From: a bacterium HR35
GTDB taxonomy: Bacteria > Patescibacteriota > Minisyncoccia > UBA6257 > HR35
Reading direction: 5' to 3'
Length of the DNA stretch: 64,000 nucleotides
NCBI GenBank assembly: GCA_002898235.1
Contig: BEIL01000003.1
Location: 2,264-66,263 of the forward strand
The first letter of the stretch is position 1, and each line of letters starts with the position of its first letter. The notes below the pieces were generated by a model. That model ran no database searches and was not told the origin of the DNA. It saw nothing but the letters and a program-made list of their open reading frames with translations. The translations under genes and the position numbers were made by a program. Below are positions 1 to 64,000 of this stretch, piece after piece.

Positions 1-327
1 ACTGCCTTCGAGGGAGTAATGAACGAGCAACTGGAAAGCCTCATCCTGATCGCCAAGGGGTTAGCAAAAACCGAATCAGAACGCAATGACGTTGACGCTG
101 TTATCCAAGCACATCTCAGCGGCGAAAAGGTAATGGGGCAGTTTAAACAACTTCTGACCCGCATCGTTCAGAACTTCCTCGAGGAGTTTCAAGAAAAGCG
201 AGCGGAGGTTCTGCGGGATCCTTCTTATATCTCGGCTATTCTTGAAAGGGGTGCCGAGATAGCTAAGGATAACGCAGAAGAAACGCTTAGCGCCGCCATG
301 GATGCTTTGCAACTAAAAAGGGGCTAA
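1..327 (+). CDS. C-terminal part of a tryptophanyl-tRNA synthetase-like protein (5' truncated by window edge)
   Basis: Frame is open from base 1. The ending 'FQEKRAEVLRDPSYISAILERGAEIAKDNAEETLSAAMDALQL' resembles the bacterial TrpRS C-terminal helices. GC is about half, far above the rest of the window. Confidence 0.65.
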   Translation, partial: TAFEGVMNEQLESLILIAKGLAKTESERNDVDAVIQAHLSGEKVMGQFKQLLTRIVQNFLEEFQEKRAEVLRDPSYISAILERGAEIAKDNAEETLSAAMDALQLKRG

Positions 328-355
328 GAGGTACAAAACTCTTAGCCCCTTTTTA
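314..355. terminator. Intrinsic terminator (bidirectional type)
   Basis: Perfect 17-bp inverted repeat taaaaaggggctaagag / ctcttagcccctttttA with an 8-nt loop and A/T tracts on both sides; overlaps the stop codon of ORF 1-327. Confidence 0.85.
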
Positions 356-360
356 AAATT

Positions 361-1551
361 ATGAAAAATTTGCGGTACATAATTAATAATAGAAAAACCA
401 AATTTTATGAAATATTAAAAGAAATAGCACTAGAAGAAAATAGATCCTTTAAAGATATTATAAAAGAGTATAACCAATTACTAAAAGAAAGCAAATTTTC
501 AAATAAAAATTTAAACAAAATAATTAAAAAATTCGGATATACTAAAATTTCCAGAAAATTCAGTTTATATGGGTATAAACTAAATTATAAGTTTTCTCAT
601 TATTATAATTTAGAGATATTTAAAAAAATTCCTCCACAAGAAGTAGCTATCGTAACAGGTTTCGGTCCTACAAATCCACCAACAGCTGGAACTCTAGCAT
701 CTATTTTTAGAGCAATCGAATTGCAAAAAAATACAGGGGTTTATACCCATATAACAATATCGGAATTTGGCGCACTAAATTCTAGACAAAGGCCATTGGA
801 AGAATTAATTCAAAACTCATATAAGTTTATTTCTTTTATTAAAGAATTAGGATTTAATCAGAAAAATGGAGAAATTAGAACCCATAACGACCATGATCAT
901 GCAAGAATATTTTCTCTTGTTGCAAGTGTTTTAACCACTAAAGATCTTTTAAAAAATCTTGAAGTTACTTATAATACCTACAAAAGATTGAATTTATTAG
1001 GTAATGATTTCTCGAGAATGGTTAGCAGAGCTTATGTAATATCAGATATCTTATTACCAATAATCCGGGATAAAAAACGCGGCGTAATAGTACCATTAGG
1101 ATTAGAAGAACATCATCATCCATATCTAGCAAGAATAGTTCTCGAAAGATTGAAATTAAAATATAAAAATTTGATTCGTCAAGATGCAGATGTAGGAGCA
1201 TTATATAATAGAATTATTCCAGGGCTTTTCCCGTATTTTAAAATGTCAAAAAGTATTCCGCAGTCCTCTATTAATTTAGGAGATAATGTTGAAGAATTAC
1301 AAAAAAAAATTATTAATTGTAAAAAAATAGACGAAGAAATTATTTTAAAAATGATGTCTCTGGTTTCTGATTGGGATGAAAATAAATTAAAAAAAGCTGA
1401 AAGGGCATTTAATAATCTAAAAAAAGATTACAGAAGCTGGGTAAAGTTTAAATTTGATTATTTAAATTTTTTCATCAAAATAAAAAATATTTGGGAAAAT
1501 ACGAAGTATCCTAAAAATTTTAATTTACATAAAGAAATTTTTAAAAAATAA
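361..1551 (+). CDS. Class Ic aminoacyl-tRNA synthetase paralog (TrpRS-like, archaeal-type layout) with degenerate HIGH motif
   Basis: IVTGFGPTNPPTAGT in place of TGxxPSG..HIGH; VPLGLEEHHHPYLAR in place of VPVGxDQxPHxxLxR; intact KMSKS followed by SSINLGD. Confidence 0.7.
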   Translation: MKNLRYIINNRKTKFYEILKEIALEENRSFKDIIKEYNQLLKESKFSNKNLNKIIKKFGYTKISRKFSLYGYKLNYKFSHYYNLEIFKKIPPQEVAIVTGFGPTNPPTAGTLASIFRAIELQKNTGVYTHITISEFGALNSRQRPLEELIQNSYKFISFIKELGFNQKNGEIRTHNDHDHARIFSLVASVLTTKDLLKNLEVTYNTYKRLNLLGNDFSRMVSRAYVISDILLPIIRDKKRGVIVPLGLEEHHHPYLARIVLERLKLKYKNLIRQDADVGALYNRIIPGLFPYFKMSKSIPQSSINLGDNVEELQKKIINCKKIDEEIILKMMSLVSDWDENKLKKAERAFNNLKKDYRSWVKFKFDYLNFFIKIKNIWENTKYPKNFNLHKEIFKK

Positions 1552-1607
1552 AAAAACCTGTCTTTAAATTAATCTCTTAAAAATATACAGCTTAATATTG
1601 TTTTTGC

Positions 1608-2783
1608 TTATTCTAAATTTATAGCGTTCAAGAGGAAATTGAAATTCTTTTTATAATCTAACCCTGATATTACTGAGTAGCATTTTACATTTCTAAATAA
1701 TCTATTTAACTCTCTTTTCATGTTTGCTTCTTCTTTGAATTTATTAAATTTGATTAACTTTCTAAAAAGTTCAGTTGTAGGAGCAAAGCTTATTTCTAAA
1801 AATCTATTTACAATTTTTACTGGGTTTATTTTTTTTATAGCCATTTCTGTTGCGTTTTTTTTAAGGCTGACATCAAGAACGTGGGTTATTGTTTTTCTTA
1901 TTACATTATTTCTTTCTTTACATAAATTTTCGAAGTAGATTGATATTTGTTTTTTCTTACCGAGTTGAAATAATTGTTTTTTAGATTTAATTAAACTGTC
2001 TAAAAAACTATTCTTAATTATAATGCCACATCTATTCAAAAAATCCTTAAACTCAAAATATGTTCCAATCCTTATATTAAAATAATTTCTTACATTATAA
2101 TCAAGGATTTTACCAAATTTAGTTATATAAGTAGTTTCCTCAGTTACAATTTGCCAATTATTCTCTAAGAATAACAAAGAAAAAGTGGTTTTCCCGCTTA
2201 GAGAGGGACCGGTTATTAAAATATTATACTTGCCATTACTTACCAATCCTCCATGAATTGCGTATAAATCCCCACAAGCCAAATATGGTATCAATAACAA
2301 AATATTAATCATTGTTATAGCTTTTTTTTCGTTAGATGTTACAATTAAAGAATAATTTGATTCTGTATTATAAATACAGTAAAGATATTCATAACATTTG
2401 ATAATATAAAATTTTTCATCGTTTGTACATTTAGCTTTTGAAGTTTTATAAGTTGCTTTATTAAATTTTTCAACTTCATAATTTGTTAACCAAGCCGAGT
2501 TTTGAAATAAATATTTTACTTCCCTAAAAATATCTTTGTTATTGGTAATAAATATCTTAATAACTTCATTAAAATTATCTGATTTATTATTTGATTTTTT
2601 AAACAAATTATTAAATACCGAGCATAATTTCTTCAAACTATCAAAATATAGGCTATGATTACAGACAATATCAGTTTTTAAATCACTGCCTTTTAATGCA
2701 AAAGATGAGCAGTTATAATCATGTTTTATTGTTTTAATGCTTTCGTTAAAAATTTTATCAATTTTTATGGTTAAATCCATCAT
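1608..2783 (-). CDS. HPr kinase-related P-loop kinase
   Basis: AIHGGLVS...ITGPSLSGKTT (His motif + Walker A), then QIVTEE where HprK-like kinases have DD. Confidence 0.7.
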   Translation of the reverse strand: MMDLTIKIDKIFNESIKTIKHDYNCSSFALKGSDLKTDIVCNHSLYFDSLKKLCSVFNNLFKKSNNKSDNFNEVIKIFITNNKDIFREVKYLFQNSAWLTNYEVEKFNKATYKTSKAKCTNDEKFYIIKCYEYLYCIYNTESNYSLIVTSNEKKAITMINILLLIPYLACGDLYAIHGGLVSNGKYNILITGPSLSGKTTFSLLFLENNWQIVTEETTYITKFGKILDYNVRNYFNIRIGTYFEFKDFLNRCGIIIKNSFLDSLIKSKKQLFQLGKKKQISIYFENLCKERNNVIRKTITHVLDVSLKKNATEMAIKKINPVKIVNRFLEISFAPTTELFRKLIKFNKFKEEANMKRELNRLFRNVKCYSVISGLDYKKNFNFLLNAINLE

Positions 2784-2801
2784 TTCTCTATTTTTATCAT
2801 T

Positions 2802-3917
2802 TTATATAAGTTTAAATTTTTTTATGATATCATAAGAAAATACTCTTTCAATTAAATCACCATGATGTTTCATTTTAATCTCAGGATTATACTGATCGAA
2901 AATCACGTTAATAAAATCGTCATTGTTTATATAATTTCTGAATTTAAAAACTAGATTTTTAACATTATCTATCTCTAAAATATCTGGAAATATTTCAGAA
3001 ATATAATTTAAAGCAAAAAACACATATTTATCAAAACCGTACTTACAAGAGACTTCCAATATTATATCTAGGTTAATCTTGTTAAAATAAGATTGAATAA
3101 AAGTATATATATCAACGAATTTATATAAGTCTAAAACCTTCCTTTTCTTAATCACGTCTATTAAAGCTGATTCCTTATAGAAGTGAATGCATAATTGAAT
3201 AAATAAATATTCTTTTTTTAAAGTATAAATAAAAAAATTGTTATCAATAGGAATAAGAGTTTTTTCTTTTAAAAAACATTCTACTATTTCGCCATTAGAT
3301 TTATTAGATTCCCAATCTAAAGAAAAATTAACGTCCACATTAATTGTTTTAAGAGTATTTTCATCAACAGTTTTAACAAAAGGAGCTGTCTCGCCTTTAG
3401 TATTCATATATTGTGTAACAACCTCTTGTGGAAATTTTTCAATTGTGTTTTTTTTATAATTATATTTACCCTGAATAAAACCTAATTTATACAAAATATC
3501 TTTTACTTGCAGAATAGAGTTTCTAGATATTAAAATATCAATATCATTAAAAGCTCTAGCTCCAAGAGGATAAATAGTAAAAGAAAAAACGCTTCCCTTT
3601 AAAAATACGTGTTCTATATTTGCTTTTTGTAATTCAGAAGAAATGATTTTAATATATTCTTTTTGTAACATAGCTCGTATATATTGTGCTTGATTAATCA
3701 TATATAAAGTAAAAAAAACAGGAAAATCTAATTTTTCTAAGCATCCTATTGTTTTTAGAGTTTCGTACGCAAGGCCAGCAACGCGATGATAACATAAATA
3801 TCCTAGAATCTCGATCCAATTTAAGTTGTTATCTTCGATTATTTTTAGCAATTCATCTCTATTTCTTTTATTTCCTAATCTTACTAGCTTTAACACTGCT
3901 TCGTATTCTTTTTTCAT
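2802..3917 (-). CDS. Nucleotidyltransferase family protein (NTP_transf_5-like)
   Basis: VFLKGSVF...YPLGARAFNDIDILI signature; N-terminal NWIEILGYLCYHRVAGL; late 'QLCIHFYKE...KFVDIY'. Confidence 0.8.
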   Translation of the reverse strand: MKKEYEAVLKLVRLGNKRNRDELLKIIEDNNLNWIEILGYLCYHRVAGLAYETLKTIGCLEKLDFPVFFTLYMINQAQYIRAMLQKEYIKIISSELQKANIEHVFLKGSVFSFTIYPLGARAFNDIDILISRNSILQVKDILYKLGFIQGKYNYKKNTIEKFPQEVVTQYMNTKGETAPFVKTVDENTLKTINVDVNFSLDWESNKSNGEIVECFLKEKTLIPIDNNFFIYTLKKEYLFIQLCIHFYKESALIDVIKKRKVLDLYKFVDIYTFIQSYFNKINLDIILEVSCKYGFDKYVFFALNYISEIFPDILEIDNVKNLVFKFRNYINNDDFINVIFDQYNPEIKMKHHGDLIERVFSYDIIKKFKLI

Positions 3918-3938
3918 TAATAATATTATCCATGATTA

Positions 3939-4823
3939 TTAGGTTACTTCAAAGTAATTATTTGCCGTGCAACCGACCTCTAATTGTACAGGGAATTCTT
4001 CGTCTAATCTTTTCCAATCTTCATAAAGAATTTCAAAGTTTTCCGTATCTAAAATTTCATCTATATGATCCTTATTTGAGCTTTTGAATACAATTTCCAC
4101 ACAATCTTGTTGCAAAAGCCATTTAACAGCAATTTGGACATTCGTTTTATTGTACTTTTTAGCAACTTCATCTAACAATTTATAAGTACCTTCAGGATAA
4201 AATGGGTCTGGACATCCTGGATACAGTAAACGAATAGGCCTCCACGCAATAAATCTAATTCTATTTTTTCTACAATAATCAATAATCTTTTTTCTTTGAG
4301 ATTCACGGCATACTAAATTATATTGATTTTGAACTGCGTATACTGGTTTTTTTAATAATTGAGAGTATTTTTTTATAGTATCGATTCCAACATTACTTAA
4401 TCCAATATTCTTTATAAGACCCATATCTAGAAGTTTATTCAGAGCTGCGATTGTTTCATTTATAGGAATTTCTGGATTCTGTTTGTGAATGTAATACACA
4501 TCTATATACGATGTTTGGAGTCTTTCGAGAGATTTCTTACAAGATTCAATAACAGCATCATAAAAAAGATTGTATTCACGAACTTTAGTGGCTATAACAA
4601 GCCTATTTCTAGAAAAGCATTTGATTGCTTCTCCTATCAACATTTCTGTCTTTCCACCCGCATAACTTTCTGAAGTATCTATTTGAAATATACCTTTTTT
4701 AATTGCATATCTAATAGCTTCAACATCCCTCTCGTCATCGTTATTTGGATCAGATGTTACATACCCTCCCATACCAAATGTTCCTAGCCAAATTTTTTGT
4801 TTGTAATAACTTCTTTTAATCAT
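3939..4823 (-). CDS. Aldo/keto reductase
   Basis: LGTFGMGG, IDTSESYAGGKTE (catalytic D/Y), IATKV, SLERLQTSYIDVYYIH, IGLSN, QNQYNL. Confidence 0.9.
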   Translation of the reverse strand: MIKRSYYKQKIWLGTFGMGGYVTSDPNNDDERDVEAIRYAIKKGIFQIDTSESYAGGKTEMLIGEAIKCFSRNRLVIATKVREYNLFYDAVIESCKKSLERLQTSYIDVYYIHKQNPEIPINETIAALNKLLDMGLIKNIGLSNVGIDTIKKYSQLLKKPVYAVQNQYNLVCRESQRKKIIDYCRKNRIRFIAWRPIRLLYPGCPDPFYPEGTYKLLDEVAKKYNKTNVQIAVKWLLQQDCVEIVFKSSNKDHIDEILDTENFEILYEDWKRLDEEFPVQLEVGCTANNYFEVT

Positions 4824-4894
4824 AATTATATATATTATAATTTTAATTGTTTTGTTTAAATAATTTAAAATTGCAATTTAATCAAATTATTAAA

Positions 4895-6256
4895 CTATTC
4901 ACAAAGCAAAAGCTTGGTTAATCTATTAAATTTTTCAACATCTCCACCAGAATAATAAATCAAATCTTCTATAACCCTAATACCTTCCCCCGAGTTTATG
5001 ACTTCTACTGCTAAATTTGCACCATATTTCAAATCATTAACTATTTCTAAACCTAAAAGATTTAAAGCTACTTCCATAGCTACAACCTGTTTAATACTTT
5101 CATTACTTTTACCAGCCAAAAGTTTAATAAATTCACTTAAATTTTCTATTGTATTTTGTCTACTTTCGATATACTTAATTGGCTTAAAACAAAAACCAAA
5201 ATCTTTCGGAGTAACTGTTTTAATAACTATTTGTCCTTTTATACTTTGAGCAATTTCAGTATTACCATTTATTGATACTTGATCAATAACTGGTTTACCA
5301 TTATAATTTTTACCTTGAATCACAAGTATATTTTTTTTAGGATATAATTTACTCAAGATAGCTAAGCATAATTGTGTTGAACCCCTTGTTAACCCATAAT
5401 TTATTAAATCAGCGTCAATTGGATTAACTATAGCTGCTCCACCAACCAGACCAGCGAAAACTTGCACATCATATAAACGACCATTATAAACTTGATTTAG
5501 CTTTGGTACAATTCTATTAATATCAAATATTCCAACTCCTGTTTTAAGCATAATTTCTATCATTTTTTCTATTGGCAAATTTAAATTTATACCCGCGCTT
5601 TCAAAAATATCGGTAGAACCAGTTACACTTGAAGTAGATCTAGAAGCTGTTTTTGTTATTAAAATATTTTTTCCTAGAACTTTACCTACTGCTGCGGTAA
5701 TAATAGCATTCATAGAACTAATGTTTAGTAATTTAGTTTCTTTTTTACCACTACCAGCTAAATTTATAACTTTGACTTCGCTAGTCAATTTTATCTTTCT
5801 ATCAATATCAAAATTATCTAAACTAAAAGCTGATTTTATTATTGCTAATCCATAATTAACTGCTATTTCTAGATTTTTAGAATTATTCATAAATGACCAT
5901 AAAGCGCCGTAAAAATAACCCATTAAAATATCCCTTTTTTGTGGGTCATTAGGATATGTAAGAATATCTAAAAATAAATTACCTATTTCAAGTGGAGACA
6001 AGATACCTCCATTAAGCAAAAAAACACATTTTTCGAGAATTTCGTTATTAGCAAATTTTCCATAATCTTTATTTGGAAATTCTTTGAATTTCGAAAAGTA
6101 ATACAAAAGGATAATACCTTCATAAACTTTAAAATTGCGATTAGAATTATTAATAAGTTTTAATATTAAATAAGCTTCTGCTTTATTGAAATCTTTACCA
6201 GAAGTTAATTTTTGAGTAAATTTAACGATTTTTTTTATAATATTTTCGTCCATCAT
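4895..6256 (-). CDS. Anthranilate phosphoribosyltransferase (TrpD)-like protein with altered substrate motifs and N-terminal extension
   Basis: NLAGSGKKETKLLNISS..TKTASRSTSSVTGSTDIFESAGINL aligns by eye to TrpD GTGGD..NIST..KHGNRSVSSKSGSADVLEALG; TPKDFG and C-terminal 'AVEVINSGEG'. Confidence 0.75.
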   Translation of the reverse strand: MMDENIIKKIVKFTQKLTSGKDFNKAEAYLILKLINNSNRNFKVYEGIILLYYFSKFKEFPNKDYGKFANNEILEKCVFLLNGGILSPLEIGNLFLDILTYPNDPQKRDILMGYFYGALWSFMNNSKNLEIAVNYGLAIIKSAFSLDNFDIDRKIKLTSEVKVINLAGSGKKETKLLNISSMNAIITAAVGKVLGKNILITKTASRSTSSVTGSTDIFESAGINLNLPIEKMIEIMLKTGVGIFDINRIVPKLNQVYNGRLYDVQVFAGLVGGAAIVNPIDADLINYGLTRGSTQLCLAILSKLYPKKNILVIQGKNYNGKPVIDQVSINGNTEIAQSIKGQIVIKTVTPKDFGFCFKPIKYIESRQNTIENLSEFIKLLAGKSNESIKQVVAMEVALNLLGLEIVNDLKYGANLAVEVINSGEGIRVIEDLIYYSGGDVEKFNRLTKLLLCE

Positions 6257-6263
6257 TAAAATT

Positions 6264-7700
6264 TCAACCTTTAATTACTCCAATTGGAACTAATTTGACT
6301 ATTTTTTTAGCAATGCCAATATTATGAACAACATCAACAACTTCTGACACATCTTTATAAGCTTCTGGTGCTTCTTCAGCAAGACCAGACATACTTCCAG
6401 CAGCAACTGAAATCCCTCTTGCTTCTAATTCTTTTTTTAATTCACTTCCTCTTATTTTTCTTTTTGCTTCTGCTCTGGACATCATTCTTCCTGCGCCATG
6501 TGGAGCTGAACCAAAAGAAATCTTTTTAGCTAATTCTTGGCCAATTAAAACATAACTACTTGTTCCCATTGATCCTGGAATTAGTGTTGGCTGACCAATT
6601 TGACGATATTTTTCAGGAAGCTCAGGGTGCCCTTGCCAAAAAGCCCTAGTTGCTCCTTTTCGATGAACTAATAATTTTTTATTATCGTATTCTTCAATCT
6701 TAACTATATTGTGAGCAATATCATAAACTTGTTTTAATTCAATTTCTTTACCAAAAACTTTTTTAAATGCTTTTCTAACTTCATAAGTAATAAGTTGCCT
6801 GTTAGTAAAAGCAAAATTAGCTGCAGCTTTCATTGCTGCTAAATAATCTTGACCAAGTTCATGACTATAAGGAAAATAAGCTAATTCTCTATCAACTAAA
6901 TCAATTCCTTGTTTATCTAAATATCTTAAAGCTTCTCGAATATAATCAGTGGCAACTTGATGACCTAAACCTCTTGAGCCACAATGAATTAAAACACAAA
7001 CTTTATTTTTTTCTAAACCCAATTTTTTACCAATTTCTTCATCAAAAATTTCAGCTACTCTTTGAATTTCAACAAAATGATTGCCAGCACCAATTGTTCC
7101 TAATTGATCCCTACCCCTATCTTTAGCTGTTTTCGAAACTTTATCAGCTTCAGCTCCTTCAATTTTCCCATAACTTTCAGTTGCTTCTAAATCTTCTTTT
7201 TCAGCATAACCAATTTCATAAAGCCATTTTGCTCCTTCTTCTAAAACTTTTTTCATTTCATCATTATTTAACTTCCAAAAACCTCCTCGACCAACACCAG
7301 AAGGAACCTCTTTAAAAATTTGCTCTGTTAACTTTGGTATTTTATCTTTAATTTCCTCATAATAAAAAGGAGAAACCAAAAGACGAACGCCACAATTGAT
7401 GTCATACCCACAAATCCCAGGAGAAATAATTCCCTCATTTGTATCAAAAGCAGCAACACCTCCCACTGGCGAGCCATAGCCTTCATGGATATCAGGCATT
7501 GCTAAGGAATATTTAAAAATACCAGGTAAAGTGGTTAAATTAACTAATTGCCATAAACTTTTATCTTCTAAAATATCAGCCAACATTTTTTCCGAAGCAA
7601 AAAGACGAGCTGGCACTTTCATATCTTCACGAAAACTTTGAGGAATTTCCCAAATATAATCTGAAATTTTAATTAAATCTTTTTTCTCAGGTTTCTTCAT
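6264..7700 (-). CDS. rtcB: RNA-splicing/repair ligase RtcB
   Basis: MPDIHEGYG, GYDINCGVR, GNHFVE, HCGSRGLGHQ, HRKGATRA, HGAGR motifs. Confidence 0.97.
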   Translation of the reverse strand: MKKPEKKDLIKISDYIWEIPQSFREDMKVPARLFASEKMLADILEDKSLWQLVNLTTLPGIFKYSLAMPDIHEGYGSPVGGVAAFDTNEGIISPGICGYDINCGVRLLVSPFYYEEIKDKIPKLTEQIFKEVPSGVGRGGFWKLNNDEMKKVLEEGAKWLYEIGYAEKEDLEATESYGKIEGAEADKVSKTAKDRGRDQLGTIGAGNHFVEIQRVAEIFDEEIGKKLGLEKNKVCVLIHCGSRGLGHQVATDYIREALRYLDKQGIDLVDRELAYFPYSHELGQDYLAAMKAAANFAFTNRQLITYEVRKAFKKVFGKEIELKQVYDIAHNIVKIEEYDNKKLLVHRKGATRAFWQGHPELPEKYRQIGQPTLIPGSMGTSSYVLIGQELAKKISFGSAPHGAGRMMSRAEAKRKIRGSELKKELEARGISVAAGSMSGLAEEAPEAYKDVSEVVDVVHNIGIAKKIVKLVPIGVIKG

Positions 7701-8344
7701 TTTTGATTAGCTAACTCTTTTTCTATTTCTTTTTCTAGAGAATCATAACTAGTTAAAGTTACCAACTTTCTATTAACAAAAAAACTTGGCGTTCCTTGAA
7801 GTCCAAACTTTAAAGCTTCACTCCTTTCATTTAGAATTTTTTCTTTTATTTCTTGGTTTTCAAAATCTTTTTTGAATTTATCTAAATCCAAATTCAGGGT
7901 TTTAGCATAGGAAAGAAAAAGTTCTTTTGGATTCGGAGAATTCTTCCATTCTGCTTGTTTTTCAAAAAGAAGGTTATGCATTTCCCAAAACTTTCCTTGT
8001 TTGCTAGCTGCTTCAGCTGCTTGAGCTGCCATTAATGCCTTAGGATGAATTTCGATTAAAGGTAAATGACGATAAATAAAAACAACTTCATCTTTATACT
8101 TTTCTTTTAGAGATTTCACTCTAGGATAAAAAGACTGGCAAGCTGGACATTCAAAATCTGAATATTCAATTACGACAATTTTTGCCTTATTTAAATCACC
8201 TAAAATGTGATCTGTTTCTCTAGGAAAAACATCATATTCTTTTTTAGCCAAGCGAAAACTGCTAACAAATCCCATAAAAACTAAAGAAAAAATAACTAAA
8301 CCAACAAAAATTGTAAAAAAAATGTTGTTTCTATTTTTATCCAT
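7697..8344 (-). CDS. DsbA-family thiol:disulfide oxidoreductase, membrane-anchored
   Basis: N-terminal TM; EYSDFECPAC; QGKFWEMH; GTPSFFVN. Confidence 0.92.
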   Translation of the reverse strand: MDKNRNNIFFTIFVGLVIFSLVFMGFVSSFRLAKKEYDVFPRETDHILGDLNKAKIVVIEYSDFECPACQSFYPRVKSLKEKYKDEVVFIYRHLPLIEIHPKALMAAQAAEAASKQGKFWEMHNLLFEKQAEWKNSPNPKELFLSYAKTLNLDLDKFKKDFENQEIKEKILNERSEALKFGLQGTPSFFVNRKLVTLTSYDSLEKEIEKELANQK

Positions 8345-8407
8345 TTTAAGAATAATTATAACAAAATTGCTTTCTTAAATCATCGGTTTTATAATAAAAC
8401 AAAAAGT

Positions 8408-9664
8408 ATGGATAAAAAGCTTTGGCAAATAATTGAAAAGGAAATAAAAAGACAAGAAGAAACATTAGAGCTTATACCTTCAGAAAATTTTGTTGATTTA
8501 GAAACTTTATTTATTGTTGGCTCACCTTTGATGAATAAATATGCTGAAGGCTATCCAGGTAAAAGATATTATCCGGGCAATAAATTTATTGATGAAATTG
8601 AAAATTTAGCTAAAGAAAGAGCTTTGAAAGCTTTTAAATTAAATCCGAGTGAATGGTCAGTAAATGTTCAGCCTTATTCAGGCTCGCCAGCAAATTTGGC
8701 TGTTTATTTAGCTTTAGCTGAACCAGGAGAAACAATAATGGGATTAAATTTATTTCATGGCGGTCATTTAACTCATGGTCATAAGGTAAGTTATACAGGA
8801 AAATTGTTTAAGGCAGTTCAGTATGGAGTTAATCCTCAAACTGAAACAATTGATTATGAAGAATTGCAAAAATTAGCTTTAGAATACAAACCAAAAATTA
8901 TTATTTCAGGAACAACCGCTTATCCAAGAGTAATTGATTTCAAAAGAATTGGAGAAATTGCTAAAAAAGTTGGAGCTTATCATGTAGCTGATATTGCTCA
9001 TATTGCTGGACTTGTTATTGCTGGCCTTCATCCCTCACCTTTTCCTTTTGCTGATGTAGTTACCATGACAACTCATAAAACTTTAAAAGGACCAAGAGGA
9101 GCAGTTATTTTTATGAGAAAGGAATTAGAAGAAAAAATTAATAAGTCTGTTTTTCCTGGACTTCAAGGAGGACCTCATATGCATACAATTAGTGGAATTG
9201 CTTATGCCTTTGGCAAAGCTTTAAAAAAAGATTTTCATAATTATCAAAAACAAATTGTTAAAAATGCAAAAGTTTTAGCTGAAGAACTTAAAAAAAGAGG
9301 TTTTAAATTATATACTGGTGGAACTGATAATCATCTAATGATGATCGATTTAAAACCCTTAAATTGGGACGGAAAAACAGCTGAAGAATTGCTTGAAAGA
9401 GCAAATATTGTTGCTAATCGCAATTCTTTGCCTTCAGATACTTCTCCTTTTAATCCAACAGGAATAAGATTAGGAACACCAGCGATCACTAGCAGAGGAA
9501 TGAAAGAAAAGGAAATGAAAATTATTGCTGAATTTTTTGAAAGAATCTTAATTAAAAAAGAAAAACCAGAAAAAATTAAAAAAGAAGTTATCAAATTAAC
9601 AAAAAAGTTTCCTTTGCCTTATTTGAGGTGGTTAAAGATGGCTAAAAAATTTATTCAGGAATAA
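8408..9664 (+). CDS. glyA: Serine hydroxymethyltransferase
   Basis: [38 protein letters not shown] (PLP Lys), FPGLQGGP. Confidence 0.98.
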
Positions 9665-9929
9665 TATGGACAATTTTTTTCCAAACTTTTTTACCACTAA
9701 AAGTTGTTTTTCTTAAAGTTTTAAATTTTACTTTACCAGCGATCAAAGCATAAAGAGTATCATCTCTTCCTTGAGCAACATTTTTTCCAGGTAAAAATTT
9801 TGTTCCTCTTTGCCTAACAATTACCATTCCAGGAAAAACAAGTTCGCCATCATGAACCTTTACACCTAAATACTTTGGGTTCGAATCTCTTCCTGTTTTA
9901 ACTGAACCACCTGCTTTTTTCTGAGCCAT
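9651..9929 (-). CDS. rpmA: 50S ribosomal protein L27
   Basis: [30 protein letters not shown]. Confidence 0.97.
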
Positions 9930-9958
9930 TTTTGTTTAATAATTGAATTTTAATTTAA

Positions 9959-12900
9959 TTATATCAAATTTTCTTCTTCTAAATATCTTTTTCTAAATTC
10001 TTCGCCAATCAATGGTTTTTTGCCGATAATAACATTTTCGTTTATACCTATTAATCTATCTTCTCTACATTCTAAGGCAGCTCTTACTAAAGCCCGCGAT
10101 GTTTCTTGAAAAGAAGCAGCTGAAAGAAAACTATAAGGAGTAGAAGCTACTTTTTTAATGCCCATAAGAAGCAAAACAGCTTTAGCTGGTTTAAGTCCGT
10201 TTTTTATAATTTCTCTATTCTTTTCAATGAATAAATCTTTTTCAATAATCTCGCCAATGACAAACTCGCTATCACCTGGATCAATCACTTTTACTCGAGA
10301 AAACATTTTTCTAATAACTAATTCAATATACTTCTCGTGAATATCAGCTCCTTGATTACTATAAACACTTCTAACTTCGTTTAAGATATACTTGAAAGTT
10401 TCCATTTTTCCCTTAGTTAAGTAGATTGCCTTTGGATCAATTATTCCTTCATTTAAGATATCGCCTTTATTAACTATCTGTCCTTTTTTGACGAAAAGCC
10501 TAAATTTTGATGGAATCTTAATGCTAACTTCTTTATTTTTTCTTGTTCTAATTTTAATAAGCCAATAACGAGGAAATTCTCTGATTTCTGAAATTTTTCC
10601 CTTAACCGGCGAAAGAACTGCTTCATTTTTAGGAGTAGAGACTTCAAAAAGCTGTTTCACTCGAGGCAAATCTTGGGTAATATCTTTAGCCGAAATAACT
10701 CCTCCAGCATGAAAAGACCTCAAAACAAATTGAGTTAATCTTTCACCAATAGAATGAGTAGCAATTAAACCAACGGCTTCTCCTAGTTTTACTGGTTGAT
10801 GGGTGCTTAAATCTAAGCCATAACACTTTTGACAAACACCATAAAGGGTTTTACAAGTAAAAACAGATCTAACTTTGGCTTCTTTAATAGAACTATCTTT
10901 ATCAATCAATCTTGAAAGTTTATAGGTAATAAATTCACCAGCTCTAACTAAAATTTGTCCTTGACTATTTTTAATATCCTCTAAGGCAACTCGAGAAAAA
11001 AGAGCATCGCCAAAACTTACTCCTCGTCTTTGAGCTTCTTCTCTAGTAATTACGATTCCTTCTTTGGTTCCACAATCAATTTCTCTTACTATCACATCGT
11101 GAAGGGCTGAAGCTAAAATTCTAGTCAAATAACCAGAATGAGGAGTTTTTAAAGCTTTATCAGCAACTCCCTTTCGGGCTCCATGGGTTGAACTGAAATA
11201 TTCAAGCGGTGATAAGCCCTTAAGATATGGACTAGCAATAGGTAAATGAACTGGCTCATTAGTTGGTGTTCTAACAACACCCTTAAAAGCTACCATTTGA
11301 ATAAGCTGATCATAACTACCTCGAGCGCCAGCATCAATTAAAAGTCGAGCATTATTAGTTAAAGGAACATTTTTCTTAATATATTCTTCGGCTTTAACCT
11401 TAGCTTTAACCCAAACTTCTTGAAGTTTTAAATTTTTTTCCTCTTTATTTAAAAGACCGTTGTTATAAGCTTCTAAGATTTTTTTATGTTCTTCAAGAGC
11501 TTCGTTTAAAATTTCTTCGATTTGAGAAGGTACAGTTAAATCGCTAATACTTAAAGTGATACCTCCATGAGTAGCATATTTAAATCCTAAAGTTTTAAGT
11601 TCATCTAAAATTATAGCTAATCTTTCAATTCCGTATTTATCTAAAATTTCCAAAAGAAGAGGAATAATTGATTTTCTATTAATGACTTCATTAATAAAAG
11701 GAAAGTCACTGGGTAAGACGCGGTTAAAAATTATTCTTCCTACTGTTGTCTCTATTTTTTCTTCATTTTTAACTTTCTTAACTTTGATTTTAGCCTGAAG
11801 GTCAATTAAATTATTTTCATAAGCTAAAATGGCGTCATTTTCATCAGCAAAATATTTTCCTTCACCTTTGAGTCCATCAACCATCAAAGTTAAGTAATAA
11901 ATTCCAGCAATCATATCTTTATCTGGTCGAGCTTCAATCATTCCTGTTCCTGGTCTTAAAACATTATAAAGAGCATTCATTAATTCTCGAGCTTCTCTTT
12001 GAGCTTCTGAAGATAAAGGTAAGAAGCAACCCATTTGATCACCATCAAAATCGGCATTAAAACCAGAACAAACAAGAGGTGGAATTCTAATAGCTAAACC
12101 TTCAACTAAAATAGGCTGAAAAGCTAAAAAGCTTAATTTATGAAGGGTTGGTGGTCGATTTAAAAGGATATATCTATTTTTAATAACTACTTCCAGAGCT
12201 GAGAGAGCTTCTGGATCCATTCTTTCGATTAGATAGTTAGCTTTTTTAGTTGTTTGGACAACTCCTCTTTTTAAAAGTTCATGAATAATAAAGGGTTTAA
12301 AAATTTCTAAAGCCATCTTTTTGGGTAAACCACATTCATTAACTCTTAAAGTTGGATCAACTACAATCACCGATCTGCCAGAATAATCAACTCTTTTACC
12401 TAAAAGGTTTTGTCTAAATCTTCCTTCCTTACCCTTAAGAAAATCGCCTAAAGATTTTAAAACTTTTCTTTGACCAATAACTATCTTTTCTTTCTTAAGA
12501 GAAATGTCAATCAAAGCATCAACAGCCTCCTGAAGCATTCTTTTTTCATTCTTTAAAATAATTTCGGGAGATTTCATTTCTAAAAGCCTCTTAAGGCGAT
12601 TATTTCGATTGATGATTCGGCGGTAAAGATCGTTTAAATCCGAAGAAGCAATTTTTCCTCCTTGAAGTTGAACAACTGGACGAATATCTGGAGGCACAAC
12701 TGGTAAAATTGTCAAAATCATCCATTCTGGTCGACGATTATATTTAATAAAAGCATTGATAAATTTAAGCTTTAAGGAAAGAATTTTCTTTTCTTGAGGG
12801 TCTGCTTTAGCTAACTTTTTAATTGTTTCCTCCCTTAGTTTTTCTAAATCTATTTCTTCTAAAAATCGGCGAATAGGTTCAGCTCCCATATCAACCTCAA

Positions 12901-13531
12901 AAACTCCAGGATATTTTTTAGAAAAATAAAAATATTCAGAATCAGAAAGAACCTTTTTAACCTGAAGAGAATTTAATTCTTCTTTAATTTGCTTATAAAT
13001 CTCGGTTTTTTGCCTCTTTTCTTCTCTACTTTCAGCTTTGGCTAAAAATTCTTTATATTCTTTTTCAATTTCTTCTAAGATTTCCTTCTTTTTAGTTTCA
13101 TTTACTTGAGTAATAATATAAGCAGAATAATAAATAACTCTTTCTAAATCTCTCAAAGGAATGTCCAAAAACAACTTTAAAGGATAAGGATAAACTTTTA
13201 GATACCAGATATGTGCTACTGGACTCATTAAAGTAATATGACCCATTCTTTCTTTTCTTACTGAAGATGAGGTTACTTCGACATCACATCTTTCACAAAC
13301 AATTCCTTTAACTTGAGGCTTTTTATACTTTCCACAAGCACATTCATAATCTTTAATTGGACCGAAAATAACTTCAGAAAAAAGACCATAACGATCAGGC
13401 TTGCCAGTTCGATAATTAATTGTTTCTGGCTTTAAAACCTCTCCGTGACTCCAGCTTAAAATCTCTTCAGGAGAGGCAATCTTTAAAACTAATTTTTCTA
13501 TTTCTGAAGTTGGTTTTTTAATAAGACTCAT
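9959..13531 (-). CDS. rpoC: DNA-directed RNA polymerase beta' subunit
   Basis: KPETINYRT, Zn finger CACGKYK..CERC, GRFRQNLLGKRVDYSGRSVI, NADFDGD. Confidence 0.99.
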   Translation of the reverse strand: MSLIKKPTSEIEKLVLKIASPEEILSWSHGEVLKPETINYRTGKPDRYGLFSEVIFGPIKDYECACGKYKKPQVKGIVCERCDVEVTSSSVRKERMGHITLMSPVAHIWYLKVYPYPLKLFLDIPLRDLERVIYYSAYIITQVNETKKKEILEEIEKEYKEFLAKAESREEKRQKTEIYKQIKEELNSLQVKKVLSDSEYFYFSKKYPGVFEVDMGAEPIRRFLEEIDLEKLREETIKKLAKADPQEKKILSLKLKFINAFIKYNRRPEWMILTILPVVPPDIRPVVQLQGGKIASSDLNDLYRRIINRNNRLKRLLEMKSPEIILKNEKRMLQEAVDALIDISLKKEKIVIGQRKVLKSLGDFLKGKEGRFRQNLLGKRVDYSGRSVIVVDPTLRVNECGLPKKMALEIFKPFIIHELLKRGVVQTTKKANYLIERMDPEALSALEVVIKNRYILLNRPPTLHKLSFLAFQPILVEGLAIRIPPLVCSGFNADFDGDQMGCFLPLSSEAQREARELMNALYNVLRPGTGMIEARPDKDMIAGIYYLTLMVDGLKGEGKYFADENDAILAYENNLIDLQAKIKVKKVKNEEKIETTVGRIIFNRVLPSDFPFINEVINRKSIIPLLLEILDKYGIERLAIILDELKTLGFKYATHGGITLSISDLTVPSQIEEILNEALEEHKKILEAYNNGLLNKEEKNLKLQEVWVKAKVKAEEYIKKNVPLTNNARLLIDAGARGSYDQLIQMVAFKGVVRTPTNEPVHLPIASPYLKGLSPLEYFSSTHGARKGVADKALKTPHSGYLTRILASALHDVIVREIDCGTKEGIVITREEAQRRGVSFGDALFSRVALEDIKNSQGQILVRAGEFITYKLSRLIDKDSSIKEAKVRSVFTCKTLYGVCQKCYGLDLSTHQPVKLGEAVGLIATHSIGERLTQFVLRSFHAGGVISAKDITQDLPRVKQLFEVSTPKNEAVLSPVKGKISEIREFPRYWLIKIRTRKNKEVSIKIPSKFRLFVKKGQIVNKGDILNEGIIDPKAIYLTKGKMETFKYILNEVRSVYSNQGADIHEKYIELVIRKMFSRVKVIDPGDSEFVIGEIIEKDLFIEKNREIIKNGLKPAKAVLLLMGIKKVASTPYSFLSAASFQETSRALVRAALECREDRLIGINENVIIGKKPLIGEEFRKRYLEEENLI

Positions 13532-16500
13532 GATTGTTTAACTTCTCCGCCTTGGGGTTCTGTTTTTTTGACCTCCAATTGAGAAGGAACTGGTTGAATT
13601 TTTTCTGGTTTTTCTCGGTAATGAATTTCAATATTAAGGCCAAGACCTCTAAGCTCGTTAATCAACACAAGGAAAATATTAGGAAAAGAAGAGTAATTAA
13701 TATCCTCTCCCTTAATAATACTTTCATAAGCTACCATTCTTCCCTTAACATCATCTGATTTAATAGTTAAAATTTCGTGTAAATTTTCAGTTGCTCCATG
13801 AGCTTCAATTGCCCACATCTCCATTTCTCCAATTCGTTGCCCACCAAATCGAGCCTTACCTCCTAATGGTTGTTGAGTAATTAAAGAATAAGGACCAACT
13901 GAGCGAGCATGAATTTTATCTTCAACCATATGGACTAACTTCATCACTGTCATATAACCAACTAAAACTTTTTGAGGGAATTTTTCACCAGTTAAACCAT
14001 CATAAACATTGACTTTACCATCATCTGGTAAACCAGCTTTTTTAAGTTCTTGAGCTATTTCTTCTAGGGTTAAATTAGCAAAAGGGGAAACAATAGCGTA
14101 ATAACCATTAGCTTTAGCAGCTGCTCCTAAAAGGGTTTCTAAGATTTGACCTAAGTTCATTCGGGAAATTACTCCTACAGGATTAAAAATTATGTCTAAT
14201 CGTCTACCATCAGCTAAAAAGGGCATATCTTCTTCTTTAGCAATTAAAGAAATTACTCCTTTATTTCCATGTCGATTAGCTAGCTTATCTCCTATTTGAA
14301 TTTTTCGAAGTTTAGCTATTTTTACAAAAACCCTTTTAATTACTCCTGGTTCAGAAATCTCACCCTTAGCTCTCTCTAAAATCCTTATGCCAATCACTCT
14401 TCCTTCTTTACCTGGTTCAAGATAAAGAGAGGTATCTTTAACATCGCTTACCTTTTCACCAAAAATGCTCCTTAAAAGTTTTTCTTCAGGTGTTAAAGTT
14501 TCTGTTTTCTTAGGAGTAATTTTACCAACTAAAATATCACCAGCTTTGACATAGGTTCCAATTCTTACTATTCCATCAACATCAAGATTAGCTAATTTTT
14601 CTGGAGGAACACCTGGGATATCATTAGTAGTAATTTCTCTTCCCAATTTAGTATCAACAACATCAACAAAAAATTCTTCAATATAAATAGAAGAGAAAAA
14701 GTCTTCTTTTAAAAGCCTTTCGGAAATAATAATAGCATCTTCAAAGTTATAACCATACCAAGGCAAAAAGCCAACAAGTAAATTTTGACCAAGAGCTAAA
14801 TAACCGTCTTTAATTCCCGGACCATCAGTTAAAATATCTCCTTTTTTAACTTTTTCTCCTAATTTAACCCTTGGTTTTTGATTGTAACAAGTATATTTTG
14901 AAGTCATTTCGAATTTCTTTAATTGATAAACAACTTTTTTGCCTTTATCAGTTTCAATAGTAATATGGTCGGCATCAACTTCAATTACTTTTCCATCTAC
15001 TTCGGAAACTAAAACTCTTCCTGATTCTTCAGCTGCTTTTGCTTCTAAACCAGTCATTACCAAAGGAATTTCTGGTTTAATTAAAGGCACAGCTTGTTTT
15101 TGCATATTTGTTCCCATTTGAAGTCTATTAGCATCATCATGATTACCAAAGGGTATTAAAGAAGTAGAAAGAGAAAAGGCTTGAAATGGACTAACATCAA
15201 TTAAAGTAACTTCCTCTTTTCTGACTAAAACAGCTTCTCCATTAAATCGTGCTTCAACTATTTCGTCTAAGATATTTCCTCGAGAATCAATTCTTACATT
15301 TCTTGAAGCGATAATTTCATCTTTTTCCTGATCATAAGTTAGCCAGACAAGTTCATCGGTTACTTTTCCGTTTTTTACTCTCAAATAAGGAGTTTCCAAA
15401 AACCCAAATTCATTTCGGCGAGCATACAAAGCTTTGCTTAATTTTATTCCTACAGATTGACCTTCATGAGGAGTATGGATAGGACAAATTCTTCCATAAT
15501 GAGAAGGATGGACATCTCTTACTTCTAAACTAGCTCTTTCTTTACTTACTCCACCAGGACCAGCTGCGGTAATTACTCTTTTATTTTCTATCTCTGAAAG
15601 CGGTGAAGTTTGGTCTAAAATTTGCGAGAGTCTTGAAGTGTTAAAAAATTCTAAAATGGTATTTGAAAATCTTCGAGGATGAATTATTTGGGAAAGAGCT
15701 ATTTCTTCGGTTTTGCTTACTGAACTCATTTTATCTTGAATGTCTCGGCGCAATCGAGAAAGAGCAATTCGAACTTGATTTTCTAAAAGCTCTCCCAAGT
15801 CTCTTATTCTTCGATTGTAAAGAGCGTCAACATCGTCTTTGGTAGCTAAGGGGTCATGTTGAAGTCTTAAAATTTCTTTAACTATTTCTAAAATATCTTC
15901 TTTTTCTAAAACTAAGGAGTTGGAGTTTCGTTTGAGTCTTCTATTTAGATGGAATCTACCAACTCGAGAAAGATTATATCTTTGAGGATTTAAAAAGGTT
16001 GATTCAAAATAAAAAACAGCATTATCATAGGTGTTTGGTTCAATTGGCTTCATTTTTCGATGAATTTCTAAAAGAGCCTCTTCTCTATTTTCAGTTTTAT
16101 CTCTCTTTAAAGTTAAAGTAACAATTGGAAATTCTTCGCTTTCAGAATTTTTTAAAGCTTCAAAAATTTCTTCATTAGTTTCAAAACCAAAAGCTTTTAA
16201 AATAACTGAAAAGGGAAATTTTTTTCTTCTATCAACTCTTACTTGTAAGATGTTAGTTGCTTCTACTTGAAACTCAAGCCAGGCACCTTGATGAGGAATA
16301 ACTTTAGCTCCAAAATTTCTTCTTTCTCCATACAAAACAAAATCAAAATATACTCCGGGGGATCTTAAAAGTTGATTAACAATTACCCTTTCATGTCCGT
16401 TAATAATAAATGAACCTCGAGAAGTAATTATTGGTAAATCGCCAAAATATATTTTCTGAATTTTTTCTTCTTTAGTTACTAAGTTTGTAAGTTTTAAAGT

Positions 16501-16752
16501 CACTCTCAAGGGAGCATCATAGTTAACTCCATAATAAACAGCTTCTTCTTCAGTCATTTTTGGCTCTCCTATTTCTAAATCAACAAAATCTAGTTTCAAT
16601 TCCTTTCCAGAATAATCATAAATAGGAAAAAATTCGCTAAAGGCTCTTTTTAAATCAGTTTCTAAAAATCTCTCGAAAGACTTAATCAAATCTTCTAAAA
16701 GTGATGGCGGTTCTAAAAAAGTGAATTTTGAAAAATTTTTGAAACTAATCAT
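13528..16752 (-). CDS. rpoB: DNA-directed RNA polymerase beta subunit
   Basis: RDVHPSHYGRICP, GYNFEDAI, GDKLANRHGNKG, QQPLGGKARFGGQRIGEME. Confidence 0.99.
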   Translation of the reverse strand: MISFKNFSKFTFLEPPSLLEDLIKSFERFLETDLKRAFSEFFPIYDYSGKELKLDFVDLEIGEPKMTEEEAVYYGVNYDAPLRVTLKLTNLVTKEEKIQKIYFGDLPIITSRGSFIINGHERVIVNQLLRSPGVYFDFVLYGERRNFGAKVIPHQGAWLEFQVEATNILQVRVDRRKKFPFSVILKAFGFETNEEIFEALKNSESEEFPIVTLTLKRDKTENREEALLEIHRKMKPIEPNTYDNAVFYFESTFLNPQRYNLSRVGRFHLNRRLKRNSNSLVLEKEDILEIVKEILRLQHDPLATKDDVDALYNRRIRDLGELLENQVRIALSRLRRDIQDKMSSVSKTEEIALSQIIHPRRFSNTILEFFNTSRLSQILDQTSPLSEIENKRVITAAGPGGVSKERASLEVRDVHPSHYGRICPIHTPHEGQSVGIKLSKALYARRNEFGFLETPYLRVKNGKVTDELVWLTYDQEKDEIIASRNVRIDSRGNILDEIVEARFNGEAVLVRKEEVTLIDVSPFQAFSLSTSLIPFGNHDDANRLQMGTNMQKQAVPLIKPEIPLVMTGLEAKAAEESGRVLVSEVDGKVIEVDADHITIETDKGKKVVYQLKKFEMTSKYTCYNQKPRVKLGEKVKKGDILTDGPGIKDGYLALGQNLLVGFLPWYGYNFEDAIIISERLLKEDFFSSIYIEEFFVDVVDTKLGREITTNDIPGVPPEKLANLDVDGIVRIGTYVKAGDILVGKITPKKTETLTPEEKLLRSIFGEKVSDVKDTSLYLEPGKEGRVIGIRILERAKGEISEPGVIKRVFVKIAKLRKIQIGDKLANRHGNKGVISLIAKEEDMPFLADGRRLDIIFNPVGVISRMNLGQILETLLGAAAKANGYYAIVSPFANLTLEEIAQELKKAGLPDDGKVNVYDGLTGEKFPQKVLVGYMTVMKLVHMVEDKIHARSVGPYSLITQQPLGGKARFGGQRIGEMEMWAIEAHGATENLHEILTIKSDDVKGRMVAYESIIKGEDINYSSFPNIFLVLINELRGLGLNIEIHYREKPEKIQPVPSQLEVKKTEPQGGEVKQS

Positions 16753-16824
16753 AAAAAGGAGGTTGGGTACTCCTCTAAAAATTTATTAAAAGTTTTATTT
16801 CATCGCTTGTTAAAACTTTTAAAT

Positions 16825-16854
16825 ATTTTATCATAAAAAATTTAGCTCTGTCAA
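16825..16854 (-). promoter_or_regulatory. Sigma70-type promoter for rpoBC
   Basis: Minus strand TTGACA-N18-TAAAAT with TG extended -10, about 70 nt upstream of the rpoB ATG. Confidence 0.7.
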
Positions 16855-16884
16855 GAAGAAATTTTAATAAAAAATTCAATATTG

Positions 16885-16969
16885 CGGAGGGGGTGGGACT
16901 CGAACCCACAAGGCCACAAGGGCCACCGGTTTTCAAGACCGGCGCATTAGCCAATTCTGCCACCCCTCC
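16885..16969 (-). tRNA. tRNA-Ser(TGA)
   Basis: GGAGGGG acceptor, anticodon arm CCGGT-CT-TGA-AA-ACCGG, long variable arm, GTTCGAG T-loop. Confidence 0.95.
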
Positions 16970-16970
16970 A

Positions 16971-17042
16971 TGCCCCCAACCGGATTCGAACCGGTATTTC
17001 CAGCTTGAGAAGCTGGTGTCCTAACCATTAGACGATGGGGGC
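16971..17042 (-). tRNA. tRNA-Glu(CTC)
   Basis: GCCCCCA acceptor, CCAGC-TT-CTC-AA-GCTGG, GTTCGAAT. Confidence 0.95.
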
Positions 17043-17043
17043 T

Positions 17044-17126
17044 TGGGCAGGGAGGGATTCGAACCCTCACGGCTAAAAGCCACAAGGTCCTAAACCTTGC
17101 GCGTCTGCCAATTCCGCCACCTGCCC
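17044..17126 (-). tRNA. tRNA-Leu(TAG)
   Basis: GGGCAGG acceptor, CAAGG-TT-TAG-GA-CCTTG, long variable arm. Confidence 0.95.
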
Positions 17127-17142
17127 TTAATTTAATTATAAC

Positions 17143-17379
17143 TCACTTAAAAATCCCAGAAATTATACTTGGTATTGTTAAAGCTAAAAAAATTATTACA
17201 ATTCCTATAATTAAAGGCAAAATTTTGGAATGAACTTCTTGAGCACCTTTTTGACCACCTGTCATATAACGAAAGCCATAATAAATCAAAACAATAACCA
17301 ATAAAAATAAAATAAAATTAAAAAGAATTCTAAAAAAATTCCAAAAAATTTTCAAAATTTCTGGCGAAATTAAATCCAT
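17143..17379 (-). CDS. TrbC/VirB2-like pilin (short, no signal peptide)
   Basis: Two TM helices joined by YYGFRYMTGG..QEVHSKI..IIGIVII, the CPR pilin pattern. Confidence 0.7.
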   Translation of the reverse strand: MDLISPEILKIFWNFFRILFNFILFLLVIVLIYYGFRYMTGGQKGAQEVHSKILPLIIGIVIIFLALTIPSIISGIFK

Positions 17380-17380
17380 T

Positions 17381-18043
17381 TTATTCTAAACTAAAAAAGA
17401 ATCTTTCAATAAGTTTAACAATTGTAAAAGAAGCAAAGGAAATTATTATGCCAATAAAAATGTAAAGAAAATTTTTATGAACTTCTTGTGATTTTTCTGG
17501 TCTAGCAATATAGTTAAAACCAGTCCAAACAAGCAAAACAACTGAGGCTACAAAAACTGCTTTATATAAAAGACTAATAGCTAAATAAATTAAATAAATA
17601 AAACAAAGAGACCAACTTCCCAAGGGCAAGGTTGAGGTTTGAAAAACAGAAGGAATCTCTATTCCCCCGCAACTAATACTTTCTGGAGGTTCGTATTCTG
17701 GGAGCTGCTCAGCAAAAACAAAATTAATAAAACCGGCTCCTAAAATTGCAGCTATTAATTTAACAATAGCAAAAGCAAGTAAAGCGACTACTAAGCCAAT
17801 TATTGCCCATAAAATTCTTTGATTCACTTTCTGAACATTTTCAGATTTATCTCCTTGACTCATATAAAGAAAACCAGCCCAAGCAAGCATCAAAGCTGAA
17901 AAACCTACAGCAATTACGCTAACATAAACTAAAAGAGTTTCGAAAATAGAAAAAAAACAGTCAAGAAAACTTTTATCAGCACATAAAATTGGAGGCAAGC
18001 TAGGAAAAGTAGAGGTAGAAATTTGAGCTACCAATTCAAACAT
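17381..18043 (-). CDS. Tandem double TrbC/VirB2-like pilin
   Basis: Two repeats of the [Cys pair]-TM-GFxYh-x-K-x-I-x-IG-TM unit (WAGFLYMSQGD..; WTGFNYIARPE..). Confidence 0.75.
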   Translation of the reverse strand: MFELVAQISTSTFPSLPPILCADKSFLDCFFSIFETLLVYVSVIAVGFSALMLAWAGFLYMSQGDKSENVQKVNQRILWAIIGLVVALLAFAIVKLIAAILGAGFINFVFAEQLPEYEPPESISCGGIEIPSVFQTSTLPLGSWSLCFIYLIYLAISLLYKAVFVASVVLLVWTGFNYIARPEKSQEVHKNFLYIFIGIIISFASFTIVKLIERFFFSLE

Positions 18044-18426
18044 TAAATTTGAAGATTAAAAATTCTAGCAATTAAAACTGAAACTGCCCAAGAAAGAATA
18101 GCTACTACTAAACCAATAAGAGCATACATCAATTTACCTCTAGCAGCTTTAACTTTCTCTTCACTTTCTCCGCTGCTCATAAATGTCCAAGCTGCCTGAA
18201 AAATACTAATTCCTGCAAAAACTACTGCCACAATAGCTAGAATAACAAAAACGCCCCTGGCTATACATAGAATTCTTCCAACCGGATCTTGAACTTGATC
18301 AATACATTCAGAAATTATAGGTATCCTTTCAACTGGTCCCTGGTCTTGAGCTAAAGTTAAATTAGAAGAAAATAATAAATTAAAAACTAGAAGAGAAATT
18401 AAAAGGATTGTAGATAATTTTTTCAT
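18043..18426 (-). CDS. TrbC/VirB2-like pilin (probable major pilin)
   Basis: Signal peptide ending LTLA-Q, Cys pair, TFMSSGESEEKVKAARGKLMYALIGLVVAILSWAV. Confidence 0.85.
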   Translation of the reverse strand: MKKLSTILLISLLVFNLLFSSNLTLAQDQGPVERIPIISECIDQVQDPVGRILCIARGVFVILAIVAVVFAGISIFQAAWTFMSSGESEEKVKAARGKLMYALIGLVVAILSWAVSVLIARIFNLQI

Positions 18427-18504
18427 TTAATTTTTTCAATAAATTTTTCGACCTTTGCTTTAAAAAGATTTTAATTAAAAAAATGTTAAAAATCAAAAAA
18501 AATG

Positions 18505-18903
18505 TTAAAATCCAGGACCACCTAAAATAAACCTAATAAGGGTAAAAACACCAGAAATTATAAGCAAAACAAAATAACCGACGACTGCTTCTTTAATATA
18601 TCTCCAACCTATATCCCTAGCATCTGGTTTAAAAGTTATTAAAAGAAACCAAAAACCACCAACTATTATTTCTAAAGTTAAAACAAAAGGTGCAATATAA
18701 AGAATAAAATTCCAAATTCTTTGAATAATCTCTAAAATACTAAAAAATTCACAAGCCTCTCTACCAAAAATTCCAGGCGGACAGACACTAATTGTTGCTT
18801 CTGTCCAAGTAACTACTACCTTACCGGGTTCTTTAATTTCAAGTTGGGCAAAAACTAAACTAAAACTTAAAAATAAAATTAAAAATAAAAAAAATTTTTT
18901 CAT
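18505..18903 (-). CDS. TrbC/VirB2-like pilin
   Basis: Signal VFA-Q, Cys pair, IIVGGFWFL...IKEAVVGYFVLL. Confidence 0.7.
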   Translation of the reverse strand: MKKFFLFLILFLSFSLVFAQLEIKEPGKVVVTWTEATISVCPPGIFGREACEFFSILEIIQRIWNFILYIAPFVLTLEIIVGGFWFLLITFKPDARDIGWRYIKEAVVGYFVLLIISGVFTLIRFILGGPGF

Positions 18904-19331
18904 GGTCCAAAAATTATTCTTTCTATTTGGTCTTTAATTAAGTCGCCTAATAAAACTATAACAATTCCAACCGGAGTCCAAATAAGAATTCTCCAAGCAA
19001 TAGCAACATTTTTAAGACCAAAAAACGGAGTTGAAATTAAATAAATAGCTGCTCCAAAAAAGGCTATGACCATTAAAATCAAAGCTAAACTTTTAAGGAG
19101 TTCCAAAATATCAAAAGCACATCTTATTAACTTTTGTAGCGCAGAATTAGCTCCTTCTCCACATTTAAGAGTTGAGGCAAAGGGTTCTCTAAAAAAATTC
19201 AAAATAGAATAAAATGGATCTTCTGAACCTCCATTAGTTCCACCGCCTCCACCTGTTCCTGGTTCAAGAGCTCCAAGAGTATAATTAACCAAAAGAAAAA
19301 AAATAAATAAAAAAATAAAAAACTTCTTCAT
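18900..19331 (-). CDS. TrbC/VirB2-like pilin
   Basis: Signal peptide, Gly-rich linker, Cys pair, two TMs in the pilin arrangement. Confidence 0.65.
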   Translation of the reverse strand: MKKFFIFLFIFFLLVNYTLGALEPGTGGGGGTNGGSEDPFYSILNFFREPFASTLKCGEGANSALQKLIRCAFDILELLKSLALILMVIAFFGAAIYLISTPFFGLKNVAIAWRILIWTPVGIVIVLLGDLIKDQIERIIFGP

Positions 19332-19336
19332 TAATC

Positions 19337-19693
19337 TTAATAGTATTTTAATTTCGGACCGAAAAATTCTAAAACTAAATCAAAAATAACACCAATAGAA
19401 AGAAGAAGGATATAACCGATAATAGCTGTTTTAATCATATCTTTTCCTCGGTTGGCTAAATTAGGATAAGGACCACCTAACATCCATAAAAAAGAACCAA
19501 TAACAGAAATGATAACAGCAAACCAAAAGGCAAACCAAATAACAAAAGTTAATAATCTTCTTATATTACTAAATAATTCTGGAAGCTGACAAGGATCGTG
19601 TTCGCATTTAACTAAACCTCCAGAAAAATCTTCTTGAGCTAAAACAAAATTTAAAAGAAAAAAAATAGTGAAAAAAATTATTATTTTATTCAT
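19337..19693 (-). CDS. TrbC/VirB2-like pilin
   Basis: Signal VLA-Q, GLVKCEHDPCQL, GSFLWMLGG..NRGKDMIKTAIIGY. Confidence 0.78.
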   Translation of the reverse strand: MNKIIIFFTIFFLLNFVLAQEDFSGGLVKCEHDPCQLPELFSNIRRLLTFVIWFAFWFAVIISVIGSFLWMLGGPYPNLANRGKDMIKTAIIGYILLLSIGVIFDLVLEFFGPKLKYY

Positions 19694-19694
19694 T

Positions 19695-20873
19695 TTAAAA
19701 TCTTAAATTTAATAATTCCAAAGCTCTTCTACCTTCATTAGGATTATTTTCCCAAACCTCTAAAACTTTTTCAAATTGAGAGTAATCATCTAAGGAAATA
19801 AAATCTAAATATGAAGAACCATACTCAGCGTTTTTTTGAAATATATCTTTAGGAGGTTCAATTGAGGAAACTTTAAAAATAGGAATTAAATCCATTTCTT
19901 CTATAAATTTCTCGTAGTTTTTTTCTTCTAAGAGCCATTTTAAAAATAAGATTGTTTTCTCATAATTAGAAGAATTTTTAGGAATAGCAAAATAGAATGC
20001 TTTAACAAAATTTTTACCAGTTGGAGGAAATGTTTCTAATGGATTTTGAGAAACCCTATAGCTTATTCGCGGATTTAATCTTAAAACGCTTTTTAAGTCT
20101 TCGTAAAAACCTATGAAAGCTCCTACTTTTTCATTAGCAAAAAGACTAATATCTTGACTGCCCAATCCTCTTTTTAAAGCAAAATTTGGTGACTTTTCGT
20201 CACTGTAATTATAGTAATCATTAATGGTTTGATCTAGGCTTTTTTTCTCTAAAGTTTTTAAAACTAAAATAATTTCTTTTTTATTTTTAACCTCATTAGT
20301 TCCTAAGGCAATTAAATAAAAATCTTTTATATTTTTGTTTTTAAAATCTGCTAAGAGATTATTAAGTTCAGAAATTGTTGTCGGAGGCTGGTAATTAAAA
20401 AAATCAAAAATTCTTTTATTATAGATAAAAGTTAAAGAATCGATATTGACTGGAACCCCTAAGTTTTCAATTTCGGTTTCTAAAAATAACGGCTTAGGTA
20501 AATTAAGATTTATTTCTTGTAAGTATTTTTTATTTCGATAGATAATATAATTAGGAGCATAAATCAAATCAGGAGCTTCTCCGCCAGCTAAAGCATAAAT
20601 AAAATCCTTTTCTAAATTATCAAAGTCTTTTTTGTAATAATCGAAATAAAGACAGTATTTTGAAGAAAAAGGAGAAATAAAGCTCAAAAATTTATCTTTA
20701 TCAAAATTTGCCCAAACTTTAAGATGAAGATTATAACAAGGAGTTTGTCTTTTAGGCTTATTTGGTTTAAATAAAATATAAGCAAAAACTAAAAGAACTA
20801 TAATTAAAATTATGATTTGATATTTAACATCAGTTAATATTTTGTTTTTAATTTCTTCTAAATTAAGGTTCAT
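19695..20873 (-). CDS. Extracellular solute-binding protein (sugar-type SBP fold), membrane anchored
   Basis: N-terminal TM, LKVW, ALAGGEAPDL, GVPVNIDSLTFIYNK, LFANEKVG. Confidence 0.75.
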   Translation of the reverse strand: MNLNLEEIKNKILTDVKYQIIILIIVLLVFAYILFKPNKPKRQTPCYNLHLKVWANFDKDKFLSFISPFSSKYCLYFDYYKKDFDNLEKDFIYALAGGEAPDLIYAPNYIIYRNKKYLQEINLNLPKPLFLETEIENLGVPVNIDSLTFIYNKRIFDFFNYQPPTTISELNNLLADFKNKNIKDFYLIALGTNEVKNKKEIILVLKTLEKKSLDQTINDYYNYSDEKSPNFALKRGLGSQDISLFANEKVGAFIGFYEDLKSVLRLNPRISYRVSQNPLETFPPTGKNFVKAFYFAIPKNSSNYEKTILFLKWLLEEKNYEKFIEEMDLIPIFKVSSIEPPKDIFQKNAEYGSSYLDFISLDDYSQFEKVLEVWENNPNEGRRALELLNLRF

Positions 20874-21391
20874 TTTTGGAAAATCAAAAGAAAATAACCA
20901 GGATAATTTTTATGGTCAATTAACTTAAAGCCCAATTGAGAGCAAATTTCTTCTATTTTTTCTTGAGGATAAACTTCTTGGTTTTGAAAAAGAAAATTAT
21001 TTTTTTGAGGTTCAAAAATTATTAAAAAGCCATTAGTTTTTAAAACTTGATAAGCGTTTTTTAAAATTTTTTCTGGTTCTTTAGATTGATACAAAACTTG
21101 AGAAATAAAAACAAAATCAAGAGGACTGATAGCTAATCCAGTAGTTGTTTCTAAATTTTGTTTTAAAAACCTAATATTTTTTATTCCTAAATTATTAGCA
21201 AATTCTGAAGCTTCTTTTAAAACCTCATCTTGAATATCGATAGCATAAATAGTTCCTGATGGTAAAACTGTTTGCGCTAAAAGAACGGAAAAATAGCCTG
21301 ATCCACAACCAAAATCAGCTCCATTCATATTTTGAGTTAAGTATTTTTTTTCCTTTAAAAAACTAATTATTTCTCCAGGACGAGCAAACAT
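20870..21391 (-). CDS. Class I SAM-dependent methyltransferase
   Basis: ADFGCGSGYF, YAIDIQ, DFVFISQVL, VLKTNGFL. Confidence 0.88.
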   Translation of the reverse strand: MFARPGEIISFLKEKKYLTQNMNGADFGCGSGYFSVLLAQTVLPSGTIYAIDIQDEVLKEASEFANNLGIKNIRFLKQNLETTTGLAISPLDFVFISQVLYQSKEPEKILKNAYQVLKTNGFLIIFEPQKNNFLFQNQEVYPQEKIEEICSQLGFKLIDHKNYPGYFLLIFQK

Positions 21392-21415
21392 TAAATAAAA
21401 TTTTAATTAAAATTG

Positions 21416-23737
21416 CTAAAAAATAAAAACATTTTTAATTTCATCTAAACCTGAGATTTTCTTGGGTGCATTTACTCTTTTAACCAAAGGTATCTCTTTT
21501 ATTTTTATTGCCTTCATTTCGCCATCTGAAAGAAGAATTTCTTTTTCTTCTTGAAGAGTCTTAGCTAAGATTAGATTACCATATTTTTCTTTTTCAAAAA
21601 TAAAAACCCCTTTACCTCCACGGTTTTGAGTTTTAATTTCTTCTAAAGAAAAAAGCTTAACAAAACCTTTGCTAAAAACTAAAATCATTTTATTTGAATT
21701 TTTTAATCCTCCATTAATAATTCTTTCTTTAGCTGCTTTTACTCCTTTAGCCGATCTTCCTTGGGGAGAAAGATTATCTTTAAAAATTAAAATGTTGCCT
21801 ATTTCTAAAACTAAAAAAATCTCTTCACCACCTCGATGACTAAAAGCAGAAACAACTTCGTCCTGATTAGATAATTTAATTACTGAAATACCAGCTTTCC
21901 GAGTAGTAATTACTTCATTTTTTTCTAATTTTTTAATTAAACCATTTTTGGTAATTAAACTAAGATATTTTTCTTTCAAATTAATAATTTCAATAATTTC
22001 ATCTCCACTTTCAAGTTTAATAAACGATTCTAAATATTTTTGATTTTTATTATAAAGCTCGTAAGCTTCTAGATTATAAACTTTACCATTTTTAGTAACG
22101 ATAATTAAAGTATCTTTTGAATTAAGATAAATTAGTTTTTTAGGAAAGATTTTATTTTTAACTAGTTTTTCTAAATCAGTTTTGTTTTCTTCAAAAGTAA
22201 AAATTTGATTTTTACTAGAAATTAAAAGAATAAAATTTTTATCCGGAATTTCTTTTTCTTTAATTTCAGGCTCCTCATAAACAACTTTAGTTAACCTTGG
22301 AGAGCTGTATTTTTCAATTATTTCATCAATCTCTTTAACAATTACTTCATCAATCTTTTTAGGACTTCTTAAAATCATTTCTAATTCTTGAATTAAACTT
22401 TTTCTTTCTTTAAGCTCTTCTAAAATCTTATGTCTTTCCATTTGGGTTAAAGTTCGAAGCGGCATTTCTAAAATTGCATCAGCTTGTTTTTCTGAAAGCT
22501 TAAATTTCTTCATTAAATTTTCTAAAGCCTCTTTTTTATCTTTAGATTTCTTAATAGTTTCAATAACTCGATCCAAATTTTCTAAAGCTTTATCAAAGCC
22601 TTCTAATAAATGTACTCTCTCCTTATTTTTTTCCAAATCAAACCTTGTTCTTCGCTTAACGACTTCTCGACGATGATTAAGCCAAATAACTAAAAGTTCC
22701 TTTAAATTAAAATTCTTAGGCTGAAGACCATTTTCTAAAGCAATAAAATTAAAATAATAAGTTTTCTGAAGAGAAGTTAAGCGGTAAAGATCATCAATTA
22801 TTTTTTGATAATCAGCCTCTGGTTTTAATTCAATTACCACCCTCATTCCCTCTTTATTAGATTCATCTCTAACATCTTTTATTCCTTCTATAACTTTATC
22901 CAAGGCTAAAGTAGCTATTTCTTTAACTAACTCTGCTTTATTTACTTGCCAAGGAATACTTTTAATTACTAAATATTCTTTACCTCTTTTGGTTTCTTCA
23001 ATTTCTATTTCTCCTCTAACAACAATTCCTCCTCGACCTTCTTCATAAGCTTTTTCTAATTTAGAACCAGCATAAACTATTCCACCAGTTGGAAAATCTG
23101 GACCTTTAATTATTTTCAAGAGTTCTTTAGTAGTAATTTTTTCATTTTTAATAATTTCCTTAACAGCTGTCATTACTTCAGTTAAATTATGGGGTGGGAT
23201 TGAGGTTGCCATACCAACAGCAATTCCCATTGAACCATTAATTAATAAATTTGGTACTTTAGCTGGCAAAACTACTGGTTCTTCTCGAGTATTATCATAA
23301 TTTGGACGAAAATCAACAGTTTCTTTCTCAATATCAGCTAACATCTCTTCAGCCATTTTTGAAAGTTTTGCCTCGGTGTAGCGATAGGCAGCCGGTGGAT
23401 CTCCGTCAATTGAACCAAAATTTCCTTGACCTTGAACCAGTGGGTATCTCATTGAAAAATCTTGGGCTAATCTAACTAAAGCATCATAAACAGCTTGATC
23501 ACCATGAGGATGATAGCGAGCAATTGTATTTCCAACAATATTAGCACATTTAGTAAATTTTTCATTAGACCATAAACCAAGTTCTTTCATTACATAAATA
23601 ATTCTTCTTTGAACAGGCTTCAAGCCATCGCGAGCATCAGGCAAAGCTCGAGAAATAATAACCGATAAAGCATAATCAAGATAAGCCCTCTTTAGCTCAG
23701 CTGTAATTTCTTGGACTATAATTTTAAGTTTCTTCAT
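21416..23737 (-). CDS. gyrA: Type IIA topoisomerase subunit A (GyrA/ParC family)
   Basis: [31 protein letters not shown] (catalytic Tyr), C-terminal beta-pinwheel repeats. Confidence 0.9.
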
Positions 23738-23940
23738 TATCTACCTAAAAAATTAGCTATACCATTTAAAATCAAAGCTGTGCCTGCTTGGAAGTTTTTA
23801 AAAATAAAAGCAGTTGCTTGAACTGCTGGTGGAGTTCTTTTTAAACCATAAACTAAAGAGCCGCCACTAAACCACCAAAGAAATAAAAGAAGGGAGAAAA
23901 CAGCTAGAGTATAAATTAAGGGGCGATATTTTTTAAGCAT
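23737..23940 (-). CDS. Small membrane protein
   Basis: N-terminal TM; ORF abuts both neighbours (translational coupling). Confidence 0.6.
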
Positions 23941-24429
23941 TTACTCTAAAATGTAAATTTGGTTTTCCGACCTTTTTAAATTTATTTTAAAACTTTTTCC
24001 CTTATTTTTTTGAAAGTTGGAATAATTTAAATTGTGGTCGGTGATTATATTTTTTATTTCAAATTTTTTAATCAATTCTTCTGGCAAATTTTTGTCTAAA
24101 AAAATTAAAGCTTCGATTTTGGAAGTGATTTCTTTAATTTTTTTAAAGCTTTCAGCTTCTGGTGAAACATTAGAAAAGATCAAAAAGCCTTCATCGCTTT
24201 CAAAAAGATGAGTTAATTGATTATTTTTATTTAAAAAAGAATAAATAAAAACTTCACCAACATTATATTCTCCTGGCGAAGCAAAGATTTGGTCGTAATT
24301 TATTTTTTCATTATATTGAGAAAAAATTAAGGTATAATTTTCTTTAGTTCTTACCTGAGAAGGATTTAAAAGGAAATTCCGATCGGCTAGTTGTAAGACT
24401 AATCCTAAGTTGTCTTTTTTTATTTGCAT
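23941..24429 (-). CDS. Degenerate MBL-fold (lactamase-B-like) protein
   Basis: SPGEYNVGEVFI resembles the GPGEYEVxGV motif of CPR MBL-fold proteins found beside gyrA; metal-binding His residues absent. Confidence 0.5.
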   Translation of the reverse strand: MQIKKDNLGLVLQLADRNFLLNPSQVRTKENYTLIFSQYNEKINYDQIFASPGEYNVGEVFIYSFLNKNNQLTHLFESDEGFLIFSNVSPEAESFKKIKEITSKIEALIFLDKNLPEELIKKFEIKNIITDHNLNYSNFQKNKGKSFKINLKRSENQIYILE

Positions 24430-24471
24430 TTCTTATTAATTTTATCATAAAAATAAGGTAAAATATTAATC

Positions 24472-25536
24472 ATGAGTCAAACAATGGTTACTGAACAAAA
24501 TCAAGGATTAAAAGTGAAAGTTAAGAATATAACAATAGGTAGTATTTTGGAGGGAGTTGTTATCAGTAAGAAAAAGGGTGAGCTTTTTGTTGATTTGAGT
24601 CCTTTTGGAACAGGAAGGCTTTATGGGATTTTTTTCAAAGAGTGTGAGGATTTAGCAAAAAAAGTAAATGTTGGTGATAAAGTTGGAGTAAAGGTTGTTG
24701 GTTTAAATGATGGTTATGGAAATTTAGAAATTGTTCTTCAAGATACTTTTCAAATTAATCGCTGGCAAAAGATTTTGGAATATCAAAGAAATAAAACAGT
24801 TTTGGAATTGGAAATTAAAGAAGCTAATCGAGGTGGTTGGATTATTGAGCTTGAAGGCATTCAGGGTTTCATTCCTGTTTCTCAACTTTCGCCTGAATAT
24901 TATCCTCGAGTAAGTAATAATGATAAAGAGGCTATTTTAGAACATCTTAAAAAATTTGTTGGTCAAAAAATTAAATGCGTTGTTTGGTTAGCTGATCCTC
25001 AAAAAAACAAGTTAGTTCTTTCAGAAAAATTAACAAAAGCTGAAATTTATCAAAAGGTTTTAGAAAGTCTTCAGGTTGGTCAAATTTTAGATGTTAAAGT
25101 TGTTGGTATCAGTTCCTTTGGTGTTTTTGTTAGGTTTCATACTAACCCTGATATGGATGGTTTAATTCATATTATGGAAATTCCTCCAGAGTTAGCAAAT
25201 GACCTTCAAAAAAATTTTCCTTTAGGCAAAATCTTAAAAGCAAAAATTATTCAAATAAAACAAGATAGAGTTAATTTTTCTCTTAAAGATTTGAGGCCTG
25301 ATCCTTGGTTAATGGTTAAAGAATTTTATCGTGAAGGCTCTCAAGTCCAGGGGCTGGTTAAGGAAAAAAATAATATCTTTGGTGTAGCTGAAATTTCAGT
25401 AGGAGAGTATGGAAGTATTCAGGGTTATGTTTTTGAAGGAGTAGAAAAATTGGAGGTTAATAAGAGCTATAATTTTTTAATCGAAACTTTAAATCCCAAA
25501 GAAAAACATCTTGTTTTAAAACCGATTGATGCTTAG
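24472..25536 (+). CDS. rpsA: 30S ribosomal protein S1 (short form)
   Basis: S1 repeats: EANRGG..QGFIPVSQLSPEYYPRV; FGVFVRF..DGLIHIMEI. Confidence 0.88.
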   Translation: MSQTMVTEQNQGLKVKVKNITIGSILEGVVISKKKGELFVDLSPFGTGRLYGIFFKECEDLAKKVNVGDKVGVKVVGLNDGYGNLEIVLQDTFQINRWQKILEYQRNKTVLELEIKEANRGGWIIELEGIQGFIPVSQLSPEYYPRVSNNDKEAILEHLKKFVGQKIKCVVWLADPQKNKLVLSEKLTKAEIYQKVLESLQVGQILDVKVVGISSFGVFVRFHTNPDMDGLIHIMEIPPELANDLQKNFPLGKILKAKIIQIKQDRVNFSLKDLRPDPWLMVKEFYREGSQVQGLVKEKNNIFGVAEISVGEYGSIQGYVFEGVEKLEVNKSYNFLIETLNPKEKHLVLKPIDA

Positions 25537-28500
25537 AAATAATTATCTTAAATACTTTATTTTAGTTTTCTCTTTAATTCTTTTTTTCTCAATTTTATTT
25601 GTTGGTGAGAAAAAAATCAAAGAAGAGCAAAGCGTTTCTTTTCCTGTATTTTTAGAAAAGGTAAAAAATGGCGAAGTTAAAGAAATTAACTTAGAAAACG
25701 AAACTAATTTTACTTTTATTACTCAAGACAATAAAGTTTTTAATTCGAATAAGGATCCTAATGTTAGCTTTTGGGAAGTCTTCGAAAAAGAAAAAATACC
25801 TAAAGAAGTTTATCTGAAGATTAAAATTACTAAAAAAACAGAAGCTTCTTGGCTTCAACTTTTTCTTTCTTTTCTAATTAATGTTATTCCAATAATAATT
25901 ATTACTTGGTTTATTTGGCAGATTTTCAGACAGACGCAAAGAGGTACAAGTCAAATTTTTTCTTTTGGCAAATCAGGAATTAAAGTTTATAATCCCAATG
26001 ATCCAAATCGAATAACTTTTAAAGATGTAGCTGGCCTTGAAGAAGCTAAACAAGAACTTATGGAAGTTGTTGAATTTTTAAAAAATCCTGAAAAGTTTTT
26101 CAAAATTGGAGCTCGAATTCCTAAAGGAGTATTACTAGTGGGGCCGCCTGGAACCGGGAAAACAATGTTGGCTCAAGCAACAGCCTCGGAGGCTGGTGTT
26201 CCTTTCTTTTATATTTCTGGTTCTGAGTTTGTTGAAATGTTTGTCGGTGTTGGTGCTTCAGTAACTGGAGACACACCGATATTAATAAAAAGAGGAAACA
26301 AAATTAAGTTAACAACTATCGGTAAGTTTGTTGATAAATTTTATCAAGAAAATGAAAGTGGTTTTGTTAAATTTATAGACGGTTATGAAACTTTAGGTTA
26401 TGAACCACAAAGAAAAGTTTATTTTGGCAAGCCAATCTGGACAAATATTCGTGGCGTTTTTAGACATAAAGTCAATGAGATTTATGAAATTTATTTTAGA
26501 GGGGGGAAAATAAAAACAACTGGAGATCATAGCGTTTTTGTCAGAGAAAAAAATAGAATTATTCCTAAAAAAGTAAGTGAATTAAAAGTTGGTGATTGTT
26601 TAGTAAATTTACCATTTAAACGAAGAAGTGTTTTTGTTAAAGGAATAGGCACAACTCATAAGATTTCAACTTTTGATCTTGAAGAAAAAGAGATTTATTT
26701 AGATTTATATGAGAAAGAGTATAATAAAGCTTTGTTTAGTTACCAGTTTGCTTTAGAAAATAGAAATATTTTGAGTCAAGCGAAAATAGGAAAAATTTTA
26801 GGATTAGCGCAGACTACAATTAAAGATTGGCAATTAGGAAGGAGAAGGCCGAAAATATTTTCGAGCTTTAATATCTTTAGATTTAAAATCCCGCCTAAAA
26901 TAAAAGTGGATTTAGATTTGATGAAACTTCTTGGCTATTATGTTGCTGAAGGGAGAACAACAGATTATTTCACTCAATTTGTTTTTGGGATTCATGAAAG
27001 AGATTTGATTAAAGATTGTTCAAATTTAATTGAAAAGATTTTTAACATAACACCCCATATCAAAGATTGTCCTGAAACTAACTCCTGTCGAATTACTATT
27101 TACTCATCAATTATTAGCAAATTTTTTAAAAAGCACTGTGGTACTGGGGCCAAGAAAAAGCATATTCCTCCTTTCTTGTGGCAAATTCCCTTTCCTTATT
27201 TCAAATCATTTTTAGAAGGTCTTTACAGGGGTGATGGTTACATTACAAAAGAAGGAAAGTTAATTATTACCACAACTTCAAGAAGGTTAGCTTTAGAGCT
27301 TATTTGGCTTTCGGCTCTCCATGGAATTCAAGTTGGACTAAGAAAAACAAAATCGCCTGAAAGAAAAATAAGAGAGAAAATTCTTAAGCCATCTAAATAT
27401 TACCTAGTAATTTTTGGAAAGACATCTAATCCTTTTCTTAAAAATAAAAAGACTTCTCAACCTAAAAAACCAATAATAACAAAAATAATTAAAAAACCCT
27501 ATGATGGTTATGTTTATGACCTTTGTGGTTGTGATAATGAAGCATTTTTTGGAGGAGAAAAACCTATTTTACTTCATAACAGTCGCGTCCGTGATGCATT
27601 TTCTGTTGCTAAAAGAAATCAACCTTGTTTAACAGGTGATACAATTATTACTTTAAGCAATGGAGAAGAAATTACTATTAAAGAGATTTATGAGAAAAAA
27701 TTGATTGGCAAAGAGGTTTTAGCTTTTGATGAAAATCTTAATCTTAAAACCGCAAAAATAATTGGTGTTAGCAAAACACCCGATCAAGAAATATTAAAAA
27801 TATCTACAATCATCGACACCATAAAATTAACTCCCGATCATCTTTTACCTACTTTGAAAGATGGCAGGTTAGAATGGGTAGAAGCCAAAGAACTAAAAGA
27901 GGGAGATTTCATAGCTTATCCAAAGAAAATTCCTGAAGAATTTAGGATTCAATCAATAAGAACTCTAACTTTGATTCCTGAAGAAACAAGAATTTACTTC
28001 AAAAACAATTGTCTGCCTAAAATATATGGAAATAAAAAGTATTATCATTCAGTTAAATTAAAAGAAATATATTTAGATAAAATTGACGAAGAAAACATTG
28101 CTTGGATTGCTTTAGGCAAAGGTGGTTTTACTGATTCTTATCTCTACAGAATACCAAAATATTTGAATGAAGATATTCTTTATCTTAAAGGCTTAATAGA
28201 TGGTGATGGTTCTTATCATAAAAACAAATTCAATATTACTTTTGTTAATACTGAGTTGTATCTTCACCAAGAAGTTAAAAAGATTGTTTTAGATAATTTT
28301 GGAATTTCTGCGAAGACTTATAAAAACAAAAAATATTATCGCAATCTTCCTCAAGGGAAACCACCTCAAAATCTTAAAGATTGTTATACCACTCATATTA
28401 ATAACAAGTTAGTTAAAATCATCCTGAAAAACATTGATGAGATTCTTCTTTCTTTACCAAACAATCTTATAGCTGCTTGGATAAGGGGCATTTTTGATAG

Positions 28501-30151
28501 TGATGGTTATGTAGCCAGTATCAAAAATCATCCCAAGATTGTAATTACTTCTACTGACGAAACGTTGAACAAAAAAATTAGATCTGCTTTATTAAGATTA
28601 GGAATAATTGGCTATTGCACTGCTTCTAATAATTTTGGTAATATTGAAATTACAGGAAAGGAAAATATTAAACGTTTTAGAGAAATAGTTGGCTCTAATC
28701 ATCCTAAGAAATTGCAGAGATTAAAAAATTTAAATTTAGAAGGAGTAAGATTTTGGCGCTTAAATCAGATTCCATTAGGTTTGTTGCTTAAAGAAGCTAG
28801 GATTTCTTTAGGGATAGGGCAAAGGAGTTTTAAAAATGGGCATATGATTTCTTGTTGGGAAAGAAATATTCATTTACCATCTTTAGAGAATTTGGAAATA
28901 AAAGTTAAAGAAATGGAGAAAATAATTAGTGAAAAAAATTTATCTCCAACTCAAAGCTTTGAAAAATTAAAATCATTTGTCTACGGTGATGTAAGTTGGG
29001 TAAAAATTAAAAAAATTGAAAAAGTAAATCAAAAAGAAGACGTTTATGATCTTATTTTAGATAAATATCATAATTTCATTGCTAATAATCATTTTGTTCA
29101 TAATTGCATTTTGTTCATTGATGAGCTTGACGCTATTGGAAAAATAAGAGGAGCGGGAATTACTGGCGCTCATGAAGAAAGAGAGCAAACATTAAATCAA
29201 ATTTTAGTTGAAATGGATGGTTTTGAAAAAGGAACAAAAGTCGTTGTTTTAGCGGCGACAAATAGACCTGATGTTCTTGATCCAGCTCTTCTTCGTCCAG
29301 GAAGATTTGACCGCAAAATTGTTTTGGATTTGCCTGATATTAAAGCTAGAGAGGAAATTTTAAAAATTCATTTAAGAGATAAAAGAGTTGGTAAAGTTAA
29401 TTTAAGGCAAGTAGCTGAAAGAACTCCTGGTTTTTCTGGAGCTGATTTAGCTAATTTATGTAATGAAGCTGCAATTTTAGCAGCCAGAAGAAACAAAGAA
29501 TTTATCACTCAACAAGAACTTTTAGATTCAATTGAAAAAGTTTTATTAGGTCCAGAAAGAAAAACAAAAGCCTATTCAAAAAAAGAAAAAGAAATTGCTG
29601 CTTATCATGAAGCTGGCCATGCCATTGTTGCTCATTATTTGCCTTATACTAATCCAGTTCAAAAAATTTCAATTATTTCTCGCGGTCGAGCAGGTGGTTA
29701 TACTTTAAAAACACCCCTTGAAGACAGAAGCTTTTATTTTAAGAAAGAATTTTTAGATGAATTGGCTTCAATGCTTGGTGGTTATGCTGCTGAAAAATTA
29801 ATTTTTAACGATATTACTACTGGAGCCAGTAATGATTTAGAAATTGCTACTGATTTAACTAGACAATTAGTAACTAAATTTGGAATGTCAGAAAAACTTG
29901 GTCCAATTTCAATCTCCCAAAAACCAAAAGAATTTGTTTTAGAAAAAGAGTACTCTGAAAAAACAGCTGAACTTATCGATGAAGAAGTAAAAAATATTAT
30001 TCACCAAGCATTAGAAAGAGCAACAAAGGTTTTAGAAATTAAAAAAGATAAATTAGAAAAAGTTGCTCAAGTTTTAATCAAAAAAGAAGTGATTGAGAAA
30101 AAACAATTTGAGAGATTAGTTGGCGAGAAAAAAGGAAGTTTAAATATTTAA
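25529..30151 (+). CDS. ftsH: ATP-dependent zinc metalloprotease FtsH containing two inteins
   Basis: 2 TMs, GPPGTGKT, FVEMFVGVGA, ILFIDELD, ATNRPDVLDPALLRPGRFDR, HEAGH; about 606 aa remain after removing the two inteins. Confidence 0.97.
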   Translation: MLRNNYLKYFILVFSLILFFSILFVGEKKIKEEQSVSFPVFLEKVKNGEVKEINLENETNFTFITQDNKVFNSNKDPNVSFWEVFEKEKIPKEVYLKIKITKKTEASWLQLFLSFLINVIPIIIITWFIWQIFRQTQRGTSQIFSFGKSGIKVYNPNDPNRITFKDVAGLEEAKQELMEVVEFLKNPEKFFKIGARIPKGVLLVGPPGTGKTMLAQATASEAGVPFFYISGSEFVEMFVGVGASVTGDTPILIKRGNKIKLTTIGKFVDKFYQENESGFVKFIDGYETLGYEPQRKVYFGKPIWTNIRGVFRHKVNEIYEIYFRGGKIKTTGDHSVFVREKNRIIPKKVSELKVGDCLVNLPFKRRSVFVKGIGTTHKISTFDLEEKEIYLDLYEKEYNKALFSYQFALENRNILSQAKIGKILGLAQTTIKDWQLGRRRPKIFSSFNIFRFKIPPKIKVDLDLMKLLGYYVAEGRTTDYFTQFVFGIHERDLIKDCSNLIEKIFNITPHIKDCPETNSCRITIYSSIISKFFKKHCGTGAKKKHIPPFLWQIPFPYFKSFLEGLYRGDGYITKEGKLIITTTSRRLALELIWLSALHGIQVGLRKTKSPERKIREKILKPSKYYLVIFGKTSNPFLKNKKTSQPKKPIITKIIKKPYDGYVYDLCGCDNEAFFGGEKPILLHNSRVRDAFSVAKRNQPCLTGDTIITLSNGEEITIKEIYEKKLIGKEVLAFDENLNLKTAKIIGVSKTPDQEILKISTIIDTIKLTPDHLLPTLKDGRLEWVEAKELKEGDFIAYPKKIPEEFRIQSIRTLTLIPEETRIYFKNNCLPKIYGNKKYYHSVKLKEIYLDKIDEENIAWIALGKGGFTDSYLYRIPKYLNEDILYLKGLIDGDGSYHKNKFNITFVNTELYLHQEVKKIVLDNFGISAKTYKNKKYYRNLPQGKPPQNLKDCYTTHINNKLVKIILKNIDEILLSLPNNLIAAWIRGIFDSDGYVASIKNHPKIVITSTDETLNKKIRSALLRLGIIGYCTASNNFGNIEITGKENIKRFREIVGSNHPKKLQRLKNLNLEGVRFWRLNQIPLGLLLKEARISLGIGQRSFKNGHMISCWERNIHLPSLENLEIKVKEMEKIISEKNLSPTQSFEKLKSFVYGDVSWVKIKKIEKVNQKEDVYDLILDKYHNFIANNHFVHNCILFIDELDAIGKIRGAGITGAHEEREQTLNQILVEMDGFEKGTKVVVLAATNRPDVLDPALLRPGRFDRKIVLDLPDIKAREEILKIHLRDKRVGKVNLRQVAERTPGFSGADLANLCNEAAILAARRNKEFITQQELLDSIEKVLLGPERKTKAYSKKEKEIAAYHEAGHAIVAHYLPYTNPVQKISIISRGRAGGYTLKTPLEDRSFYFKKEFLDELASMLGGYAAEKLIFNDITTGASNDLEIATDLTRQLVTKFGMSEKLGPISISQKPKEFVLEKEYSEKTAELIDEEVKNIIHQALERATKVLEIKKDKLEKVAQVLIKKEVIEKKQFERLVGEKKGSLNI
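26258..27580 (+). mobile_element. Intein 1 in FtsH (441 aa; LAGLIDADG homing endonuclease + HTH)
   Basis: Begins SVTGDT after FVGVGA; block B TTGDHSVF; LGYYVAEG and LEGLYRGDG; ends ILLHN|S. Confidence 0.93.
27626..29104 (+). mobile_element. Intein 2 in FtsH (493 aa; LAGLIDADG homing endonuclease + HTH)
   Basis: Begins CLTGDT after RNQP; LTPDHLL; KGLIDGDG and RGIFDSDG; ends VYDL..HNFIANNHFVHN|C, immediately before Walker B. Confidence 0.95.
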
Positions 30152-30155
30152 AAAA

Positions 30156-31256
30156 TTAAGGACCAAGATTTAGACAAACATATCTAATTGGGCCAGTAGT
30201 TGAACAAGTGCTACCAAAAGAACATTTTTCCGTACCGCTTACTCCTCCAGGATCATAAGCTTTAACACAAATCTCTTTTGCTCCTGTTGTATAATTTCCA
30301 TTTATTACCCTACTATTTAAATCAATTGAAGCTATTTTTCCGCTTACATACATATCTCCATTAACATATAGTCTAAATGGATCTGGATTTGTTATTCCGA
30401 TGCCTATGTTACCATTATTTCCTTTAACTGTAAAAACTTCGCTGCCACGGTCATTAGTTACTCTAAATCTTGAATCTTGACCGGTATCTATTCTAATGGT
30501 GGTAATTGCATTCCAATCCCCTACTTCTTCATTGCCAATTATAAATTCATTTGTATCTACATAAATGTATTTATTAAAAGCATCTAAGAAATTTATCTTT
30601 TTTCCGGAATTACCAGAAAAACACAACATATACGGATCATAATTACAATAATAAATATCATCGCCTATTCCTATAGTTCCTATTACTTGTAATTTCTTCT
30701 GAGGGTTCATTGTTCCAATGCCAATATTTCCATTATTTAAAATTGTCATTAAATGCTTTACATCATCGCCTCCAGGTGGATCTGGATCATTAACAAATGA
30801 TGTTTTTCCATAAGAAGGAGCAGTATTTGTAATCCAAAATAATCCATCATATCCACCATCAAACCACATATCTCTTGAAAAATCACCAAATCCTATTTTC
30901 CCAACTGCTTCATTATCGCTAACAATTTCAAATTTTGTTCGCGGATAAAGAGTTCCTACTCCAACATTGCCTCCGTAAGGATTAAGAGATAAATTATATG
31001 GTTTGCCGGTTTCATCTTTGCTCTGAATAATACCATAGTCAGCGTAATTTGATAATAATTTATTATCCTCAGAAATTGGTTCGTTAGGAGTAAGATAGAT
31101 ATTTTGATTTAATTTAAGATTATCATCTGACGATATTTTTGTTCTTTTGCCTATAAAGTAATTTTTAAAGGAATCAAAAGAAGGTCTATTAAAATAATAA
31201 AAATAAACGAAAATAAAAATAAGCCCTCCTAAAAAAATCAAATATTCTTTTTTCAT
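30156..31256 (-). CDS. Membrane-anchored fibre/adhesin-like protein with GNxGIGT repeats and Cys-rich C-terminus
   Basis: N-terminal TM; GNVGVGT, GNIGIGT, GNIGIGIT repeats; four Cys in the last ~40 aa. Confidence 0.65.
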   Translation of the reverse strand: MKKEYLIFLGGLIFIFVYFYYFNRPSFDSFKNYFIGKRTKISSDDNLKLNQNIYLTPNEPISEDNKLLSNYADYGIIQSKDETGKPYNLSLNPYGGNVGVGTLYPRTKFEIVSDNEAVGKIGFGDFSRDMWFDGGYDGLFWITNTAPSYGKTSFVNDPDPPGGDDVKHLMTILNNGNIGIGTMNPQKKLQVIGTIGIGDDIYYCNYDPYMLCFSGNSGKKINFLDAFNKYIYVDTNEFIIGNEEVGDWNAITTIRIDTGQDSRFRVTNDRGSEVFTVKGNNGNIGIGITNPDPFRLYVNGDMYVSGKIASIDLNSRVINGNYTTGAKEICVKAYDPGGVSGTEKCSFGSTCSTTGPIRYVCLNLGP

Positions 31257-31291
31257 CTTAAAAGTATTATAATTATAACTCTATGTTACTT

Positions 31292-32614
31292 CTAGTACAA
31301 ATCTGGCCAGCAAATCCCTAAATTTGTTGAAGGAATAACTTGTCTAGAAATTCCGGGTCCGCTCCATTCAAGAAGCAATCTCTCACCACCTGCATTCTCA
31401 TAATGGTCTATTCTTAATGGATACCAACCGGGAGAAGAAAAGGTATAATTAGCAGAATACGTGGTAGCGCCTTGATCTCTCCATTGATCCACTAAGATTT
31501 GCCAGTTAACCCACAACCTAACACCATCATCGCTAGTTACATAAAAAGTATAGGTTCCTGCAACTGGTATATAAACACAACCATAAACTCTAAGCGACCA
31601 ACCATCAGCTTTTCCAAGGGGATTAAGATCAGTAAAATCTATAGTTGGTTTTACTATTCTCATAATTTTATCTTTAAACGAAAGATATGGATTTGGATCA
31701 TAGCTCCCAAAACCTTCAACAATAATTCCTCCTTTTTGCACTATTCTTCTCGGAGGCCATCCTGGAGAATCTAAAAAAACAGCATCAACTAAATTTCCTT
31801 CATAAATTGTTAATTTAGTAGTCGGTGTCGTCGTCCCGATGCCGATATTATTATTAACATCGATTACTATTGCAGGATTATTAAAATTTCTCGTAAAATC
31901 ACGTGCTATTTTGAATTTGTCTCCATCGGCGTTATCTATTCCCATTATCCAATCTCTTACTCCTGGAATAGCAAAATGAAGCATAGGATTAGCGGTTGCT
32001 CCGCCCCAAGCAGTAGAAATAGCTATTCTAACATCAGCCGAAGGTCCAGTATTATCGTTCCTTATTAAAAGTTGCAATTCTGAGTTAGAATTTGAAGCTA
32101 TATGAACTTTTTGTTCTGGTGTCGTCGTCCCGATGCCGACGTTGCCAGGAAAACTATAATTTCCTCCACCTGTGTTTGCTCCAAATTGGCCTGAAGAAAC
32201 ATTAGCTGCATTGATTGTTCCTAAAAAAGTATCAGCTTTAACATTACCAGCAACATGTAAAGTTGTTGTAGGTGTTGTTGTTCCAATTCCTAATCTTTTG
32301 TTTGTATTGTCCCAAAAGAGATTGTTGTCACCAGAAATAGTTGATGCTCCTGTCCAAAATGCTACTTGACCAGCTGAACCCGAGCCGCCTATTCCTAAGC
32401 TACCAGTATATCTTACTAAAACATTTTGGGTTGAGGAGGTCATTACTAAATAACCAGCTCCAGGCCAAGTTGTTTCTCCCCAATTAAGATAAGGTAATGG
32501 CTGGCAGTAAGCACCTTGTCCTAAAGATTCTTTGGGTAAAAAAAAGTAAAAAATAATGTTGGTTAAAGCAAATAAAAGCGAAAGAGCAAGAGATATTATT
32601 AACCCCTTTTTCAT
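31292..32614 (-). CDS. Secreted fibre/adhesin-like protein with GIGTTTP repeats and C-terminal PA14 domain
   Basis: NNLFWDNTNKRLGIGTTTP and two more GIGTTTP; PA14 signature GTYTFYVTSDDGVRLWVN..YPLRIDHYENAGGERLLLEWSGPG..QVIP. Confidence 0.8.
   Translation of the reverse strand: MKKGLIISLALSLLFALTNIIFYFFLPKESLGQGAYCQPLPYLNWGETTWPGAGYLVMTSSTQNVLVRYTGSLGIGGSGSAGQVAFWTGASTISGDNNLFWDNTNKRLGIGTTTPTTTLHVAGNVKADTFLGTINAANVSSGQFGANTGGGNYSFPGNVGIGTTTPEQKVHIASNSNSELQLLIRNDNTGPSADVRIAISTAWGGATANPMLHFAIPGVRDWIMGIDNADGDKFKIARDFTRNFNNPAIVIDVNNNIGIGTTTPTTKLTIYEGNLVDAVFLDSPGWPPRRIVQKGGIIVEGFGSYDPNPYLSFKDKIMRIVKPTIDFTDLNPLGKADGWSLRVYGCVYIPVAGTYTFYVTSDDGVRLWVNWQILVDQWRDQGATTYSANYTFSSPGWYPLRIDHYENAGGERLLLEWSGPGISRQVIPSTNLGICWPDLY
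31824..31845. repeat. 22-bp GC-rich direct repeat, copy 1
   Basis: ggtgtcgtcgtcccgatgccga, identical to 32118-32139. Confidence 0.95.
32118..32139. repeat. 22-bp GC-rich direct repeat, copy 2
   Basis: ggtgtcgtcgtcccgatgccga, 294 bp (98 codons) from copy 1. Confidence 0.95.
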
Positions 32615-33078
32615 TTTGTTATTATTATATAACCTAACAATTTATTTTTGCAATTGTTACAAATAATTTTAAAGCTACCTTCTTCTAAAGCTTGAAATTG
32701 AATTGTTTTTGTTTCTTCCTTTTTTATTTTGCTAGAAAGATTATAATTTTCTATAAAAATTTCGTAATTTTTATCTTTAGCTGTTAAATTTAAAGTAAGT
32801 ACATCATTTAAAGAAGCTTTTATCGTGTTTTTTTCTCCTAGACTTTCGTTTTCTAAATCTAAATTAAAATTTTGATAATTTGTTTCATTTATTTTAACGC
32901 TGCTTGATGGTTGAACGATTTTAGTTTCTTCTACTTTGATTGTTTCTTTAGAAGAAGTTTTAACTTTTTGAGGTAATTTAAAAGAAATTATAGAAAAAAT
33001 ATCAAAGTAAAAAACAAGTACAAAAATTAAAACAACAATTATGATTCCAACTAAAAAAATTAAATATTCTCTTTTCAT
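32611..33078 (-). CDS. Membrane-anchored cupredoxin-like domain protein
   Basis: N-terminal TM; IKASLNDVLTLNLTA..ETKTIQFQALEEGSFKIICNNC..GYIII fits an EfeO/cupredoxin-type fold. Confidence 0.65.
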   Translation of the reverse strand: MKREYLIFLVGIIIVVLIFVLVFYFDIFSIISFKLPQKVKTSSKETIKVEETKIVQPSSSVKINETNYQNFNLDLENESLGEKNTIKASLNDVLTLNLTAKDKNYEIFIENYNLSSKIKKEETKTIQFQALEEGSFKIICNNCKNKLLGYIIITK

Positions 33079-33677
33079 TAAAAATAATTATAAAGAAGCT
33101 TAAAAATAAAGTCTATAATTTTGTTAATAAGAGCAAAGAAATAAGAGCCAAAGAAAATAATAAAAAGAGCAACAAAAACAAATCCATAAGTCTCTAAAAT
33201 GGCATATTCTTCAAAACTCATAAAAAGAAGTAAAAGCTTTGACCCATCGAGTGGAGGCAAAGGTAAAAGATTAAAAAGGGCTAAAAGGAGGTTAATTCGG
33301 AAAAGAGAAAGAAAAATTAAGCCTAATGATTGATTTAAAAATTGCTTATAAAGAAAAAAGAAAAAAAGTGCCAAAAAAATATTAACTAGAGGGCCAGCTA
33401 AAGCAATTAAAATTGGGTCTCGATTTTTGTCTTTTAAGTAATAAGGATTATAAGGAACGGGTTTTGCATAGCCCAGAATTAGGCCATTGAAAAAAACAAA
33501 AGTTAAAAAAGGTAAAAGAAGAGTTCCATAAGGATCAATATGAACCAAGGGATTTAATGATAGCCTACCTTCGTATTTTGCTGTGGGATCGCCCAGTTTA
33601 TAAGCAACAAAACCGTGAGCAATTTCATGAAGAACTATCGAATAAAAAACCAAAATAAGCAAAATTATAAATTCCAT
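33078..33677 (-). CDS. Site-2 protease (peptidase M50)
   Basis: LHEIAHG, GDPTAK..GRLSLNP, LAGP, FNLLPLPPLDGS. Confidence 0.95.
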   Translation of the reverse strand: MEFIILLILVFYSIVLHEIAHGFVAYKLGDPTAKYEGRLSLNPLVHIDPYGTLLLPFLTFVFFNGLILGYAKPVPYNPYYLKDKNRDPILIALAGPLVNIFLALFFFFLYKQFLNQSLGLIFLSLFRINLLLALFNLLPLPPLDGSKLLLLFMSFEEYAILETYGFVFVALFIIFFGSYFFALINKIIDFIFKLLYNYF

Positions 33678-33682
33678 TCAAA

Positions 33683-33874
33683 TTAAACTGTTATTTTTCC
33701 TTTCAAGATAAGTTTTCGGCAATCCTTACAAACTTCTATTTTTTTATTACCTAAATTTAAAATTTGAATATTCGGCTTTTGAAAATAAGCTTTAACAGGA
33801 TTGTATTGACCCCTCAATTTCTTTCTTTTGATTGCTTTCTTTCTTCCTTTACCGCAAATTTGGCAAACTTTCAT
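33683..33874 (-). CDS. rpmB: 50S ribosomal protein L28
   Basis: MKVCQICGK..QKPNIQ..VCKDCRK. Confidence 0.85.
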   Translation of the reverse strand: MKVCQICGKGRKKAIKRKKLRGQYNPVKAYFQKPNIQILNLGNKKIEVCKDCRKLILKGKITV

Positions 33875-33896
33875 AATAATTTTATTTTACCACAAA

Positions 33897-35168
33897 TTAA
33901 TAATTGACAATTACTCTATAATAATCTTTATCTTCTTCTTGCCTGTAATTTAAATTCAACAACTCTTTTCGAAAATCTTCTAATTTTTCTTTGGGAACTT
34001 TAAAAATTGCCTCCCGTCTATCAAAATCATAACTTTCTAAAGAATATTTTTCGGAGAGAAACAAAACTTTTAAATAATTTTCATTTTTTTTATTTTCAAT
34101 TTTTTGAACAATTTCCAAAAGATAATCTAAACTATTTTGGATTTCCCTTAAATTACCTCTTAAAGGATGTTTAGCTAAATTTTCTTTTATTTCTTTTTCT
34201 GATCGGGAAAGTTTTGAATAATAAAAGCCAAAAACTAAAATAGCAATCAGAGAAACGACTATCAAAAAAATAGAAGCTACCAAAATAGGCCTTCTTATTT
34301 TAGTGAAAAAATAGACATTTTTAGGTTTGAGATTAAGAAAATCAAGGAAGGGTTGATCTTGAAAAATTTTCCTTAAAAGAACAACTCCGCCTTTAGCTAT
34401 AAATTCATAAGGATTAATTAAAATTGTTTGAAGATTGGAGAGGGCTGTTTCTTTAAAAGAAAAAATTAGGATTTCAAATTTTTTGTTTAAACTTTGAAAA
34501 TAGCCGATATATCTTTGAAAAAAAATTTCAAAATTAGTATTTTCGCTAATTTCTTCTAGAAATAAACTTTCTAACTTTAAATTTTCTAAATACAGGATAT
34601 GAGTAAGTTTTTCGTCAATAAAAAAAACTAAATAATTTTCGCTAAAAGTAATTTTTGCTTCATAAATTAAATTACTTAAAATGGCTTCAACAGAAGGAGC
34701 AATAAAATAAATTGTTAAATTTTCTTTAAAAAGAACCTCTAAAATAGCTTCTTCAATTTCTCTAGGGAAGAAAAAAATATCAAAATTAGCTAAATTACCG
34801 CTAAGTTTGTAAATATCTTCTTTAAAAATAAATTTATATCTTTCCAAAGGCAGAGGAAGATTGACCTGGAGATAATTTTTGATAGCTGAAGCTGGATCTG
34901 TTGTTCGGGGTATAGTAATTCTTTGAAAAAAAATATTAGGTAAATGAAGAATAATTCCTAATTCGTTTAATTTATATTTAGTTAGAAGCTCTTTTAATGC
35001 TTTTTCAAAGTTTTCTTTAAAAAAAACACCATTACTATAAATTTCTCCTTTCAAAATTTCCAATCTTTTAAGTTTAATTTCATTGTCTTTTTCTTCAAGA
35101 TCATAGTAAATTAACCTATCTGAAGAAATAAGAAGAATATCTATAATTTCTTCTTTGAATATTTTCAT
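33897..35168 (-). CDS. PilM-like cytoplasmic domain fused to TM/PilN-like segment (putative)
   Basis: GEIYSNG, LHLPNIFFQRITIP, VNLPLPLE pattern of PilM-type actin folds, then one TM and a coiled coil; weak. Confidence 0.45.
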   Translation of the reverse strand: MKIFKEEIIDILLISSDRLIYYDLEEKDNEIKLKRLEILKGEIYSNGVFFKENFEKALKELLTKYKLNELGIILHLPNIFFQRITIPRTTDPASAIKNYLQVNLPLPLERYKFIFKEDIYKLSGNLANFDIFFFPREIEEAILEVLFKENLTIYFIAPSVEAILSNLIYEAKITFSENYLVFFIDEKLTHILYLENLKLESLFLEEISENTNFEIFFQRYIGYFQSLNKKFEILIFSFKETALSNLQTILINPYEFIAKGGVVLLRKIFQDQPFLDFLNLKPKNVYFFTKIRRPILVASIFLIVVSLIAILVFGFYYSKLSRSEKEIKENLAKHPLRGNLREIQNSLDYLLEIVQKIENKKNENYLKVLFLSEKYSLESYDFDRREAIFKVPKEKLEDFRKELLNLNYRQEEDKDYYRVIVNY

Positions 35169-36712
35169 TTTGAGTATATATTTTGAATTTTAACAAATCT
35201 CTCAGAAAAGTCATTAACAAAAAAGATATCAAAACCTTCAAATTTTTTATCTACTAAATAGAGATAATAGGGATTAACTAAAAATATATTACTTTTTTGG
35301 TCCAAAATAATTTTTTCAATTTCTTGTTGAGAAGAGAAGATATCTTTAGCTGGATTAATTTTTGTTTCTAAAATTTCTTTTTCCAAAATTTTACTTTCGC
35401 TATTATTTAAATTAATGCCGGTTTGAGAGAAAAAATAAGCAAGATTAGGTGGATAACCATAATTAATTCCATAAAGAAGAGCTTGGTAATCTTTATTTTT
35501 TATTATTTCATTTAGATCGATCCTGGAGACAATTACAAAATCTATTTTAAATTTTGACTTAAGATATCTAGCTAAATCTGGGTAATAAAATGAATTAGGT
35601 AAAATAAGAGTAAAATCAAATTGAGGTTTAGCTGTTTTTTGCGGACTTAAAACTTCAACTCCTTTCAAATTTAAAATTTTTCTTACTGATGGCGAAAAAA
35701 TTCCTTCACTCTTTTCAGCATAGTTATTAAAAACATTCTTCACTATTTCTTGCCTATCGAGATTAGCATTAAGAAAATCAACAATTTCATTTGCTTTTAT
35801 TTTCTGTTGATTAAAAAAGATGCCAATAACCCTTGGTAAGACGATTTTATAAATTCTAATTCTTTTTTTAAAGCCTGAAGGTAAATTAAAATAATTAATA
35901 CCTGCTAAAGCATCAATCTCTTTTGTAAAAAAAGCAGTTAGGGCTTCTTTTTGGTCTTTAAAAATATGAAATTCAATCCTCTTTAGATAAACCTTTTCTG
36001 GAAAATACTTATTTCTTTCTAAAACGATAATTTTTTTCTTATTATTTCTAACTTCTTTCAAAACAAAAGGACCAAAACCATTTTGAGCTAAATCTAAGGC
36101 ATAAAAATCAGGAGAATAATGAGAAAAAACCTTTACCGGCAGGGGTTTGAGATAGACTAGATTATAAATTAAATAATTATCCGGGAATTTAGAAATAAAA
36201 ACGCCTTGGCTTTCGTTTATTATTTTAAATTCTAATTGAGAAAAAAACCGAGAAATTTCAGAAGGAGCGAATTTTTTAGCAAACTCTAAACCAAAGCGAA
36301 TATCTTCGGTTGTTAATTTTTCTCCATTGGCCCAATAAAGCTTATCTTTAAGAGTTATTTGAATTTCAGTTTTTTCTTTATTAACTAAATAACTTTTGAG
36401 AAATTTAGAAATAATTTTGCCGTTATAGTTTTCAAAAAGAGACGGGAAAATAATATTAGCAATTGTTTTTTCAGTATCATTAGTAGTAAGATAAGGAGTT
36501 AAAGTTTTAACATCTTCATAAACCCCTTCTCGATAAATTCCATTAGTTTTTTTACTAGTGAAAATTAGATAATCTGGAAAAATAAAAACTAATCCTAAGG
36601 CTAAAAAGGAAATAAAAAAGAAAACATAAATAGGAAAAAAATCTAATTGGCCATTTTTAATAAGCTTTCTTGTTTTTAAATAAAAATCACGAATTTCTTT
36701 ATTTATTTTCAT
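35165..36712 (-). CDS. ABC transporter peptide-binding protein (family 5)
   Basis: YREGV..TLTP, LYWANGEKLTTEDIRF, GFGPF, LERNKYF; adjacent to secG as is usual in CPR. Confidence 0.8.
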   Translation of the reverse strand: MKINKEIRDFYLKTRKLIKNGQLDFFPIYVFFFISFLALGLVFIFPDYLIFTSKKTNGIYREGVYEDVKTLTPYLTTNDTEKTIANIIFPSLFENYNGKIISKFLKSYLVNKEKTEIQITLKDKLYWANGEKLTTEDIRFGLEFAKKFAPSEISRFFSQLEFKIINESQGVFISKFPDNYLIYNLVYLKPLPVKVFSHYSPDFYALDLAQNGFGPFVLKEVRNNKKKIIVLERNKYFPEKVYLKRIEFHIFKDQKEALTAFFTKEIDALAGINYFNLPSGFKKRIRIYKIVLPRVIGIFFNQQKIKANEIVDFLNANLDRQEIVKNVFNNYAEKSEGIFSPSVRKILNLKGVEVLSPQKTAKPQFDFTLILPNSFYYPDLARYLKSKFKIDFVIVSRIDLNEIIKNKDYQALLYGINYGYPPNLAYFFSQTGINLNNSESKILEKEILETKINPAKDIFSSQQEIEKIILDQKSNIFLVNPYYLYLVDKKFEGFDIFFVNDFSERFVKIQNIYSK

Positions 36713-36717
36713 TAAAA

Positions 36718-36933
36718 TTAAACCTTAATTCTAATTAGAGAAAGCAAAAGAAAAACAAAAATCATAAACCAAGTAAAGTAATAAATTAGTTTTTCCATGC
36801 CTCTTTTTTTAAAAAAGAATTCTGTTTGAAAACCAAAAAAGGCACCACCACTAACTCCTCTTTGTTGAAGCAAAATTAAAACAACAATTAAACCACCTGA
36901 TAAAATTTGTAAAAATTCAATTAAGCCTTTCAT
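36718..36933 (-). CDS. secG: Preprotein translocase subunit SecG
   Basis: ILLQQRGVSGGAFFG..KRGMEK, two TMs. Confidence 0.9.
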   Translation of the reverse strand: MKGLIEFLQILSGGLIVVLILLQQRGVSGGAFFGFQTEFFFKKRGMEKLIYYFTWFMIFVFLLLSLIRIKV

Positions 36934-38185
36934 TTTCTCTTAATTTACGATGATATTTTACCACAAATTGATGAGCTTTTAAGTCAAGCAATTTTAGAAA
37001 TTCAGCTGTTTCTCGAGAGAAGTTTTTAAGAGAAAGCGGCGGTTTTTTTTCATCATAATAAATTTCTTCTTTGGGCTTAGCAAAGGAAATGATTTTAATT
37101 TTTTCGTCAAGTTCGGCTTCTTTAAGAGCTTGAAAAGCAAATTTCCATTGAATTTTACCTCCGTCAATTAAAATTAAATTAGGATATCCCCATTCAGGAT
37201 GATTAAATCTTCTTTTTAAAACTTCATAAATCATTCTTGGGTCATCTGGTTTTAAAACTGTTTTTATTTTAAATCTTCTAATTTTTGAAGGATTTAAAAA
37301 GCCTTCATAGAAGGAAACAAGAATTCCAACTTTAAAACTGCCTGTAAAGTGAGAGATGTCATAAACTTCAATAATTCGGGGGATATCTGGTAAATTAAAT
37401 TTTTCTTTTAATTCCAAAAGAGTTTTTCTTCTTTTATTTTCTAAAAAGAAGGGATCTTGTCCTAGGATTTGAACTTCTTCTTCTATTTTTTTAATAGCTA
37501 AGTATGTGTCTTGAAGTTTTTTAGCCAAAATTAAGTTATCTTCTGTTAATAATTTTTTCATCTCCTCTAATAATTCTTTTTTAAGATTTTTAAAATCTCC
37601 TTTAAGAATTTTTTCAACGATTTTCAAGTTTTCATAATATTTCTTTCTATCAGCTAAAGTTGGTCGAACTTCTTTAAGACAACAAAAACCAAAACACAAA
37701 CCCAAAGAGGCATTTAGACATTCTCTTAAATGGTTTTCTCGACAAGTACAAAAGGGAATTTTTTTTCTAATTATTTGAAGAAGTTGACGCAAAGCTTTTC
37801 CTTCAGAAAATGGACCGAAAATTTTAAAAAATTTAAATTTAGTCGGTTGATGAGTTAAATAAATTCGCGGAAATTTTTCTTGAGTAAAAATAATATAAAA
37901 ATAATTAGTATCGTCTCGAAGAAGTTGATTATAAACAGGATTTAGTTTTTTAATAAGGTCGCTTTCTTTAAAAATAGCTTCAGCTTCTGTCGGGGTTACT
38001 AAAATTTCTAAATCCTTAGCTTCTGTTAAAAGTTGTTTAACTTTCAGGCTAGGGTTTTTAAAATAGGAAGCGATTCTTTTTTTCAAATCTTTTGCTTTGC
38101 CTATATAAAGAACCTTACCAGATTCATCTTTAAAAAGATAAACTCCAGGTTTTTGAGGAATAGTTTTTAAATCAATTTTTATCAT
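36917..38185 (-). CDS. uvrC: Excinuclease ABC subunit C (short form, no HhH)
   Basis: PGVYLF..YIGKAKDLKKRIASYF GIY-YIG; IEVYDISH, LILIDGGKIQ. Confidence 0.9.
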   Translation of the reverse strand: MIKIDLKTIPQKPGVYLFKDESGKVLYIGKAKDLKKRIASYFKNPSLKVKQLLTEAKDLEILVTPTEAEAIFKESDLIKKLNPVYNQLLRDDTNYFYIIFTQEKFPRIYLTHQPTKFKFFKIFGPFSEGKALRQLLQIIRKKIPFCTCRENHLRECLNASLGLCFGFCCLKEVRPTLADRKKYYENLKIVEKILKGDFKNLKKELLEEMKKLLTEDNLILAKKLQDTYLAIKKIEEEVQILGQDPFFLENKRRKTLLELKEKFNLPDIPRIIEVYDISHFTGSFKVGILVSFYEGFLNPSKIRRFKIKTVLKPDDPRMIYEVLKRRFNHPEWGYPNLILIDGGKIQWKFAFQALKEAELDEKIKIISFAKPKEEIYYDEKKPPLSLKNFSRETAEFLKLLDLKAHQFVVKYHRKLRENERLN

Positions 38186-38186
38186 T

Positions 38187-39734
38187 TTAGATCAACCAAG
38201 GTAAAAGAGATTTTCCTTGAAAAAAGTTTTGGTATTTATCTAAAACGCCATAAAGGTCTAAAATTGTTGGTAAGACAAAAGTTAGATCTCCTAAAATTTC
38301 TTCTCTCCGAGGAATTTCTTTTTCCCATTCTTTAGAAATTAAATAGAAAGGAACTGGACTAAAATTGTGAGAAGTGTCTTTTGTTCCTTTTGAAAGATCA
38401 ATCATTTTTTCAATATTTCCGTGATCGGAGGTAATTATTAAAAGCCAATTCTCTTTCTTAATTAATTCAATAAATTCACTAAGCTTTTCACTTAAGTAAT
38501 CAATTGCCTTAACTGCTTTATTAAAATCGCCTAAATGACCAAAAAAATCAAACAAAGAGAGATTAGCTAAAATAAAATGAAAACTTTTGTCCCTAATAAT
38601 TAATTTTAAATAATTAAAGATTTCATCGGTTATCGTAAAAGCATTTTCTTCTGAATCTATAGCTGGTAAGATTTTTATTATTTCATTGAGGTGTTCTTCA
38701 TCGATTAAACCATTCAAATAATAGGTAATATGTTTTTTTCTAGTCTCATCAGTAATCTTAAACTGCCTTAAACCAATTTCAGAGATAATTCGAGAAAGAT
38801 TGGAACGAATTTTTTCTTGAGGAAAAATAGCTAATTGAGGTAAATCTTCAAAATAATCAACTAAAGTTAAAATTAAAAGATTTTCTTTAGAAGGACGAGG
38901 GAATTCTTGAAAATTGGGATCGAGAAAAGCTCGAGCTAATTGTTTGATTTTTTGATTTTCAAAATTAAAAAAAATAACAATATCATTATCTCTAATAATT
39001 CCTTTTTCTTCTAAAATAACTGGCTCGAGCATATCTTCTTTGAAATTTGGGTCTTTTGTTTTTTCTTGGAGAAATTCTTCTAAATTATTTATCTTTGTAC
39101 CTATTCCTTGAACTAAAGCCAAAAAGGCTCTTTGGGTTCTTAAATAATAGTTTTGAGAAGCATCCAAGGCATAAAAACGACCAATTAGAGTAGCGATTTT
39201 TCCTGGCAACTTTCTTTCTTTTAATTCTTTTAAGAAGTTAGGAATTAAATTTAAACTTGATTTTGGAGGTGAATAAGTACTATCCAAAAAGAAGTGAAAG
39301 AAAATTTCTTTTAATTGATAAGCTTTAAAATCCTCCAAAAAAGCAAAAAGATGATTAAGATCAGCCTCAACTGGTGATTGGTTTAAAGTTAAAAGAAAAT
39401 GAATACGAGAATTGTAATTAAAATAAAATTCAATAATTTTCTTAATTATTTGGTTATTTTTAATTTCTCCTTTTTCAATAGCTAAATCGATTCTAACTTT
39501 GGGGGTAAAATTGATAATTCCGGTTCCTAAGGTTAAATGACCTTGTTCGCAATTTCCTGGTTCAGTCACTGGCAAGCCAACAGAAAAACCACTTGCTTGA
39601 AGATAACAAAAGGGGTATTTTTTCTTAAGTTCTTCAAAAATATTTTTCTTAGCCAATCTAAAAGGATTGGAGATATTATTCTCTCCTTTTCCTAAGCCAT
39701 CAATTATTAAAAGACAAAGATAAGGTTTTTTCAT
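38187..39734 (-). CDS. gpmI: 2,3-bisphosphoglycerate-independent phosphoglycerate mutase homolog (degenerate active site)
   Basis: LIIDGLG, LQASGFSVGLP, GRFYALD, ITSDHGNIE, TSHNFSPVP; catalytic GNSEVGH reads GNCEQGH. Confidence 0.8.
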   Translation of the reverse strand: MKKPYLCLLIIDGLGKGENNISNPFRLAKKNIFEELKKKYPFCYLQASGFSVGLPVTEPGNCEQGHLTLGTGIINFTPKVRIDLAIEKGEIKNNQIIKKIIEFYFNYNSRIHFLLTLNQSPVEADLNHLFAFLEDFKAYQLKEIFFHFFLDSTYSPPKSSLNLIPNFLKELKERKLPGKIATLIGRFYALDASQNYYLRTQRAFLALVQGIGTKINNLEEFLQEKTKDPNFKEDMLEPVILEEKGIIRDNDIVIFFNFENQKIKQLARAFLDPNFQEFPRPSKENLLILTLVDYFEDLPQLAIFPQEKIRSNLSRIISEIGLRQFKITDETRKKHITYYLNGLIDEEHLNEIIKILPAIDSEENAFTITDEIFNYLKLIIRDKSFHFILANLSLFDFFGHLGDFNKAVKAIDYLSEKLSEFIELIKKENWLLIITSDHGNIEKMIDLSKGTKDTSHNFSPVPFYLISKEWEKEIPRREEILGDLTFVLPTILDLYGVLDKYQNFFQGKSLLPWLI

Positions 39735-39810
39735 TAAATTAGTTTAAAATTTAAAAAGATTTTAATTTTATTTTACCATCTAGAAGGTCGAAATCTTTAG
39801 TTTTTAAAAA

Positions 39811-41328
39811 ATGAATTTAGAACAAATTGCTGCTGGTATTTTAATAGGTATTATTTTAGGTTTTTTGTTAAGACAATTTTTATCGATTAGACTAAAACTT
39901 AAAGCAGAAAAGGAGATTGAAGCTGAAATAGCTAATCTTCAGAAAAAGAAAGAAGAAATTTTGGAAGAAGCCAAAAAAGCTTCACTCGAAATTATTGAAG
40001 GAGCAAAAAAGGAAAGAGAAAGATTATTGAGTGATTTGCAACAAAAAGAAGATCGGCTTTTTCAAAAGGAGAAAATTCTTGATGAAAAAGAGGCTAATTT
40101 AATTGAAAAGGAAAGAATTTTCCAAGAGGGTTTAAAAAAGATTGAAGAAAAAGAAAGAATTTTGAATGAAAAAGAAAAGGAATTAATAGCCGAACTTGAA
40201 AAAATAAGCGGTCTTAAAAAAGAAGAGGCTTTAGAACTTCTTTTCAAAAAAATAGAAAAAGATTATGAAGAGGATATTTTTCGAGCTTTAAGCAAACTAA
40301 GAAAAAACTTAAAGGAAGCAGTTGAAGAAGAAGCAAAAAAAATTATTGTCGAAACCATTCCTCGCTACGCTAAAAGCGTAGTTAGCGAAATTACAACTAC
40401 AATTATTAGATTACCAACCGAAGAAATGAAAGGTAGAATTATTGGTAAAGAAGGAAGAAATATTAAGCATTTTGAAAATTTAACAGGAGTTGAGCTTATT
40501 ATTGACGAAACTCCAGATATTATTACTCTTTCTTCTTTTGATCCAGTTAGAAGAGAGATAGCGAGAATTGCTTTAGAAAAATTAATTAAAGATGGCCGAA
40601 TTAATCCGGCAACAATTGAAGAAAAAATAGCCGAAGCAAAAAAAGAGATTGAAAAAGAAATTGAAGAAGCAGGAAAACTAGCTAGTTATGAAGTTGGAAT
40701 TTTCGATTTGCCTCAAGAAATTCTTCTTTTAATGGGAAGATTAAAATTTAGATATAGTTATGGACAAAATGTTCTTAATCATTCAATTGAAGTTGCTACT
40801 TTTGCTCGAATGATAGCTGAGGAATTAAATTTAGATGCTACTGTAGCTAAAAAAGCTGGCTTTTTGCATGATATTGGTAAAGCAGTTACTCATGAAATTG
40901 GCGGAAATCATTTAGAAATAGGAATAAGAATTTTAGAAAAATATAATATTGATGAAAAAGTAATCTTAGCTATGAGGTCTCATCATGAAACTTATCCTTT
41001 TGCTATTCCAGAAGCTTATATTGTTTTGGCAGCTGACATAATTTCTGGCGCTAGGCCAGGAGCTCGAAGAGAAACAATTGAAATTTATCTTCAAAGACTT
41101 CAAGAATTGGAAAAAATTGCTTACTCTTTTGAGGGTGTAGAAAAGGCTTTTGCTATTCATGGAGGCCGGGAGTTAAGGGTCTTTGTAGTAGCCGATAAAG
41201 TTTCTGATCTGGAAATGTTTAATTTAGCTAAAGAAATTGCCTCTAAAATTGAGAGAGAATTGACTTATCCTGGTGAAATTAAAGTGGTAGTAATTAGAGA
41301 AAATAGGGCTATTGAGTATGCTAGGTAA
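39811..41328 (+). CDS. rny: Ribonuclease Y
   Basis: TM + coiled coil, KH MKGRIIGKEGRNI, HD domain LHDIGK, SGARPGAR, YPGEIKV. Confidence 0.97.
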   Translation: MNLEQIAAGILIGIILGFLLRQFLSIRLKLKAEKEIEAEIANLQKKKEEILEEAKKASLEIIEGAKKERERLLSDLQQKEDRLFQKEKILDEKEANLIEKERIFQEGLKKIEEKERILNEKEKELIAELEKISGLKKEEALELLFKKIEKDYEEDIFRALSKLRKNLKEAVEEEAKKIIVETIPRYAKSVVSEITTTIIRLPTEEMKGRIIGKEGRNIKHFENLTGVELIIDETPDIITLSSFDPVRREIARIALEKLIKDGRINPATIEEKIAEAKKEIEKEIEEAGKLASYEVGIFDLPQEILLLMGRLKFRYSYGQNVLNHSIEVATFARMIAEELNLDATVAKKAGFLHDIGKAVTHEIGGNHLEIGIRILEKYNIDEKVILAMRSHHETYPFAIPEAYIVLAADIISGARPGARRETIEIYLQRLQELEKIAYSFEGVEKAFAIHGGRELRVFVVADKVSDLEMFNLAKEIASKIERELTYPGEIKVVVIRENRAIEYAR

Positions 41329-41398
41329 ATTTTGGTTTTTTTATTTTTTAGGATAAAATTTTATTAATCAGGGTCGGATTAAAGAATTAATTTTAAAA

Positions 41399-41692
41399 AT
41401 GGCAAGAAATTCAAATATCCTTAAATTGAATGACTTAGCTAAAAAAATGGCCGAAAAATTTAATATGACTAAAAAAGATGCAACTGATGTTTTAAATTTT
41501 CTTGTTTCTGAAATAACTGGGGCTCTGAAATCTGGCCAACAAGTTAAGTTAGCAGGCTTAGGAACATTCAAAGTTAGAGAAAGAAAAGCTCGCGTAGCCA
41601 TCAATCCTAAAACAGGCGAAAAAGTAAATGTTCCAGCTACCCGCGTGCCTAAATTCACCCCTGCTAAAGACCTTAAAGAAGCAGTTAAATAA
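41399..41692 (+). CDS. hup: DNA-binding protein HU
   Basis: GLGTFKVRERKARVAINPKTGE..VPKFTPAKDLKEAV. Confidence 0.95.
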   Translation: MARNSNILKLNDLAKKMAEKFNMTKKDATDVLNFLVSEITGALKSGQQVKLAGLGTFKVRERKARVAINPKTGEKVNVPATRVPKFTPAKDLKEAVK

Positions 41693-41724
41693 AATAAGTT
41701 TTTTAATTGAAAAAGAGATTTTTC

Positions 41725-42687
41725 ATGAAAAAAGTTTTTCTTATCTTAGGCAATGATTTAATTTTGATTGAAGAAAAAATAAAAGAAAAAAGTCAAAGTT
41801 ACAAAATTTATTCTTTTAAAGAAAATAAAAAAAGGGAGGAAAATAAAAATCTCGAAATCTTAAATAGCCTTCTTCAAGAACTTAATTATCGACTTTTTAC
41901 TAGTAAAGAAGATATTGTTCTTAAAAATTTAAATTACTTAACTCCTCAAGAAAAAGAAAAATTAATTTATCTTCTAAAAATAAATAAACAAATAAATTTT
42001 TTTCTTATTTTTAATGATGAAAAAATATTTGAAGAGTTTAAAATTTTGCTTAGAAAAGAAAAAATTGATTTTGAGGATTTAAATTTAAATTTTAAATGGC
42101 AATTTCAATTTAAAAAAATTATTGAAGAAGAACTTAAAAAACTTAAAATTAAATTACCTCCAGAAGTTATTAATTTTCTTTTAGATAATTATAAAAACGA
42201 TTTTTCTTTATTTTTTCAAGATCTTAAAAAAATTAAATATTACCAGCTAGAGGGGGAAATTTCTCTTGAAGAATTCAAAAATCTTCTTCAATCAACTACT
42301 AACGAATTTCAAATTCAAGAAAGTTTTTTATCTTTAAACTTTCCGGTTTTCCTTAAAAGATTTAAAAAATATATTTATTCTCTTCAAACAGAGGGTTATG
42401 AAAAGAAGAAAGAAAAGGTAGAAAGTTTAATTTATAATCTATTATTCGGCGCTTTGCTTAAAATTTATTTTTTAAAACAAAATAACCAAAAATTTAAAAT
42501 CGAAGGCAACCCTTATTATCTTCAAAAACTCAAAGAATATTCACAAAAATTAGATTTTAAAACTATAAAATTTTTAATTAAGGTTTTAGCTTTAACCGAC
42601 AAAAAAATTAAAAAGTTTTATCTCCAACCAAAAGATATTCCCGAAGAAATTGTTTTTAATTTTTATTTTCACCAAAAGTTTGATTAA
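41725..42687 (+). CDS. holA: DNA polymerase III delta subunit-like protein
   Basis: Size, FLILGND start, LF motif, ALTDKKIK end and convergent position with rpsT; highly diverged. Confidence 0.55.
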   Translation: MKKVFLILGNDLILIEEKIKEKSQSYKIYSFKENKKREENKNLEILNSLLQELNYRLFTSKEDIVLKNLNYLTPQEKEKLIYLLKINKQINFFLIFNDEKIFEEFKILLRKEKIDFEDLNLNFKWQFQFKKIIEEELKKLKIKLPPEVINFLLDNYKNDFSLFFQDLKKIKYYQLEGEISLEEFKNLLQSTTNEFQIQESFLSLNFPVFLKRFKKYIYSLQTEGYEKKKEKVESLIYNLLFGALLKIYFLKQNNQKFKIEGNPYYLQKLKEYSQKLDFKTIKFLIKVLALTDKKIKKFYLQPKDIPEEIVFNFYFHQKFD

Positions 42688-42931
42688 AAATTTTAGCGTA
42701 TTTAGCTTTAAGCCTAGCAGCCTTATTTTTATGAATAAATCTTTTAGCTCCTTTGTCTATTGATTTATAAACCAAAGCCAGATATTTTTTTGCTTCTTCT
42801 TTTTTCTTTTCTTTAACTGCTTTTAAAAAATTTTTAACAGCTATTTTTATTTCCCTTCTTCTTCTTTCATTAAAATACCAATTTCTTAAAGCTTTTTTAA
42901 GAGCTCTTTTAGCTGATTTGGTTACTGGCAT
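42656..42931 (-). CDS. rpsT: 30S ribosomal protein S20
   Basis: MPVTKSAKRAL..IDKGAK..IHKNKAARLK. Confidence 0.93.
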   Translation of the reverse strand: MPVTKSAKRALKKALRNWYFNERRRREIKIAVKNFLKAVKEKKKEEAKKYLALVYKSIDKGAKRFIHKNKAARLKAKYAKIFNQTFGENKN

Positions 42932-42933
42932 AG

Positions 42934-43983
42934 TTAGTTATTTTTAAGATCGTCCCTAATTTTTTTAATTAAATCTTTATGTTCTTTTTTAAGCCTAGGA
43001 AAATGATAATTAATTTTAAGATAAAGATCGCCACCAAATAGTCCTAACCCTTTGATTCTAATTGGTTCATTTTCTTCTACAGGTAAGGAGACTTTTATTT
43101 TAGCATCAAAAAAATTAATTTCCAAATAATTATTTAAAAAGACATCTAAAACATTTAAACGGTAATTTAAAAGTAAATCCCGGTCATTGATTATTTCAAT
43201 TTGAGGCAGATTGCTTTTAACTTTGAGCTTAATAACCAAGTCACCCTTAACTCCTTTTCCTTCATGTCCTAAATTTTTAAAAATCAATTTACTCGAATTG
43301 GCTTTAGATGGTATTTTAACATTATAATCTACTTTTTCATAAACAAAGCCGTTTCCTTGACATAACTTACAAGGTTTTTCTGGCAAATAACCTTCACCTC
43401 GACAAACTGGACAAGTTTTTAATTCTTCAAATAAAAAAGAACCCAAAAATGAAGAGGAATGAGTTACTTTTCCTCGGCCTTGACAATTACTACAAATTAT
43501 TTTCTTTTTAGTCTCCGAACCAGTTCCTTCACACAAAGAACAAATTTTTTCTTTTTTGTAAAAAACTCTTTTTTGAGTTCCCTGAAAATATTCTTCTAAA
43601 TTAAGCTCCAAATCTAAGTAAATATTATAATCTCGTTTTTTCTTTTCTTCAAAGAATTTGCCAAAGATTTCACTAAATTCATCCTCAAAGAAAAATTTTT
43701 TTAAATAATCCTCAAGATCAGTAAATAAATTAAAAGTAAAGTCAAAACCAGGACTAGTGAAATCAAAGCCGGTTTTTGTTTGCCATTTTCTTTGAGCATC
43801 ATATTCTTTTCTTAACTTAGGATCAGACAAAACTCTATAAGCTTCTAAAATTTCTTTGAATTTTTCTTGGTCACCACCAGGAGCATCTGGGTGATATTTT
43901 TTTGCTAATTCTCGAAAAGCTTTTTTTATTTCTTCTGGAGAAGCATTTTCGGGTACCCCTAAAATTCCATAGTAATCTTTCAT
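42934..43983 (-). CDS. dnaJ: Chaperone DnaJ
   Basis: J-domain with HPD, G/F region, four CxxCxGxG repeats. Confidence 0.95.
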
Positions 43984-45800
43984 TATGAACTTTGAGCTTG
44001 ACCGTAAAAGCTTCGACCAATTTCTGAAAGAAGCTCATTTAATTCTTTTATTTTAGCTTCGATTTCTTCTGCTGAGCTAGCTTTATCAATAAGTTCATTA
44101 AGCTCATTTATTTTATTTCTTATTTTTTCTTGAAGATCGGGTGCTATTTTATCTTTGTACTCATTTAAAATTTTTTCTGCTTGGTAAACTAAATTATTTG
44201 CTTGAACTTTAACTTCGGCTAATTTTCTCTTCATCATATCCTGGGCAGCATATTCTTCGGCTTCTTTCTTGAGCTTTTCAATTTCTTCTTTAGAAAGATT
44301 AACAGAATTAGTAATTTTAACTGATTGGGAGCGACCAGTAGCTTTATCAACAGCAGTCACTGTTAAAATTCCATTAATATCAACATCAAAAGTAACCTCT
44401 ATTTGAGGAACGCCTCGTGGTGCTGGAGGAATACCATCGAGAACAAATCGAGCTAAAGTTTTGTTATCTTGAGCCATCGGCCTTTCTCCTTGAACTACAT
44501 GAATTTCTACTTGGGTTTGATTATCAGTAGCGGTAGTAAAAATTTCTTTTTTGGAGGTTGGAATAGGAGTATTTTTAGGAATCATTGGATGAGCTAAACC
44601 GCCTAAAACTTCAATAGCCAAGGTTAAAGGCACCACATCAATAAGTAAAATTTCTCTAATTTCTCCTTGTAAAATACCAGCTTGAATAGCTGCACCAATA
44701 GCTACTACTTCGTCAGGATTAATATCTTTTTTAGGGTCTTTGCCAAAAAATTCTTTAACTTTCTGTTGAATTAAAGGCATTCTAGTTTGACCACCAACCA
44801 AAATAATTTCATCAATTTCTTCCTTTTTAAATCCAGCCTGATCTAAAGTTTCTTTAACTAGTTCAATTGAACGTTCAACTAAATCTCGAGTTAGGTCTTC
44901 GAGTTGTTTTCTTGTTAGTTTATAGTAAAGATGTTTAGGACCCGAGGGAGTAGAAGTAATGAAGGGTAAATTAATTTCAGTTTCATAAAGAGAAGATAAT
45001 TCTTGTTTGGCTTTTTCAGCTGCTTCTTTTAATCTTTGAAGAGCTAAAACATCTTCTCTTAAATCAACCCCTTCTTCTTTTTTAAACCATTCAATCAAAA
45101 AATTAATAATCCGGTTATCAAAATCATCACCACCCAAAAAGGTATCGCCACCAATAGCTTTAGTTTCAATAATATTATCGCCAACTTCGAGAATGGATAT
45201 ATCAAAAGTTCCTCCACCAAAATCATAAACCAAAATCTTAGCATTTAATTTTTTATCCAAGCCATAAGCCAAAGCAGCTGCAGTTGGTTCAGGCAAAAGT
45301 CTTCTAACATTAAAACCAGCTATTTCACCAGCTGCTTTAGTAGCCGCTCTTTGAGAATCGTTAAAATAAGCAGGACAAGTAATAACTGCCTCTTCGATTT
45401 TTTCTCCTAATTTTTCTTCAACATCTAGTTTAATCTTTTGAAGAACCATAGCGGAAATTTCTTCTGGTTTATACCAGCGGTCTCCCATTTTAACCTCAAC
45501 TCCACCATTTTCAGCTTCTCGAATTTCATAAGGAAGAATTTTTTTAGCTTTTTGAACTTCCTCTTCGTTATATCTTCTTCCAATTAATCTTTTAACAGAA
45601 AAAATAGTATTTTTAGGATTAGTAATTGCTTGCCTTTTAGCTAAAATCCCTACTAATCTTTCACCGCTTTTAGAAATAGCCACCACCGATGGGGTCAAGC
45701 GGGAACCTTCTCTATTTTCTAGTACTCGAGGAACACCAGCTTCAACAACAGCTACTACTGAATTAGTTGTTCCTAAATCAATACCAATAATTCTTCCCAT
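43983..45800 (-). CDS. dnaK: Chaperone DnaK
   Basis: [42 protein letters not shown]. Confidence 0.99.
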
Positions 45801-45801
45801 T

Positions 45802-46311
45802 TTAGTGAGAAATAGTTTTAACTCTTGCCGGCCTTAAAAGACGACCTTTTAAAAAATAACCCTTACTATAAACCTCAACAATTAAACCTTCATCAGAGCC
45901 ATCACAATTTTCTTTAGAACAACTTTCGCTTGTAACTGTTTCATGATAATTAGGATCGAATTTCATACCCAGAGGATTGATTTCTTCTAAGCCATATTTT
46001 TCTAAAATATCCTTTAGCTGAGAATAAATTAAGAAAAAGCCTTTATCAATTTCTTTGTCACTATATTTAGCAAAAGCTAATTCAAAAGAATCCAAAACAT
46101 TAAGTAAAGAATAAATAAGATTGGCATTAGCTATTTCTTCAAACTGCTTCATTTTCTCCTCATATTCAGTTTTAATTCTCAAGACATCATTTTTAGCCCT
46201 TAAAAGATTTTCTAAATATTGCTTTTTTTCTTTTTCCAAATCTTCAATTTTAGCCATCAATTCTTTGACTGTTTCTTCTAAAGCTGGTAATTTTTGTTCT
46301 TCTTCAGCCAT
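45802..46311 (-). CDS. grpE: Nucleotide exchange factor GrpE
   Basis: FDPNYHE, KGYFLKGRLLRPARV; located upstream of dnaK. Confidence 0.93.
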   Translation of the reverse strand: MAEEEQKLPALEETVKELMAKIEDLEKEKKQYLENLLRAKNDVLRIKTEYEEKMKQFEEIANANLIYSLLNVLDSFELAFAKYSDKEIDKGFFLIYSQLKDILEKYGLEEINPLGMKFDPNYHETVTSESCSKENCDGSDEGLIVEVYSKGYFLKGRLLRPARVKTISH

Positions 46312-46312
46312 T

Positions 46313-46945
46313 TTAAATTCTCTTTTTTATTTCATTTAAAAGCGACCAGAGGGTATGATAGTAATTTCTTTTTGGGCCTAAAAATAAATAGCTTCTTTTA
46401 GGTTGATTAACAAAACCTAAAGCTAATTCTCCTGTCTTAGAAATCTTTATTTCTTTTCCTATTTTAATCCCTATATCTTCTGAAATTAAATCAAAAGTAG
46501 ACAACAAATATTCAATCAAATCTAGGGCATCAACTAAGCTTTCTTTTTTCTGAGCTAAGCCATCAGCTAAATAATTTAATCCTTTCAAGAAGCTTTTTCT
46601 ATTCTCCTCGATAACTATTAAAGCGCTTCTTGAAAAATAAAGGTATTTTTTAATGCTTTCTTCCAAATTTTGGTAATTTAATTTTATTTCTGGATTTAAG
46701 TTAAAACCAAAAAGATAATACTTCCAACCTTTATCAGAGGGCAATCTACCCTTGAAATCATATGAATTAAGAATTAAACCTTTTTTAGCCAATCTTCGAA
46801 AATATAGCCTTAAGAGCGGAGGGGAAAATTTAAAATTTAATGTCTTGGCTAAATATTTAGAGCCAATAGGTCTATTTTTTTTAAGATAACATCTAACAAA
46901 ATGATAAAAGATAAATCTTTCTTTAGGTTGAAGCATTTTAATCAA
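46313..46945 (-). CDS. hrcA: Heat-inducible repressor HrcA (short, divergent)
   Basis: YLKKNRPIGSKYL..GRLPSDKGWKYY winged HTH; C-terminal IGKE..LGPKRNYY; located upstream of grpE. Confidence 0.8.
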   Translation of the reverse strand: MIKMLQPKERFIFYHFVRCYLKKNRPIGSKYLAKTLNFKFSPPLLRLYFRRLAKKGLILNSYDFKGRLPSDKGWKYYLFGFNLNPEIKLNYQNLEESIKKYLYFSRSALIVIEENRKSFLKGLNYLADGLAQKKESLVDALDLIEYLLSTFDLISEDIGIKIGKEIKISKTGELALGFVNQPKRSYLFLGPKRNYYHTLWSLLNEIKKRI

Positions 46946-47360
46946 TTTTAATTTCTTTTCCTTTTTGAGTTTCTTCTTTCTTTAATTTAGGCAAAACAAT
47001 TTCTAAAACTCCATCCTTAAGCCTAGCCTTAGCTTTTTCATAATCTACTTCGGCTAAAAGAGGGATAATTCTTCTAAAAGAGGCCTGCCTTCTTTCTTTT
47101 CGCCAATAATTTTTTTCTTCTTTTTCCTCGGTTTCAGTCTTTTTTCCTTCAACTACAAGATAACCATCTTCAAAATTTATTTTTAAATCTTCTTTTGTAA
47201 AACCAGGAACTTCCATATTAACAACGACCTCCTTTTCGGTTTCATAAACATCAACGGGATAAGAAGAAAAACGAAAGACTGGAAGGGGTAAAAATTCTTC
47301 TTCGGAAAAGAATTTTTCTAAAAATTCTTTAAAAGGATCCCATCTTTTAAGAAGAGCCAT
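46938..47360 (-). CDS. Hsp20/alpha-crystallin small heat-shock protein
   Basis: PVDVYET..EVPGFTKEDL..SFRRIIPL..AKARLKDGVLEIVLPK. Confidence 0.95.
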   Translation of the reverse strand: MALLKRWDPFKEFLEKFFSEEEFLPLPVFRFSSYPVDVYETEKEVVVNMEVPGFTKEDLKINFEDGYLVVEGKKTETEEKEEKNYWRKERRQASFRRIIPLLAEVDYEKAKARLKDGVLEIVLPKLKKEETQKGKEIKID

Positions 47361-47420
47361 TTCTTTTTTAATTTTTAATTCGACCTTTAATAAGAGTTAT
47401 TTTTGGTTATTTCTATATAT

Positions 47421-47461
47421 ATTATACTTCATTTATCACCTAGAGTTCAAGGGTGATAAAT
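47421..47461 (-). promoter_or_regulatory. Variant CIRCE operator overlapping the promoter of the hsp20-hrcA-grpE-dnaK-dnaJ operon
   Basis: Minus strand TTATCACCC-N9-AGGTGATAA (47459-47433; perfect 10-bp arms 47431-40/47452-61); TTGAAC (-35) inside the spacer, TATAAT (-10) at 47426-47421. Confidence 0.8.
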
Positions 47462-47535
47462 AACAATTTTTGAGAATTTTTGATTATAATTTAAAATATT
47501 AAAGAGGTCGTTAATTAAGAATATTTTTTAAGAGG

Positions 47536-47739
47536 ATGCAATTTCAAAATAAAAAAGTTATGTTAGCAGTTGTTGTTGCTGTTTTAGTTGTTTTAGCTGG
47601 TGTAACTTATTGGTTTTTCGGCCGAAAATCAGCTTCGGTCCCATCACCAAATTTACCTCCAGCTCCAGAGGTAGTTCCTCAAGAACCAACAGCAACAGAA
47701 ACCCCTTCTTCGCCAGCAACTCCTACTCCTCAGGAGTAA
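47536..47739 (+). CDS. Small single-TM protein with Pro/Thr-rich tail
   Basis: TM followed by PSPNLPPAPE..PTATETPSSPATPTP; has its own -10 and terminator. Confidence 0.75.
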   Translation: MQFQNKKVMLAVVVAVLVVLAGVTYWFFGRKSASVPSPNLPPAPEVVPQEPTATETPSSPATPTPQE

Positions 47740-47760
47740 TAAAAATTTAAAAAATTAAAA

Positions 47761-47799
47761 AAAGAAAAGGGCGGAGCAATTAACTCCGCCCTTTTCTTT
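47761..47799. terminator. Intrinsic terminator
   Basis: aaagaaaagggcggag-caattaa-ctccgcccttttcttt, perfect 16-bp inverted repeat. Confidence 0.9.
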
Positions 47800-47853
47800 A
47801 AGAAAATTTTGTTATAAAATTTAAAAGATTGAATATTCAGCTAAATTTAAAAG

Positions 47854-48927
47854 ATGAAAAGTTTAATCGAAGATTTGCTTAGAAATAACTTAAAAGAAAG
47901 AGAGGTTTTGATTATTAAAAAAAGATTTGGTTTAGAAGAGGATGAAGAACCTTATTCTTTGGAAGCCATTGGGAAAAATTTAGGCATTACCCGAGAAAGA
48001 GTCAGACAAATTCAAAACAATGCTCTCCAAAAAATCAAAAAAGCGATAAATGATAATCCGAAAATAAAGGATTTTATTAAAGAAGTAAAAAGCTTGCTTG
48101 AACCCCTAGGAGTTAGAGAAGAAAGAAATTTTTATAAATTGCTAATAGAAAAAAAAATAGTCCGAGAGAGAGAAATTAATTATTTAAAATTTATTTTTAT
48201 TAATCATCAAGAAATTCATTATCATCCTGAAGATAAAGATTTAAACAGCTTCTATGCTAAATCTGAAGATTGGGCATTTTTCTTTCGCCATCTCTTAAAA
48301 AAAATAACGATTTATTTTTTAGAAAATAATAAAGAGATTTTTGAAGAAAATAAAATTTTCGAAATAATTGCTAAAGAGTTAAAAGCTCACTTGGCTGATT
48401 TAGAGCTTCAAGATTATTATGAGATTTTGAGAATTCTCAAGCCAGTTTATAAAAACCCTTTTGGAAAATGGGGATTTATTACCAATCATTTTGTTGTACC
48501 TTCGTCTTTAAAAGAAAAAATTTTAACGATTCTTAAAATTGAGGGCAAACCTCTTCATTTTACTGAAATTTATAATAAAATCTCTCAAGTTAGTGAAATT
48601 AGCGATGAATTTGTTCATCCAGCTTGGAAGAAAAAATATTCACTTGATTCAATTAAAAATGAGCTTATCAGACATCCAGAATTTGTTTTAGTGGGAAGAG
48701 GAATTTATGGTTTGAAAGAATGGGGATTTAAAGAGGGAACAGCTTTTGAACTTCTTAAAGAATTTTTAGCTTCTAAAAAAGAAGTTGATTTTGAAGAATT
48801 GATTGAATTTTTTAAAAATCAGCGTTTTATTAAATTAACAACCTTGAATATTTATCTCTATAGGCTTTTAAAAAGTAGATTTATTAAATTTGAAAAAGGA
48901 AAAATTAAAGTAGTCAAAAATGCTTAA
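47854..48927 (+). CDS. Sigma70 region-4 HTH + HARE-HTH (RpoE/delta-like) protein typical of CPR
   Basis: [25 protein letters not shown]; GKPLHFTEI..NELIRHPEFVLVGRGIYGLKEWG. Confidence 0.85.
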   Translation: MKSLIEDLLRNNLKEREVLIIKKRFGLEEDEEPYSLEAIGKNLGITRERVRQIQNNALQKIKKAINDNPKIKDFIKEVKSLLEPLGVREERNFYKLLIEKKIVREREINYLKFIFINHQEIHYHPEDKDLNSFYAKSEDWAFFFRHLLKKITIYFLENNKEIFEENKIFEIIAKELKAHLADLELQDYYEILRILKPVYKNPFGKWGFITNHFVVPSSLKEKILTILKIEGKPLHFTEIYNKISQVSEISDEFVHPAWKKKYSLDSIKNELIRHPEFVLVGRGIYGLKEWGFKEGTAFELLKEFLASKKEVDFEELIEFFKNQRFIKLTTLNIYLYRLLKSRFIKFEKGKIKVVKNA

Positions 48928-50257
48928 TTTTATAAACTATTTTTTATCTGATTTTATTAATCTTTTTTTAAATTTTTGGTGGTTAGTTTTACCAGTAATC
49001 TCAACCTACCTTTTTATTGAAAAATACCATCAAGATAAAATAAAAACGTTTGTTAAAGAGAAACTTAAATACAAATTTCTAGAAATTACTTTTCCGGAAG
49101 AGTCAATTAAAAATCCAAGATTAATGGATGAAGTTTTAGCTTCTCTTCATTCAACAGCTACTAAGTTTTCTTCTTTAAAACAATTTTTTACCGGTTCTTT
49201 TCCCTTAGCTTATATTTTTCTTTTAGAATTTCATGATAAAAAAATCAGATTTTTTATTGGTGCTTCTGAATCTCTCTTTCAATTTATTAAAACTTCTTTT
49301 TACAGCAAATACCCAGAAATAAAATTTAAAGAAAGTGAAACGCCACTTAAAAAATTTGATTTTAATCTACCCAATCCTCTTTTTGATGGTCTAATGTTTG
49401 ATGTTTTACCAGAAAACCCTGATTTTGTAATTTTAAAAACTTATAAAAATTTAGAAAAATTACCGCCAGAAGAAAGAATTGATCCAGCTTCTGTTTTTTG
49501 GGAATTAAAAGAAGCTATTTCTAACAAAGAATGGCTTTATTTTATCATTTTTGCCTTACCAGTTTTAGCTGATGATCCTATTTTAGGAAAAAATTGGGTT
49601 GGAGTTTATAAATCTATAATAGATGCAATCATTGGAAAACCAAAACCACCAGCTCCTAAATCATTTGATTATTATCTTCATGAGTTTTTTAAAAATCTTT
49701 TGGCTGAATTTTATAATATTTTTCTTGGTAGTTTTTTTAAAGCAGAACAGCCAATTGAATGGACACCAATTAAACCTCAACCAGCTCCACCTTTTGAATT
49801 TAATATTGGAAAATTAACGCCTGAACAAAAAGAAATTATCGATTTGATTTTAGAAAAAATTAAAAAACCAGGCTACTTAGTTAAAATTGAAGTTCTTTAC
49901 TTAACTCAAAAAATCAATTTTGAAAAAACTAAAAGTTATATTCCTTCTTTAATCCTTTCTGCTTTTAAAAATTTTACTTTTGAAAATTTAGGCAAAATTA
50001 AATTAGAACCCTTTTTTAAAATTTCTTCAACTGAACCACTTTACCAATTTAAAAACTTTCTTTTAACCTTAGCAAGTTTTGATAGTTTAAAAAAACACAA
50101 GGCTCTCATAATTAAAGCTGTTAAATTGACTAAAGATATAGCAGCTCCTAAGATGAAGTTTATTTTAAATACAGAAGAATTAGCGACTATTTTTCATCAC
50201 CCTTTAAAAATCGAAAGTAAAAGAAAAGAGGAATTAGAACCATCTTTCTTAAGCTAA
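48920..50257 (+). CDS. Conserved CPR membrane protein partnering the VirD4-like ATPase
   Basis: N-terminal TM, FLEITFP, YSKYPEIK, FILNTEELATIFHHP; directly upstream of the ATPase. Confidence 0.6.
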   Translation: MLNFINYFLSDFINLFLNFWWLVLPVISTYLFIEKYHQDKIKTFVKEKLKYKFLEITFPEESIKNPRLMDEVLASLHSTATKFSSLKQFFTGSFPLAYIFLLEFHDKKIRFFIGASESLFQFIKTSFYSKYPEIKFKESETPLKKFDFNLPNPLFDGLMFDVLPENPDFVILKTYKNLEKLPPEERIDPASVFWELKEAISNKEWLYFIIFALPVLADDPILGKNWVGVYKSIIDAIIGKPKPPAPKSFDYYLHEFFKNLLAEFYNIFLGSFFKAEQPIEWTPIKPQPAPPFEFNIGKLTPEQKEIIDLILEKIKKPGYLVKIEVLYLTQKINFEKTKSYIPSLILSAFKNFTFENLGKIKLEPFFKISSTEPLYQFKNFLLTLASFDSLKKHKALIIKAVKLTKDIAAPKMKFILNTEELATIFHHPLKIESKRKEELEPSFLS

Positions 50258-50269
50258 AATTATTTAACT

Positions 50270-51766
50270 ATGGAAGAAAGAATTATTTTAGGTAAAATAG
50301 TTTATCGAGAAAGAGAAGAATATTTTTCCTTAACTAAAGAAGATCGACGAAAACATTTTTATGTTATCGGAAAAACTGGAACAGGAAAAACAACTTTGCT
50401 TTTAAATATGTTAATTCAGGACATTAGGAATGGTGAAGGTGTTGGTTTTTTTGATCCCCATGGCGATGCTTTGCTTAAGCTTTTAAAATATATTCCTCAA
50501 GAAAGAATTGAAGATGTTGTTTTTCTTAATCCGGCCGATTTAGATCATCCTTTTGCTTTTAATCCCTTAGAAGATGTTGATTATTATAAAAGAACTTTAG
50601 TTACTTCAATGATTTTGTCTGTTTTTAAAAAAATCTGGCAAGATGCTTGGTCGGCTAGAATGGAATACATTCTTCAAAACTCAATTTTAACTCTTTTAGA
50701 ATATCCTGGCTCTACTCTTTTAGATATTAATCGACTTTTAGCTGATGATTCTTTTAGAAAGAGAGTAGTAAGTCAACTGAAAGATCCAGTAGTTAAAGCT
50801 TTTTGGGAAAATGAATTTGATAAATATCACCTTCAATTTAGAACAGAAGCGATTGCGCCAATTCAAAATAAAGTAGGTCAATTTATTGCTAATCCTCTTT
50901 TAAGAAATATTATTGGTCAAAGAAAAAGTACTGTTGATTTAAGTGAAATTCTTAATGAAGGGAAAATCTTTTTAGTTAACTTAGCTATTGGTCAAATAGG
51001 AGAAATTAGCGCCCAGCTTTTAGGAGGACTATTAATCAATGCTCTTTATTTAAAAGCAATGGAAAGGGTTAATATTCCTGAAGAAGAAAGAAGGGATTTT
51101 TATCTTTATATTGATGAGTTTCAAAATTTTGCTACCGAATCTTTTGTTAATATTCTTTCGGAAGCAAGAAAGTATAGATTCAATCTTATTTTAGCCCATC
51201 AATTTTTAGACCAACTTGATGAATCTTTAAAAAAAGCTATTTTAGGTAATGTTGGTTCAATGATGGTCTTTCGGGTAGGAACAATTGACGCTCAAATTTT
51301 CTTTGAAGAATTCGAAAGATTGGTTTCTTTAGAAAGTTTTCTTAACCTTCCTAGTTATTATGCTTATGTTAAAATTCTTTATCAAAATAAACCTCAAAGG
51401 CCATTTTTGGCTCAAACACTTCCTTTAGAGACAGAACCTGAAGTTAGTTATCTTGATGAAATTCTAAGTTATAATCATCTTAAATATTCAGCTCCTAGAG
51501 AAATAGTTGAAGCTCGAATTAGAAGAATTTATTTATCTTCAAAAAAAGAAGATTTTCTAATTTGTCGTCTTTGTGGAATTCAATTCCCCAATGATGAAGA
51601 TATTGAAATTTGCCCTAATTGTCGTCAAAGAGCTTTTGTTAAAGGAATTAGTTTAAAAGAATTAGCCAAAAAAAATTTTAGCGTTAAAATAAAAAAAGAG
51701 GAAAAAAATAAAAAGGTCGATCTTGATTCAATTTTAAAGAAATTAGAAGGAAATGAAAGTCAGTGA
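50270..51766 (+). CDS. VirD4/TrwB (type IV coupling protein)-like ATPase with C-terminal CxxC-CxxC
   Basis: DRRKHFYVIGKTGTGKT, DPHGD, LYIDEFQNF, SEARKY, AHQ, GNVGS. Confidence 0.88.
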   Translation: MEERIILGKIVYREREEYFSLTKEDRRKHFYVIGKTGTGKTTLLLNMLIQDIRNGEGVGFFDPHGDALLKLLKYIPQERIEDVVFLNPADLDHPFAFNPLEDVDYYKRTLVTSMILSVFKKIWQDAWSARMEYILQNSILTLLEYPGSTLLDINRLLADDSFRKRVVSQLKDPVVKAFWENEFDKYHLQFRTEAIAPIQNKVGQFIANPLLRNIIGQRKSTVDLSEILNEGKIFLVNLAIGQIGEISAQLLGGLLINALYLKAMERVNIPEEERRDFYLYIDEFQNFATESFVNILSEARKYRFNLILAHQFLDQLDESLKKAILGNVGSMMVFRVGTIDAQIFFEEFERLVSLESFLNLPSYYAYVKILYQNKPQRPFLAQTLPLETEPEVSYLDEILSYNHLKYSAPREIVEARIRRIYLSSKKEDFLICRLCGIQFPNDEDIEICPNCRQRAFVKGISLKELAKKNFSVKIKKEEKNKKVDLDSILKKLEGNESQ

Positions 51767-52310
51767 TTTAGCCAAAGGAGATCATTTGAAATTAGAAGGA
51801 AAAATTTTTGAAGTTGTCGAAATTAAACATTCTCATTTGGGCAGAGGCTCAGCTAATTTAACTTTAGTTTTAAGAAATGTTCAAACTAATCAACGGATTG
51901 AAAAAACCTTTAAACCCGATGAACAAATTGATTATTTGGAAGTTGAAAAAGAAAAATTGGTTTATAGTCATCGAGACAGTCAAAATTTTTATTTTAAAAG
52001 AGATAGCCAGCTTATTTCTTTGCCAACTAAACTCTTTGAAAATTTAAGTAAATTCTTAAAACCGAACTTAGAAGTTTTAGGTTATTTTAGCGAAGATGAA
52101 GAACTTCTTTGGGTAGAGTTGCCTAAAATCGTTGAATACTTAGTTGTTGAAACTGGACCTGACTTTAAAGGAAGTACAGTTCAAAGCAGTTATAAGCCAG
52201 CTAAAATTGAAACTGGCTTAGAAATTAAGGTTCCTTTTTTTATTAAAAATGGCGATTTGATAAAAGTCAATACTGAAACTGGAGAATACGTCGAAAGGGT
52301 ACAAAAATGA
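51753..52310 (+). CDS. efp: Elongation factor P
   Basis: HLGRGSA loop, KPAKIETGLEIKVPFFIKNGDLIKVNTETGEYVER. Confidence 0.95.
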   Translation: MKVSDLAKGDHLKLEGKIFEVVEIKHSHLGRGSANLTLVLRNVQTNQRIEKTFKPDEQIDYLEVEKEKLVYSHRDSQNFYFKRDSQLISLPTKLFENLSKFLKPNLEVLGYFSEDEELLWVELPKIVEYLVVETGPDFKGSTVQSSYKPAKIETGLEIKVPFFIKNGDLIKVNTETGEYVERVQK

Positions 52311-53938
52311 AACTCGATGAACTTCAAAATAAAATTGACATTCTTGAGGTGGTTCAAAAATATGTCAAGCTCAAACGAGTAGGCAAATATTATGCTGGTC
52401 TTTGTCCTTTTCATTCAGAAACTAAACCTTCTTTCTATGTTTCTCCTGAAAGGCAGATTTTTAAATGCTTTGGCTGCGGCGAAGGAGGAAATGTAATCTA
52501 TTTTTTGATGAAAATTGAAAATTTAAGTTTTCGGGAGGTTTTAGAAAAACTTAAGGAAGAATATGGTTTAGAAATAGATAAAATTTCCCAGTCAAAAATT
52601 TCTTCTAAAATTTTAGAAATAAACTATGCGGCCTTAAAATTTTTTCGCCAACAACTTAACACTAACTATCTTGAAGCTAAAAATTATTTAATTGAAAGAG
52701 GATTAACTCAAAAAACAATCGAAGACTTTGAATTAGGTTATTCACCTGGGGGGACAAGTCTAAGAGACTATCTTTACGCCCAAGGTTATTCTTTAGAAGA
52801 ATTAAAACAAGCTGGGCTTTTAGATGAGAACAATTTTGACCGGTTTCAACAAAGAATTATTTTTCCTTTAAGAAATGAGAAAGGTGATTTAGTTGGTTTT
52901 ACTGGTAGGATTTTTCCTGAAAAAGAAAAAGCTCCTAAATATCTCAACACTCCAGAAACTGATGTTTTTAAGAAATCAGAATTTCTCTATGGACTTTTTT
53001 ACTCTAAAGATTATATTTATTCCCAAAAAGAAGCAATTATTGTTGAGGGTCAGATTGATTTTCTTTTAAGTTTTCAAAATGGCTTAAAAAATATTGTTGC
53101 TGTTTCTGGTTCAGCCTTAACTGAAACTCATTTAAGAAAAATTAAAAAATATACTTCCAACTTAGTTTTAGCTTTTGATAATGATGAAGCGGGTTTTAGG
53201 GCTTCATTGCGAGCTAATCTTTTAGCTCAGAAATTAGATTTTCAAGTTTATCAATTGATCTATGACGAGAAAGATTTGGGTGAATTTTTTAAAAACAAAA
53301 GAGATTTAGCTGAAATCAAAAAAATCTACTTTCTTGATTATCTTTTAGAAACCTTAGACAAAAAATTTGGCCAGGGAAATAAAAAAACTTATCTTGAAAT
53401 TTTTTTACCTCAAATCCAAAACCTAAACCTTTCTGAAAAAGATAAATATTTAGATATTTTGTCCCAAAAATTAAATATTCCTAAAGATTTTCTTTTTGAA
53501 GAATTAAAGAAAATGCCGGCTTCTTTAACTTTTTCAGAAGAAGAAAAAATAGTTCCTGTATTGGATTTTGAAAAAAACCTATCTTTAAAAGCTGTTAGTC
53601 TTATTTATGCTTTCAATCTTAATGTTTTTGAAGAGGAATTTATTCCTTTTTTGAGTGAAGAAGCTAAAATTATTTATCTTAAATTTAAGGAAAATAATTT
53701 GACCTTTGAAGAAATAGATGAATTAGAAATGAGAAAGAGATTTTTTGAAGAAACTAGAATTAATCCTCAAAAAGAATGGGAAAAAACTCTAAAAGAGTTA
53801 AAAAGGATCTATTATAAAAAAACCATAGAAAAATTAAAAGAAGAACTGCGGTTTAGCTCCTCAGAGAATTATGATAAAATTATTCAAGAAATCAATTATT
53901 ATCTTCAAGAATTAAGAAAAATTGAAAAAAATGGCTAA
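52307..53938 (+). CDS. dnaG: DNA primase
   Basis: [47 protein letters not shown]. Confidence 0.97.
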
Positions 53939-55016
53939 AAAATCTTTAAAAATAGATAAAAAGATTAATGCTAAAATCAATTATCTTATTAAGAAAGGGA
54001 AAGAAAAGGGTTTTATTTTAGAAGATGAAATTTTAGATTTATTTCCTACAATTGATGAAAAACTTGAGCTTTTAGAATATATTTATGAAAGATTAGAAAC
54101 TGCTGGAATTGAAATCCAAAGCTCGAATAATCGCTGGGAATTAACTAAAGAAGAAATTGAAAAATATCTAGGTCATGATGATGAACTGATTGATGCTACT
54201 CAAAAATATTTAATGGAAATCTCCCGCTATCCCCTTTTAACTCCAGAAGAAGAAAGAGAATTGGCTAAAAAAGCATCTCAAGGAGATGATGAAGCTCGAG
54301 AAAGATTAATAAAATCAAATTTAAGATTAGTTGTTAGTATTGCTAAGAAATATTTAGGCAAAAGTCGGGGACTTACTTTTTTAGATTTGATTCAGGAAGG
54401 TAATATTGGTTTAGCTAAAGCCGTTGATAAATTTGACTGGCGTCGAGGTTTAAAATTTTCTACCTATGCCACTTATTGGATTCGGCAAGCAATTACTCGA
54501 GCTTTATCTGATCAAGCTCGAACTATTAGATTACCTGTTCATATTATTGAAACTTTTTATAAATTAAATAAAGTTAAAAAAAGATTAAGTAGTATTCTTA
54601 ATCGAGAACCAACTCCTGAAGAATTAGCTTCAGAAATAGGCTTACCTACAAATAAAGTTCAAAAACTCCTTAAATATCTTCATGATACTATTTCTTTGGA
54701 AACACCTATTGGTGATGAAGGTGATGCTTTACTTAAAGAGTTAATTCCTGATTTAAATACCGAAACTCCAGACAAAGTAGCAGCTATAAGCGTTTTAAAA
54801 GAACAACTAAAAAAAGCTATTTTAGATTTAAGTCCCAAAGAAAGAAAGATTATTAGCTTGCGTTATGGTTTAGAAGATGGAACCGAACATACCTTAGAAG
54901 AGATTGGAAGGATTTTTGGAATTACTCGCGAAAGAGTAAGACAAATTGAAATTAGAGCTTTAGAAAAACTTAGAAATCATCCATTAATTCTTAAAATTAA
55001 AGAACAAGAGTTTTAA
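53931..55016 (+). CDS. rpoD: Primary sigma factor RpoD/SigA
   Basis: [51 protein letters not shown]; follows dnaG. Confidence 0.96.
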
Positions 55017-56107
55017 TGTTTTATCGGAAATATCGACCAAAAAATTTCAGTGAGGTAGTTGGCCAAGAAATTGTTATTAGAATTTTAAAAAATATGATAA
55101 AAAGAGGTGAGATTTTACATGGCTATCTTTTTGCTGGTGAACGAGGAACAGGCAAAACCACTGTAGCCCGAATTTTTGCCAAAACAGTTAATTGTCTTAA
55201 TCCTCAGGAAGGAGAAGCTTGTGAAAAATGTCAAATTTGTAAATTATGGAACGAGGGTAAGTTTTTAGATATTGTCGAAATTGATGCTGCTTCTCATAGA
55301 AAAATCGATGATGTCAGAAGTCTTCAAGAACATATTGGCTTTAAACCTCTTCAAGGTAAATACAAGGTTTTTATTATTGATGAAGCTCATATGTTAACCG
55401 AAGAAGCTTTTAACGCTCTTTTAAAAACTTTAGAAGAACCACCAAAGCATGTAATTTTTATTTTAGCTACCACTGAACCAAGTAAAATTCCCCCAACTAT
55501 TCTTTCTCGGCTTCAAAGATTGGATTTTAAAAGAATTTCTCTGCCTCAAATTGTTGAAAAACTAAAAAAAATTTTAGAAAACGAAAAAATCGATTATGAA
55601 GAAGAGGCTTTATATTTAATTGCTGAAGAGGCTGAGGGTTCTTTAAGAGATGCTGAAACTTTATTAGAAAAAGTAGTTATTAGTTTAAATCCTGAACCAA
55701 AAATTACTCAAGATTATGTTGCTGAATTTTTGGGTCAAATTAGTACTAACAAGGTTTTGAATTTTTTAGATAATCTTTTAGACAAAAAAACAGATTTAGC
55801 TTTAGAATTTTTACATGATATTTACAAAAACGGCTATGAAATATCCAGTTTTTTAAAATCATTAATTAAAATTTTAAAAGAGATTATTTTTATCAAAGTT
55901 AATAAAAATTTTGCTAAACATCTCTCCAGCGAAAGATCTTCTGAAATAACTGATAAAATGATTGAAATTGCTTCTAAAGCTGATTTGGAAACTTTTAAAA
56001 AACTTTTAAGACTCTTTTTTGAAGCTGACTCTCTTTTGAGAAAAGAACCACCTCATCCTCTCCTTCCTTTGGAAATAGCTGTTATTGAGTTCGTTAGTTT
56101 AAGGTGA
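55016..56107 (+). CDS. dnaX: DNA polymerase III subunit gamma/tau
   Basis: YRKYRP, GERGTGKT, EIDAAS, IIDEAHML, NALLKTLEEPP. Confidence 0.97.
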   Translation: MFYRKYRPKNFSEVVGQEIVIRILKNMIKRGEILHGYLFAGERGTGKTTVARIFAKTVNCLNPQEGEACEKCQICKLWNEGKFLDIVEIDAASHRKIDDVRSLQEHIGFKPLQGKYKVFIIDEAHMLTEEAFNALLKTLEEPPKHVIFILATTEPSKIPPTILSRLQRLDFKRISLPQIVEKLKKILENEKIDYEEEALYLIAEEAEGSLRDAETLLEKVVISLNPEPKITQDYVAEFLGQISTNKVLNFLDNLLDKKTDLALEFLHDIYKNGYEISSFLKSLIKILKEIIFIKVNKNFAKHLSSERSSEITDKMIEIASKADLETFKKLLRLFFEADSLLRKEPPHPLLPLEIAVIEFVSLR

Positions 56108-56152
56108 TTTTTATGCTATAATTTTAAAGGTAATTTTAATTATCTTTAATTT

Positions 56153-56226
56153 TGGGGGGTGGTGTAATGGTAGCACAAGGGACTTTGGATCCCTTGGTCC
56201 TGGTTCGAATCCAGGCCCCCCAGCCA
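56153..56226 (+). tRNA. tRNA-Gln(TTG), CCA encoded
   Basis: TGGGGGG/CCCCCCA acceptor, AGGGA-CT-TTG-GA-TCCCT; upstream TGcTATAAT at 56114-56122. Confidence 0.95.
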
Positions 56227-56233
56227 GATAAGT

Positions 56234-56659
56234 TCAAAAAAGACCGTTTTTCTGGAATAAAACACTTTTTACTAATTTATCAGCTCTTTGGTTTTCTTCT
56301 CGAGGAATAATCTTTATTTCAATTTCTCCAAAATCTATTTTTAGGTTCCAAAATTGAATAAAATATCTTTGAAGATTTTCTTCTAAAATTTTATACTCGC
56401 CTCTAAGTTGCTTCCCTACTAGCTCGCTATCTAAATGAAGAATAATTTTATAATTTTTTATTTTTTCTTTACCTAAAAATTTTTTTATTTTTTCTAAAGC
56501 AAAAATAACCGCTTCATATTCTGCTTCATTATTAGTTTTAATCCCTATTTCTTTAGCGTATTCTTTTATTTTATCTTCAAATTTAATAATAACACCAATA
56601 GCTGATTTTCCTGGATTATTAAGACTACCGCCATCAGTATAAACAAAAATTTCTTTCAT
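56234..56659 (-). CDS. rnhA: Ribonuclease HI family protein
   Basis: YTDGGSLNNPG, TNNEAEYEA, DSELV, IPREENQRADKL. Confidence 0.92.
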   Translation of the reverse strand: MKEIFVYTDGGSLNNPGKSAIGVIIKFEDKIKEYAKEIGIKTNNEAEYEAVIFALEKIKKFLGKEKIKNYKIILHLDSELVGKQLRGEYKILEENLQRYFIQFWNLKIDFGEIEIKIIPREENQRADKLVKSVLFQKNGLF

Positions 56660-57774
56660 TTTTCGAAAATCGGTAGTTTCTCAGTAGCTAAATATTCTAA
56701 CATCGCTCCACCACCAGTCGAAATAAATTTAAATTTTTTGAGAAGTTTTTTTCTTTCTAAAAAACCTAAAGTATCTCCTCCACCAACTAAAATAAAATTG
56801 TTTTTAAGAGAAGCTAAAAATTTAGCTAAATTTAAAGTTCCTTTTTCGCTTTCTTTTTTTTCAATTATTCCAAGTGGTCCATTCCAGATGATTATTTTTG
56901 CTTTTCTTAATTCCTTAAAAATATTTTCTAAATTAAAAACATCAATAATTTCATCCTCTTTATCAATTTCTCCTAAGTTTTTTATTTCAAGCTTGCCATT
57001 TCTATCTTTAACCTTAAAACTAAAAGGAACTAATACTTTTCCGCTTCTAATTTTTTTAATTTCTTCTATCATTTCTTCTTCGACTAAACTTTTGCCAACC
57101 TCAAAGCCTAAAGCTTTAAGATAAGTATTAGCTAAACCTCCTGCTAAAAAAATTAAATTAGCTTTCTTTAAAAATTTCTTTATTAAAGGCAATTTAGTTG
57201 AAATTTTAGCTCCTCCCAAAATAAATGCTGAGTTTTTTGATTTTAAAACTTTATTTAAAAGTGTTATTTCTTTTTCAAAATTAAAACCAAAATAGGTTGG
57301 TAAAAGTTTAGGTAAAAGATAAACAGAAGTATGTTTTCGATGACTAACAGAAAAAGCGTCATTAACAAAAACTTCTCCTAAGCTGCTTAATTTCTGTGCA
57401 AAGTCTAAATCATTCTTCTTTTCTTCCGGCCAAAACCTTATGTTCTCTAATAAACTAAACTTTTCTTGGGAAATTTGATTTAAATCTTCTAAAAACCCAA
57501 TTTTAATCTTTAATACTTTTTGAATTAAAGGCAAAATCCTTTTAAGAGAATATTTTCCTTCTTTTCTTTCTGGATCATTGAAGTGGCTAATTAAGATAAC
57601 TTTTTTTGCTTCTTTTAAAAAATTAATTGTTTCTTTTATTGCTTCAATTCTGTATTTTCCATAAAAATTTCCGTTTATTTCTTCTAAATTAAAATCAACT
57701 CTTAAAATTACTTTTTTATCTTTGATTTTATCTTTATTAAGTCTTAAAAGCTGTGTGTTTTTAAGTTTTATCAT
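56656..57774 (-). CDS. pgk: Phosphoglycerate kinase
   Basis: LRVDFN, LLENIRF, VNDAFSVSHR, GGAKISTK, WNGPLG, STGGGAMLEYL. Confidence 0.96.
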   Translation of the reverse strand: MIKLKNTQLLRLNKDKIKDKKVILRVDFNLEEINGNFYGKYRIEAIKETINFLKEAKKVILISHFNDPERKEGKYSLKRILPLIQKVLKIKIGFLEDLNQISQEKFSLLENIRFWPEEKKNDLDFAQKLSSLGEVFVNDAFSVSHRKHTSVYLLPKLLPTYFGFNFEKEITLLNKVLKSKNSAFILGGAKISTKLPLIKKFLKKANLIFLAGGLANTYLKALGFEVGKSLVEEEMIEEIKKIRSGKVLVPFSFKVKDRNGKLEIKNLGEIDKEDEIIDVFNLENIFKELRKAKIIIWNGPLGIIEKKESEKGTLNLAKFLASLKNNFILVGGGDTLGFLERKKLLKKFKFISTGGGAMLEYLATEKLPIFEK

Positions 57775-57800
57775 CTCTTGCGGGCCTTTTTTATTTTTGT

Positions 57801-59303
57801 TTAATCTTCTCTTACGCGGTATTGGACTGCTTCAGAAATTGATTCTAAATCTACATTTTCTTTTTCTTCAAAATCAGCAATTGTTCTAGCTAATTTCAAA
57901 ATTTTGTGAACAGCTCTTAAGGAAAGATGATATCTGTCTATTATTGTTCTTAAAAAGTTTTCTTCTTTAGCTGATAGTTTAATATAATCATTAAGCTTAT
58001 AATAAGGAATTTCGCTATTATATCTAAAATTTTCGTTTTGGTATCTTTTTTCAATTTTTTCTTTTATTTCCAAAATTTTCTCTTTAATTTTTTTAAGTTC
58101 AATTTTTCTTTCTTTAAAAACTTCTTCGCTTTCTAATCGAGGAACATTTAAATGAATATCTATTCTATCTAAAAGTGGTCCGGAAATTTTTTTTTGGTAT
58201 CTTTTGATTTCAGCTAAAGAACATTTACACTCAATCTTTTCATCACCATAAAAACCACAAGGGCAAGGATTGTAAGCACCAACAAAAAGAAATTTAGCTG
58301 GATATTTGACTGTTTTTCTTGAACGAGCAACAATAATTTCTCCATTTTCCAATGGTTCTCTTATTCCTTCTAAAACATCTCTTCTAAACTCTGGCAGTTC
58401 ATCAAAAAATAAAACACCTCGATGAGCTAAAGTAACTTCTCCTGGTTTAGCTTCTTTGCCGCCACCTAAAACTGAAATAGCTGAACTAGTATGATGAGGT
58501 GCTCTAAAAGGAGGATAAATAATTAAAGAATCGGTTAAAAGCCCTAAAGAACTATAGATACTTGAGATTTCTAAACTTTCTTCATAAGTTAATCTTGGCA
58601 GAAAATAAACCAAAGATTTAGCAATTAAGGTCTTTCCTGTACCTGGCGGTCCATAAAGCAAAAGATTGTGTCTACCTAAAGCAGCTAAAATCATTCCTCT
58701 TAAAAGATAGTCGCTTAAAATTGGTAAATTAATTTCTTCGGGTTCGGAAAAAGTAAATTCTTCTGGAGTCAAAGGAAGGTATTTTTCTTTGTTTTCAATA
58801 AAATCAATTACTTCTTGAAGGTCTTTTAATGGATAAACTTCAATTCCCTTAATAAAACCAACTTCATTTTGATTTTCATAAGGCAGAACAATTTTTTTAA
58901 ACCCTCTTTTTAAACTTTCTAAAACAATTGGTAAAGCACCTTTTATTTTTCTTAAACTACCATCAAGCGCTAATTCGCCAACAAAAACAGTATCTAATGG
59001 AATCGCTTTTAATTGCTGAGTAATATAAAGAAAAACTAAAGCAATGGGTAAATCAAGGTGGGTGCCTTCTTTTTTAATATCAGCCGGAGCTAGATTAACT
59101 ACTATTCTTTTTAAAATTTTATTAGGAGGTTTTGCTCCAATTCTTTTAAGAGCGATTGTTATTCTTTCTTTTGATTCATTTATAGCCTCATCAGGTAAAC
59201 CAACTATTTGAAAACTTGAAAGTCCGCTCGATAAACCAATTTCAATATCAATTATTTCAGGAAAAATTCCTGAAAGGGTTGCTCCCTTTATTTTTCCTAT
59301 CAT
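57801..59303 (-). CDS. comM: YifB/ComM Mg-chelatase-like AAA+ ATPase
   Basis: IVGLPD, NLAPADIKKEG, GPPGTGKT, PFRAPHH, LAHRGVLFFDE, NPCPCG, SGPLLDRID. Confidence 0.93.
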   Translation of the reverse strand: MIGKIKGATLSGIFPEIIDIEIGLSSGLSSFQIVGLPDEAINESKERITIALKRIGAKPPNKILKRIVVNLAPADIKKEGTHLDLPIALVFLYITQQLKAIPLDTVFVGELALDGSLRKIKGALPIVLESLKRGFKKIVLPYENQNEVGFIKGIEVYPLKDLQEVIDFIENKEKYLPLTPEEFTFSEPEEINLPILSDYLLRGMILAALGRHNLLLYGPPGTGKTLIAKSLVYFLPRLTYEESLEISSIYSSLGLLTDSLIIYPPFRAPHHTSSAISVLGGGKEAKPGEVTLAHRGVLFFDELPEFRRDVLEGIREPLENGEIIVARSRKTVKYPAKFLFVGAYNPCPCGFYGDEKIECKCSLAEIKRYQKKISGPLLDRIDIHLNVPRLESEEVFKERKIELKKIKEKILEIKEKIEKRYQNENFRYNSEIPYYKLNDYIKLSAKEENFLRTIIDRYHLSLRAVHKILKLARTIADFEEKENVDLESISEAVQYRVRED

Positions 59304-60299
59304 TTAAGTCTCTTTTACTTTTTCTAAAATTTGTTTAAATATCCTTTGTTTTAATTCTTTATTTTCTTTTAGATTTTCTCTGGCTGCTTGGTAACTTGAA
59401 CCTAACTTTGTTTCCTCAAAATAAAAAGAATTGCCTTCTTTTTTAATTACACCGTATTTTAAACCTAAATTAAGAAGATCAGCTTCATAAGAAATTCCTT
59501 CATTATAGTAAATTTCAATTTCAGCAGTCTTAAAAGGTGGAGCAACCTTATTTTTAACAATTCGAGCTTTAACTTTTACTCCGATTACTTCATCACCTCT
59601 TTCAATTTGACCAACTTTTTTAAGCTCAATTCTTACTGAGGCATAAAATTTTAAAGCTTTACCACCAGTTGTTGTTTCTTGACCAGGAACTAAACCGCCT
59701 ATCATTGCTCTTGTTTGATTAATAAAAATCAAAACTGTTCTCGTTTTCGAAATAAGACCTGTCAGTTTTCTTAAAGCTTGAGACATAAGTCTTGCTTGAA
59801 GACCAATATATTGATCACCAATTTCTCCTTCAAGTTCAGCTCGGGGAACTAAAGCAGCAACCGAATCAACGATAATCACATCAAAAATTCCAGCTTTAGT
59901 TAATTTTTCAACAATATTTAAAGCATCTTCGCCGCTATCTGGCTGAGATAAAACTAATTTATCGACATTAACTCCCAATCTCTTAGCGTAATCAGGGTCT
60001 AAAGCATGTTCAGTATCGATAAAAGCAACATTGCCGCCTTCTTTTTGAGCTTGAGCAGCTACTGAAAGGGCAATAGTTGTTTTACCTGAAGATTCTGGAC
60101 CATAAATTTCAATTATTCTACCTCTAGGTAATCCGCCTATTCCTAAAGCTAAATCAAGTGAAGGAGAACCAGTAGAAATAACTTCAACATCTACTTTAGG
60201 TGCCTCTTCTAAGGTCATAATACTCCCTTCACCAAATTCTTTTTTTATTTCTTCCAATAATTTTTTAATTTCACTTTTTTCTTCTTTTTGTTTTTTCAT
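59304..60299 (-). CDS. recA: Recombinase RecA
   Basis: GPESSGKTT, DSVAALVPRAE, QARLMSQALRKL, GGKALKFYASVR. Confidence 0.99.
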   Translation of the reverse strand: MKKQKEEKSEIKKLLEEIKKEFGEGSIMTLEEAPKVDVEVISTGSPSLDLALGIGGLPRGRIIEIYGPESSGKTTIALSVAAQAQKEGGNVAFIDTEHALDPDYAKRLGVNVDKLVLSQPDSGEDALNIVEKLTKAGIFDVIIVDSVAALVPRAELEGEIGDQYIGLQARLMSQALRKLTGLISKTRTVLIFINQTRAMIGGLVPGQETTTGGKALKFYASVRIELKKVGQIERGDEVIGVKVKARIVKNKVAPPFKTAEIEIYYNEGISYEADLLNLGLKYGVIKKEGNSFYFEETKLGSSYQAARENLKENKELKQRIFKQILEKVKET

Positions 60300-60622
60300 T
60301 TTTCTTTGCTTCTTAACAATATTACTTTAATTTCCTTTTTGTTTTCCTGACCCCAAAATTTTACTCCTCTAATTATAAATCTATTAATTCCTTCTTTCAA
60401 ATATAATTCTTTTTCAAAATAACCTTTTTCTTTTTGAGGAATTAAAATATCATTAATATAAATATCAGCTCTTTTATCAATTTTTCCTTTGAGTTTAATT
60501 ACTTCCGAAGAGGTTGCGTAATTCTCTGGCGGAAAAATTATTTCAATTTTAGGTGGTAAAAGAAGGTCTAAATAAAGATAAGCATTATAGATTAAAAGCA
60601 AAATAAGAAGCAGATTTTTCAT
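60296..60622 (-). CDS. Small membrane-anchored Ig-like domain protein
   Basis: TM, PPKIEIIFP, LKGK..IYIND, LKEGINRF. Confidence 0.6.
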   Translation of the reverse strand: MKNLLLILLLIYNAYLYLDLLLPPKIEIIFPPENYATSSEVIKLKGKIDKRADIYINDILIPQKEKGYFEKELYLKEGINRFIIRGVKFWGQENKKEIKVILLRSKEK

Positions 60623-60659
60623 TTATCTAATTTTATTGTAAAATTTTAATAAGTTTAAG

Positions 60660-60731
60660 GCGGCGGTAGTTCAGCGGCAGAACGCCGGCTTGCCATGCCG
60701 GAGGTCGCGGGTTCAAATCCCGTCCGCCGCT
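60660..60731 (+). tRNA. tRNA-Gly(GCC)
   Basis: GCGGCGG/CCGCCGC acceptor, CCGGC-TT-GCC-AT-GCCGG. Confidence 0.95.
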
Positions 60732-60747
60732 CAAACTTTTAAATAAA

Positions 60748-60819
60748 GGGCGGGTAGCTCAGTGGTAGAGCGTCTCGCTTACAACGAGAAGGTCAGAGGT
60801 TCGATTCCTCTCCCGCCCA
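60748..60819 (+). tRNA. tRNA-Val(TAC)
   Basis: GGGCGGG/CCCGCCC acceptor, TCTCG-CT-TAC-AA-CGAGA. Confidence 0.95.
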
Positions 60820-60825
60820 ATTTTC

Positions 60826-60898
60826 CGGGGTGTGGCGCAATGGCTAGCGCGCTGGCATGGGGTGCCAGAGGTTGCGGGTTCGAGTCCCGCCACCCCGA
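60826..60898 (+). tRNA. tRNA-Pro(GGG)
   Basis: CGGGGTG/CACCCCG acceptor, CTGGC-AT-GGG-GT-GCCAG. Confidence 0.95.
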
Positions 60899-60906
60899 AA
60901 AAAATA

Positions 60907-62700
60907 ATGGAAAAGTTTAAGCTTGAAGGAGAAAGAAGAGAAGGAGGGTGGACTAGAAGAAAATTTTTGGCTGCTATGGGTGCTTTCTTAGCGGCTTGCA
61001 GTTTAAAGCTAACCGAGGAATCCCCAATGCCTGAACCGCAATCTGGTATCGAAGAACCAAGGATAAATATGGGTAATCCTGAACTGCCATCTAGCATTGA
61101 GAAACCAAGGATAAATATAGATGATTTAATAAATAGTGGACTATTGAGAAGTGAGGAGAAAAGATTTTTTTCTAATCCTTTTGTTATGGAAGAAAAGTCG
61201 GGGCGGGTAATATGGACTGGAATGCAGCAAACTTTATTAACTATATACGACATTCAGAGATTGGAAACTGAAATTCAGCAAGGAAATTTAGTTTTAGTAG
61301 AATTCACTGAAACAACAGCTGCTCTTTTTAATTTTCCTCCAGCTCAAAGAAGAATTTTAGCTATTAGAACACCATCGGGAAATATTATTCCCGCATACTG
61401 GCTTAATCCCCAAAAATTAGCCCCTAAATTTGAAGAATTATCAAACCTCAAAGTTGTCCAGATAGATGAAGAAACAGTTTTAAAAAATGTTGCTCAAATA
61501 GTTAAAGAGAAAAAATTAGGAGTTGAAATCAAACCGGGAGATCTTATTAGAATTGGTAAAGAGATTAGGCTTCCTAAAAATTGGGCCAATGGGCGGGTTC
61601 TTGGTTTAAGATATGGTGTTGGGGGAAATAATAGAGAATGGATTATTTTTCTATACACGCAAAATGGAGAATATTCGGGCTTTATTACAGTACCACCCAA
61701 CGTTTTTGTAGAAGAAATCTCTAATAAATTGAAAGATTCTTCGTCTCATTATAATCTTAGACACAGTCTGGATGATGTAATTCTTGGAGAATCTTTCTCT
61801 AACAGGCAAATTTCTGGAATAGTTTTTAATAACATACAAAACATATTTAAAAATCTTTCAAACCCAAATCTCCAAGAATTCGAAATAGAAAGATTTCAGT
61901 TTAGAGTGTTAAATAGAATAACCTTAGGAAACTCTAGGACAATGTATGTAGTAGAGATAAGCGAAGAAGGAAGGAGCATTATCGCTACTTTTCATCAAGC
62001 TGGCAATTTTTATCATTTTTACTTGAATAATGCTATATCAAGTAGATTTAGTGGAACCAGAGCTTTATTGAGTGCTCAAGAATATCTATCACAACCATAC
62101 TTTGTTCCTTCAATTTTGGGAATAATTAGAAACCTAACGGCTAAATATAGCAAAATATTAACTGGCCTAACTTTAATTCCTTCTATTTTTTTTGAATTTC
62201 AACATTATTCTGAAATAATGAAAAAGGAAGTAGATTTTTGGGCAAATTTAGACAAAGAAGAAAGAGAAAAATTGTTAGCCTTAGGTACAAAAATTACTAG
62301 CAAAGATGAATCACTTAAGTTTAATTATACTCTTCCAATAACTGGTTTAATACTTATAGATGAAGCAGAATTAGCAAATGCGAAAAATAATACTCGTTTT
62401 GAGTTCCCTGTTTATTTGGTTGAAGGTTTTTTTCCCGATAGAAATCAATTAAAAATCTTTGAACCAGAATCTGAAAGTTTTAACAGCTCTTATTACGGTG
62501 TTGTTGTTTTAAAAGTAGATGAAAAATATTACCTTATAGTTGAAAACGAGAGAGGTTGTTTTTCAATCGATTTGTCTAAAAAAGAGCAAATTTCTGAAGA
62601 GGAATATAAAACTTATCAAAAAGCTGGAATAGAAATCATACATTTAAAAAACGGCAAAATTTTAGTTGTTTTCAACTTAAAACCGGAAGAAAAAAAATAA
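60907..62700 (+). CDS. Hypothetical protein with twin-arginine/lipoprotein-like signal
   Basis: First ATG after tRNA-Pro; TRRKFLAAMGAFLAAC. No family recognised. Confidence 0.65.
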   Translation: MEKFKLEGERREGGWTRRKFLAAMGAFLAACSLKLTEESPMPEPQSGIEEPRINMGNPELPSSIEKPRINIDDLINSGLLRSEEKRFFSNPFVMEEKSGRVIWTGMQQTLLTIYDIQRLETEIQQGNLVLVEFTETTAALFNFPPAQRRILAIRTPSGNIIPAYWLNPQKLAPKFEELSNLKVVQIDEETVLKNVAQIVKEKKLGVEIKPGDLIRIGKEIRLPKNWANGRVLGLRYGVGGNNREWIIFLYTQNGEYSGFITVPPNVFVEEISNKLKDSSSHYNLRHSLDDVILGESFSNRQISGIVFNNIQNIFKNLSNPNLQEFEIERFQFRVLNRITLGNSRTMYVVEISEEGRSIIATFHQAGNFYHFYLNNAISSRFSGTRALLSAQEYLSQPYFVPSILGIIRNLTAKYSKILTGLTLIPSIFFEFQHYSEIMKKEVDFWANLDKEEREKLLALGTKITSKDESLKFNYTLPITGLILIDEAELANAKNNTRFEFPVYLVEGFFPDRNQLKIFEPESESFNSSYYGVVVLKVDEKYYLIVENERGCFSIDLSKKEQISEEEYKTYQKAGIEIIHLKNGKILVVFNLKPEEKK

Positions 62701-62723
62701 TTTTATTGTTAAAATTTTATAAA

Positions 62724-63206
62724 ATGATTGAATTCGGTTTTTCATTCGAGGGTGGTCATAATGTTGAAAATCTACAAACATTAATACGATTATATCGAAG
62801 ACATTTAAATATTTTAGATTTGTTAATCAGGCAGAATTCTTTTAAAAATATGATTATTGAATATCTTTCGCAAATTAAATCGGATTTAAACGGGGCAAAC
62901 TGGGCAATATTTTTCAATTTAGCTAGCTGGGTGATTTTTATTTTAAATAAACTCCCAGAAAATTCAACCGAAGAAAAAATTAATGAAGTAATTAATAGAG
63001 CAATTGATCCAGAAAAATATTCAAATGAGGAGTTTGAAAAAGAAATTAATAATAACATTGAAAAAATAGATGATTTTTGTTTATTTCTGTCAAAGATTGT
63101 TTCTGCAGAATCGATGGATACTTCTACTGACAATGAATTGAGATCCTTTATAGAAAGAATAAAAAAATTTATAAACGACATACAACAACATCAACAATCT
63201 CGATGA
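62724..63206 (+). CDS. Hypothetical helical protein
   Basis: 160-aa ORF whose stop overlaps the next start (ATGA). Confidence 0.55.
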   Translation: MIEFGFSFEGGHNVENLQTLIRLYRRHLNILDLLIRQNSFKNMIIEYLSQIKSDLNGANWAIFFNLASWVIFILNKLPENSTEEKINEVINRAIDPEKYSNEEFEKEINNNIEKIDDFCLFLSKIVSAESMDTSTDNELRSFIERIKKFINDIQQHQQSR

Positions 63207-64000
63207 AAGTTTTTGCTGATTTACATTTACATTCAAAATACTCTCGGGGTTGTTCGAAAAATTTGGATTTAGAAAATTTAGTAAAATTTGCCAAATTAAA
63301 GGGATTAAAACTTTTAATTACTGGGGATTTTACTCATCCTTCTTGGTTTAAAGAAATAAGAGAAAAATTAGAGGAAAGAGATGGGATTTATAAGTTAAAA
63401 AACTCAACTGAAGATATTTATTTTTTGATTGGTGGCGAACTTAGTTCAATTTTTTCTAGGAAAAACAAAGTTTATCGGATTCACTATCTTCTTATATTTC
63501 CTAATTTTTCAACAGCAGAAAGATTTAATAAAAAATTAGCTCTTTATTCTAATTTAGCTAGTGATGGCAGACCTACTTTAGGCCTTGATGTAATTGAAGT
63601 TTTAAAAATAGCTCTTGATATCTATGATAAAACAATTTTTATTCCTGCTCATATCTGGACTCCTTGGTATTCTTTATATGGTTCTAATTCCGGTTTTGAT
63701 TCAATTTATGAAGCCTTTAATGATTTTGTTAATTATGTTTCAGCTATTGAAACTGGACTTTCAAGTGATCCCAATCTTAACTGGCGATTACCTGAGCTTG
63801 ATAATATTTCGATTGTTTCTTTTTCTGACGCTCATTCTCCTTATACTTATCGCATTGGCCGAGAGGCAACCTTATTTGAGCTTGAAAAAATTTCTTTTAA
63901 AAACATTTATCAAGCTTTAAAAAATCCTGATGAAAAAAATAAAATCTTAATGACTATAGAATTTTTTCCCGAAGAAGGAAAATATCATTATGATGGTCAC
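63203..64000 (+). CDS. PHP-domain endonuclease Q / TIGR00375-like protein (3' truncated by window edge)
   Basis: Read by hand (absent from the ORF track): MKVFADLHLHSKYSRGCSK..GDFTHP..SDGRP..PAHIWTPWYS..ETGLSSDP..FSDAHS..IGREA..PEEGKYHYDGH. Confidence 0.9.
   Translation, partial: MKVFADLHLHSKYSRGCSKNLDLENLVKFAKLKGLKLLITGDFTHPSWFKEIREKLEERDGIYKLKNSTEDIYFLIGGELSSIFSRKNKVYRIHYLLIFPNFSTAERFNKKLALYSNLASDGRPTLGLDVIEVLKIALDIYDKTIFIPAHIWTPWYSLYGSNSGFDSIYEAFNDFVNYVSAIETGLSSDPNLNWRLPELDNISIVSFSDAHSPYTYRIGREATLFELEKISFKNIYQALKNPDEKNKILMTIEFFPEEGKYHYDGH

Follow-up and report, generated by a model that had tools for sequence, protein, structure and literature searches.

What six genes around a tryptophanyl-tRNA synthetase (TrpRS) could make or do in bacterium HR35 is the question raised by the left end of the window, i.e. 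the whole 64,000-nucleotide stretch of DNA analysed here. The original prediction saw in them a non-housekeeping biosynthetic or modification cluster. An ORF check of the window found all six ORFs intact within positions 1..6256 (Table 1). An extra trpS gene and the gene for a divergent synthetase-like enzyme, termed WRSL in the following, face a four-gene minus-strand operon (kinase, nucleotidyltransferase, aldo-keto reductase, TrpD-like enzyme), as predicted; the two TrpRS-type genes themselves, however, lie in tandem on the plus strand. Pfam matches of the ORFs were tRNA-synt_1b (36 bits), NTP_transf_5 (110), Aldo_ket_red (181), and Glycos_transf_3 (73).

Table 1. Features of the insert and its borders; positions prefixed C3 are those of the contig, all others those of the window.
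Feature	Position	Strand	Remarks
Left direct-repeat copy, rtcB 3′ end	C3:1176-1385		Left of extra trpS
Extra TrpRS, 3′ end in window	1..327	+	Full gene C3:1592-2590, start 671 bases left of window
Hairpin, terminator-like	314..355	+	17-bp stem and U-run; between extra TrpRS and WRSL genes
WRSL, divergent class Ic synthetase-like enzyme, 396 aa	361..1551	+	
HprK-like P-loop kinase, 391 aa	1608..2783	-	Accessory module A; HGG, GPSLSGKTT; weak P-loop/HprK matches only
NTP_transf_5 (PF14907) nucleotidyltransferase, 371 aa	2802..3917	-	Accessory module A; LKGS, DIDIL
Aldo-keto reductase (AKR), 294 aa	3939..4823	-	Reductase slot
TrpD-fold enzyme, 453 aa	4895..6256	-	Longer N-terminal helical part; starts 7 bp past rtcB stop
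Right direct-repeat copy, rtcB 3′ end	6260..6469	-	96.7% identity over 211 columns to left copy

A six-gene insert and its conserved core

The insert measures 7.1 kb and is bracketed by a duplicated rtcB 3′ end of ~210 bp. This repeat is absent from the rtcB regions of three relatives, in which other genes fill the slot, and the cassette is rare among relatives (2/401 genomes). The sequence left of the window, which the original prediction had singled out for inspection, completes the TrpRS gene and holds, upstream of it, the ~210-bp rtcB 3′-end copy and a P-type ATPase gene. A tryptophan operon was considered as a candidate for this region and is not there. Genes within the insert are separated by 7-71 bp, and 206 bp precede trpS. 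A promoter scan gave 55 sites compared with 45.7 ± 6.9 in shuffles, i.e. no enrichment; only the best match, an 11/12 site in these 206 bp, stands out. The hairpin behind trpS (-29.1 kcal/mol, z -7.3, equalled in 0/200 shuffles), which a consensus terminator scan did not list, would reduce read-through into the WRSL gene. No spare ORF, transporter, or tRNA gene was found in the insert, and the only tRNA-Trp gene found is on contig C2. One DNA run holds 0.06 of the words; its contigs give good coverage of the flanks but only patches of the insert, and show no joint across the insert as a whole. No RNA sequencing run with the cassette is listed.

Homologs of these genes co-occur in other genomes far beyond chance, and the conserved cluster is spread horizontally and patchily. 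A TrpD-like gene lies at most 9 kb from WRSL in 43/46 genome loci (counting L023, where it is a remnant only), sometimes fused: TrpD-like-WRSL fusions were found at L021, P0224, and P0239, and at P0229 below the Pfam cut-off. P0247 is a HAD-WRSL fusion. As a side observation, P0266 and P0284 may carry a type I PRTase fused to WRSL, an Atlas lead only (high score; family in 43% of cluster members) to which we give no weight as evidence. A true synthetase is encoded at most 6 kb from WRSL in 42/46 genome loci, TrpRS in 34 and TyrRS in eight, seven of the latter actinomycete. The reductase slot, occupied by an AKR here, elsewhere holds an SDR or a Zn-dependent dehydrogenase; a reductase of one of these three unrelated folds is present in 39/43 TrpD-bearing genome loci, including the SDRs at L019 and L021, and the remaining four loci lie at contig ends. 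The conserved core comprises WRSL, a TrpD-fold enzyme, a reductase whose fold varies, and a true synthetase, either TrpRS or TyrRS. Exceptions are L016-L018, whose genomes have WRSL and TrpRS but lack any TrpD-like gene. On a Bacillus plasmid, a compact version carries a WRSL-type gene, a TrpD-like gene, a Zn-dehydrogenase, HAD, an MFS transporter, and tyrS.

In a FastTree phylogeny of WRSL, from which nine near-duplicate loci and L174 were left out, one change parts 46 Trp-partnered from 7 Tyr-partnered rows, the latter forming a sister branch. The TrpD-like tree (also FastTree) does not follow this split. Partner TrpRS proteins form three separate clades of 22, 14, and 13 rows (support 100, 100, and 95; quick tree) with no housekeeping copy inside, and the extra TrpRS studied here belongs to the clade of 22, all cassette-borne. 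Wider sampling for the Tyr branch added one new genome among 400 Actinomycetes and none among 390 Bacilli; viral contigs yielded no relative of either WRSL branch.

The kinase and nucleotidyltransferase occur in 16/46 genome loci, always adjacent where either is present, and are an accessory module rather than part of the core. Their family names and adjacency match the paeninodin-type lasso clusters invoked by the original prediction, in which such a pair tailors a ribosomal peptide. We consider this very improbable here: no PqqD or lasso peptidase family was found in the genome and no precursor ORF in the insert, the gaps between genes are short, the 206 bp before trpS hold the best promoter match, and 30/46 genome loci are missing the pair. 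Other loci carry other tailoring genes, encoding a methyltransferase, a UbiA-like protein, a radical SAM protein, an FAD oxidoreductase, or a glycosyltransferase.

A true TrpRS and a remodelled relative

The extra TrpRS is complete (332 aa from the likely start), scores 267 bits, above the trpS family cut-off, and shows the motifs TVAN (at the HIGH position), DLHAIT, YPVMMAAD, GEDQ, and KMSKS with all pocket residues kept. Its gene has a GC content of 48% compared with about 28% for the genome, which harbors another trpS at C2:44741-45709. The cassette gene is an additional copy and not the housekeeping one here. A housekeeping function, one of the two roles proposed for it, has to be given up, whereas a role in supply or resistance fits. 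Another trpS is likewise found elsewhere in 19/27 carrier genomes; in 8/27, no TrpRS other than that of the cassette was found. The indolmycin-resistance change presumably affects the His of DLHAIT; since this residue is kept, the extra TrpRS is without that change. None of the genes that we take to direct indolmycin or chuangxinmycin biosynthesis is present in the cassette.

WRSL is modelled (pLDDT 84) with the full archaeal/eukaryotic TrpRS architecture including the C-terminal helical domain; residues 45-395 superpose on 12-372 of 3a04 (Z 27.8, rmsd 3.8, 322 aligned, 19% identity). Nevertheless, it stays far below canonical TrpRS cut-offs (trpS family 43 bits vs 176.75; best archaeal TrpRS model 59 vs 451). 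Describing it as a HIGH-less paralog was an overstatement: it has TAGT at the HIGH position, where Bacillus TrpRS itself (5dk4) has TIGN. KMSKS is kept as well. Both features are common in the family (T-x-G-T and KMSKS each in 59/63 rows). The amino acid pocket, in which we partly assume the residue roles for TrpRS, reads S..V..D for Y..M..D, GLEE for GxDQ, and Gly for the His of DxHAxT, so that only the Asp is kept. In 71/71 rows, Tyr of YxxMxxD is replaced by Ser or Asp and Gln of GxDQ by Glu, and the side-chain Asp is retained. The amino-group ligands are altered and the side-chain Asp is preserved. A narrow sequence profile found no solved WRSL relative, and the sister-branch profile found only canonical TyrRS/TrpRS among solved structures.

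Because WRSL has retained the complete TrpRS fold, C-terminal domain included, it may act on tRNA itself. The cassette could then be directed at the cell's own translation, with WRSL loading tRNA-Trp with a sugar-bearing amino acid or altering Trp-tRNA; it could serve in dormancy, against phages, or as a toxin-antidote system, with the extra TrpRS as antidote. Besides the architecture, the occurrence on mobile DNA and in a slot with variable content, the hairpin between trpS and WRSL, a rel gene near seven loci, and the lack of an exporter at most loci (a transporter near 7/46 genome loci with four transporter queries) would agree with such a function. We regard it as doubtful: PADLOC 2.0 (library from 2023) matched 0/6 cassette proteins, with one generic methyltransferase match among 12 proteins, the insert has no tRNA gene, the plasmid version has its MFS transporter, and the highly varied tailoring sets look like small-molecule diversification.

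The TrpD-fold enzyme and its substrates

The TrpD-like protein has the fold of TrpD (TM 0.85 by target vs 1zyk) but stays below the TrpD cut-off (100.5 bits vs 199), and in the tree the cassette proteins branch apart from canonical TrpD. In M. tuberculosis numbering, the pyrophosphate/Mg ligands N117, S119, T120, K135, and D251 are N, S, S, K, and D in this copy, with N117, K135, and D251 invariant in TrpD-like rows. In contrast, GTGGD is replaced by GSGKK (family-wide [GS]SGK[KED]), KHGN by KTAS, and DE by DQ. The Gly-to-Lys change in the 5′-phosphate loop is invariant (52/52), the anthranilate-binding Asn (N138) is Ser or Ala in 52/52 rows, and E252 is Gln in this copy and 16/52 rows. In the column of the anthranilate-binding Arg, this copy retains Arg (22/52 rows).

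A TrpD fold next to TrpRS genes, together with the retained Arg, could indicate a tryptophan operon that is decayed or incomplete and has duplicated trpS genes. The genome, in 5 contigs and 100% complete as judged by markers, argues against it, since none of TrpE, TrpA, TrpF, TrpC, and TrpB was found anywhere in it, which extends the absence noted in the window and agrees with the view that the cluster does not serve tryptophan biosynthesis. Moreover, 8/8 TrpC-bearing carriers encode a canonical TrpD separately, the anthranilate-binding Asn is lost throughout, conservation is strong (44-69% identity over 93 homologues), and the same TrpD-like family occurs beside TyrRS. We therefore hold decay to be barely credible. 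Because of the TyrRS partnership, the enzyme need not use a Trp-related aromatic amine, and the original prediction of such a substrate is not supported.

The predicted phosphoribosylation also meets a difficulty, as the genome offers no obvious supply of free PRPP. PRPP synthetase was not found in it, nor in 18/18 family relatives and 16/28 carriers (most of them MAGs of unstated completeness); AMP phosphorylase, an alternative phosphosugar source, was not found in the genome either, and its sole type I PRT motif belongs to a ComF-like gene. The reaction could instead run in reverse: as a salvage or detoxification enzyme, the TrpD-fold protein would use pyrophosphate to cleave a compound that is nucleotide-like or a ribosylated aromatic, so that Trp is recovered or an outside TrpRS inhibitor neutralised. 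PRPP would then be yielded and not needed, in line with carriers that mostly have neither Trp synthesis (no TrpC in 19/27) nor PRPP synthetase. The invariant Lys in the 5′-phosphate loop suggests a changed sugar substrate, and the kinase fold includes the self-resistance family FomB, matched by the L018 kinase below the cut-off. However, the cassette also occurs in prototrophic actinomycetes, whose Trp and PRPP synthesis is complete, its core has no importer, and a remodelled ligase that mostly keeps KMSKS is left unexplained. We rate salvage as rather unlikely.

A proposed pathway and its relatives

The reading that we favor, at about even chance, is a horizontally acquired six-gene cassette for a small, Trp-carrying and nucleotide-like molecule that probably mimics tryptophanyl-adenylate; the earlier idea of such a product remains the leading one. 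The TrpD-fold enzyme would take a phosphosugar from PRPP or a related donor activated by pyrophosphate and couple it to a non-anthranilate amine, and the reductase would fix the labile glycosylamine or a rearranged product of it. This sugar-amine scaffold would be common to the Trp and Tyr versions, the sister cassettes following the same scheme with tyrosine. The TAGT/KMSKS site of WRSL would be occupied by ATP or the nucleotide-like acceptor, and the enzyme would attach Trp that the cassette's true TrpRS has supplied as Trp-AMP or Trp-tRNA. Kinase and nucleotidyltransferase would tailor the product, and the true TrpRS would sustain translation should it block the housekeeping enzyme, thereby providing both supply and immunity. 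Against this reading stand the missing PRPP synthetase, the lack of an exporter in the insert, TrpD-less L016-L018, the genomes with the cassette TrpRS as their only one, the unchanged His of DLHAIT in the extra TrpRS, the complete TrpRS fold of WRSL, the Arg kept in this TrpD-like copy, and a Tyr branch resting on eight loci.

By description, the pairing of a synthetase-like enzyme with a true cognate synthetase resembles albomycin/SB-217452, where AbmF is the condensing enzyme and AbmK provides aminoacyl supply and immunity, a pair retained in homologous clusters (PMC8323819, PMC9032320, PMC9092360). Albomycin differs by its seryl chemistry on a thionucleoside, PLP enzymes, and siderophore, and the available excerpts mention no TrpD-fold enzyme; unlike clusters of this kind, the insert has no exporter or uptake moiety. 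The ascamycin enzymes AcmF/AcmD and SbzA of SB-203208 are described in excerpt as synthetase-derived aminoacyl transferases on nucleoside-like acceptors (PMC12945691). AcmF has altered active-site residues including a Glu contacting the aminoacyl amine, comparable to the Gln-to-Glu change of WRSL, but it is a truncated class II protein without ATP-binding residues, whereas WRSL is full-length class Ic with both signature motifs; SbzA is a full IleRS serving as its own resistance gene (PMC12945691). Agrocin 84 likewise combines a synthetase-like adenylation protein (AgnA) with a resistant true synthetase (AgnB2) on mobile DNA, but according to the accessible text it targets LeuRS and has a 17-gene cluster and an exporter (PMC8323819, PMC7916415). 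Indolmycin and chuangxinmycin clusters share the extra TrpRS, but their products are Trp analogues and the excerpted accounts give no synthetase-like second protein (PMC7916415, PMC9437257). TrpD2/YbiB, as partly documented, binds DNA and has lost the PRPP-binding motif (PMC9835598); the cassette enzyme appears to differ, having an altered motif with most of the PRPP site kept. [quoted passage not shown]

Our literature search, with most subscription papers and MIBiG outside its scope, found no description of the cluster. Tentatively, and with the odds against it, the cassettes could represent an undescribed pathway family that combines a TrpD-fold enzyme with an offshoot of the class Ic synthetases to make mimics of Trp- or Tyr-adenylate on one shared scaffold, also in 0.6-Mb host-dependent bacteria without Trp or PRPP synthesis, with a product usable against the synthetase of the host or of rivals. 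Such carriers would draw on host metabolites or a new sugar donor. The Tyr branch in Micromonosporaceae is a lead only, as a candidate for SB-219383, described in the available text as a TyrRS-inhibiting dipeptide from Micromonospora (PMC9054317). Should the proposed pathway hold, it would reveal a new class of natural products directed at TrpRS/TyrRS, as well as a new family of ligases and chemistry new to the TrpD fold. Specialised metabolism would then be documented, as a rare case, for CPR bacteria with reduced genomes, in which the missing PRPP source would point either to theft of host metabolites or to an unknown donor.

Genomic setting and boundaries of the cassette

The window covers positions 2264–66263 of contig C3. 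Genome size, gene content and the named close homologues suggest a CPR bacterium. The host genome (596 kb in 5 contigs, roughly 28% GC, 100% complete by markers) carries at the left end of the window the six ORFs that the original prediction had read as an undescribed biosynthetic or modification cluster; all are present as described and intact. Following the sequence to the left of the window showed that the first of them is a complete TrpRS of 332 amino acids, which scores 267 bits against the trpS family profile. The GC content of this extra TrpRS gene is 48%, compared with 24–31% for the five other cassette genes, which encode the TrpRS-like protein WRSL, a kinase, NTP_transf_5, AKR and the TrpD-like protein. 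A near-consensus promoter match (11/12) is located upstream of the extra trpS, a 17-bp hairpin with a U-run separates it from the WRSL gene, and the four minus-strand genes begin 7 bp past the rtcB stop.

The 3′ end of rtcB is duplicated at the far end of the insert (∼210 bp, 96.7% identical), and this direct repeat brackets 7.1 kb. In three relatives, the slot downstream of rtcB contains different genes without such a repeat, and the hallmark gene occurs in 2/401 genomes of the class, the host counted. The six-gene insert is therefore an acquisition of the host genome. The rtcB genes of three other genomes (G429, G436 and G441; loci L144 and L147) show a different feature: the RtcB match breaks at about residue 101 within open frames of 965–1533 amino acids, the pattern that an intein insertion would give.

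Direct duplications of 200–400 bp of a host gene end, like that of rtcB, were also seen at the cassettes L051, L064, L043, L006 and L047, none with a visible integrase. Labeled by eye, the duplicated ends are a His-kinase-like and a pilin-like 3′ end, a membrane-protein 5′ end and, in L047, a trpS 3′ fragment. Inverted repeats of 70–500 bp are found at the cassette ends of L003, L031, L039, L040, L045 and L046. Many CPR-type cassettes are bounded in this way; their repeats share a terminal promoter-like sequence, immediately ahead of the TrpD-like gene and of trpS, and the L031 repeat holds a tRNA-like gene (by eye). Such cassettes may invert or integrate as a unit; where perfect repeat copies sit at the ends of contigs, they may have arisen during assembly. 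A NUDIX hydrolase gene and a conserved gene of ∼460 amino acids often precede the actinomycete cassettes (L024, L025, L027, L179, L182–L186), and some of these cassettes have integrase-like genes nearby, which suggests integrative elements. A Rel gene (∼480 amino acids; HD, synthetase, TGS) lies within 9 kb of WRSL in L007, L009, L011, L013, L020, L043 and L044, where it may be no more than a marker of a common insertion site.

Coordinates of the features discussed (window positions unless a contig or locus is named; G000:C3 is the host contig)
Feature	Position	Strand	Remark
Extra TrpRS	1–327 and part left of window		TVAN-type
WRSL	361–1551	+	TrpRS-like
Two consecutive gene pairs	33897–39734	-	423+515 and 422+515 aa; possible tandem duplication
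tRNA-Ile (anticodon TAT)	G000:C3:76288-76362		outside window; ARAGORN
Second TrpD-like gene, BtpA-family gene, 94-aa ORF	L006:6059-8372		beside cassette

A conserved core with exchangeable modules

Sequence searches returned 224 WRSL and 94 TrpD-like matches, queries included, and a broad WRSL profile found 262 representatives after 50% clustering, of which 94 reach E ≤1e-30. Among 46 genome loci chosen by WRSL, a TrpD-like gene is located within 9 kb in 43 (one being a remnant) and a true synthetase within 6 kb in 42; of the four others, three are cut off by a contig edge and the fourth has a split trpS ∼7 kb away. WRSL is present in 32 of 46 metagenome loci chosen by the TrpD-like gene, many of them near-duplicates, and the remaining 14 are stretches of 1.3–5.3 kb. 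Named carriers, some of whose MAG labels may be wrong, comprise Patescibacteria, Lithacetigena, uncultured Bacilli and Clostridia, Elusimicrobia, Acidobacteriota, Myxococcota and Micromonosporaceae, with a WRSL-type gene in 18/301 genomes of the latter. TrpD-like and WRSL domains are fused in L021, P0224, P0239 and probably P0229, HAD and WRSL in P0247. In the proteins P0266 and P0284, a WRSL-type domain is fused behind 560 amino acids that bear a type I PRTase-like motif; this region may represent a second PRTase fold serving the same function.

The genes around this core vary. The host version, termed A, contains AKR (15/46 genome loci), NTP_transf_5 and kinase (16/46 each); others combine SDR and methyltransferase, in some cases together with a UbiA-like protein, SDR with FAD oxidoreductase and HAD, or Zn-dehydrogenase with HAD, radical SAM and glycosyltransferase. 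Because other versions carry different modules, the kinase-nucleotidyltransferase pair is accessory. One of three reductase folds is represented in 39 of the 43 TrpD-bearing genome loci and, with the queries used, in 0/3 lacking the TrpD-like gene. A search of the host genome for PqqD and lasso peptidase families gave no match. A PLP-dependent decarboxylase adjoins WRSL in L006, L010, L016 and L017; the latter two additionally contain a degenerate TrpRS-like ORF of ∼310 amino acids and no TrpD-like gene. The second TrpD-like gene beside the L006 cassette is more canonical (GMGGD, KHGS), and the 94-aa ORF there is, by its motif, a candidate Trp repressor.

Remodelled enzymes and their partner synthetases

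Over its full length, the WRSL model (pLDDT 84) resembles TrpRS of archaea and eukaryotes, at 13–19% identity. At the HIGH position it reads TAGT vs TIGN in Bacillus TrpRS. Counted over rows that include near-duplicates and three partial ones, KMSKS is retained in 59/63 Trp-branch rows and the side-chain Asp in 71/71, while Tyr and Gln, the amino-group ligands of TrpRS, are replaced by S/D and E, respectively, in 71/71. At the His position, Trp-branch rows have G/S and Tyr-branch rows have D. This pattern indicates that WRSL is a conserved, remodelled enzyme and not a decayed copy.

For the TrpD-like protein (pLDDT 91; TM 0.85 by target against TrpD), we used M. tuberculosis numbering from excerpts of PMC9835598, mapped via canonical TrpD onto 52 rows. 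N117, K135 and D251 are invariant (52/52) and S119 and T120 are S/T, and the enzyme likely uses a pyrophosphate-linked donor. G110 is K and N138 is S/A throughout (52/52 each), R193 is kept in 22/52 and E252 is Q in 16/52, the host copy belonging to both sets. The acceptor site is altered.

Tryptophan biosynthesis was rejected as the role of the cassette. A whole-genome search found no TrpE, TrpA, TrpF, TrpC or TrpB in the host, each family being detected in 14/14 control genomes. TrpC is missing from 19/27 carriers, and the other eight each have a canonical TrpD elsewhere.

A true TyrRS and a TrpD-like gene accompany a sister WRSL branch in 8/8 loci. One of these, on plasmid pBMB172, is a unit of six genes that include an MFS transporter. 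In the WRSL tree, a single change divides the 46 Trp-partnered rows from the 7 Tyr-partnered ones, which is no independent test since kin share labels; in the TrpD-like tree both kinds are intermixed, with support of only 89–91 on the mixing forks. Partner TrpRS form three clades of cassette copies only (quick tree). We infer that WRSL determines which amino acid is used, that the TrpD-like enzyme builds a shared part, and that the cognate synthetase was recruited more than once. The cassette TrpRS is an extra copy in 19/27 genomes and the sole one found in 8/27; the second host trpS, on contig C2, is 39% identical to it. TVAN-type genes (the host cassette and 15 other loci) exceed their neighbors by 4–20 GC points, and in this clade the HIGH-position Gly is Ala in 22/22 rows, a candidate resistance signature.

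Proposed product and known systems

We propose that the cassette makes a Trp-carrying nucleotide-like molecule, the true TrpRS providing supply and immunity, and regard this as having about an even chance of being correct. Our confidence goes no higher because neither PRPP synthetase nor AMP phosphorylase was found in the host genome and the host insert contains no exporter. PRPP synthetase was likewise not found in 16/28 carriers and 18 family relatives. Either the sugar donor is obtained from a host, or a compound other than free PRPP serves as donor, or the TrpD-like enzyme works in reverse. These gaps leave room for an intracellular tRNA-directed toxin, which we consider unlikely, and for salvage or detoxification, which seems less probable still.

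Judged by gene arrangement, the cassette would work like several known pathways, as a putative member of their kind. A synthetase-like transferase is likewise coupled to its true cognate synthetase in albomycin AbmF/AbmK (PMC9032320, PMC8323819, PMC9092360), with the same gene logic for ascamycin AcmF/AcmD and SbzA (PMC12945691) and agrocin 84 (PMC8323819, PMC7916415). The table excerpted from a review of synthetase paralogues contains no TrpRS-like or TyrRS-like entry (PMC9437257), and TrpRS-A systems, as excerpted, differ in genomic context (PMC5370408). No description of such a cluster was found in the literature searched; the supplements of PMC5370408 and PMC8323819 may be relevant to any overlap with families already described. 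Taken together, the cassette is real, conserved, mobile and apparently undescribed, and it combines an unexplained substrate supply with new enzyme families.

Follow-up and report, generated by a model that had tools for sequence, protein, structure and literature searches.

The fibre locus

The window, by which we mean the whole analysed stretch of 64,000 nucleotides, carries two neighbouring minus-strand genes for candidate fibre proteins, fibre genes A and B. In relatives, the fibre gene lies between ftsH and a cupredoxin-like gene. The features of the locus are listed here by position, strand and description.

31292..32614, minus strand: fibre gene A, 440 aa, with a hydrophobic N-terminus and modules of 108/51/98/183 aa; MAT-like (Bd2133, PDB 8OND, E 5.7e-4)
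32276..32299, minus strand: site 1 (KRLGIGTT), within the constant N-terminal part; ordinary codons, 0/5 canonical
32123..32146, minus strand: junction word at site 2 of fibre gene A (GNVGIGTT), complete; 8/8 codons canonical
31853..32146, minus strand: exchangeable unit of 294 bp, the word plus the 98-aa fibre module; module codons host-like, GC3 0.19
31829..31852, minus strand: second word, site 3 (NNIGIGTT); 5/6 comparable codons canonical, the 5' part non-canonical and the 3' 17 nt canonical
31292..31843, minus strand: 183-aa tip module with a PA14 domain (PF07691, E 2.7e-16, residues 304-430)
30156..31256, minus strand: fibre gene B (366 aa); its junctions are degenerate and its tip is of the 82-aa type
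30708..30731, minus strand: second degenerate junction of gene B (GNIGIGTM); 1/6 codons canonical
30390..30413, minus strand: degenerate word of gene B (GNIGIGIT), containing a partial GGCATCGG; 3/6 codons canonical
59490..60269, minus strand: recA, candidate catalyst, not adjacent (PF00154, E 6.3e-122, at C3:61753-62532)

At site 2 the constant N-terminal part gives way to the variable modules, and near-identical strains part exactly there. At site 3 the 98-aa module meets the PA14 tip. The third GIGTTTP peptide of the protein (32270-32290), that of site 1, is spelled with ordinary codons, just as the first-pass annotation had it; site 1 is also non-canonical in the orthologues displayed and is likely an inactive junction. 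The partial GGCATCGG that the same annotation had placed in the neighbouring gene (30397-30404) does sit at a gene B junction. The 82-aa tip type of gene B is also found behind gene-A-type N-termini elsewhere. The PA14 tip of gene A matches PDB entries 6QE7, 6QDI and 6M8M and is predicted to bind carbohydrate.

Judging by sequence, the fibre proteins resemble the mosaic adhesive trimer (MAT) fibres of Bdellovibrio bacteriovorus, with matches to PDB entries 8OND, 8OJN, 8OL4 and 8ON4 (PMC10769870). A 998-aa paralogue matches 8OJN with E 1.5e-6 and 8OND with E 1.4e-4, and S74 is found in both C1 paralogues while PA14 is found in gene A, whose MAT matches do not cover the hydrophobic N-terminus. 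According to the accessible portion of the MAT paper, the GNVGIGTTxP..L peptide found here is the capping-loop consensus of those fibres, which likewise bear S74 and non-S74 tips that have been exchanged in evolution; that portion treats the capping loop as a protein feature and does not describe a DNA word, which sets our case apart (PMC10769870).

Other features of the surrounding genes are recorded here as observations in their own right. Gene B (31212-31256) and the cupredoxin-like gene (33034-33078) have a common 45-nt start, 78% identical (MKKEYLIFL and MKREYLIFL), and since gene B is absent at this locus in genomes G001, G002 and G003, its head may derive from a duplication. FtsH (25526-30151, plus strand, 1541 aa) contains two inteins with LAGLIDADG domains, and its G003 orthologue is 819 aa long. 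An ORF just beyond the window (G000:C3:1492-2590) has strongly atypical codon use.

A 24-nt word at the module joints

In fibre gene A (ORF 31292-32614), a 22-bp sequence is directly repeated without mismatch at 31824-31845 and 32118-32139, in frame on the minus strand, 294 bp apart and with a G+C content of 15/22, all as first annotated. The DNA flanking the two copies had been called unrelated, and it is, with identities of 23% upstream and 27% downstream. What did not stand was the 22-mer as the unit: its ACACC tail is not conserved elsewhere, and the conserved unit is a 24-nt word ending in ACG ACG (GGC AAC GTC GGC ATC GGG ACG ACG, encoding GNVGIGTT), with copies at 32123-32146 and 31829-31852. 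The word contains a small dyad (CGTCG-9-CGACG), and its computed melting temperature is 69.6 C in the canonical spelling versus 54.9 C in an AT-rich spelling.

The genome itself is 596 kb long, 28-29% GC and scored at a completeness of 100. It holds 14 motifs of the form G[IVL]G[TIVA]..P spread over four genes, and the core of the word is found at 8 of the 14, in three genes on two contigs, always in intact ORFs; the other 6/14 are degenerate copies, which are thus frequent. Of the 96 codons that can be compared across the 14 motifs, 61 are canonical versus 8.8 expected. The word was said to use codons that this AT-rich genome otherwise avoids, and its codons are indeed among the rarest of the genome (ACG 0.037, GGG 0.061, GTC 0.065), such that the full eight-codon spelling has a probability of 1.6e-9 given the codon use of the genome's 439 ORFs.

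The 17-nt core, searched with one mismatch permitted, was present in 17/61 genomes searched as relatives (our own genome counted) at 1-15 copies each, while a reversed control pattern gave one match. Scanning species genomes for the DNA word returned at least 128 stretches, many of which are chance matches in GC-rich genomes; the remainder, among the matches listed, are GNVGIGTT junctions, found in Patescibacteria and here and there in other groups. The same scan of viral contigs returned at least 129 stretches. Cultured phage genomes (50,697 records) gave 6 weak matches, none spanning 80% of the 51-nt query.

Sampling that is independent of the spelling used a search with the back-translated peptide, which matched 62/151 genomes of the class. 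At least 7/8 codons were canonical at 22/50 sites of a peptide-found sample of the genome's class (30 loci) and at 16/32 sites of the best 25 of 67 protein-found metagenome loci. The genes of these loci have GC3 under 0.3, and GGG and ACG are over-used relative even to genes of GC3 0.45-0.6 (0.64 vs 0.14 and 0.71 vs 0.25). The same spelling is seen in genes of GC3 under 0.3 and above 0.45, and two expectations are borne out: the word is conserved as DNA whatever the GC of the gene, and it recurs at the GNVGIGTT junctions of other Patescibacteria. A spelling universal to the peptide was rejected, the near-canonical form being found at 16/247 viral sites (152 loci), at 1/18 Bacteroidota sites and at 0/8 sites in six further genomes of a DPANN class sample (n=61). 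Single Elusimicrobia and Bacteroidia assemblies and two DPANN assemblies, all selected by the word and possibly mis-binned, use it at most junctions. Across the searched sequences, the spelling is centred on Patescibacteria and sporadic in other groups.

Some sequences stand out within these collections. One region (G135:C4:82783-92255) has 23 junctions within less than 10 kb, nearly all canonical. A second junction spelling, rich in G and with the 3' GGGACGAC in common, was seen in 45 viral stretches (L587-L631) of 41-63% GC.

Conservation at silent sites was measured on 110 pairs of junctions with unrelated flanks in 36 ORFs of relatives, 3 pairs having been removed for similar flanks. Synonymous identity between junctions of one gene was 0.70 inside the word versus 0.39 expected, whereas the equally conserved Pro10 (0.24 vs 0.36 expected) and Leu14 (0.28 vs 0.28) were at background. 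Because conservation drops to background at Pro10 and Leu14, what is conserved is the block of eight fixed residues, and it reaches codon 9 where residue 9 agrees. Where phage and metagenome genes lack the canonical spelling, they homogenise spellings of their own (0.69 vs 0.41; 32/32 ORFs, 131 pairs), and in AT-rich phages the junction words are AT-rich. A test for block structure among the sites gave 496 transitions versus 570 +/- 13, a difference confounded by shared ancestry. Literature searches, with most subscription papers outside their coverage, found no description of the DNA word.

Alleles that differ in modules and tips

In-frame gain, loss and replacement of modules and tips at the word had been proposed from the window sequence, and alleles from other strains agree with the proposal. 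The 294-bp unit is missing exactly in G003, where at the same locus the N-terminal part joins PA14 directly, without the 98-aa module (read over two overlapping contig ends). Other modules take its place in G001, G002 and L348-L369: at the same locus, G001 has modules of 84/91/160/137 aa with S74 at the end, and G002 has a degenerate site followed by a 499-aa tip with DUF2341. The clearest series is formed by L367, L349 and L351, which differ at 3-6 positions per 489 nt until the end of the word and are 25-33% identical beyond it, and in which a PA14 tip (91-96% identical) is preceded by no module, one module (103 aa) and two modules (73+65), respectively. Protein P0006 has three modules (73+103+65) before the PA14 tip, so that alleles with 0, 1, 2 or 3 modules are found. 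The pair L353 and L354 shows the same pattern, with 2/516 differences up to the word. Natural alleles with homology ending at the motif, the mark of a conserved-motif hotspot, exist.

Tips are exchanged as well. The gene A N-terminal family carries PA14, DUF2341, S74, Kelch, H-lectin, DUF1554 or glycine-rich tips. In protein P0002, the gene A N-terminus and a 98-aa module (77% identical) are joined at site 3 to a gene-B-type tip. As L350 also has this tip, there after a canonical core, we regard it as a mobile module, and P0002 is not necessarily a two-site deletion of the window sequence.

Swaps are also seen at degenerate words and outside the word. L348 and G001 are 96.9% identical across 352 nt in the region of an 84-aa module, although their N-termini cannot be aligned, and the left edge of the exchange lies ~75 nt upstream of a degenerate site, inside a conserved stretch. 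G001 further contains a word-bounded tandem duplication of 243 nt with 4 differing positions, 3 of them inside the word. Within this duplication (L177:1925-4666), the middle word is canonical and both outer words carry the identical two deviations. This pattern fits unequal exchange with another strain's DNA.

Three sequencing runs were available as contigs, and only X1, a hot-spring metagenome, contains the locus. The first-pass annotation had suggested looking in reads for loss of the 294 bp or for 294-bp circles; no in-register deletion joint was seen in the contigs of X1, a form in which rare variants are dropped, and a strain 98-99% identical retains the module. Two joints of low support in X1 (31850-32124 and 32148-32270, with sides of 22 and 26 nt) were not counted. 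A depth spike at 31972-32188 (618 versus 20-47 alongside) reflects only the sharing of the word, because many contigs carry it.

Other loci show further structure. Two tandem S74-type tail modules are present in L172:3386-5209 (G001) and in L353:320-1846, with a canonical word between them in G001. A region of ~19 kb period is apparently duplicated in L182 and L183 (G004:C3), with fibre sites and a resolvase in each copy, possibly as an assembly effect or a tandem duplication. In L363, L364, L365 and L369, small flanking genes resemble toxin-antitoxin pairs by eye.

Probable homologous exchange and its alternatives

The 24-nt repeat word is real and is a DNA-level junction word where fibre modules exchange. 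As to how they do so, we favour, at a probability of roughly 60%, the reading that the word is a short DNA homology shared by the joints of fibre genes, within which homology-directed recombination crosses over, with no dedicated recombinase. Homology is favoured over recognition of a site because the mapped crossovers are better described by a spread than by one cut, the exchange between L348 and G001 starts outside a site, and other spellings are homogenised too. The spread was assessed on pairs of sites with one common flank, for which 1301 sites gave 19 upstream-sharing and 18 downstream-sharing clusters. By a crude cluster count, a cut zone of 8 nt at positions 1-10 gave 6 violations versus 5.1 expected, a result compatible with such a zone. 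Likelihood mapping took one pair per cluster against a measured background of 0.016-0.031. Over the 37 pairs, a uniform crossover led the best single cut by 31.6 log-likelihood units at a background of 0.02 and by 20.1 at 0.04, and its lead over the best four-codon window was 18.1 and 11.5, respectively. With the 8/37 non-canonical pairs removed, the leads of the uniform model over the 29 canonical pairs were 7.4 over the single cut and 3.1 over the window at a background of 0.03, and at 0.07 its lead over the four-codon window was just 0.3. A single fixed cut is disfavoured, and a 5' or central cut zone is excluded weakly at best.

Under homology-driven exchange, GNVGIGTT would be the longest protein-fixed stretch between otherwise unrelated modules and hence the only place where two modules could pair. 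Each exchange would copy the word, and modules with the commonest spelling would have the most partners, such that partner frequency, favouring the commonest and most stable spelling, would hold one GC-rich word against AT drift. The pool of modules may span Patescibacteria and co-occurring viruses. Natural competence or phages would bring in the donor DNA, RecA/DprA or a phage annealase would carry out the pairing, and the result would be a trimeric adhesin of variable length with an exchangeable binding tip. The genome encodes RecA, ComEC and DprA, and natural competence has been shown in Saccharibacteria, according to the available part of one report (PMC10633639). Minimal homology is given as 31-34 bp for RecA and 23-27 bp for Red-beta in the accessible text of another (PMC3945230); the 24-nt word is below the first and equal to the second, which makes the Rad52-like phage annealases, for which that text has short diverged homology suffice, a close parallel in this respect. 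Against a phage-type annealase from the genome itself, no member of the RecT, ERF and Rad52 families was found among its genes, and a phage would have to supply one. An AAA_24 match considered as a Sak4-type recombinase turned out to be RecA itself.

We think it unlikely that the word is instead the site of a sequence-specific recombinase or a recombination-stimulating protein, which would act on the direct repeats in trans and insert and excise modules in integron-like fashion. Such a site would account for one spelling in distant genomes, including the Elusimicrobia, Bacteroidia and two DPANN assemblies, and for segments that are always direct and in frame; the word also has its dyad and a modest single-stranded DNA fold (z -1.0 to -2.8), and the weakness with which a central or 5' cut zone is excluded leaves such a site some room. 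Only a stem of 5 bp is common to the two copies, which fold differently, and the word has no Rfam match. The recombinases themselves do not track the word, contrary to what a co-distributed enzyme would show. Serine recombinases are found in 5/16 word-positive and 13/44 word-negative relatives, and tyrosine recombinases in 59/61 genomes, mostly as one copy whether or not the word is present; the only one of our genome is a 298-aa Xer-like protein adjoining rpsO. Integrase-like genes lie near the word gene at only 4/77 viral loci, where the recurrent neighbours are otherwise tail-fibre, tail-assembly, virion or unassigned proteins. The genome has no matches to IS110, reverse transcriptase (PF00078), RecT, ERF or Rad52, and neither an attI site nor an IntI integrase was found in it. 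Were a recombinase site nevertheless the answer, the word would be a community-wide connector standard, a 24-nt site read by a putative trans-acting recombination factor, through which Patescibacteria, some archaea and their viruses would plug modules of a common library into host-binding fibres without an adjoining recombinase gene; this, too, we hold to be doubtful.

Separately from the question of the word, a large serine recombinase region (G000:C1:184509-186630) adjoins tRNA-Asn, is apparently split into frames of 391 and 160 aa with a small gene upstream, and is probably the remnant of an integrated element.

The proposal of a programmed, shufflon- or integron-like system is not supported. 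In shufflons and tail-fibre invertase systems (Rci, Min, Gin, Cin), C-terminal parts of adhesins are exchanged at short repeated sites. In contrast, the present system is without inverted sites, silent cassettes or a linked recombinase: both orientations of the word core occurred in 0/115 loci with two or more cores (loci partly overlapping), and no silent start-less cassettes were found, word-to-word segments of <1500 nt being open and in frame in 147/150 cases. Because only one orientation occurs and the segments are open and in frame, these are direct repeats within expressed genes and not inversion cassettes. The better fit of spread crossovers than of one cut, the swaps that involve degenerate words or DNA outside the word, and the homogenisation of other spellings by phages likewise speak against the proposal. 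An integron differs further in that the tyrosine recombinase here is Xer-like and present as a single copy in relatives, whether these have the word or not, and a diversity-generating retroelement differs in that the genome has no PF00078 match and variation here is by whole modules.

It is improbable that the word is a passive relic of GC-rich donors that has not yet drifted, with shuffling at structural repeats incidental. Several of its codons are ordinary in GC-rich genes, and degenerate copies are common. The modules between the words, however, have GC3 of 0.05-0.27 per module versus 0.16 for the genome, and GC-rich import is dismissed because these modules carry host-like codons; the word alone is GC-rich. 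Together with the background-level codons of the conserved Pro and Leu, two to six positions away, the host-like modules largely refute this reading. The over-use of GGG and ACG beyond genes of GC3 0.45-0.6 runs against it as well.

A little lower still we place a role in RNA or translation, in which a rare-codon pause or a hairpin would pace the co-translational folding of trimer modules and recombination would be a by-product. The rarity of its codons in this genome and their position at structural module borders would suit such a role. Yet the same spelling is found where GC3 exceeds 0.45, in genes for which few of these codons count as rare; any rare codons would do; AT-rich phages have AT-rich words; and, besides the missing Rfam match, Bacteroidota junctions are free in their codons. 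A Chi-like or DNA-uptake role of the word is scarcely credible in spite of the RecA and competence genes, as with junctions masked no 5- to 8-mer of the word is clearly over-represented (GGGACGAC was seen once versus 1.1 expected), which refutes a genome-wide signal.

Homology-driven exchange has its nearest counterparts in phage fibres. Conserved motifs in the adhesins of T-even tail fibres are reportedly points of recombination that swap specificity (Tetart, Desplats and Krisch 1998), and short conserved fibre-gene motifs would thus serve as crossover points in both cases. Here, by difference, there is a single GC-rich spelling whose silent sites are kept against genome bias, it stands at most module joints of cellular genes, and it spans some viruses and, within one bacterial class, many families. 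Motifs of 20-95 nt near receptor-binding domains of E. coli phages are likewise proposed, in the available part of their description, as recombination hotspots exchanging domains across genera, and are given there as 63-81% identical and flanking one domain (PMC10408124); the word here is near-exact, repeated within genes, and alters both fibre length and tip.

Many words lie no more than a few hundred bases from the end of a contig, and for that reason fibre genes with the word are probably under-assembled. The word allows modules to be excised and catalogued from any assembly, and it is a clear case of silent-site DNA kept for exchange and not for expression. It also bears on how Patescibacteria find and switch hosts, marking the sites at which their candidate adhesins are rebuilt.
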